Assembly (NCBI RefSeq): GCF_000018305.1
Contig: NC_009954.1
Coordinates: 1,770,001-1,802,000 of the forward strand
Length of the DNA stretch: 32,000 bases
Source: Caldivirga maquilingensis IC-167
Lineage (GTDB): Archaea; Thermoproteota; Thermoprotei; Thermoproteales; Thermocladiaceae
Direction of reading: 5' to 3'
Below the pieces are notes generated by a model, which ran no database searches, was not told the DNA's origin, and saw only the letters and a program-made list of their open reading frames with translations. Numbering within the stretch: position 1 is the first letter of the stretch; each line of letters opens with the position of its first letter. Positions 1 to 32,000 of this stretch are shown here, piece by piece. The translations under genes and the position numbers were made by a program.

Positions 1-1
1 C

Positions 2-1891
2 GCCTATGGGTACAGGTATGGTTCAGATCCACTGTATGTATCAATACCGTTCTTCATAATTACTAATAAGAATGGGGCAATAGGCCACTTCGCTGATTCC
101 ACGGCTAAGGTAATTATTGATCTTGGTGCAGAGAAGGAGGATGAGTTCACGGTTATTGTGAATGATTATCAACTGGATTACTACATTATTAGGGGGCCTA
201 GGCTTAAGGATGTGGTTACTAGGTTCATTAACTTAACAGGTAAACCCACCTTAATGCCTAAATGGGCGCTTGGGCATCAGCAAAGTAGGTACAGTTACTA
301 CCCCCAGGATAGGGTTATTGAGATTATTAAGACCTTTAAGGAGAAGGAACTGGATAACACTGTTGTATACCTTGATATACATTACATGGATGGCTACAGA
401 ATATTCACCTGGAGTAAGGATAGGTTCCCTAATCCCACTGAATTAGCTAAGGCGGCTCATGAACTTGGTGTTAAATTAGTAACCATAGTGGATCCGTATG
501 TTAAAGTTGATCCAAATTACTACGTGTTTAAGGAGGGTATTAATGGTAATCACCTGTCGCTTGATGATGATGGTGGATTATCCATAGTTCAGGGTTGGCC
601 AGGTAAATCAGCATTACCGGACTTCTTTAATAAGGAGGCTAGGGAGTGGTGGGCTAGTCTCATTGAGCGTTGGGTTAGGGAGTATGGTGTTGACGGTATT
701 TGGCTAGACATGAATGAACCAGCGGCCTTCGATTATCCCAATCACACTGTTTCAAGTAAAGTAATAACTCATAGACTTGATGATGATTCAAGGGTGCCTC
801 ATGACTTCCTCCACAACGCCTATGCGCTATATGAGGCTATGGCAACATATGATGGCTTAGTTAAGGCGGGTAGAAGACCATTCGTATTATCCAGGGCCGG
901 TTACGCCGGTATCCAGAGGTATGCGGCAGTTTGGACTGGTGATAATACCAGTAATTGGGAACACTTGAGACTGCAATTGCAGATACTCCTGGGTTTAAGT
1001 ATATCAGGTGTCACATTCATTGGCGCTGATGTAGGTGGCTTTGCAAAATATGTTCCAGGGAGTGGTGGAAATGTTTTGTTTACTTTAAGTCCTGAACTAC
1101 TGGTTAGGTGGTATGAGTGGGCTATTTTCTTCCCACTGCTGAGGAACCATGCCTCAATTGGGTCACCTGACCAGGAACCCTGGGCCTTTGGGCCAAGAAC
1201 ACTTGAATTAATTAAGAATCTTCTGAGGCTCAGGGCTAGGTTAACCCCATACTTATACTCATTAATGTGGCTTAGCCACATTAATGGTGAACCAATAGTT
1301 AGGCCATTGATATACGAGTACCCTAATGATGAGGAGGTTATTAATATTGATGATGAATTCATGCTTGGGCCATTCATGCTAATAGCACCAATGTTAACCA
1401 GTGGTAATGCCAGGGAGGTTTACTTACCTGAGGGGGAATGGGTTAATATGTGGAGTGGTGAGGTGCTTAACAAGGGATTCCACATTGTTGATGCACCACT
1501 TGGTAAGCCACCAGTATTCCTTAGGAGGGGTTCACTGATACCTGTACAGGAGACTCAGGGTGTTTTAGGCGTGCTGACGGTATTGGGTGAGGGGGAATTC
1601 ACTGTTTACGATGATGATGGTGAATCATCATCACCAACACCATCAACATTAAGCCTAAGGATTAGTGGTGAATCAATTACAGTAGGTAATTGGATTAATC
1701 CAATGCCTCAATCACCATCATCAATAATACTTGAGGCCTATGTTAATAAGGAACCAGGTAAAGTAACTATTAATGATACTGAGGTGGCTAAGGCTAAGTT
1801 CAATATTGAACCAGGTCCACCATCATGGTACATGGATAAGCTACTCTACATTAGAGCGGCAACTGGGAGTAATGTTAAAATAATTAATTAA
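2..1891 (+). CDS. Glycoside hydrolase family 31 alpha-glucosidase (5' end lies outside window)
   Basis: The frame is open from nt 2 (AYGYRYGSDPLYVSIPFF...), so the listed start at 158 is internal. GH31 signatures are present: GIWLDMNEPA (nucleophile Asp region) and AVWTGDNTSNWEHL (acid/base Asp region). Confidence 0.9.
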   Translation, partial: AYGYRYGSDPLYVSIPFFIITNKNGAIGHFADSTAKVIIDLGAEKEDEFTVIVNDYQLDYYIIRGPRLKDVVTRFINLTGKPTLMPKWALGHQQSRYSYYPQDRVIEIIKTFKEKELDNTVVYLDIHYMDGYRIFTWSKDRFPNPTELAKAAHELGVKLVTIVDPYVKVDPNYYVFKEGINGNHLSLDDDGGLSIVQGWPGKSALPDFFNKEAREWWASLIERWVREYGVDGIWLDMNEPAAFDYPNHTVSSKVITHRLDDDSRVPHDFLHNAYALYEAMATYDGLVKAGRRPFVLSRAGYAGIQRYAAVWTGDNTSNWEHLRLQLQILLGLSISGVTFIGADVGGFAKYVPGSGGNVLFTLSPELLVRWYEWAIFFPLLRNHASIGSPDQEPWAFGPRTLELIKNLLRLRARLTPYLYSLMWLSHINGEPIVRPLIYEYPNDEEVINIDDEFMLGPFMLIAPMLTSGNAREVYLPEGEWVNMWSGEVLNKGFHIVDAPLGKPPVFLRRGSLIPVQETQGVLGVLTVLGEGEFTVYDDDGESSSPTPSTLSLRISGESITVGNWINPMPQSPSSIILEAYVNKEPGKVTINDTEVAKAKFNIEPGPPSWYMDKLLYIRAATGSNVKIIN

Positions 1892-2499
1892 GCGTACTTA
1901 ACCCAATGTTTCCTTGCCGCAATCACAAGTACTATTACTACTGCAATTAAGGCTAAGGCAAGGTAGTCAATGTACCTTGACACTAGGGTTAACCCGGTCT
2001 CCCAGGCTGGACCTAGGCTGAGGCCTATGTAAATTAACACTATATTCCATATAGTTGAACCTACTGTAGTGTAAAGCATGAATAACCACACGTTCATTCT
2101 AGCCACTCCAGCTGGTATTGATATTAAGGCCCTAATGCCGGGTATGAATTTAGCTAAAACCACTGATACACCACCATACTTGTTAAACCACTGCTCCGCA
2201 GCGTCCAAATGTCTTCTACTTATGCCAACGTACTTACCCAGCTTAAGAACTATACTGTAACCCACGTAGTAGCTTAGTAGGTATAGTATTAATGATCCAA
2301 TTAGACTAGCTATTACCGAATCAATAAGGGCTGGTATTAAACTGAGTCGGCCAATATATATTAAGTATCCTGTGAACGGTAGTATTACCTCGCTTGGAAT
2401 GGGTAATGATAGGGATTCCAGAGTCATAAGTATGAAAAGACCCATATAACCCATGTTCTCCACTATGAAAATCACGTTCACCAGTGATTGCAGAACCAT
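1888..2499 (-). CDS. DedA/VTT-domain family membrane protein
   Basis: Multi-TM protein with the DedA-type N-terminal motif LESLSLPIPSEVILPFTGYL and FIPGIRALISIPAG. ATG start at 2499. Its stop shares a TTAA with the convergent GH31 stop. Confidence 0.8.
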   Translation of the reverse strand: MVLQSLVNVIFIVENMGYMGLFILMTLESLSLPIPSEVILPFTGYLIYIGRLSLIPALIDSVIASLIGSLILYLLSYYVGYSIVLKLGKYVGISRRHLDAAEQWFNKYGGVSVVLAKFIPGIRALISIPAGVARMNVWLFMLYTTVGSTIWNIVLIYIGLSLGPAWETGLTLVSRYIDYLALALIAVVIVLVIAARKHWVKYA

Positions 2500-2567
2500 G
2501 ACTGCGTCTAATGCCGTGCTTTTTAAATGTTGCTTTACTGCTATACGCCTTGGATATATTTATTTAT

Positions 2568-3794
2568 TCACTTGCCATTAAGTCTCTTAGATGCCTTTAA
2601 GATTGCATTAACTCTACTTAACGTAGTTGGGTGACTTAGGAAAACCTGTTTAATTAATGGTGAATGTATTGATGGGTAAGTTACCTTAACTAAAGCAGTG
2701 GCTAATGATTCCTTATAACCCTTGCTTAATGCGTATAAGTCAGCCTTAGTTTCATTAATCCTACTTAATGTAAGTGAGATGACTATAGCCAGTAATGCTA
2801 TTAATGCGTAAGCGGATACTGTTACTAGGGTTAACCCAATCCTTGGTATAACGTATAGCAGCATTACAGCTGAGACCAGGGAGTAGACTACTGATGCCAC
2901 CAATGCCTTATAGGTGTCTTTATTAATTATATGACCTAACTCATGGTGAATCACGGCCCTTAACTCATCTTCATTAAGGCATGCCACTAATTTAGTGCTA
3001 ACCAATATTACCTTATTAATGAGGTTTAGGGATACTGCATTACATTCAGGTGATGGGACTAAGTAAACATTAATGCCTTTAATTAATGGCATTGATATTC
3101 TCTCAACATTAATACTGGTTATCATTGAACCACCTATAGCCCTTAGCCCTGATATTAACAATGTTAATTGACTCTTGCTAATGCTCTTAATTGATGAAGC
3201 ATATGATACTAATCTGGCAAGCGTATCCTCAGGCACATCAATAGGTAACGTTACCACTACCTTAATTATGTTTGAACCATTAACCCTTAACTTAATCATG
3301 CGGAGGAAGGATACATAGGTGTAGGCTATGTTAGTTAATAAGACTTGCGCAATAACCACGGCTAGGGTTAGTAATATACCGTACTTCGTAAGTAGAAGGA
3401 ATATAATTAAGGTTAGTATTGATGAAACAATGAATGATACTGCCGGGTTCATGGTAATTGATGAGGTAGGTCTAGTGGGTATTTTCACGTACTCTTCACC
3501 ATTATCTTTAAATAACATAACAAGCTTCCTACCATTACCAATAACAGTATTCCTTAGCATAATCTTACTGAATTCATCAGCCTTCTTCAAGTCGCCACGT
3601 ATTCTAAGGGATCCATTAGTAATGGCTAAGTAGAATCTAGTGAAGTACGCCTCAATGCTGATATCAGAGTTTAGCGAGTAGATAACATATAGTAAATCAT
3701 TATTATTACCGGTACTTAGGTTTCTCATGATGTCAGATACCTTAATTGAGCCGAGCCTCATTAATGAGTCAAGTAGCTTACTGTACGCACGCAT
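2568..3794 (-). CDS. Peptidase M48 (HtpX-like) membrane zinc metalloprotease with ~120-aa N-terminal soluble extension
   Basis: HExxH motif (IHHELGHII) is followed by the downstream ligand region INETKADLYA. Several TM helices flank the motif. ATG start at 3794. Confidence 0.8.
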   Translation of the reverse strand: MRAYSKLLDSLMRLGSIKVSDIMRNLSTGNNNDLLYVIYSLNSDISIEAYFTRFYLAITNGSLRIRGDLKKADEFSKIMLRNTVIGNGRKLVMLFKDNGEEYVKIPTRPTSSITMNPAVSFIVSSILTLIIFLLLTKYGILLTLAVVIAQVLLTNIAYTYVSFLRMIKLRVNGSNIIKVVVTLPIDVPEDTLARLVSYASSIKSISKSQLTLLISGLRAIGGSMITSINVERISMPLIKGINVYLVPSPECNAVSLNLINKVILVSTKLVACLNEDELRAVIHHELGHIINKDTYKALVASVVYSLVSAVMLLYVIPRIGLTLVTVSAYALIALLAIVISLTLSRINETKADLYALSKGYKESLATALVKVTYPSIHSPLIKQVFLSHPTTLSRVNAILKASKRLNGK

Positions 3795-3851
3795 TCACTA
3801 AGATGCCTACGGGTACCTTTTTAACCTGAACAGTCAAGCATGGTTAACGTG

Positions 3852-3879
3852 ACACTGACGTAATACTGTACGTCAGTGT
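3852..3879. promoter_or_regulatory. Perfect 11-bp inverted repeat (ACACTGACGTA-N6-TACGTCAGTGT) in a divergent promoter region
   Basis: Read directly from the sequence. It lies between TATA-like CTTTTTAA (3817-3824, for the minus-strand M48 gene) and CTATAA (3895-3900, for the plus-strand 3926 gene). Confidence 0.4.
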
Positions 3880-3925
3880 ATTATCACTCAACTGCTATAA
3901 GGGGTTAAGGAGCCCAGGTTAACCT

Positions 3926-4291
3926 ATGGCCAGCGTTAAATTAGTACGAGAAGCTAGAATGAAGGTAACAACCCACAATAAGGTGATGCACATGAAGATG
4001 AACGTGATGATTAAGCTTAAGGAATATGCATCCTCCTCCAAGGGGAACCTAATAACAGTTAGGCCAAGTAAGATAGCCCAGGAAATAAATACTGTGGGAA
4101 GGGTGACAAGGGCTGATGGAGTTGTTATAAGGAATTTCCTAGAGCAGTTGGTTGAGAGGGGTTATATGGAGGTCATTAAGAGGAGCGCCAGGGGTAAGGT
4201 ATATGGAATACGAAAGGGAGGAGAATTCTGGAAGCTCCTCATGTCACATAATCCTGAAGACATACTTGACTTAATCAATATAGAGGAGTAA
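3926..4291 (+). CDS. Small putative winged-helix DNA-binding protein (hypothetical)
   Basis: 121-aa basic ORF with a wHTH-like segment (PSKIAQEINTVGRVTRADGVVIRNFLEQLVERGYMEV...GKVYGI). The start is uncertain because there are several in-frame Met codons. No family was recognised. Confidence 0.45.
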   Translation: MASVKLVREARMKVTTHNKVMHMKMNVMIKLKEYASSSKGNLITVRPSKIAQEINTVGRVTRADGVVIRNFLEQLVERGYMEVIKRSARGKVYGIRKGGEFWKLLMSHNPEDILDLINIEE

Positions 4292-4359
4292 GATGCTGAG
4301 TCTCTAGGCATAAGGCCTGTTTCAAACTTTTTAATGCTGCATTAATAATACTCCTAGAA

Positions 4360-4406
4360 GTGAAGAGGACGGGATGAACTGAAGAGTGATGAGAACCCGG
4401 GCCTGA
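4360..4406 (+). ncRNA. Candidate C/D box sRNA
   Basis: Layout: C-like GUGAAGA (4360-66), 12-nt spacer, D' CUGA (4379-82), 3-nt linker, C' GUGAUGA (4386-92), 10-nt spacer GAACCCGGGC, D CUGA (4403-06). TATA-like ACTTTTTAATG sits about 25 nt upstream. Weak points are the imperfect C box and the 10-nt second spacer. Confidence 0.3.
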
Positions 4407-4574
4407 GACTATTCATAGTGTTGCTGCTTAGTTAGTAATAGTTCAATAATATAAGGTAGGGTTCTTATTTTATACTTATGCTTAAAGAATTAGTAATATA
4501 AATGTTTGGTTAAGTTGTAGAACTAACGAATAAAGCATTAATGTTTAAAAACTCAGCATGCTAAGGTAAACCTA

Positions 4575-5954
4575 ATGTATAAGACATATGACGTGCTTAT
4601 TGTTGGCGCTGGCACAGCGGGTTCATATGCGGCATATTTAATGGCTAAGCAGGGTTTAAGTGTAGCATTAGTGGAGCGTAAGAGGGCTGAGGAGGTTTTC
4701 AAAGTAACTGGTGATGCCATTGGGAAACACCACATTGAAGAGTTAACTAAGTCAGGCTTAAGTATTAGTAATGACGTATTCATGATTAAGTACGAGGGTG
4801 CTGAATTATATAGCCCGGATTTAAGCATAAAGTACTTTGTTGCAGGTGAGGGTTACGGCCTCGATATTGGTAAGTGGGCTCAATGGCTGATTAATGCAGC
4901 TAATAATAGTGGCGCAGACATAATAGATAATCATACTGTATCAACACCAATAATTGAGGGGGGCTTCGTGAAGGGTGTTAAGGCAAGTAGGAGGGATGGA
5001 ACCCAGGTTGAGTTAAGGGCTAAGGTAACAGTGGATGCCTCAGGTGCAACAGGGGTTGTGAGGACTAAGTTACCTTCACAGTATAGGATTAGTGAACCAT
5101 TACTACCAGAGGATGCCTCCTACGCGTACAGGGAGATCGTTGAAGTTGATTACAGTATACCTAATCCCCAGAACATAAGGATATACCTTGATAATAATAT
5201 ATCACCAGGTGGTTACTGGTGGTTCTTCCCCAAGTCAGATAGGGTTGCTAACGTAGGTTTAGGCATCTGGGGTAGGTTGGTTAAGGAGAATGGCTTAAAC
5301 CCAAGGATCAACTATGAGAAGTACCTAGCCTCCTCACCATACGTTAAGGGTAGGAAACTGCTTCACACTGGTGGTGGGATAGTGCCCACAAGGAGACCAT
5401 TAGCCAGCATGGTTGGCCCAGGGATTGTTGCTGTTGGTGATGCTGCTGTGGCCGTTAACCCAATCCATGGCGGCGGTATTGGGCCTGCATTATTGTCATC
5501 AGCATTAGCATCAAAAGCAATAATTGAGGCATTGGAGAAGGGTGATGTTTCTGAAGCCGGCCTATGGAGGTATAATTTAGATTACTTAAATGCCTACGGC
5601 ATTAAGCAGGCTCAACTAGATGTATTTAGGTTAATGCTGCAGACGCTTACCAATGATCAATTGAATAGGGGATTAAGGGCTAGGATACTTACTGAGGATG
5701 AGGTTCTTAGAATGTCAATAAGCGGTAACCTCGACTTAAGTGGCGGTAAGAAGGCATTGATGGCGCTTAGGCTACTTAAGGTACCTGATGTGGCTAGGAA
5801 GCTATCATTAGCATTAAGGTACATGAATGAGATAAAGAAAATATACATTAATTACCCAAGGGATCCCAGTGAATTAAATAATTGGCTGGCTGCACTGGTG
5901 GCTAAGTATAACGAGTATAGGCTTAAACTTAAATTACCCTTAATGACCCTTTAG
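4575..5954 (+). CDS. Geranylgeranyl reductase family FAD-dependent oxidoreductase
   Basis: N-terminal Rossmann motif YDVLIVGAGTAGSYAAYLMAKQG, plus GDAAVAVNPIHGGGIG typical of archaeal GGR-family flavoproteins. TATA-like TGTTTAAAAA lies about 25 nt upstream of the ATG. Confidence 0.85.
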   Translation: MYKTYDVLIVGAGTAGSYAAYLMAKQGLSVALVERKRAEEVFKVTGDAIGKHHIEELTKSGLSISNDVFMIKYEGAELYSPDLSIKYFVAGEGYGLDIGKWAQWLINAANNSGADIIDNHTVSTPIIEGGFVKGVKASRRDGTQVELRAKVTVDASGATGVVRTKLPSQYRISEPLLPEDASYAYREIVEVDYSIPNPQNIRIYLDNNISPGGYWWFFPKSDRVANVGLGIWGRLVKENGLNPRINYEKYLASSPYVKGRKLLHTGGGIVPTRRPLASMVGPGIVAVGDAAVAVNPIHGGGIGPALLSSALASKAIIEALEKGDVSEAGLWRYNLDYLNAYGIKQAQLDVFRLMLQTLTNDQLNRGLRARILTEDEVLRMSISGNLDLSGGKKALMALRLLKVPDVARKLSLALRYMNEIKKIYINYPRDPSELNNWLAALVAKYNEYRLKLKLPLMTL

Positions 5955-5962
5955 GTGGTTTA

Positions 5963-6529
5963 ATGGATCCAAGGGATCAATTAATAAGGTACTTCATTGA
6001 AACATACAATAAAGGGCTTAATACATTAATGGGTGGTAATGCAAGCATCAGAATAGGTGATTCAGTACTAATAACACCAAGCGGTGTACCTAAGTCTGAA
6101 TTGACGATTAATGATATAGTTGAATTATCAATAAATGGTAACGTTATTGAAGGTAATAGGAAACCGTCCTCAGAATGGAGAATGCACTTATCAATATACA
6201 GGGTAAGTGACTATAAGGCTGTAATACATGCGCATGCACCATCAATAATAACCCTATACCTAGCTGGATTAAGCCTTGACTTAAGCGTCGTGAGTGAGGC
6301 TAAGTCATATATACGTAAGATTAGTGATGTAGAATTCATTAAACCCGGTACCCAGGAATTAGCTGATGAAGTGTCAATGAGGATTAAGGATGGGGCTGAT
6401 TTAATAGTGCTTAAGAACCATGGAGTGGTGGCTGTTGGTTACTCACTTCCTGAGGCGTTAAATAAAATTGAGGTTGCTGAGGATACTGCTAAAATGCTAT
6501 TAACATTGAGGTTAATTAATAAGTATTAA
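5963..6529 (+). CDS. Class II aldolase/adducin-domain protein (FucA/AraD-like)
   Basis: Motifs GGNASIR, SSEWRMHLSIYR and AVIHAHAP (metal-binding His cluster), plus LKNHGVVAVG. Confidence 0.8.
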   Translation: MDPRDQLIRYFIETYNKGLNTLMGGNASIRIGDSVLITPSGVPKSELTINDIVELSINGNVIEGNRKPSSEWRMHLSIYRVSDYKAVIHAHAPSIITLYLAGLSLDLSVVSEAKSYIRKISDVEFIKPGTQELADEVSMRIKDGADLIVLKNHGVVAVGYSLPEALNKIEVAEDTAKMLLTLRLINKY

Positions 6530-6804
6530 AGCCTAGATATTATATAGAGCAGTAAAACACCCACTAGGTTCATTATCGTTATTGCAAGTGCTGGTAATGC
6601 AATAAATGGCCCCATACCGGCGATCATCCAATTATAATAGGTTAGGATCATCGCTATACTTTCAATTAAGAAAACAGAGGATACTCCTAAAAGTATTTTC
6701 CCAGTTCTAGTGAATCCAATACCTAGGTAATTCCTAATCATTAATACTAAAACTAAGGCTTGAATCACAGATAATGATATATCAATATACCATATGTAAC
6801 CCAT
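6526..6804 (-). CDS. Small integral membrane protein (3 predicted TM helices), hypothetical
   Basis: 92-aa hydrophobic ORF. Its ATG overlaps the stop of the upstream HTH gene (TAATG), which suggests translational coupling. Confidence 0.5.
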   Translation of the reverse strand: MGYIWYIDISLSVIQALVLVLMIRNYLGIGFTRTGKILLGVSSVFLIESIAMILTYYNWMIAGMGPFIALPALAITIMNLVGVLLLYIISRL

Positions 6805-7175
6805 TACTCATCACCCTCATTCAACTCCCTTAAACCAATCATCCTAATAATATCTACTAGAATGCTCCACTTATTATTTAACTCATCACTTACCAAGTAT
6901 GGTGCCCCATATCCTTCACCAGCCTTAACTATTAGACCGTTTCTCTCAAGAATCTCTAAGTGATATAACACTGTCCTATAATTAACGTTAAGATACTTAG
7001 CTAATTGATTAGGATTCATGGGTCTCTTCCTAAGAGCCTCAAGAATCCTATACCTCATTAAACCACCCCTAGAGCCACCTATTAGCCAAATTAGTAATCT
7101 TTTTAAATCCTTATCATAATTAGCCATTATTAATTCACTATTAATCAACAGTTTATAAGCATTCACCTTACTCAC
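6804..7175 (-). CDS. ArsR-type winged-helix transcriptional regulator
   Basis: MRYRILEALRKRPMNPNQLAKYLNVNYRTVLYHLEILERNGLIV is a typical ArsR/SmtB-like HTH. The listed start is GTG; an internal ATG (MANYDKDL) is an alternative. Confidence 0.75.
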   Translation of the reverse strand: MSKVNAYKLLINSELIMANYDKDLKRLLIWLIGGSRGGLMRYRILEALRKRPMNPNQLAKYLNVNYRTVLYHLEILERNGLIVKAGEGYGAPYLVSDELNNKWSILVDIIRMIGLRELNEGDE

Positions 7176-7317
7176 AATGTCCTTAACGGTTTCTCATTTA
7201 TATCCTTTTTCACTAATTTATTGCAATTTTATTAAGAATCTAATGCTATAATTTTAGTGTGGGATTTGTAATAAAAACTGAATAAAGTTTATTTATAGGC
7301 TAATGCAATGATGCATC

Positions 7318-8754
7318 ATGGATGCGAAAACAATAGGCCTAATAGTAGCGGTGGTGTTAGCGGTCATAGGCTTTGGACTTACCGGATACTACGCCACTAG
7401 AACACCCATGGTTCCAACAATGACGACAACGATGGTTAGTACGGTTACCTCAACAGTCACATCAACGTCAACAATGCCGGCATCAACAGTCACGGTAACT
7501 AGCACTGCACCGGCGTCAACATCAACAGTGACAACCACGGTTACGGTTCCATCAACAACCACCGTCACCTCAACACAAACCGTCACCACCACACAGGTGG
7601 TCACATCTACAACCACTACTACAATGCAACCAAACCAATCCATGATGCCTGAATTAATACCAGTGGCTAACAGTACTGTAATGGTTGATGCAGCTAAGGG
7701 GGCTACGGTGAGGCTCGGCAACATAATAGTTATCATTAGGCCAGGAACCTACGTAATGACACCCAGTGGTCAAATGCTGAGTAGCTACAGCTTCTCAATT
7801 ATTGATTACCAGGTTTACGGCCTAAGCCCAGTTATGGGTAATCAACCAGTGTTTGCGTTTGCATATGCTGTTAATGGGCAGGTTTCACCAGGCTACACCT
7901 TCGTTAACCAGGAGGGTAAACCCTACGCTGTGGTTACTATCGTTAGGATGCCTAATACTTGGGGTAGCTGGACGTGGCTAGGCTTCACCCAGGAGACTAA
8001 TGGGACATTAATAGGTGGGCACTATGCGTTCCAGGATGAGTGGGTTTACGCTGGGTCAGGGTTATTCGTGAACTTCCAGTTCGTTAAGCCGGTGCCATGG
8101 GTCTTTGTGAATACTGGCATGCCCGCATCATCAATGGTAATGTACACTACACCCACTATGCCGAATTCCACAGAAGTCACCGCAATGGCTCCTGAATTAA
8201 TACCAGTGGGTATTGGTACATTAGCAGTTAATGGGTCAATGGGTGGTGCAGTGGCTGTGGGTAATCTACTAGCCATAATACTACCGGGTACCTTCGTTAA
8301 AACACCCAGTGGTCAAATACTTAAGATGTATAACTTCAGTCTAGTGTACCAGGCTATTATGAATATTCCACCACTTAATGAGAGCGACACTTATTACTGG
8401 CCATTATTCTCATACGCCTTTGCAGTGAATAACCAGATTAATGTTGGCTACACCTTCGTTAACGCCAGTGGTTCACCTGTACCAGTGCTGACTGTTGCCT
8501 TCCTACCACCTTGGTTCACCTCATGGACATGGTTAGGTTATGTTCAGTTACCTGATGGCACATTAATGGGCGGTAAATACACATTCCCCAACCCATGGAT
8601 ACCTGGTGACGATTACATAGTTAACGTAGTGTTCATTAAGCCGGTGCCATGGGTGTTCTTGGCTGTTGAGCATGGTTACGTTAACATGACCATGAGCACA
8701 ACGACTACAACAACCACGTCATCATCAGGCTCAGGTTACGTGTGGGGTGGTTGA
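7318..8754 (+). CDS. Membrane-anchored Thr-rich surface protein with two tandem copies of an unrecognised ~180-aa domain
   Basis: N-terminal TM helix (IGLIVAVVLAVIGFGLTGYY). An approximately 70-aa T/S/V-rich linker spans aa 31-102. Two homologous modules each run from PELIPV to KPVPWVF. The C-terminus is a T/S tail. Confidence 0.7.
   Translation: MDAKTIGLIVAVVLAVIGFGLTGYYATRTPMVPTMTTTMVSTVTSTVTSTSTMPASTVTVTSTAPASTSTVTTTVTVPSTTTVTSTQTVTTTQVVTSTTTTTMQPNQSMMPELIPVANSTVMVDAAKGATVRLGNIIVIIRPGTYVMTPSGQMLSSYSFSIIDYQVYGLSPVMGNQPVFAFAYAVNGQVSPGYTFVNQEGKPYAVVTIVRMPNTWGSWTWLGFTQETNGTLIGGHYAFQDEWVYAGSGLFVNFQFVKPVPWVFVNTGMPASSMVMYTTPTMPNSTEVTAMAPELIPVGIGTLAVNGSMGGAVAVGNLLAIILPGTFVKTPSGQILKMYNFSLVYQAIMNIPPLNESDTYYWPLFSYAFAVNNQINVGYTFVNASGSPVPVLTVAFLPPWFTSWTWLGYVQLPDGTLMGGKYTFPNPWIPGDDYIVNVVFIKPVPWVFLAVEHGYVNMTMSTTTTTTTSSSGSGYVWGG
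7645..8661 (+). repeat. Intragenic tandem duplication (unit 1 ~7645-8109, unit 2 ~8185-8661)
   Basis: Identical 19-mer cctgaattaataccagtgg occurs at 7648-7666 and 8191-8209. Identical 17-mer aagccggtgccatgggt occurs at 8086-8102 and 8638-8654. Protein-level collinear motifs are GN(I/L).(V/A)I(I).PGT(Y/F)V.TPSGQ, F.YAVN, GYTFVN, SWTWLG(F/Y) and KPVPWVF. Confidence 0.85.
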
Positions 8755-8785
8755 TTTAAAAATTTAAATTAAAAATTATTTCAAA

Positions 8786-10030
8786 TTATTTTTCATTTAA
8801 TTTAAGCATACTTAATGCCTTATCAAGGATTATTCTAGCCAGTTCCCTCTTATGGGCTGGCCCAATCTTAACATATGAACCATCTCTATTAACTACGTAG
8901 TATACGTCATTCATGGTACCAAACCCCAGTTTACTAACATCGTGAGCCGCAACAATATCCCATGAACCCTCACTCATCCTCCTTAAGGCCCTCTTCAATA
9001 ATTCATCCTCATTAACATTAACCTCAGCCTTATACCCAACAATGATGGTGCTTGGAGATGCTGCCTTGGCTTCATTGATTATCTTGGGTGCCTTAATCAA
9101 TGTCACCTCAACCTTATCAACATCACTACTTAACTTACCACTAACCCTATTACCCACGTAGAAGTCAAGAGGTGCTGCTGCGAATACTGCAATGTGAATG
9201 CGCCTACTCTTAAGCACTTCAACAACTGCATTACGCATATCCACTACACCATTCACGTTAATCACATTAACACCATTAGGGTACTTTACATTGACTGGAC
9301 CTGATACAACGTAAACCTCAGCACCCCTAGCTGCAGCCTCCCTGGCTATATAGTACCCAGTTAATCCACTGCTTGGTGTTGTCACATACTTGACGTCATC
9401 AATATACTCCCTGGTTGGACCTGAGGTGACCAATACCCTTAATCCACTCATGTTCCTTGGTGACGTTAAGTCTATTGTGGATTCAATAATCTCATCAGTG
9501 GGCGGTATTTTAGCCTTACCCTCCTCAATAATTGGTTCAAGGAACTTTACACCAAGGTTCCTTAATTTCTCCACGTTACTCCTCACAATTGGGTTCACCC
9601 ACATGTTAATGTTCATGGCTGGAACCATTAGTATTGGTTTACCAGCACCTATGGCTACCGTTAAGCATAGTGAAGCTGGTGAATCAGATACGCCACTGGC
9701 AACTTTACCTATTAAATTAGCTGTAGCCGGTGCAACCACAATGGCGTCTGAGTTGGCGCATAGGCTAACATGCTCAGTGTAACCACTTAATTCAACTAAT
9801 GGTTTAACCCCAGTGGCCCAATGCATTATTAACGGATTCAATAATCTTGAGGCAGTCCTACTCATGAAAACCTCTACGAAGGCTCCATGCCTAATTAACC
9901 CTCTAGCAACGTCAGGAATCCTATATATTGACACACTACCAGTAACTACGAGTACTATTCTTTTACCTTTAAGTAATCCACTTAAGCTACCTCTAATGGC
10001 CTCAACGTCCTCACTCACGTGAAGACTCAC
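8786..10030 (-). CDS. coaBC: Bifunctional phosphopantothenoylcysteine decarboxylase / phosphopantothenate-cysteine ligase (CoaBC/Dfp)
   Basis: N-terminal flavoprotein domain (IVLVVTGSVSIYRIPDVARGLIRHGAFVEVFMS, APATANLIGKVASG, PAMN). C-terminal synthetase domain (VLVTSGPTREYIDDVKYVTTPSSG). GTG start. Confidence 0.9.
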   Translation of the reverse strand: MSLHVSEDVEAIRGSLSGLLKGKRIVLVVTGSVSIYRIPDVARGLIRHGAFVEVFMSRTASRLLNPLIMHWATGVKPLVELSGYTEHVSLCANSDAIVVAPATANLIGKVASGVSDSPASLCLTVAIGAGKPILMVPAMNINMWVNPIVRSNVEKLRNLGVKFLEPIIEEGKAKIPPTDEIIESTIDLTSPRNMSGLRVLVTSGPTREYIDDVKYVTTPSSGLTGYYIAREAAARGAEVYVVSGPVNVKYPNGVNVINVNGVVDMRNAVVEVLKSRRIHIAVFAAAPLDFYVGNRVSGKLSSDVDKVEVTLIKAPKIINEAKAASPSTIIVGYKAEVNVNEDELLKRALRRMSEGSWDIVAAHDVSKLGFGTMNDVYYVVNRDGSYVKIGPAHKRELARIILDKALSMLKLNEK

Positions 10031-10158
10031 TCCCCTCTTTATTTAAACATAGTTTACTTTAAGATTGGGAAATAAGGCAACGCCCACTGGTTAATAATTG
10101 GGGAAAGTCATTACTGGGCCGATAAGTTTATATAGCTTGATGCGATTATTATTGACTA

Positions 10159-11358
10159 ATGATAAGTACTGATGGTATTTTAATAACGCTTGCATTAATT
10201 ATATTGATTGGTTATGTTGGTGATTACTTGTTTCGATTAACCAGGGTACCGGAGGCTGTGATTCTAATGCTCATAGGGATATTACTTGTGCCCATTGGTC
10301 ATATTATCCCCATAAAATATGTTACGCTACTTAGGGAATTAGCCCCACTCTTCGGTGATATAGCCCTAGTTATGATTATGTTTGATGGTGGACGTAAGAT
10401 AAGTTTCAGGACCCCATTATCCTCAAGCGGCCTTGGCTTAACGTTAGCAACACTGGACGTGGTCATACCATCTGCATTACTGGCTGTTATAATGTACTCA
10501 TTCTTCAACTGGCCCCTCGTATACGGGGCAATACTGGGTGCTATATTGGGTGAAACAACTACAACAGTCATAGTACCATTAGCCACTAGGCTAGTTATAA
10601 GTGATTCAGTCTATAATATGATAGTCATAGAGGCTACGTTCAACTCCGTGGTATCAATTCTACTCTTCTACCTCCTAACAATACTTCTAACCGGTCAGTT
10701 CTCAATCCTATCCTACACTAGGTACGTAATATCATACTTCAGCATTGCGGTATTCCTAGGTTTAGTAATGGGGATGCTGTGGCTATTGGCATTGAACTGG
10801 GTTAAGAGTACTAAGGCATATGCCGTTACAATAGGTATTGCCTTCCTACTCTATGGCGTAGTTGACTTACTTGGTGGTGCAGCTGTGGTTGCTGTTCTGA
10901 TTTTCGCAATAATCATAGGTAACCATGAAGTGATCAGTGAATACATGGGTCTTAGGCTTAACATTGATGAGGATAGGCTTAACGTTGTTGAGGATGAATT
11001 AGAGTTCCTTGTTAGAACATTCTTCTACGTCCTAATAGGAATGATCTCAATAATATCCCTATACTATGCACTTCTAGCCCTAGTGATCACTGGGCTTCTT
11101 TTAGCCATTAGGTATATTGAAATATTCTCAATAATTAAAGACAGCAAAACATCCACACTACTGTTTGCCCTAGCCCCAAGAGGCTTAACTGCAGCTGTAT
11201 TAGCAAGTATATTCCTAAATATGAATTACCAACCATACTCAACCCACGTATTCCTAGTAACCTTCATGGTCATAATATTCACCAACATTGTATCAAGTGG
11301 GTTATTGTCCATTATGGTTAAGACTAAGGTGAAGAGTGAGGAGCAGAAAGTTAAGTAA
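10159..11358 (+). CDS. Cation/proton antiporter (Na+/H+ exchanger, CPA family)
   Basis: 399-aa polytopic membrane protein with about 11-12 TM segments and Na_H_exchanger-like motifs (LFGDIALVMIMFDGG, LGAILGETTTTV). Confidence 0.8.
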   Translation: MISTDGILITLALIILIGYVGDYLFRLTRVPEAVILMLIGILLVPIGHIIPIKYVTLLRELAPLFGDIALVMIMFDGGRKISFRTPLSSSGLGLTLATLDVVIPSALLAVIMYSFFNWPLVYGAILGAILGETTTTVIVPLATRLVISDSVYNMIVIEATFNSVVSILLFYLLTILLTGQFSILSYTRYVISYFSIAVFLGLVMGMLWLLALNWVKSTKAYAVTIGIAFLLYGVVDLLGGAAVVAVLIFAIIIGNHEVISEYMGLRLNIDEDRLNVVEDELEFLVRTFFYVLIGMISIISLYYALLALVITGLLLAIRYIEIFSIIKDSKTSTLLFALAPRGLTAAVLASIFLNMNYQPYSTHVFLVTFMVIIFTNIVSSGLLSIMVKTKVKSEEQKVK

Positions 11359-11403
11359 TAGGGAGGTAAGGTTTTTAACACCAGTTACCCATTAATTAAC
11401 TCA

Positions 11404-11616
11404 ATGAGCATTTCAAGTGAGACTGAGCAGAGGGTTGTCTGCCCATACTGTGGCTTAACGGATTGGGTTCTGGTTCAGCCAATTAATAGGAGGGATAGTA
11501 GAGGATTCCTAGTGAGTGTAATGCTTTGCAGATGCAATAACTGTGGAAGAGTATTCTATGTATTTAAGTATAGGTTCAGGAGCATTACATATAAGCTTGA
11601 AAACCTGGCTACTTAA
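11404..11616 (+). CDS. Small zinc-ribbon protein (hypothetical)
   Basis: 70-aa ORF with two CxxC pairs (CPYCG ... CNNCG). Confidence 0.4.
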   Translation: MSISSETEQRVVCPYCGLTDWVLVQPINRRDSRGFLVSVMLCRCNNCGRVFYVFKYRFRSITYKLENLAT

Positions 11617-11728
11617 CATTAATTTAAATGTTTACTGCAGCATGCAATGCATTATTAAGCATGGTTGAAAGAGTTTGGATTAATGTTTTAAGAGTAAGAT
11701 TTATATACATTAACAACGCCAATTACCA

Positions 11729-11953
11729 ATGCCTGAAATACCACTAGCCCCCATAGAGAGGATCTTCAAAAAAGCAGGAGCGGAGAGAGTGGGTGAGGAT
11801 GCTGTTATTGCGTTAAGGGATGTGTTGGAGAACGTTGCCTACGAGGTCTCTGTAAAGAGCATTGAATTAGCGAAGCATGCGGGCAGGAAAACTGTGAGCG
11901 CAGATGATGTTAAGGCTGTTGTAAGGATCTTCAGGTGCATTAACTTATCATGA
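11729..11953 (+). CDS. Archaeal histone (HMf/CBF-NFY histone-fold family)
   Basis: Collinear with the HMfB-type sequence as I recall it: IPLAPIERIFKKAGAERVGEDAVIALRDVLENVAYEVSVKSIELAKHAGRKTVSADDVKAVV. TATA-like TTTATATA lies about 25 nt upstream of the ATG. Confidence 0.9.
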   Translation: MPEIPLAPIERIFKKAGAERVGEDAVIALRDVLENVAYEVSVKSIELAKHAGRKTVSADDVKAVVRIFRCINLS

Positions 11954-12417
11954 GCATTAAAGTACCTTACGTACCGACCCCAACGTCAGTGGCCATGGAG
12001 ATTATTAAGAGGACTAAGCCACGGCCAGGTGAAGTAATTGTTGATGCCGGAGCAGGGGAATGTAATATTGTAATTGAGGCTGCTAGAAGGTTTGAATTAA
12101 TTGGATTAGGCATAGAGAAGGACCCGGTATTAGTTAAGAGGTGCCTTGAGAGGATTAACGCAGAGGGTTTACGTGGAAGGGTTTACGTGGCTTGGGGGGA
12201 TATATTTCAATTCAACTATTCGATAGCAGATATAGTTTACTTATACTTAGGTACTGATGTTAATAAGGAGCTTGCACCCATATTATTCAGCACACTTAAG
12301 AGGGGTGCAAGGGTGGTTTCCCATGACTTTGAGATACCTGGTTATAAGCCCACTGAGGTTGGTTCAGTGAAGGGGCCTTTAAGGGGGCATAAGTATTACC
12401 TATATATTAAAACATAG
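11950..12417 (+). CDS. aKMT-family class I SAM-dependent (protein lysine) methyltransferase
   Basis: 155 aa. Has the N-terminal VPYVPTP motif, SAM motif I VIVDAGAGECNIVIEAA, and C-terminal VVSHDFEIPGYKPTEV...YYLYI. As I recall them, these are the hallmarks of the crenarchaeal aKMT family and its bacterial relatives. The start overlaps the histone stop (ATGA). Confidence 0.7.
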   Translation: MSIKVPYVPTPTSVAMEIIKRTKPRPGEVIVDAGAGECNIVIEAARRFELIGLGIEKDPVLVKRCLERINAEGLRGRVYVAWGDIFQFNYSIADIVYLYLGTDVNKELAPILFSTLKRGARVVSHDFEIPGYKPTEVGSVKGPLRGHKYYLYIKT

Positions 12418-13053
12418 TTAGGCATTATCTTCATTATTGAATTTCGACTCTAGGATTCTCCTAATCATAAGCATGCTTGATGATGATAATCCACTCAGCT
12501 TAATGGGCCATTGCCTATAATTATTCAATGCATTTAATGGTGTTCCATAGATTTTAAGCAATCTAACGGCCCTCCTAATCCCTATTCCCGGTAATGATGA
12601 TAGGAGGGTAATCTGCATATCACTGATTGACTCACTCTTCCTCCTATTACTTATCTTAATTAAGCCAGGTGAAGTTACCGCAAGGGAGTAAAGGGCTTGG
12701 GCAGTATCCCACTCATCTCTAGTCCAAATAAGCCTAAGCCCGCTCCTACTCACCTTAACCAAGGCCCCAATTAATGCATTCCTACTAATACCCCTCACTG
12801 ATACCGTTGACCATAAGTCACCCTCAATGATTATGTAAGGCTCCTGGTAAGCCTCAATTAGGTTACTAGCCTGTTGAAACAACCTACCGTCAATTATTGA
12901 GTTCACGAAATCCATAGCCCTCTTACGCTCCACAGCCACCTCACTTGAAACCACGTAATCCCCAACAGTCAGTGTAGATACCAGGACCCTGCATCCAAGC
13001 TCCTTTACAGCATTAACAACAGCCTGGGCAGTCTCATACTCCCTTGAATCCAC
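12418..13053 (-). CDS. xpf: Short-form XPF/ERCC4 structure-specific endonuclease (nuclease + HhH2 domains)
   Basis: ERCC4 motifs DSRE and LTVGDYVVSSEVAVERKRAMDFVNSIIDGRLFQQ. C-terminal HhH2 region LLSSLPGIGIRRAVRLLKIYGT. The only canonical start is GTG at 13053 (see finding). Confidence 0.85.
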   Translation of the reverse strand: MDSREYETAQAVVNAVKELGCRVLVSTLTVGDYVVSSEVAVERKRAMDFVNSIIDGRLFQQASNLIEAYQEPYIIIEGDLWSTVSVRGISRNALIGALVKVSRSGLRLIWTRDEWDTAQALYSLAVTSPGLIKISNRRKSESISDMQITLLSSLPGIGIRRAVRLLKIYGTPLNALNNYRQWPIKLSGLSSSSMLMIRRILESKFNNEDNA

Positions 13054-13138
13054 GACAATACTGCACCCCAGATTGGATCAGTCTCAATCACCCATGTGGG
13101 TTTAAATAAGTTTAACAATTAGGAATGCTTAATCATGA

Positions 13139-13212
13139 AGCCCCGGCCGGGATTCGAACCCGGGACCTCCTCATTACCAGTGAGGCGCTCCACCAGGCTG
13201 AGCTACCGGGGC
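13139..13212 (-). tRNA. tRNA-Thr (anticodon GGU), copy 1
   Basis: Hand-folded 74-nt cloverleaf. Acceptor GCCCCGG/CCGGGGC, D arm GCTC/GAGC, anticodon stem CCTCA/TGAGG with loop CTGGTAA, T arm CCGGG-TTCGAAT-CCCGG, discriminator U. No encoded CCA. Confidence 0.95.
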
Positions 13213-13235
13213 TTCATGACCTTGCATAGTTAATT

Positions 13236-13243
13236 ATTTTAAA
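13236..13243 (-). promoter_or_regulatory. TATA box (TTTAAAAT on minus strand) for tRNA-Thr copy 1
   Basis: AT-rich box-A-like element 24-31 nt upstream of the tRNA 5' end. Confidence 0.45.
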
Positions 13244-13287
13244 TTTTTCTCCCATTACATACGACTGGTTACGTTAACTAATGTGCA

Positions 13288-15393
13288 TTAACCTGGTGGT
13301 TCAATGATTTCGCTGAAGCAGTTTTCACTAACGTACCCAGCTTCATAATAACCCTGTGGTACTGTGCATTGGCCAATAACGGATGGTTCAATGATCCCAC
13401 TATTAAGTGCAATGCGGTATACGTATGACTCACCCATTAGCTCACCACTGGTGAATTGCGATAAACCAATCCAAGTACCATTGGGGGCTAGTTGAGTGGT
13501 GGGTTTTCCAGTATCGTAAACGTAGTCTGTGTAGAATGTTAAATTACCCCCAGTGATGCTTGGTGGGCAATCATAGACGCCATTGTACTCAGGGGTCTCG
13601 ACAATGAATTGCGCCGCCTGCCAATTAGTGGCCTGGGTTTGGATAGTGATGGTTAAGGGCATGTTGTAAGTGGCCTCCAGGTATGTGCCATTGGGGTAAC
13701 CTATGTACCAGTTAATGTACCATGATTGAGTATTGGATGAAGTGTAGTTGTAGTATGTATCCACGGTTATCGTTGAGTAGGGTACTACTGCATATGGTGC
13801 CGTGTTGATTGGTGTTATTAAGTAGCCTTGGGGTTCATCAGCGTAGAATAATTGATAAGTGAACCCTGAACCCAATGATTGCCAAATCCAACCTGCTTGA
13901 ATATAAGGCTCATACCACTGGTTACCTGGGGATAAACCAATCCAAGCCGCCAAGCCGGGTACACTGTATGTGCATGAAACTGGGGATAACTGTGGTACGG
14001 TTATCCAACTTGTTAAGGCCTCAAAGGTATCGTTACCGTATGGGCTTACTCCACTATCGTATGAAACCACGTACCCAGCCCAGTTACTTGACCCAACACT
14101 AACTGCATTAATCCCCTGCAGCTTCACACTATTCAATGCCTTAATCTCACCCCTGGAGACTAGCCTAATATCAATGTTAACGCTGTAAACGCTGTATGTT
14201 GGATCACTGTTAACGCTATATGTTGATGCTGACCCATTCTTGGAGCCATACATCGTTACGTAGATTAAGCCAACCCTACTGCCACCTGCGTATACGCTGA
14301 ATACCCAATCATAGTATATTGAACCAGTACTAACGTATGTTGGTATTGAACTATTTACCTTAACCCACTGCACCTGGAATCCTAATGCGCTGAGGCTTAA
14401 TTCACCACCATTAATATAATTCCTAACCTCCCGTATTGAATACAGTATGCTTAACACTAGTGCAGTTGCATTACGTACATGCGGCATGAGGAGTTTATTG
14501 GGTTCATCACTGAACCAGAAGAAACCCGGCATTTTAACGCTAATCCCCAGGGGTAGGCATAGGTTACTGTAGGATGTGTTGAGGGTTGGTATGTGAATAC
14601 TACTGCACATGAATTCAACACTATGGAATTCCGTTAAGTAAGTGATCTCTGGGTTTGATATGTTGTAGGAATACTTAATGTACCGTGACTCATTCACGTT
14701 AATGTTAATGATGAGCTTATCATTATTATTAAGCAACACAGCTGGGTGAGTCCTAAGCACGCCAATTATTAACTCACGTTTAATAGTCATATTCAAGTAC
14801 ACGGTATGACTACCTGGGGGTCCGGTGAAGAGGCTTAGATTAACTTCACCGTAGGCTATGTTCTTTAGGGGCTGGTAAATTAGGCATGGTGTTGAGTAGC
14901 TTGGATTAACTATTTCAGTAAACCCATTACTACTCTGCCCTGGTTTACCATTGATTTTGAAGCCGATGCAAGATAGGGTATTATTCCCAATTACCCCCTT
15001 CATTTCAGGAAGCGCGGGTATTAGCCTTGCCTCTACAGCTAATAATGTGTCAAAGGCGTACTGCACCATCGTGGGTTCACTGGTGAATTGCCCAACATAG
15101 GATGAGTTAACACTGTAGGGTAGGCATATTGTTTCATTAAACACGCCTATACTGCTTAAATTTAACGTAATGCACTTAATGATCATTAATGTTGAACCCG
15201 ATGAATTAATAGGCAAGTACCTTACACTGCCCTCAGCTGGTATTGTGACATATGAATTATTAATAATAACCACCAGCTTATATTCACTACCCTCAGCATT
15301 GGGGTGTATTACCAGAAAGGCGAATAAAACCAGTAACGCTATAACTAATGCTACTATAGCGTACCAACCAGGGGTCATAAAATGAGATGCCAT
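13288..15393 (-). CDS. Membrane-anchored, N-glycosylation-sequon-rich extracellular protein with C-terminal peptidase G1 (eqolisin, Pfam Peptidase_A4)-like domain
   Basis: The probable start is ATG at 15393 (MASHFMTPGWY), with TATA-like GTTTATAAGC about 25 nt upstream; the listed TTG at 15411 is unlikely. One N-terminal TM helix and more than 20 NxS/T sequons. The region 13402-14091 carries the collinear G1-peptidase motifs SSNWAGYV, AAWIGL, YIQAGW, AAQFIVETPE and GGNLTF. Confidence 0.6.
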   Translation of the reverse strand: MASHFMTPGWYAIVALVIALLVLFAFLVIHPNAEGSEYKLVVIINNSYVTIPAEGSVRYLPINSSGSTLMIIKCITLNLSSIGVFNETICLPYSVNSSYVGQFTSEPTMVQYAFDTLLAVEARLIPALPEMKGVIGNNTLSCIGFKINGKPGQSSNGFTEIVNPSYSTPCLIYQPLKNIAYGEVNLSLFTGPPGSHTVYLNMTIKRELIIGVLRTHPAVLLNNNDKLIININVNESRYIKYSYNISNPEITYLTEFHSVEFMCSSIHIPTLNTSYSNLCLPLGISVKMPGFFWFSDEPNKLLMPHVRNATALVLSILYSIREVRNYINGGELSLSALGFQVQWVKVNSSIPTYVSTGSIYYDWVFSVYAGGSRVGLIYVTMYGSKNGSASTYSVNSDPTYSVYSVNIDIRLVSRGEIKALNSVKLQGINAVSVGSSNWAGYVVSYDSGVSPYGNDTFEALTSWITVPQLSPVSCTYSVPGLAAWIGLSPGNQWYEPYIQAGWIWQSLGSGFTYQLFYADEPQGYLITPINTAPYAVVPYSTITVDTYYNYTSSNTQSWYINWYIGYPNGTYLEATYNMPLTITIQTQATNWQAAQFIVETPEYNGVYDCPPSITGGNLTFYTDYVYDTGKPTTQLAPNGTWIGLSQFTSGELMGESYVYRIALNSGIIEPSVIGQCTVPQGYYEAGYVSENCFSEIIEPPG

Positions 15394-15600
15394 ATTGAAA
15401 TCACGAACCAATGCTTATAAACTCTTTTCACTATAGAGTCTATTGTGTTTTTATGGATTACTTCCTAGAGTGATACATAGTTTAGTGTAGGCATTGATAA
15501 GGGTTATTCATTTCTAGGATACAGCCGTAATCATACGTTATCAGTAATCATCCTTAATTTTGAGAAATCAGTGAGCTTCATATCCCCAAGGTAAGGTGGT

Positions 15601-17169
15601 TTATTCAGGTGGTATTTCCTTAAATGTGATCATTAAGTCTATACCTTCCCTACGTGCCCTAATGTACCTGGCTACTTCAAATATTATTACTCCAGCTGCG
15701 AATACCGCTATGAAGAATGCGAATATTAGGGCGCTTGTTATTGGGGTAAATAGGTAGACTAGCGGATTGCTTACCTCCATGTAACTTACCCAGGTGAAGT
15801 AACCTGTTAAGTATAGGCCAATTATGGTGATTAACGTATTCCTCCTCTTAACACCATAGGCTACGGCCGTTATCGATAATATTATGAAGTACATTAGTAT
15901 TGTCACCACGGTGCTAATATCCATTGTTGCTGATAACGCTGGTATAACACTGAACACGTACAGGTACATTATGATTAATGATATTGCTAAATCCAAACCA
16001 TGGGCTATTACGGGTGTGTGGGTTCTTGGGTTAACATAGGCTATAAAGCCTGGAAGAATCCTATCGAAGGACATGGCGAATAAGTACCGTGCTATTTGAA
16101 GCACTATGGTGCTCGGTGAGTTAATGTACCATGTGAGGGAGCCTATAGCTATAATCCACTGCATCACCGGGTTCTTAATAAGCAGTATCGCCAGGGCGGG
16201 CGGATACGGTGGTGGCATGTTGCTTGGCCATGATACATTAGGCACTAGGCCATAATATACTGCGAAGGCGCCATTAATGAAGTTTAGGCCTAAACCACCT
16301 ATTGTTGCCCATAATCCAAACCCAACTAATACTGTAATTAGTACATAGGTGCCTATTACGGCTAATGGTACTGTACCCGCTTCCCTCTTAACCTCGCCAC
16401 CTATGGTTATTATGAAGTTGGTGTATGGGAAAATGTAGGCCATGTAGGGTAATAGGGCTATTGTCCCATAGATCACATTACCCTTAGGTAGGCTTAAATC
16501 AGCCTCAATGGCCTTACCATAGAACCCTGGGGCAATACTATTAATTACCGTGGGTAACTCACCTCCATATAGGTAAAGAATAATCATAGTTAATATGAAT
16601 GTTACTGTGGCGATTAGTGATATTGCTGATGAAAGGTACTTACCAGCCTTAACAGATACCATGTTAATCAATATAATCACGGCCAGCATAATGGCACCCA
16701 CTGTGAATATTACCACTGGATTACTAGTCACTAAATTAGCAACATTAACCAATCCCTTATCACCTAAGGAAACGGCTATGGCATATAATGATGGGCCAAG
16801 CGCCGTGGTTAATGCAAAAACCATGGATACTGCATTAAAGAACATTTGATCAACAGTAAACATGAGTAGGCTTGCGAACCCAATCCTAGGCTCAAGGTTA
16901 CGGCTCATGAACACGTAGTCACTGGCTGTCCTATAGTACGTTGAACCAATGAAGTTGATTAAATAGGCCATGGGGGCGAAGGTTATGAAGCCAAGTATCA
17001 ACGCCAGTATTGGATTTCCAAAGGGGAAGTTCACAATACTACTGATTAACAGTAGGTAACCTGACTGGTAAGTAATGTATGCGGTATTCATTAGTAATGC
17101 TGCCAATGGTCCAACCTCTCTAACAAGACCGCTGCTCTGCCTTAGGAATAAATTAGGCTTACCACCCAT
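15601..17169 (-). CDS. APC-superfamily amino acid/polyamine permease
   Basis: 522-aa polytopic membrane protein with about 12-13 TM helices and an N-terminus typical of APC transporters (LRQSSGLVREVGPLAALLMNTAYI). Confidence 0.85.
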   Translation of the reverse strand: MGGKPNLFLRQSSGLVREVGPLAALLMNTAYITYQSGYLLLISSIVNFPFGNPILALILGFITFAPMAYLINFIGSTYYRTASDYVFMSRNLEPRIGFASLLMFTVDQMFFNAVSMVFALTTALGPSLYAIAVSLGDKGLVNVANLVTSNPVVIFTVGAIMLAVIILINMVSVKAGKYLSSAISLIATVTFILTMIILYLYGGELPTVINSIAPGFYGKAIEADLSLPKGNVIYGTIALLPYMAYIFPYTNFIITIGGEVKREAGTVPLAVIGTYVLITVLVGFGLWATIGGLGLNFINGAFAVYYGLVPNVSWPSNMPPPYPPALAILLIKNPVMQWIIAIGSLTWYINSPSTIVLQIARYLFAMSFDRILPGFIAYVNPRTHTPVIAHGLDLAISLIIMYLYVFSVIPALSATMDISTVVTILMYFIILSITAVAYGVKRRNTLITIIGLYLTGYFTWVSYMEVSNPLVYLFTPITSALIFAFFIAVFAAGVIIFEVARYIRARREGIDLMITFKEIPPE

Positions 17170-17471
17170 AGGGACCAGGGGGATAATACTGAACCTTAAG
17201 GTTTACTAAACGTTTAACACTAATACTGTGTCTACGTCTTAGAGATAAAAACCTTAACCTTAGGGTCGGGCTTAGCGTTGGCGTCATTGATACAAATGGC
17301 ACGATACTGAATATGATGCATGTTATCCAAGTGAAGTCATCTGCATAAATGTAATTTACAATTAATGGCCCTGCAATAACACATGCCGTTAGGTGATGGT
17401 TAAACTAAAGTTAATCCTAGTTAATAAAGCATTCATAATCTCCTCTTAATTCACCTTAATCATGTATTTGG

Positions 17472-17545
17472 AGCCCCGGCCGGGATTCGAACCCGGGACC
17501 TCCTCATTACCAGTGAGGCGCTCCACCAGGCTGAGCTACCGGGGC
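17472..17545 (-). tRNA. tRNA-Thr (anticodon GGU), copy 2 (identical to copy 1)
   Basis: Same 74-nt sequence as 13139-13212. Confidence 0.95.
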
Positions 17546-17572
17546 TTCATGACCTTGCATAGTTAATGCTTG

Positions 17573-17582
17573 TATTTTTTAA
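17573..17582 (-). promoter_or_regulatory. TATA box (TTAAAAAATA on minus strand) for tRNA-Thr copy 2
   Basis: Lies 28-37 nt upstream of the tRNA 5' end. The same AAAAACTTAAAAAATA string also precedes tRNA-Ile at 25338-25353. Confidence 0.45.
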
Positions 17583-17684
17583 GTTTTTCCCATTAAGTAA
17601 CCATCATTTGTGTTAAATAATTTATCGTGAAAAACCAAGTAATGATTCATGTATTTTAAAGGGGTATTAAGGTGTATTGTTTCA

Positions 17685-18011
17685 TTAGCCGAATAGTGAG
17701 GCGAGACTCTCCAATGTTTCTTCCTCCTTCTTTTCCTCAGCCTTCTTCTCCTCTGCCTTAGCCTCAGCTGGTTTAGCCTCCGCAGCCTGAGGTGCTGCAG
17801 CCTGTGGTGCGGCTGAGGGAGCGGCAACAGGTAGTGCTGCAGCTGTCTTTATTGCCTCATCTATGTTAACCTCCTTAACCGCTGAGACTAATGCCTTAAC
17901 CTTAACCTCATCTACCTGTATGCCAGCTGATTGAAGTATCTTAGTTACGTTATCCTCCGTTATTGGTTGCTTCGCATAGTGCAGTAGTAATGCTGCATAC
18001 ACGTACTCCAT
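17685..18011 (-). CDS. rpl12: Ribosomal stalk protein P1 (aL12 / L12Ae)
   Basis: [42 protein letters not shown], then an Ala/Pro hinge, then an acidic/Lys tail ending LASLFG. ATG at 18011 is preferred over the upstream GTG at 18017. Confidence 0.9.
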
Positions 18012-18150
18012 AACCACCTTTGCTGAAGAGCCTTTTTAAAGCTAACCACAATGATGCTCGATTACTATTTATTACTATATATTATATATTTAATTATATT
18101 AACTTGTGAGAAAGATTTATAAAACTTAGTAAGCCAGTCCCCTGATAGCT

Positions 18151-18717
18151 ATGCAGATGCTAATTAGTGATACTAGGGAATTAATAATACTTGGTAGAGG
18201 GGGGCAGGGTGGGGTAACCGCCGCTAGGATAATAGTATCTGCAGCCACCAGGGATGGTAAATGGGGGCAAGCAATACCTGAATTCGGTGCTGAAAGGAGG
18301 GGTGCTATTGTTAAGTCATATGCAAGAATATCAAGTAAGCCAGTGATCTCGCATAGTGGGGTTAAGAAGGCCGACATACTACTTATACTATCTCCCGACA
18401 TACTGAACCTCATTAACATTAGTGAATTAATGAAGGGGCGGGATTCAGTCATAATAATTAACTCCCCTACATCAATAAGGACAGGCTATAGAACGTATTG
18501 GGTGGATGCAACCGGGATAAGTGAGAAATTAGGTTTAGTGATGGCTGGTTGGCACATAGTGAGTACACCAATATTAGGTGCATTTGTAAGGGTTACTGAA
18601 TTAGTTACACTGGATTCGGTAATATCATCTATAGGTGAATTCGTAGGGAGGGGTGATTACGTTAAATTGAACATAGAGGCTGTTAAGATGGGGTACAGTA
18701 TGGTTAAGGGTGATTAA
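18151..18717 (+). CDS. porG: 2-oxoacid (pyruvate/2-ketoisovalerate):ferredoxin oxidoreductase, gamma subunit
   Basis: LGRGGQGGVTAARII motif. It is the first gene of a gamma-delta-alpha-beta operon with overlapping or abutting junctions. Substrate specificity cannot be told from the sequence alone. Confidence 0.85.
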   Translation: MQMLISDTRELIILGRGGQGGVTAARIIVSAATRDGKWGQAIPEFGAERRGAIVKSYARISSKPVISHSGVKKADILLILSPDILNLINISELMKGRDSVIIINSPTSIRTGYRTYWVDATGISEKLGLVMAGWHIVSTPILGAFVRVTELVTLDSVISSIGEFVGRGDYVKLNIEAVKMGYSMVKGD

Positions 18718-18988
18718 TGTGAGTAATATTTACGTCAAGTACCTATTATCAAGGCCGGCCATGGGTGCCGGCGGTAAGACCGGCACGTGGAGAGTGCGTA
18801 AACCCATTGTTAACCTCGATAAATGCACTAAATGCGGCATATGTTGGCTTTACTGTCCGGAGAATGTAATAGATTGGCTTGAGGATAAGACTGTGGCAAT
18901 TGATTACGATTACTGTAAAGGCTGTGGAATATGTGCTGATGTTTGTCCAGTTAAGGCTATTACAATGATTGATGAGAGGGTGGTTTAG
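18710..18988 (+). CDS. porD: 2-oxoacid:ferredoxin oxidoreductase, delta subunit (2x[4Fe-4S] ferredoxin-like)
   Basis: Two cluster motifs: CTKCGICWLYCP and CKGCGICADVCP. The GTG start overlaps porG by 8 nt. Confidence 0.85.
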   Translation: MINVSNIYVKYLLSRPAMGAGGKTGTWRVRKPIVNLDKCTKCGICWLYCPENVIDWLEDKTVAIDYDYCKGCGICADVCPVKAITMIDERVV

Positions 18989-20212
18989 GTGATTAATCGG
19001 CAGGACATGATTAGTAGAGGGGTTAGGAAGATAATGGTTGGTGATCACGCGGTTGCTGAGGCAGTTAAGATGGCTAGGGTTAACGTGGTTTCAGCATACC
19101 CAATAACACCCCAGACTCTAATAGTTGAGAGGCTAAGTGAGATTATTGATAAGGGGGAGTTGAAGGCCGACTTCATAAGAGTTGAAAGCGAGTTCGCAGC
19201 CCTAGCCTCGGTTTATGGTGCATCGGCTGCGGGGGCGAGGGCTTTTACCGCTACTTCAAGCCATGGATTATTCTACATGTATGAGATGCTTTGGTGGGCT
19301 GCAGCATCAAGACTACCTCTAGTCATGGCTGTGGTGACTAGGGCGCTTGGACCACCGTGGAATATTCATGATGAGCACACTGACCTATTGGCGATAAGGG
19401 ATAGTGGATGGGTTATAGGTATGGCATCCAGTGTACAGGAGGCCTTCGACATGACTCTCACCGCCTTTAGGGTAAGTGAAGATGAGAGAGTCCTATTACC
19501 AGTGGCTGTGGGTCTTGATGGATTCGTGTTAAGCCACACAACGGAGCCAATCTACGTTCCTTATCAGGAGGATGTGGATGCTTGGTTACCGCCAAGGAAC
19601 CCTAAGGTACCTTATGTTATTGAACCCGGTGGGGAACCGGTAACCTTAGGTAACTTGCCTAAGTCTGACCTGTACCATGAGCTTCATAAGGTTTACATGG
19701 ATGAATCAATGAATGAGGCTAAGAAGGTGATTGCAGAGGCGTATAATGAGTACGGTAAATTAACTGGGAGGAATTATGAACCATTAATTGAGTGCCACAG
19801 GTGCAGTGATGCTAAGTACCTTGCAGTAACCATGGGTGCATGGAGTGGGGATGCGGAGATCGCCATTGATGAGTTAAGGAGAGAGGGCTACCAGGTAGGG
19901 TTAATTAGGATCAGGTACATTAGACCATTCCCTGATGATGAGGTTTCAGAACGCATTAATGGGGTTAAGGGGGTTATTGTGTTTGATAGGGATTACTCAA
20001 TGGGCTTCGGTGGAATATTGGCTGGTGAATTAATGGGTCTAGTGCCGGGTAATGTATCGTTTAAGGGTGTTGTAGCAGGCTTAGCTGGTGTTGATATGTC
20101 GCCAAGTGAATTCAAATCCATTATAAGGGATTTCATAAATGAAACCGAGAGGAACGGCGTCATGAGGGTGAGGAAGTGGTGGTATATACCTAATACCAAT
20201 GGGGGTGATTAA
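18989..20212 (+). CDS. porA: 2-oxoacid:ferredoxin oxidoreductase, alpha subunit
   Basis: GDHAVAEAVKMARVNVVSAYPITPQT and ESEFAALASVYGASAAGARAFTATSSHG are typical of PorA. The GTG start immediately follows the porD stop; ATG at 19007 is an alternative. Confidence 0.9.
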   Translation: MINRQDMISRGVRKIMVGDHAVAEAVKMARVNVVSAYPITPQTLIVERLSEIIDKGELKADFIRVESEFAALASVYGASAAGARAFTATSSHGLFYMYEMLWWAAASRLPLVMAVVTRALGPPWNIHDEHTDLLAIRDSGWVIGMASSVQEAFDMTLTAFRVSEDERVLLPVAVGLDGFVLSHTTEPIYVPYQEDVDAWLPPRNPKVPYVIEPGGEPVTLGNLPKSDLYHELHKVYMDESMNEAKKVIAEAYNEYGKLTGRNYEPLIECHRCSDAKYLAVTMGAWSGDAEIAIDELRREGYQVGLIRIRYIRPFPDDEVSERINGVKGVIVFDRDYSMGFGGILAGELMGLVPGNVSFKGVVAGLAGVDMSPSEFKSIIRDFINETERNGVMRVRKWWYIPNTNGGD

Positions 20213-20214
20213 TC

Positions 20215-21129
20215 ATGGTCACTATGAGTGAACTTCACAAATATGGGAGAACTAAGGTAATAATGCCCGGTACAGCAGCATGCCCAGGTTGCCCACTTCA
20301 AATAGGCTTAAGGCAATTAATAATGGCATTGGAGGGGAAGTTAACCCTCGTCATACCTGCCGGGTGCTCAAGCGTAATACCTGGAGCAGCACCATACACA
20401 TCATTCACAGTACCGGTTATGCATGTACCCTTCGCCTCAAGCCCCTCAGTGGCCAGTGGTTTAGTTAGGGCTCTTAGGGCTAGGGGTGTTGATGGCCACG
20501 TGGTTGTCTGGGCTGGCGACGGGGCAACAGCGGACATAGGTTTCGCTGCCTTAAGTGGGGCAGCCTATAGGAATGAGGACATTATCTATGTTTTAGCCGA
20601 TAACGAGGCCTACATGAATACTGGTATTCAGGCTAGTGGAACTACGCCTAGGAAGGCTTGGACTACAACATCCCCAAGAGGTAAGACTGAGGGTAAGAAG
20701 GAGGTGGCGTTAATCATGCTTATGCATAAGGTACCCTACGTAGCCACAGCCAGTATAGCCTACCCAATAGATTTCATTGATAAGGTTAGGAGGGCGGCTT
20801 CAATAAGGGGTTTCAAGTTCATACACCTTCATGCACCATGTCCCCCTGGTTGGAAGTTCCCAGATGACTACACAGTTAAGGTAGCTAGGTTAGCCGTTGA
20901 GACTGGAATGTGGGTGCTTTGGGAGTATTACCAAGGTAAGTTAACTATTAGTCCACCCAGTGTCCCGTATAAGGATAAGAAGAGGCGTAAACCCATTGAG
21001 GAGTACCTTCGCATACAGGGTCGTTTCGCGCACTTAAGTAGGGATGATATTAATGAAATTGAGGCCATGGTTGATCAAGAGTGGGAAACATTAATGAGCT
21101 TAGCTAACATACTTAATAATCACGCTTAA
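20215..21129 (+). CDS. porB: 2-oxoacid:ferredoxin oxidoreductase, beta subunit (TPP-binding)
   Basis: N-terminal Cys motif CPGCP and TPP motif GDGATADIGFAALSGAAYRNEDIIYVLADNEAYMNTG. Confidence 0.9.
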   Translation: MVTMSELHKYGRTKVIMPGTAACPGCPLQIGLRQLIMALEGKLTLVIPAGCSSVIPGAAPYTSFTVPVMHVPFASSPSVASGLVRALRARGVDGHVVVWAGDGATADIGFAALSGAAYRNEDIIYVLADNEAYMNTGIQASGTTPRKAWTTTSPRGKTEGKKEVALIMLMHKVPYVATASIAYPIDFIDKVRRAASIRGFKFIHLHAPCPPGWKFPDDYTVKVARLAVETGMWVLWEYYQGKLTISPPSVPYKDKKRRKPIEEYLRIQGRFAHLSRDDINEIEAMVDQEWETLMSLANILNNHA

Positions 21130-21179
21130 TTAAGTAATTAAGGCCTTTAAGCTTTTAAATCAGTAAAAGAGTAGTGCCT

Positions 21180-22280
21180 ATGAAGGCTATTGTAGTTAAA
21201 CCCCCGAAACCCGGAGTGGAGGTTAGGGATTTAAGTCAAGTGATTAGACATGGTTCAGGCACTGTTAAGGTGAGGATTCTTGAAAACGGCATATGTGGTT
21301 CTGACCGTGAAATAGTAAAGGGGGAGTTAACCACAGCTAGGCCGCCTGAGGGTAGGGATTGGCTTGTCCTGGGTCATGAAGCCCTAGGTATTGTTGAGGA
21401 TTCAAGTGACCCAAGGTTTAAGCCAGGTGACTTAGTAATGCCTATTAATAGGAGGAGTTACCATGGTAAGTGCCTTAACTGCCTTGTGGGTAGACCGGAT
21501 TTCTGTGAAGCCAATGAGTTTGTTGAGGCAGGCATGGTTGGGATGGATGGTTTCATGGTTGAGTACTGGTATGATGACCCCAAGTACCTTGTTAAAGTAC
21601 CTAAGGACATAGCTGACATAGCTATTGTGGCTCAACCCCTTTCTGACCTTGAGAAGTCTGTTGAGGAGATACTTAATGTTCAGAGGAGATTCATTTGGAC
21701 TTGTGATGATGGAACATACAACTGCAGGAGAAGCATAGTCTTCGGCACAGGCTCAACTGGGATACTGATTTCACTATTGCTTAGGACAGTAGGGTTTGAG
21801 GTTTATGTGGCTAATAGGAGGGATCCACTTGAGAGTGAGGCTAAGATCACTGAGGAGGCTGGTATAATTTACTATAATTACTCTAAGGATGGTTTAGATA
21901 AACTTAAGTCAATGGGCTTCGACCTAGTAGTGGATACCACTGGTGCATCAGCGTCATTAATTGGTCATGAGGTTGAGATGCTTAAGCCAAATGGTATACT
22001 AGGCCTATTTGGATTCCCATCCGAGGGGGAGTTAACGTTAAGGTATGATGTTATACAAAGGTTCATTTATAAATCCAATGCAATAGTGGGTTTAATAAAT
22101 GGGCAGAAGCCACACTTCCAGCAGGCTCTCGCTCACCTGGCTCAATGGAAGGTTGTTTGGCCCACTGTGGCTAAGTCTTTAATAACTAGGGTTGTTGACG
22201 TTAATAATGATAAGGAGTTACTGCAGGTCCTTAACCATAAGGAGAGGGGGGAGATTAAGGTTAAGATTAAGTGGAGTTAA
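21180..22280 (+). CDS. gdh: Glucose 1-dehydrogenase (MDR zinc-dependent dehydrogenase family)
   Basis: MKAIVVKPPKPGVEVRDL...ENGICGSDREIVKGEL...WLVLGHEALGIV closely parallels the N-terminus of crenarchaeal ED-pathway glucose dehydrogenases as I recall them. ATG at 21180 is preferred over GTG at 21174. Confidence 0.75.
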   Translation: MKAIVVKPPKPGVEVRDLSQVIRHGSGTVKVRILENGICGSDREIVKGELTTARPPEGRDWLVLGHEALGIVEDSSDPRFKPGDLVMPINRRSYHGKCLNCLVGRPDFCEANEFVEAGMVGMDGFMVEYWYDDPKYLVKVPKDIADIAIVAQPLSDLEKSVEEILNVQRRFIWTCDDGTYNCRRSIVFGTGSTGILISLLLRTVGFEVYVANRRDPLESEAKITEEAGIIYYNYSKDGLDKLKSMGFDLVVDTTGASASLIGHEVEMLKPNGILGLFGFPSEGELTLRYDVIQRFIYKSNAIVGLINGQKPHFQQALAHLAQWKVVWPTVAKSLITRVVDVNNDKELLQVLNHKERGEIKVKIKWS

Positions 22281-22282
22281 AT

Positions 22283-23236
22283 TCACTTAATCTCCCTAAG
22301 CTTCTCACCCAGCATGCTCTCTAGGTTGCTTATTATTAGGTTAAGGACCTTAACGTATGGTTGCTTAACCTTAGTTACCAACATGCCGGCACCCTCATGA
22401 CCACCACCCTCACCGTTTAATTCCCCAGCAATCTTACTTAGGAGTTCAGCAACATTAATTGTTCTTGACCTTGCAACAATCCTTAACTCATCATTATGAT
22501 CAGACACCACGAAGGCTGCATCACAGCCAATGTCAAGGAGTTTACCAGCAATTAAGCCTTCATAGGCGTTTACATTAGTTACGCAAATTATCATTGACCC
22601 AGCCCTATAGGGTATAAGCCTTATTGAACCCTTAATTAACGCTATTTTAGCTGACTCATCAAGCTCCCTAACCAGTAATGCTAAGGTATCCCTATAATTG
22701 ACTCCACTAAACTTAAGTAACCAAGCCACGGTTTCAAAGGTTCCTTGAGTAGCCCTACTGAACCTATTTGTTTCACTTAATATGGCTGCTAACGTTAACG
22801 TGGCCATTAATCCACTGGGTATGTAGCCTAATTCCCTTAATACATTAACCACGACCTCAATGGTTGATGATGATTCAGGGTCAATGAACTCCAAATCCCC
22901 CCTAATCCCCCTAACCTTATGATGATCAAACACCACAACCTTACTGTCCTGGCATATTTCAGTATCCAACTGAGCCTTATTAGCTACGTCAAAAAGTATT
23001 GTTAATTCACCGCAAGTGCAGGTTTGCGTGCAGTTAAGTTCAATACCCAGCTTACCAAGTACCTGCTTAGCCTCCTTATCTGCGTTGCAACTGGTGAGGC
23101 AACTTAACTTACCTAACTTATTTAAGTAATCTCTAAACAGTAATGCTGAGGCAAGTGAATCCAAGTCAGGGTTCCTATGTGTCATTAATGTTACTCTTTG
23201 CGAAGTGTCAATCAGTCTCTTAAGCTCATTTAACAT
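22283..23236 (-). CDS. DHH/DHHA1 family phosphoesterase (NrnA/RecJ-like)
   Basis: Motifs HRNPDLDSLASA (DHH I), VVFDHHK (DHH III) and GGGHEGAG (DHHA1). The internal ATG at 23236 (MLNELKRLI) is preferred because the listed GTG at 23311 would overlap the divergent gene. Confidence 0.8.
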   Translation of the reverse strand: MLNELKRLIDTSQRVTLMTHRNPDLDSLASALLFRDYLNKLGKLSCLTSCNADKEAKQVLGKLGIELNCTQTCTCGELTILFDVANKAQLDTEICQDSKVVVFDHHKVRGIRGDLEFIDPESSSTIEVVVNVLRELGYIPSGLMATLTLAAILSETNRFSRATQGTFETVAWLLKFSGVNYRDTLALLVRELDESAKIALIKGSIRLIPYRAGSMIICVTNVNAYEGLIAGKLLDIGCDAAFVVSDHNDELRIVARSRTINVAELLSKIAGELNGEGGGHEGAGMLVTKVKQPYVKVLNLIISNLESMLGEKLREIK

Positions 23237-23288
23237 TGATTGCGGTTCAGCTAAAGGCTTAAAAATCAAACCCCACAGTAATATAAGT

Positions 23289-23660
23289 GTGGTAGCCTTT
23301 ATTGAATCCACGGTTAAGGATTACGTGAAACTACTTGATGATAGGATAAGTAAGCTAAGGGAACTCTCCAGTAGGTTGAGTGATAAGGTGTCTAATGCTA
23401 ATGTTAATAACACTAGGTTAAGTATTTTAAGGTTTGAGAACAGTGAGGTGTTCATAGTTAATGGCAGTGATAATGAACAGCTAATGAACGCCTTAATGCT
23501 AATCCTGAAGATAGTTAACTTCCAGGAGAAACTATACACGTTGGTTAAGAATGATTTAAGTAAGTTATCTAATGATGATGTCAAGATCGCTGTAATCGAA
23601 CCCCTAGGCCTACCCACTAGGATAATCCTGGTGCCTAATAATGCTGCCCCTGGTAGTTAA
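23289..23660 (+). CDS. Hypothetical protein (coiled-coil N-terminus; start uncertain, GTG 23289 or GTG 23325)
   Basis: The composition is protein-like (D/E/K/N-rich), unlike the L/S-rich antisense ORFs. TATA-like CTTAAAAAT at 23258-23266 fits a leaderless GTG at 23289. No family was recognised. Confidence 0.5.
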   Translation: MVAFIESTVKDYVKLLDDRISKLRELSSRLSDKVSNANVNNTRLSILRFENSEVFIVNGSDNEQLMNALMLILKIVNFQEKLYTLVKNDLSKLSNDDVKIAVIEPLGLPTRIILVPNNAAPGS

Positions 23661-24249
23661 CATTGATGAACTTAGGAAGCACAGGCAGATGATAGAGGAG
23701 TTGCACTCAGCAATAAAGGTTAAGCCAATAAGCATTAACTGGAGTATAGTGAATACTATTAGTAAGGCTCTTCCCACTAAGAGTGATGAGAAGAAGATTA
23801 TTATTAAAGGCGGTAGGAGGTCATTTAAGGTAGATGACGTTGAGGTTATTATTGCGGATACTGTAAGCATAGTAAACAACTACATGAGCATATACAGTAC
23901 ATATGCAGTCAACGTGATGAGGATAAGTAGGGTTATTGAGAATATCGTTGATAGTAATAAATCCCTCATATACATTGATCCATTCGCAGGTACTGCAATA
24001 ATAATACTGAATCACCCAACTAATGTAACATTAGCTGATGCGAAATCATTAAAGAACACCATTGATTCACTGACCATTCTCAATGCAGGTTACTCCGAAA
24101 AGAGTGAGGCGCCGGTTACTCAGTTTGATTTTAAGATTGATGTGATGCCGATATTAAAGTCATTATCAAGTAAATCGGATTCAGTCTACATTGATGTGGA
24201 TGATGATGTCTACTACATTATTAAGAAGTACATGCGTCATGAGGGGTAA
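23641..24249 (+). CDS. Hypothetical protein, overlaps upstream gene by 20 nt (operon partner)
   Basis: 202-aa ORF. It shares a C-terminal-type motif with the upstream product (LIYIDPFAGTAIIILNHPTN versus KIAVIEPLGLPTRIILVPNN). No family was recognised. Confidence 0.55.
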   Translation: MLPLVVNIDELRKHRQMIEELHSAIKVKPISINWSIVNTISKALPTKSDEKKIIIKGGRRSFKVDDVEVIIADTVSIVNNYMSIYSTYAVNVMRISRVIENIVDSNKSLIYIDPFAGTAIIILNHPTNVTLADAKSLKNTIDSLTILNAGYSEKSEAPVTQFDFKIDVMPILKSLSSKSDSVYIDVDDDVYYIIKKYMRHEG

Positions 24250-24278
24250 TGAATCTTTAAATACTGTTAAGTTAATCA

Positions 24279-25211
24279 TCACTTATCCTCCTCATTACCT
24301 GAGGATTCCTCCTCACCGGGTAGTTTCATTAACCTTATCTCCCTCTTAGTCTGTCCACTTAACTCATCCTTAAACCTACCCATAAGCGAATCAATCACAG
24401 TCATTAACTTCCTAGAGGCCTCAATATCAGGGTACTTTAATAGGAAGGGGACACCTGCATTATTAGCCTCACTTATGCGTGGATCAAGCGGTATCTCACC
24501 TAGGAATGATACATTAGCCTCCTCAGCCATGCGTTTCCCCTCAGGTTCACCAAACACGTAATATGTCTTGCCTGTGTCTGGGCATGTGAAGCAGCACATG
24601 TTCTCAATAACACCAATAACTGGTACTTTAACCTTCCTTGAGAAGTCAATAGCCTTCTTAACTATTCTACCTGAAACATCACCAGGGGCTGATACGATAA
24701 TACTGCCTGTTAATTGACCACTGAGGGCTTGAGCTATGGTTAATGGTGCATCACCAGTACCTGGAGGTAGGTCAATCATCATTACGTCTAAGTCCCCCCA
24801 ATCAGTCTTAGAGAGGAAGTCCTCAATAGCCTTAGACACCAATACCCCCCTCCATACTACTGCTGAATCCTCACTTGGGAGGAGGAAGTCAATGGAAACA
24901 ACCTTAATGTTTAATGGCCCAGTGGCGGGTATTATTACGTCCCTCTTATCATCATAGTAAAGGGAACTACCTGCAAGCCCCAGTAGCTTAGGTATAGTGG
25001 GTCCGTAAATATCAGCGTCAAGAACCCCAACCTTTAATCCCCTTAAGGCGAAGCCAACAGCTAATGCCGCAGTTATAAGACTCTTACCAACCCCACCCTT
25101 ACCACTCATGACCGCGATCTTAAGCTTAACATTACCTGCACTGAAGCCTAGCTTAATCTGCTGCTTCTGAGGCTGTTGAACTTTAACGTTAATATTAGGC
25201 TTATTACTCAT
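24279..25211 (-). CDS. Mrp/NBP35/ApbC-family Fe-S cluster carrier ATPase
   Basis: Deviant Walker A VMSGKGGVGKS, the MMIDLPPGTGD motif, and the CxxC pair in ENMCCFTCPDTGK. Confidence 0.9.
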   Translation of the reverse strand: MSNKPNINVKVQQPQKQQIKLGFSAGNVKLKIAVMSGKGGVGKSLITAALAVGFALRGLKVGVLDADIYGPTIPKLLGLAGSSLYYDDKRDVIIPATGPLNIKVVSIDFLLPSEDSAVVWRGVLVSKAIEDFLSKTDWGDLDVMMIDLPPGTGDAPLTIAQALSGQLTGSIIVSAPGDVSGRIVKKAIDFSRKVKVPVIGVIENMCCFTCPDTGKTYYVFGEPEGKRMAEEANVSFLGEIPLDPRISEANNAGVPFLLKYPDIEASRKLMTVIDSLMGRFKDELSGQTKREIRLMKLPGEEESSGNEEDK

Positions 25212-25342
25212 TAATGATCAACCTAACTACCCCTTATAAATCCTTCCACATATCGAATCCATTAGTAACCGCACCCAGCGCAGTGGGTTAATTCACTTTA
25301 TTAAAGGCGACTTTAAGCAATCTTAGGATTCTGGGAGAAAAA

Positions 25343-25354
25343 CTTAAAAAATAA
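25343..25354 (+). promoter_or_regulatory. TATA box (CTTAAAAAATAA) for tRNA-Ile
   Basis: Centred about 27 nt upstream of the tRNA 5' end. Confidence 0.45.
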
Positions 25355-25374
25355 TGTAACTGGCATGTTAATGA

Positions 25375-25463
25375 GGGCCCGTAGCTTAGCCTGGTCAAAG
25401 CGCCCGGCTGATAGCCCTGTGTTAGAGACCGGGAGAACGTGGGTTCGAATCCCACCGGGCCCA
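25375..25463 (+). tRNA. tRNA-Ile (anticodon GAU) with 14-nt intron at the canonical 37/38 position (25414-25427)
   Basis: Hand-folded. Acceptor GGGCCCG/CGGGCCC, D arm GCTT/AAGC, anticodon stem CCCGG/CCGGG, loop CTGATA[gccctgtgttagag]A, T arm GTGGG-TTCGAAT-CCCAC. It is 75 nt after splicing. A helix CTGA/TTAG flanked by the 3-nt bulges TA|g and ag|A gives a relaxed bulge-helix-bulge. Confidence 0.9.
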
Positions 25464-25849
25464 CTAATCATGTTGATTTTTACATAATCTTGCATAATAT
25501 GAGTATCAGGGAATTGAACCAACATTAAGTGGGATTATGCTTCAGGTAATAACTAGATTATGATGTAGTAAATGTAGCACTTAGACTCAGCGTCTCTAAC
25601 AGTCCCTTAGTGAATTACAGGCTAATGCCGTAAGTCTTACTTAAGCAAATACTGAATATCTCTTCACCGGTAATTGCTGTGAAGCCACTAAGAATACCTT
25701 CCCTTAAGCTACCGGGTGCAACGATATCACTCATACCTTTAAGCACTATTGAGGCTTGAGTCTCCCCTGGATAAAATTGAGACTCCTTGAACCATACCTA
25801 AGTTACTGCATGAATAATATTTTTATAGTGCACCAATGCTTAAGTAATC

Positions 25850-26884
25850 ATGAGGGCGGCCAGATTCCATGAATCAGGGAAACCATTAACCATAGAGGAG
25901 GTTCCTAAACCAGCACCAGGCCCAGGTGAGGTTATTGTTAAAGTAATGGCGGCCGGGGTGTGCCATACTGAGCTACACTTCATTGATGGTGTACTTAACC
26001 TAGGTGTCGCACCCATTACTCTTGGTCATGAAATAGCAGGGATCGTTGATGAAATTGGGCCAGGTGTAAGCAGTGTTAAACCGGGGGATAGGGTCATAGT
26101 TTATTACTATGTTGGATGTGGTAGATGTAGGTTCTGCCTTAGAGGTGAGGAGAACCTATGTGAGAATATTAAGGCTGAATACGGCTTCATAACAGATGGC
26201 GGCTTCGCTGAGTATGTTAAGGTTCCTGAAAGAAACCTTGTTAAATTACCCAGTAACTTAACCTTTGAGGAGGCTGCACCAATAGGCTGTAGTGTAACAA
26301 CTGCTATACACGCCACTAGGAGGGCTTCACCTAACGTCGGTGACTACGTGGTTGTTTATGGTGTTGGCGCAGTTGGGTTTGCGTTAATACAGTATAATAA
26401 AATGATTGGTGCTAATGTTATAGCAGTGGGTAGGAGTCCAAGTAAGCTTAAGTTAGCTAAGGAACTTGGGGCTGATTACACTATAAATGCCGGTGAGGAG
26501 GATGTAGTTAAGAGGGTTATTGAATTAACCAATGGGAGGGGTGCCGATGTTGTGTATGAGCTTGTTGGTATTAGGGAGACTATGAATAATTCAGTTAGAA
26601 TGCTTGCCAAGAGAGGTAGGTTAGTGCTAATAGGTTACTGGAGGGATAAGCTTGAGGTTAATCCACTGGACCTCGTTATTAAGGAGGCCACTATAACAGC
26701 ATCAGTTGGTAATACGCTTAGTGAACTCATTGAGGCTGTTAAACTTGTGTCCGAGGGTAAGATAAAGATAAAGGTTGATGAGGTGGTGGGTTTAGAAAGT
26801 ATTAATGATGCACTTGAGAAGCTTAGAATGGGTAAGGTTATTGGGAGAATTATAATTAACCCATGGTTGATTAAATCACATTAA
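25850..26884 (+). CDS. adh: Zinc-dependent alcohol dehydrogenase (MDR family)
   Basis: AAGVCHTELH (catalytic Zn Cys/His), GHEIAGIV, structural-Zn Cys cluster GCGRCRFCLRGEENLC, and NAD(P) fold VVVYGVGAVG. Confidence 0.85.
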   Translation: MRAARFHESGKPLTIEEVPKPAPGPGEVIVKVMAAGVCHTELHFIDGVLNLGVAPITLGHEIAGIVDEIGPGVSSVKPGDRVIVYYYVGCGRCRFCLRGEENLCENIKAEYGFITDGGFAEYVKVPERNLVKLPSNLTFEEAAPIGCSVTTAIHATRRASPNVGDYVVVYGVGAVGFALIQYNKMIGANVIAVGRSPSKLKLAKELGADYTINAGEEDVVKRVIELTNGRGADVVYELVGIRETMNNSVRMLAKRGRLVLIGYWRDKLEVNPLDLVIKEATITASVGNTLSELIEAVKLVSEGKIKIKVDEVVGLESINDALEKLRMGKVIGRIIINPWLIKSH

Positions 26885-26951
26885 ATGCATAAATTACTCA
26901 ATGCAGACTACCATTAATAATAGTCTCGGTTAAAGGTAGAATAACACCATG

Positions 26952-27641
26952 CTAACGGGTTTGGTTTAATAAATTATCCCTATATAACTCCATTTGAACC
27001 AGCTTCCTCTCTATGCTTCTTAACTCCTCAGCTAATGTTGCCTTACTAATGCTGAGTTTTGAGGCTAGTTGACTTAGGCTTATTCCCCTAGGCCAATTAA
27101 AGTACCCAGTCTCATAAGCTACCTTAAGTATTTGAGTTTCTCTTCTAGTTAATGGTGCATTGCTTAATAATGCATTAACATTAGTATTCTTAATGATTCT
27201 TAACCATGCTCTCTCCCTAAGCTCCCTAATTAAATTACTTAGATCACTGGCTACCACTAGCCAGTACTCTAAACCACTAGTTATAAGCTCCCTGTAGTAG
27301 TACACGTTGTTGTTTAGGAGTAATTCAAGGACACTATTGTTTAATACCCTAATTGTACTTAAGGTTACTGTAACGTTATTCCTTGATACGTGTTTATCCA
27401 ATACATTCATGGCTTTAACTTGCCTAAACTCCTTAATCCTACGCATCAATTCCTTAACCTCACCAATGCTTGAGGCATTAATGTTCACCACAGACCTTTT
27501 AATGCCAAGGCTTGGTATTGGTATTGATGACTCAACGGTAGCCTTAACTCCAGTGTCCCTTGTAAATACTGACCAGTCATCATGCTCAATAACCATGACC
27601 GTGGTTTGAATGGGCATAGTTAATTGAATCATGGTGAGCAT
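26952..27641 (-). CDS. HTH_10 (bacterio-opsin-activator-type) DNA-binding transcriptional regulator
   Basis: The C-terminal LTRRETQILKVAYETGYFNWPRGISLSQLASKLSISKATLAEELRSIERKLV matches the HTH_10/Bat-type helix-turn-helix pattern. Confidence 0.7.
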   Translation of the reverse strand: MLTMIQLTMPIQTTVMVIEHDDWSVFTRDTGVKATVESSIPIPSLGIKRSVVNINASSIGEVKELMRRIKEFRQVKAMNVLDKHVSRNNVTVTLSTIRVLNNSVLELLLNNNVYYYRELITSGLEYWLVVASDLSNLIRELRERAWLRIIKNTNVNALLSNAPLTRRETQILKVAYETGYFNWPRGISLSQLASKLSISKATLAEELRSIERKLVQMELYRDNLLNQTR

Positions 27642-27713
27642 TAATAAGCATTATTATTAACCTAATCCCGTTAGGAATACTGCTTAAATAATGCCTATAT
27701 CTGGGTTCAGTTA

Positions 27714-28700
27714 GTGGTTTGTGTGATTTGTCCACAGTGCGTGTTTAGGTTAAGGAGGTTTACTGGTGTTGCCCTGGATCCTCCAAGTTTTGAACCTGGC
27801 TCATGGAGGGGTGCTGGGGATTTGTTAATTGACCCGGTGAATCATGAGTATTGGTTAACCAGTAGGCCTAGGGTTGCTGGCCCTAGGGGTTATGGTGTTG
27901 AAATATGGTACTCAAATAATGGTGATCAGTATAGCCTAGTATCCTTAATACCCAAGGAGGAGGTTTCAAAGTGGGTCGGCATTAATGTACTTAGTATTGA
28001 GAATAATCAATTGGTTCAAGACCCATTAACTGGATTATACTACTTATACATGTCCCTTGATATTGGTGATGGCTGGGAGACATTTATGGCTAAGGCAGAT
28101 GACCCAAGGGGGCCGTGGAATCCAGTTGGCTTAGTTATAAGGCGTGATAGGGATTATGATAGTGCCGAGTCCAGGGACTGCACTATAAATATTATTGATG
28201 GTAGGTACATAGCCCTATGCAAGGCCGTTAAGCGTGGTGATGGTCCTCATGCATATACTGAATTATTAACCAGTAGAGATGGGGTTAATTGGGTTAAATT
28301 AGGGTTACCGACAATTAATGGTCAACCCCAGAGGCCTCAACCGGATGCATTCCTACTTAACGGTGACATATTACCATCAACCTACGGCCCAATGTTCATT
28401 GGTACAGTGACCACATTCTTCAAGAACGCTCACATAACTAAGTACTTTGGGGCATACATCATAGACTTGAAGACTAACAACCTTGAGGAGGTTTTCACAG
28501 CTGAGTGGAAGCCTGGATCAATGTATGAGCACCCGGAATACCCAATACACACGTACTGTAATATTGTTAAGGATCCATTCACTGGGGATTGGAGGATACT
28601 TATTGAGGCTATTGACCCAAGGTACACTAAGGAGATTGGAGTAAACACTGAGGTGGATAGGGTTCTTCAATACAAGGCCAAGGTACCTGAGGCGGCTTGA
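27714..28700 (+). CDS. Hypothetical protein, possible beta-propeller glycoside-hydrolase-like fold (GH32/43/130-type)
   Basis: The pattern resembles 5-bladed propeller GHs (ADDPRGPWNPVG, SRDCTINIIDGRYIALCKA, SRDGVNWVKLG). This is a weak, by-eye call. The start is uncertain (GTG; the N-terminus MVCVICPQC looks odd). Confidence 0.35.
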   Translation: MVCVICPQCVFRLRRFTGVALDPPSFEPGSWRGAGDLLIDPVNHEYWLTSRPRVAGPRGYGVEIWYSNNGDQYSLVSLIPKEEVSKWVGINVLSIENNQLVQDPLTGLYYLYMSLDIGDGWETFMAKADDPRGPWNPVGLVIRRDRDYDSAESRDCTINIIDGRYIALCKAVKRGDGPHAYTELLTSRDGVNWVKLGLPTINGQPQRPQPDAFLLNGDILPSTYGPMFIGTVTTFFKNAHITKYFGAYIIDLKTNNLEEVFTAEWKPGSMYEHPEYPIHTYCNIVKDPFTGDWRILIEAIDPRYTKEIGVNTEVDRVLQYKAKVPEAA

Positions 28701-28750
28701 TCCGGGTTATAAGAAACCTTGCTTTAACTATTTTAATTAATTTGGATTAT

Positions 28751-29227
28751 TTAACTTTGATTATTCTCAAAACTCACACTTATCAACGGCGCCTTAGATA
28801 ATGTGACATTCACCGCAGTGGGGCTGACCGTGTAATAAACCACTATACTGACTGCGTATGTTCCTGGGTTCAAGTATAGTGAGTACTCGTTGTCCTCGGG
28901 TGTTAGGGTGAAGCTACTGTTGCCCACGGTTACTTTAACGGTGAAGTTTGAGAATTCCCTCGATAGGAGATCCTCATGACTCAATTCGAAGTTAAAGCGC
29001 CCACCAACATTAACCACAAGCATCCCACTACCCTTAACCGAGCCTGACTCACCTGCCGTTAAATTGCCTAGGCTTAGGGATGCAGGCTGTACGCTGAATT
29101 CACCCTCAGACCCGGGACCTATTATGGTGAAGCTCACGTAGGCTAAAGTATGGTCTATGGCTAATACTGTGGTTACCGCTAAGGCCGCGGATAGGGCTAT
29201 TACCAGGGCAATTAGCTTATTCATCAT
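28751..29227 (-). CDS. Secreted beta-rich protein, TasA/camelysin (archaeal DUF1102/AbpA)-like
   Basis: The probable start is ATGATG at 29227 (MMNKLIALVIALSAALAVTTVLA), with a TATA-like ATATTTTTAAA about 25 nt upstream. The signal/anchor is followed by HTLAYVSF (compare GTFAYF) and SLSLGNLTAGESGSV...LVVNVGG (compare the camelysin-type PGD...N.G pattern). Confidence 0.45.
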   Translation of the reverse strand: MMNKLIALVIALSAALAVTTVLAIDHTLAYVSFTIIGPGSEGEFSVQPASLSLGNLTAGESGSVKGSGMLVVNVGGRFNFELSHEDLLSREFSNFTVKVTVGNSSFTLTPEDNEYSLYLNPGTYAVSIVVYYTVSPTAVNVTLSKAPLISVSFENNQS

Positions 29228-29510
29228 GGTATCTTTCTCAATAGGGTTTAAAAATATTTTGTGCTTTTTATTTAGTGAATTACTATAAAGTTTCATAACT
29301 CTCTTAACCAACAGTTAATGGTTTATGTAGTTACCCCTACTTACGTACATGAGGGTTAATGCATAAAACATGGATCCATTAACACTAATCACCCTTATTA
29401 ATGTTGAAACCTTAGCCTCAATGATTATTCTTAGTGCATATGGGATTACTGTTAATTAATGTGGACGTTGATTACGGCTAGGGTATTAACCGTGGGGTAC
29501 GTTGGTATCC

Positions 29511-29534
29511 TTAATAATGCATAAGCATTATTAA
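29511..29534. promoter_or_regulatory. Perfect 10-bp palindrome TTAATAATGC-ATAA-GCATTATTAA in a 386-bp AT-rich intergenic region
   Basis: Read directly from the sequence. It lies between the divergent 28751-29227 (-) and 29698-31272 (+) genes. Confidence 0.3.
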
Positions 29535-29697
29535 TTGATTGTAATGTATGGGTTACTTAATTCACAATTGATTATTGTTAAGACTAAGCATGCTTCCTCA
29601 TTAAGGTTAATCAACATATCATACCCATTAACCCTTCTAATTCATATTAATTTAACTTAACCAATCCCCCTATTAACCTTAATACGCGTCTTAAACC

Positions 29698-31272
29698 ATG
29701 GTTAACCCAGTGGGTATAATTCATGGCGTTGATGGGGTTAGGAGAATTAGATTCAGGGTCTTTGACGGTGCCTCAGTGTGGATTGGCCAGTACGTAGTCA
29801 CCAGTGAGGGTTACTTATGTAGGGTTTCTAGGATTGAGAGGAGGAATTACCTAACTGATGATAGGATATTGGCTGAGATGAGTAGCTTTGAGAGGATTGA
29901 GAGGCTTAAGAAGTATGGCTTCAACCTGGAGTTCACATCAACGATAACGCTTGCTGAGGCTTTAATAATAGGTGTTGTTGAGGGTTCTGGGATAAGGCAA
30001 CCAATGGCTCCACCCCACTTATACACTTATGTTAATGAGGCTCCCAGTGAATTAATAAGTAATTTAACGGTAATTAACAGTGCACCCATAACGATAGGTA
30101 AGGTTAAGGGCAGTGATACACCAGCTAGGTTAGATGCTGAGAAGTTAACCACGCATCACTGTGCAATACTGGCCTCCACGGGTTCAGGTAAATCATGGTT
30201 AGCCGGCGTAATTGCGGAGGAATTAGCCTTAACCATTAAGATGCCTGTGGTTATAATAGATCCCCATGGTGAATACTCAAGCATGCAGTACCCGGCTGTT
30301 GATGATCCTTTAGCTAATGAGGTAGCGAGTATGGTTAACATATATGTACCTGGTAGGGTTGATACCGGTGAAATAGATAAGTATTACATGGCTAAGTTCG
30401 GGGAACCCAGGAGATACATTAGGATTGGCGTTAACCCAAGGAATATGCCCCTAGGAGTCCTAATTAAGCTTCTCACCCATTACTATGGTTTAACAGACAC
30501 CCAGAGGAGACTGCTGGAGGAGGGGTGGCCTTATGACCCATCGATAGATGCACCATTAACAACCATAGATGAACTGGTGGGTGAGGTCATTGAGAGGAGT
30601 CGGGGTTCAGCCCCTAAGGGTTATGCTGGTGAGTCATCAATATCATCGCTGGTTTCCAAGTTGAGGTCATTTCTTGAGAATAGGCCATTCTTCATAACAA
30701 TGTACGGCGAACATTATGGTGATGAACCAATAAGGCTACTTGATGTTGAAAACATGCTTAATAAACCTGGCATAAACGTAATAGACTTATCCACACTTGA
30801 TTTAATGGATCAACAGGCATTAGTGGCCTTAATGCTTGACTCCATGTTTAATTTAGCTAAGAGGAGGCGCATAATGCCGACCTTCGTGATAATTGAGGAG
30901 GCGCATAACTTCTCACCCTCGAAGGCATTATCCATTAGTAAGTCATCAATACTCAGGATTGCAAGGGAGGGTAGGAAGTTTGGGTTAGGTTTATGCATAG
31001 TGTCTCAAAGACCCTCAAGGATTGACCCAGACGTGCTTAGTCAATGCATGACCCAAATCTTCAAGAGAATAATTAATCCCCTTGATTTAAAGTACGTTGC
31101 CTCTGTTGCTGAGAATATTTCAAGCGATGAGTTAACAACCCTTAAGTCACTTAACCCTGATGAAGCATATGTAACGGGTATGGCTACACCAATACCACTC
31201 CTGGTTAGGGTTAAGGGTAGGTTAACTCACCATGGTGGTGTAACTAGGTGGATTAGTACCATTAATCCTTAA
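29698..31272 (+). CDS. HerA-like (DUF87/FtsK-HerA superfamily) ATPase
   Basis: N-terminal HAS-barrel-like region (VGIIHGVDG...VWIGQYVVTSEG), Walker A HHCAILASTGSGKSW, Walker B TFVIIEEAHNF, and REGRKFGLGLCIVSQRPSRIDPDVLSQC typical of the HerA/DUF87 family. Confidence 0.8.
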   Translation: MVNPVGIIHGVDGVRRIRFRVFDGASVWIGQYVVTSEGYLCRVSRIERRNYLTDDRILAEMSSFERIERLKKYGFNLEFTSTITLAEALIIGVVEGSGIRQPMAPPHLYTYVNEAPSELISNLTVINSAPITIGKVKGSDTPARLDAEKLTTHHCAILASTGSGKSWLAGVIAEELALTIKMPVVIIDPHGEYSSMQYPAVDDPLANEVASMVNIYVPGRVDTGEIDKYYMAKFGEPRRYIRIGVNPRNMPLGVLIKLLTHYYGLTDTQRRLLEEGWPYDPSIDAPLTTIDELVGEVIERSRGSAPKGYAGESSISSLVSKLRSFLENRPFFITMYGEHYGDEPIRLLDVENMLNKPGINVIDLSTLDLMDQQALVALMLDSMFNLAKRRRIMPTFVIIEEAHNFSPSKALSISKSSILRIAREGRKFGLGLCIVSQRPSRIDPDVLSQCMTQIFKRIINPLDLKYVASVAENISSDELTTLKSLNPDEAYVTGMATPIPLLVRVKGRLTHHGGVTRWISTINP

Positions 31273-32000
31273 TCACCTGTGCTCCAGCATGGCTTGAACC
31301 ATCTCATACATCAACCTGAAGCCACTACCCCTGGGTTTGCTTCTACTCATTAGGGTTACCCATGCATTAACCAATGCCCTATACTCGAAACTCATGTAAA
31401 GGGAATCAGGGTATTTTTCAAGTAGGGGGAATTTGGTTTCCCTTAGGAATAAGTAAAGTTCCTCAAGTTCATCCTCCTTAATAACCCTCCTACCGAAGTT
31501 AACCCTCCGCCCAGTTACATGCCTCTCACCCCCACCTGGTAATATTACCTTCCCGTAGGCCGCCTTAATCCTCCATGTTGAGGAATCTGTTGAGTAAACA
31601 CGCAGTAGTTCAAGTGTTGGTGTTATTGATGGGCTACCTAACCCAAGTACGTGAACCCTACCATTGAATTCCTCCACCACTTTAGCTATGAAGGATAATG
31701 CCCTCCACCTACTATTCTTAGGCACATTCCTGGTGACTAAAACGTAAGGTACCAGTCCCCCTATTGCAATCTCCTTAGGGTTATGGTCAATTATGCTCCT
31801 TAACGCCTCTAGGACTATCTCCTCATTCCTATAATAGTGGATTACAGGCATGACCTCTATGTTCTCCCTCTCCAGGACCTTGCTTAACTCATGGTACGCC
31901 TTAATGGTTTTACGGAACTTCCCGAATGCAGTATTAACGTCATCACTCGGTAATGGTGGGTAGTCAAGGGCTAGGTAAGTTGAGGCATCCCAAAAACGCG
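31273..32000 (-). CDS. Compact TGT-fold (tRNA-guanine transglycosylase-like, DpdA/TgtA5-like?) protein, 5' end outside window
   Basis: The frame stays open past the listed ATG at 31851 to the window edge (…RFWDASTYLALDYPPLPSDDV…). It is collinear with archaeal TGT catalytic-domain motifs: LALDYPPLP (compare FLDIPTPP, substrate Asp), IAIGGLVP, VHVLGLGSP (compare HLFGAGHP) and YSTDSSTW (compare LFDSASY, nucleophile Asp). There is no CxCxxC zinc motif, and the visible C-terminal half has no Cys at all. Confidence 0.6.
   Translation of the reverse strand, partial: RFWDASTYLALDYPPLPSDDVNTAFGKFRKTIKAYHELSKVLERENIEVMPVIHYYRNEEIVLEALRSIIDHNPKEIAIGGLVPYVLVTRNVPKNSRWRALSFIAKVVEEFNGRVHVLGLGSPSITPTLELLRVYSTDSSTWRIKAAYGKVILPGGGERHVTGRRVNFGRRVIKEDELEELYLFLRETKFPLLEKYPDSLYMSFEYRALVNAWVTLMSRSKPRGSGFRLMYEMVQAMLEHR

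Follow-up and report, generated by a model that had tools for sequence, protein, structure and literature searches.

A lineage-specific aKMT-family methyltransferase paralogue encoded beside an archaeal histone gene, and overlapping it in Caldivirga, as a candidate histone-lysine writer

In Caldivirga maquilingensis IC-167 the gene for an archaeal histone runs into the gene for a putative protein-lysine methyltransferase, and the question raised by this locus is whether the second protein serves to modify the first. Modifications of archaeal histones, methyl-lysine among them, are scarce and no writer is known for them (10.1101/2021.11.30.470311; 10.64898/2026.07.02.735847). Methyl-lysine has been seen on the histones of methanogens and Asgard archaea, and SET-type writers are lacking in those archaea. 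The crenarchaeal enzyme aKMT is a lysine methyltransferase of broad specificity, whose substrates include the chromatin proteins Cren7 and Sul7d as well as many others (PMC8927968, PMC4639711, PMC4200833). An initial annotation of the locus had proposed a dedicated histone/writer operon and had stated that this arrangement was not known to have been described. A search for literature on the histone and methyltransferase of Caldivirga or Vulcanisaeta, and on aKMT in connection with histones, agreed with the latter statement: in the literature searched, no description of a histone-linked aKMT paralogue was found.

The window, i.e. the whole stretch of 32,000 nucleotides that was analysed, carries upstream of the histone gene a gene for a small Cys4 zinc-ribbon protein of 70 aa (11404..11616, plus strand), with two CxxC pairs and only sub-threshold matches to the zinc-ribbon families of Pfam. 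It is followed on the same strand by the histone gene (11729..11953), encoding 74 aa including a short C-terminal extension RCINLS, and by the methyltransferase gene (11950..12417), encoding 155 aa. As the initial annotation had pointed out, the two genes overlap in the sequence ATGA (11950..11953, plus strand), of which the first three bases form the start codon of the methyltransferase gene and the TGA is the stop codon of the histone gene. This overlap is kept in four out of four Caldivirga genomes (the window, L002, L003 and L004). Downstream, the methyltransferase gene is convergent, with a gap of 0 nt, with the gene for a 211-aa XPF/ERCC4 nuclease (12418..13053, minus strand), identified by PF02732 (E=3.7e-27) and NF040956 (E=4e-35). 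Since about five of the 16 same-strand neighbour pairs in the window are equally tight, being packed to 2 nt or less, the ATGA overlap alone is a weak sign of a functional link. Neither a gene for S-adenosylmethionine decarboxylase (AdoMetDC) nor a second histone gene was found in the 32-kb window, and an Rfam scan of the window detected no structured RNA at the locus, only three tRNAs elsewhere.

The identity of the 74-aa protein was confirmed by NF043032 (E=1.5e-26, 92.5 bits, cutoff 50) and PF00808 (E=3e-15, 56.6 bits, cutoff 21.4). Aligned with HMfB and HTkB, it has a complete histone fold in which the HAGRKT loop and the AGAERV motif are present. The histones linked to the methyltransferase have an ordinary histone fold followed by a short C-terminal (R/K)C(I/V)xL tail with a conserved Cys, and the same tail is also found in Thermocladium. 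The lysines of the window histone that are open to methylation are K54 (in the GRKT loop), K15, K49 and K62. No histone lysine was found to track the presence of the methyltransferase. The existence of a lysine peculiar to the linked histones was rejected, since K62 is replaced by Arg in the methyltransferase-linked loci L090 and L092, K43 is variable and K54 occurs in archaeal histones universally. As no lysine is specific for the clade, the sequences of the linked histones do not point to a dedicated site of modification.

In the 155-aa protein, all three aKMT motifs named by the initial annotation could be located, namely VPYVPTP (residues 5-11), the DxGxGxx loop (D32-A-G-A-G-E-C38) and VVSHDFEIPGYKP (residues 122-134). 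A phmmer search matched the protein to PDB entry 5fa8, aKMT of S. islandicus (E=1.6e-26, 96.7 bits, residues 5-153 on 7-156). The aKMT entries 5fa8 and 5fad and the Salinibacter homologue 5bxy were its closest matches, and families outside the aKMT group reached E=1e-4 or worse. The top NCBIfam match was NF041081 (protein-lysine methyltransferase) with 89.3 bits, below its curated cutoff of 200. This cutoff may be too strict for copies from outside the Sulfolobales, because the canonical Thermoproteales aKMT copies also remain under it (161-164 bits); the score of the window methyltransferase is, however, far below theirs (89 vs 161-164 bits). An AlphaFold model of the methyltransferase, built from 14 homologues (pLDDT 93.5), had 5fad and 5fa8 as its top Foldseek matches (TM 0.90, rmsd 1.5-1.9 A, with 1.5 A for 5fad), while the next family had a TM of 0.78 or less. 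Sequence and predicted fold place the window protein among the class I methyltransferases of the aKMT family.

Residues that are invariant across the archaeal and bacterial homologues (D32, G34, G36, E56, N105, S124-H-D-F-E128, H147 and Y152) are all kept in this protein. In the paralogue clade to which it belongs, as in the window protein itself, VP(Y/F)VPTP, the motif I Asp and Gly-x-Gly, the post-I Glu, Asn105, SHDFE and His147 are conserved. G36 is the equivalent of G38 in aKMT4, and the glycine is retained; a G38R mutant of aKMT4 is inactive (PMC4639711). Where 100% of the canonical archaeal and bacterial homologues have the third Gly of motif I, 86% of the paralogue clade have Cys (DAGAGEC), a change that may affect SAM binding. 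Because the family-invariant residues are all retained, the window protein is regarded as a predicted active member of the aKMT family, and homology suggests that it would be a single-domain, seven-beta-strand, SAM-dependent protein-lysine methyltransferase. A role with decarboxylated SAM as an aminopropyl-transferase, at which the pairing with AdoMetDC in related genomes hints, was rejected, since aKMT, a proven methyltransferase, has the acidic residue of the glycine loop as well.

The initial annotation had also linked the protein to aKMT as the writer of Cren7 and Sso7d. The match to 5fa8 bears this out at the family level, but not as orthology. The same 2.08-Mb genome of C. maquilingensis encodes a second copy, P0244 (ABW01807.1 / WP_012186026.1), which was found by a search with the second Vulcanisaeta copy, followed by a look-up of cluster members. 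P0244 is longer than the window methyltransferase (220 vs 155 aa) and scores higher both to 5fa8 (167 vs 97 bits) and to NF041081 (161 vs 89 bits); it has the canonical GCGDG in motif I where the window protein has DAGAGEC, and its C-terminal winged-helix domain is absent from the window protein. When a single genome per species was scanned, at least nine Thermoproteales genomes were seen to have two aKMT-family copies. In a neighbour-joining (NJ) tree, the window protein grouped with sequences of Caldivirga, Vulcanisaeta and related MAGs, apart from the canonical archaeal aKMTs. The bootstrap of this paralogue clade was 136/200, and 142/200 with the sister loci L021 and L022 included, and its distribution covers part of the Thermoproteales only. 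The clade is marked by switches at four positions that are otherwise conserved, from Tyr to Val at position 31, just before the motif I Asp, from Gly to Cys at position 38, the third glycine of GxGxG, from Ala to Gly at position 52 and from Leu to Gly at position 101, in the YLL motif; its basal members L016, L020 and L046 retain GCGDG. Judged by these sequence comparisons, i.e. the closer match of P0244 to 5fa8 and the separate clade in the tree, the window methyltransferase is a divergent aKMT paralogue confined to the Thermoproteales and not the aKMT orthologue.

The neighbourhood of the paralogue in related genomes was analysed by tblastn of all fetched loci with the window histone, zinc-ribbon protein, methyltransferase and XPF and with AdoMetDC from Vulcanisaeta as queries, to which reciprocal look-ups from histone proteins and further methyltransferase homologues were added. 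Wherever the flanking DNA of a clade member was long enough (about 26 loci), a histone gene on the same strand precedes the methyltransferase gene by at most about 520 bp. In Vulcanisaeta and other MAGs, about 19 loci have the order zinc-ribbon (+), histone (+), AdoMetDC (-) and methyltransferase (+). The intervening gene was identified as AdoMetDC by PF02675 (E=7e-36), and its position on the opposite strand means that histone and methyltransferase belong to separate transcription units there. Direct adjacency of the two genes was observed in three lineages, Caldivirga, L005 (gap 10 nt) and L037 (a GC-rich MAG, gap 63 nt), the ATGA overlap being limited to Caldivirga; the adjacency, which the initial annotation had allowed might be peculiar to this genome, is thus found beyond it. 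In L096 about 400 bp separate histone and methyltransferase, and no AdoMetDC homologue is present there. Caldivirga, L005, L037 and L096 have no AdoMetDC at the locus and retain the methyltransferase.

In the sister loci L021 and L022, AdoMetDC (-), methyltransferase (+) and XPF (-) are accompanied by an unrelated gene in the place where the histone would be. Thermocladium has XPF, the zinc-ribbon protein and an orthologous histone (72% identity), and at this histone locus neither AdoMetDC nor the methyltransferase was found. More distant histones (60-65% identity) adjoin ribosomal protein S17e, and the methyltransferase was not found near them. The XPF gene adjoins the block in Caldivirga, Vulcanisaeta, L012, L021/L022, L094, L096 and Thermocladium. 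As XPF is equally syntenic without having an obvious functional tie, inherited gene order could explain the linkage to the histone as well. In the Vulcanisaeta loci L006 and L009, Dph2 follows 8-13 nt after the methyltransferase, and in L098, a Vulcanisaeta-like MAG, the paralogue overlaps Dph2 by ATGA, which indicates that the operon partner changes with the lineage. The linkage is conserved as a neighbourhood and not as an operon, the operon being confined to the genus Caldivirga. Of the dedicated histone/writer operon first proposed, the overlap in Caldivirga therefore stands, but its dedicated nature is put in doubt by the AdoMetDC gene that intervenes in about 19 loci, by L021/L022 without a histone, by the Thermocladium locus without a methyltransferase and by the Dph2 partner in L098. 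Nearly all related loci, that of Thermocladium included, have a zinc-ribbon homologue just 5' of the histone gene and on its strand; none was detected in L012. The zinc-ribbon family is tiny, with 14 clusters among 1.8 billion representatives.

A putative archaeal TATA box, TTTATATA (11700..11707, plus strand), could be read from the sequence 22-29 nt 5' of the histone ATG and probably works as the promoter of the histone gene. The element TTTATAT is present at the same distance from the histone ATG in L002-L004, and a TATA-like element is found in L005 and L037. The spacing of 22-29 nt would imply a leaderless transcript. No TATA-like element that could act as an internal promoter for the methyltransferase was seen in the final 40 nt of the histone ORF. 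A Shine-Dalgarno-like AGGTG lies 12 nt 5' of the methyltransferase ATG in the window and in L002; as it is changed to AAGTG in L003 and L004, the idea that the histone ORF contains a conserved Shine-Dalgarno site for the downstream gene was rejected. In Caldivirga, the histone and methyltransferase genes may form one leaderless bicistronic unit in which the TATA box before the histone gene drives both, and the methyltransferase would be translated via termination-reinitiation at ATGA.

Comparison of the loci suggests that the ancestral setting of the paralogue was AdoMetDC (-), methyltransferase (+) and XPF (-), and that the pair of zinc-ribbon and histone genes was placed just 5' of this block at a later stage. 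In the Caldivirga lineage AdoMetDC would have left the locus, and the histone and methyltransferase genes would have come to overlap. Most parsimoniously, the operon of Caldivirga is derived and secondary, resulting from the departure of AdoMetDC. The enzyme, which like aKMT has no substrate-recognition domain, probably mono-methylates exposed lysines of abundant nucleic-acid-binding proteins. Since it would be co-expressed with the methyltransferase in Caldivirga, the histone is the leading candidate substrate, and probably not the sole one. The preferred reading, in which a leaderless bicistronic mRNA delivers a lysine methyltransferase together with the histone as its candidate substrate, is tentative and is given slightly less than an even chance. 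That the paralogue clade represents a dedicated archaeal histone-lysine methyltransferase appears rather unlikely. Such a dedicated writer, produced in Caldivirga from one mRNA with its substrate, would methylate new histone before its assembly on DNA, for example at the DNA-contacting K54 or at K15, and chromatin compaction could be tuned with the SAM supply, which would explain the ancestral pairing with AdoMetDC too.

The adjacency could also be incidental, with a general or otherwise-targeted lysine methyltransferase residing in an inherited block of zinc-ribbon, histone, AdoMetDC, methyltransferase and XPF genes. The overlap would then reflect genome compaction after the loss of AdoMetDC, and the histone would not be a specific or physiologically meaningful substrate. 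This explanation is doubtful, and at the same time a serious one. It accords with the opposite-strand gene that intervenes in about 19 loci, the sister lineage L021/L022 without a histone, the Thermocladium histone locus without a methyltransferase, the co-synteny of XPF without functional rationale, the coupling of the L098 methyltransferase to Dph2, the tight gene packing common in this genome, the lack of any histone lysine that correlates with the presence of the methyltransferase and the broad specificity of aKMT itself (PMC8927968, PMC4639711). An inherited block is, however, less easily reconciled with the outer flanks, which differ by lineage (diphthamide synthase, topoisomerase, phosphoesterase, XPF) while the pair is still found within about 0.5 kb, the identity of the methyltransferases across those lineages being 44-100%. 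Three lineages (Caldivirga, L005 and L037) moreover acquired direct adjacency, and a promiscuous lysine methyltransferase encoded on one mRNA with a very abundant lysine-bearing protein would be expected to modify at least some of it. A different partner altogether would be SAM/polyamine metabolism, the paralogue being co-regulated with the divergent AdoMetDC gene, or the modification of a translation factor, the paralogue acting together with Dph2 on EF-2 in Vulcanisaeta; the enzyme could for example sense or consume SAM, or methylate an enzyme or factor of those pathways. The divergent pair of AdoMetDC (-) and methyltransferase (+), with a gap of about 50-110 bp, is the commonest arrangement and occurs also in the histone-less L021/L022, and in L034, L044 and L061 a distance of 1.4-1.8 kb separates AdoMetDC from a canonical aKMT gene. 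On the side of translation, Dph2 is located 8-13 nt after the methyltransferase (L006, L009) or overlaps it (L098), and the canonical Caldivirga aKMT adjoins deoxyhypusine synthase. The methyltransferase nevertheless persists without AdoMetDC at the locus in Caldivirga, L005, L037 and L096, the association with Dph2 is limited to Vulcanisaeta-like genomes, and the methylation step of diphthamide synthesis is performed by the unrelated Dph5. To our knowledge, no aKMT-family enzyme acts in SAM/polyamine or translation-factor pathways, and a partner of this kind is considered improbable.

The remaining alternatives concern the activity of the enzyme. The public annotation as 'putative RNA methylase' and the deposition of the bacterial homologue 5bxy as 'RNA methyltransferase' suggest that RNA or a small molecule, and not protein lysine, is methylated, and weak sub-threshold matches to RrnaAD, CbiT and CMAS as well as the four clade switches at or near the cofactor loop (Y31V, G38C, A52G, L101G) could be taken in the same sense. 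These names, however, are automatic or structural-genomics labels given without assays, and by far the best match is the proven lysine methyltransferase aKMT (E=1e-26 vs 1e-4 or worse outside the aKMT group), with which the protein groups, as the initial annotation had supposed, instead of with RNA or small-molecule methyltransferases. A substrate other than protein lysine is decidedly improbable. The enzymes of the family that have been characterised, aKMT (PMC8927968) and FAM173A/B (PMC9006661), are protein-lysine methyltransferases. Hardly credible is a catalytically dead pseudo-enzyme that would only bind, for example as a histone chaperone. Two replacements would fit such a protein, Cys for the third glycine of GxGxG (86% of the clade) and Val for the Tyr before the motif I Asp, but the other family-invariant residues are all conserved over about 25 diverged sequences, the basal members L016, L020 and L046 carry GCGDG, and the confident model superposes on SAM-bound aKMT.

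A lineage-specific aKMT paralogue that lies beside a histone gene across a family-level clade and overlaps it in one genus is a concrete candidate for a writer, and since the tight coupling is limited to the genus Caldivirga, the candidate is reasonable but unproven. If the paralogue clade were a dedicated writer, it would be the first writer identified for an archaeal histone. Should the histone prove to be a substrate, this would be a second archaeal lineage in which regulated histone methylation, here by a Dot1-like seven-beta-strand enzyme, is older than the eukaryotes; should it not, the locus would caution that simply deleting the gene between two others can create an ATGA overlap. The locus makes the authorship of archaeal histone methylation directly testable, as C. 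maquilingensis and Vulcanisaeta are cultured and the proteins are small and thermostable. Thermocladium may offer a natural control, its histone locus (this locus only) being without a methyltransferase gene.

Among known systems, aKMT/aKMT4 of S. islandicus (5FA8, 5FAD, 5JWJ; NF041081) shares with the window protein a single seven-beta-strand domain of about 155-160 aa (TM 0.90, 37% identity), VPYVPTP, the motif I Asp and first two glycines, the post-I Glu, N105, SHDFE and the lack of a substrate-recognition domain. It differs in motif I (DLGCGDG vs DAGAGEC in the window protein) and by the four clade-specific switches of the latter. The canonical Thermoproteales aKMTs (P0244; L069 of Vulcanisaeta) have the catalytic domain in common with the window protein, to which they are about 43% identical, but they consist of 220-226 aa with a C-terminal wHTH (PF13412/PF16221), have the GCGDG loop and show no histone linkage. 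The DNA-binding-type winged helix belongs to the canonical paralogue and is absent from the histone-linked one. In Caldivirga sp. UBA161, the canonical aKMT was found to adjoin deoxyhypusine synthase.

The human enzymes ATPSc-KMT (FAM173B) and ANT-KMT (FAM173A) are distant aKMT homologues and single-substrate lysine methyltransferases, and thus demonstrate that enzymes with one substrate can evolve in this family (PMC9006661). They can be likened to the window protein via aKMT only, being eukaryotic, mitochondrial and membrane-anchored proteins with a pre-MTase domain that trimethylate membrane proteins. Dot1/KMT4, which acts on H3K79 in eukaryotes, is likewise a non-SET seven-beta-strand lysine methyltransferase and targets the globular histone core. 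The match of the window protein to PF08123 is weak (E=0.008) and below the Pfam threshold, and Dot1L was found at Foldseek rank 39 with a TM of 0.65; the likeness to Dot1 is one of fold only, without homology-based membership. Dot1 has nucleosome-recognition regions. The term Dot1-like has been applied to aKMT4 (PMC4639711). In concept, the pair of PrmA and L11 offers another example of a substrate with its enzyme, in which a small class I lysine methyltransferase acts on an abundant nucleic-acid-binding protein. The sequence relation of the window protein to PrmA is, however, marginal (E about 0.08), and PrmA has a dedicated substrate-binding domain. The aKMT of S. islandicus was itself first annotated as an L11 methyltransferase.

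In the Vulcanisaeta-like genomes, the next gene downstream of the paralogue of the lysine methyltransferase aKMT, in the same orientation, encodes the diphthamide synthase Dph2 (PF01866). At locus L098 these two genes (2501-3034 and 3031-4002) share an ATGA overlap, so the enzyme would be coupled in translation to a partner that differs between lineages. The same order was found at L006 (3007-3465, Dph2 at 3474-4514) and L009 (3001-3459, Dph2 at 3473-4507).

A second neighbour of the paralogue is the gene of S-adenosylmethionine decarboxylase (AdoMetDC), which forms a divergent pair with it in most lineages (L006-L020, L021, L022, L046 and L090-L099), including the histone-less sister loci. 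In MAGs of Culexarchaeia/Methanomethylicia, AdoMetDC lies 1.4-1.8 kb from the canonical aKMT gene (L034, L044 and L061). The association of aKMT with AdoMetDC is recurrent across paralogue and canonical loci.

Upstream of the histone gene, a Cys4 zinc-ribbon protein (11404-11616 in the window) is encoded on the same strand at nearly all related loci (L006-L020, L082-L084 and L090-L099), with no homologue detected in L012. The family is tiny and lineage-restricted, comprising 14 clusters among 1.8 billion representatives. The gene also precedes the histone gene in Thermocladium, whose histone locus has no methyltransferase gene, and in L016-L020 and L092 its product carries a C-terminal tail rich in Lys/Arg. 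This protein may be a histone partner or a further substrate of a lysine methyltransferase. The histones of this group have in common a short C-terminal extension with a conserved cysteine, (R/K)-C-(I/V)-x-L (residues 70-74 of the window histone, 11936-11950), which is missing from HMfB, HTkB and the more distant histones of Thermoproteota. Such an extension could conceivably serve, for instance, in disulfide formation.

In Thermoproteales, the canonical aKMT has a winged-helix domain at its C-terminus (PF13412/PF16221), as seen in the copy encoded outside the window in the same genome (P0244), in Vulcanisaeta (L069, 3001-3678) and at L100 (3501-4163), while Sulfolobus aKMT is devoid of this domain. 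The winged helix suggests that the Thermoproteales orthologue methylates lysines while tethered to DNA or chromatin. A deoxyhypusine synthase gene is located 133 nt downstream of canonical aKMT in Caldivirga sp. UBA161.

Elsewhere in the window, a 112-nt direct repeat with 95% identity (13136-13247 and 17469-17580, copies 4333 bp apart) contains one tRNA-Thr(GGT) in each copy. No integrase was seen, and the pair could be a segmental duplication or an insertion remnant at a tRNA gene. The repeats enclose two minus-strand genes, encoding a secreted-looking protein of 707 aa (13288-15411) and a permease-like protein of 522 aa (15601-17169).
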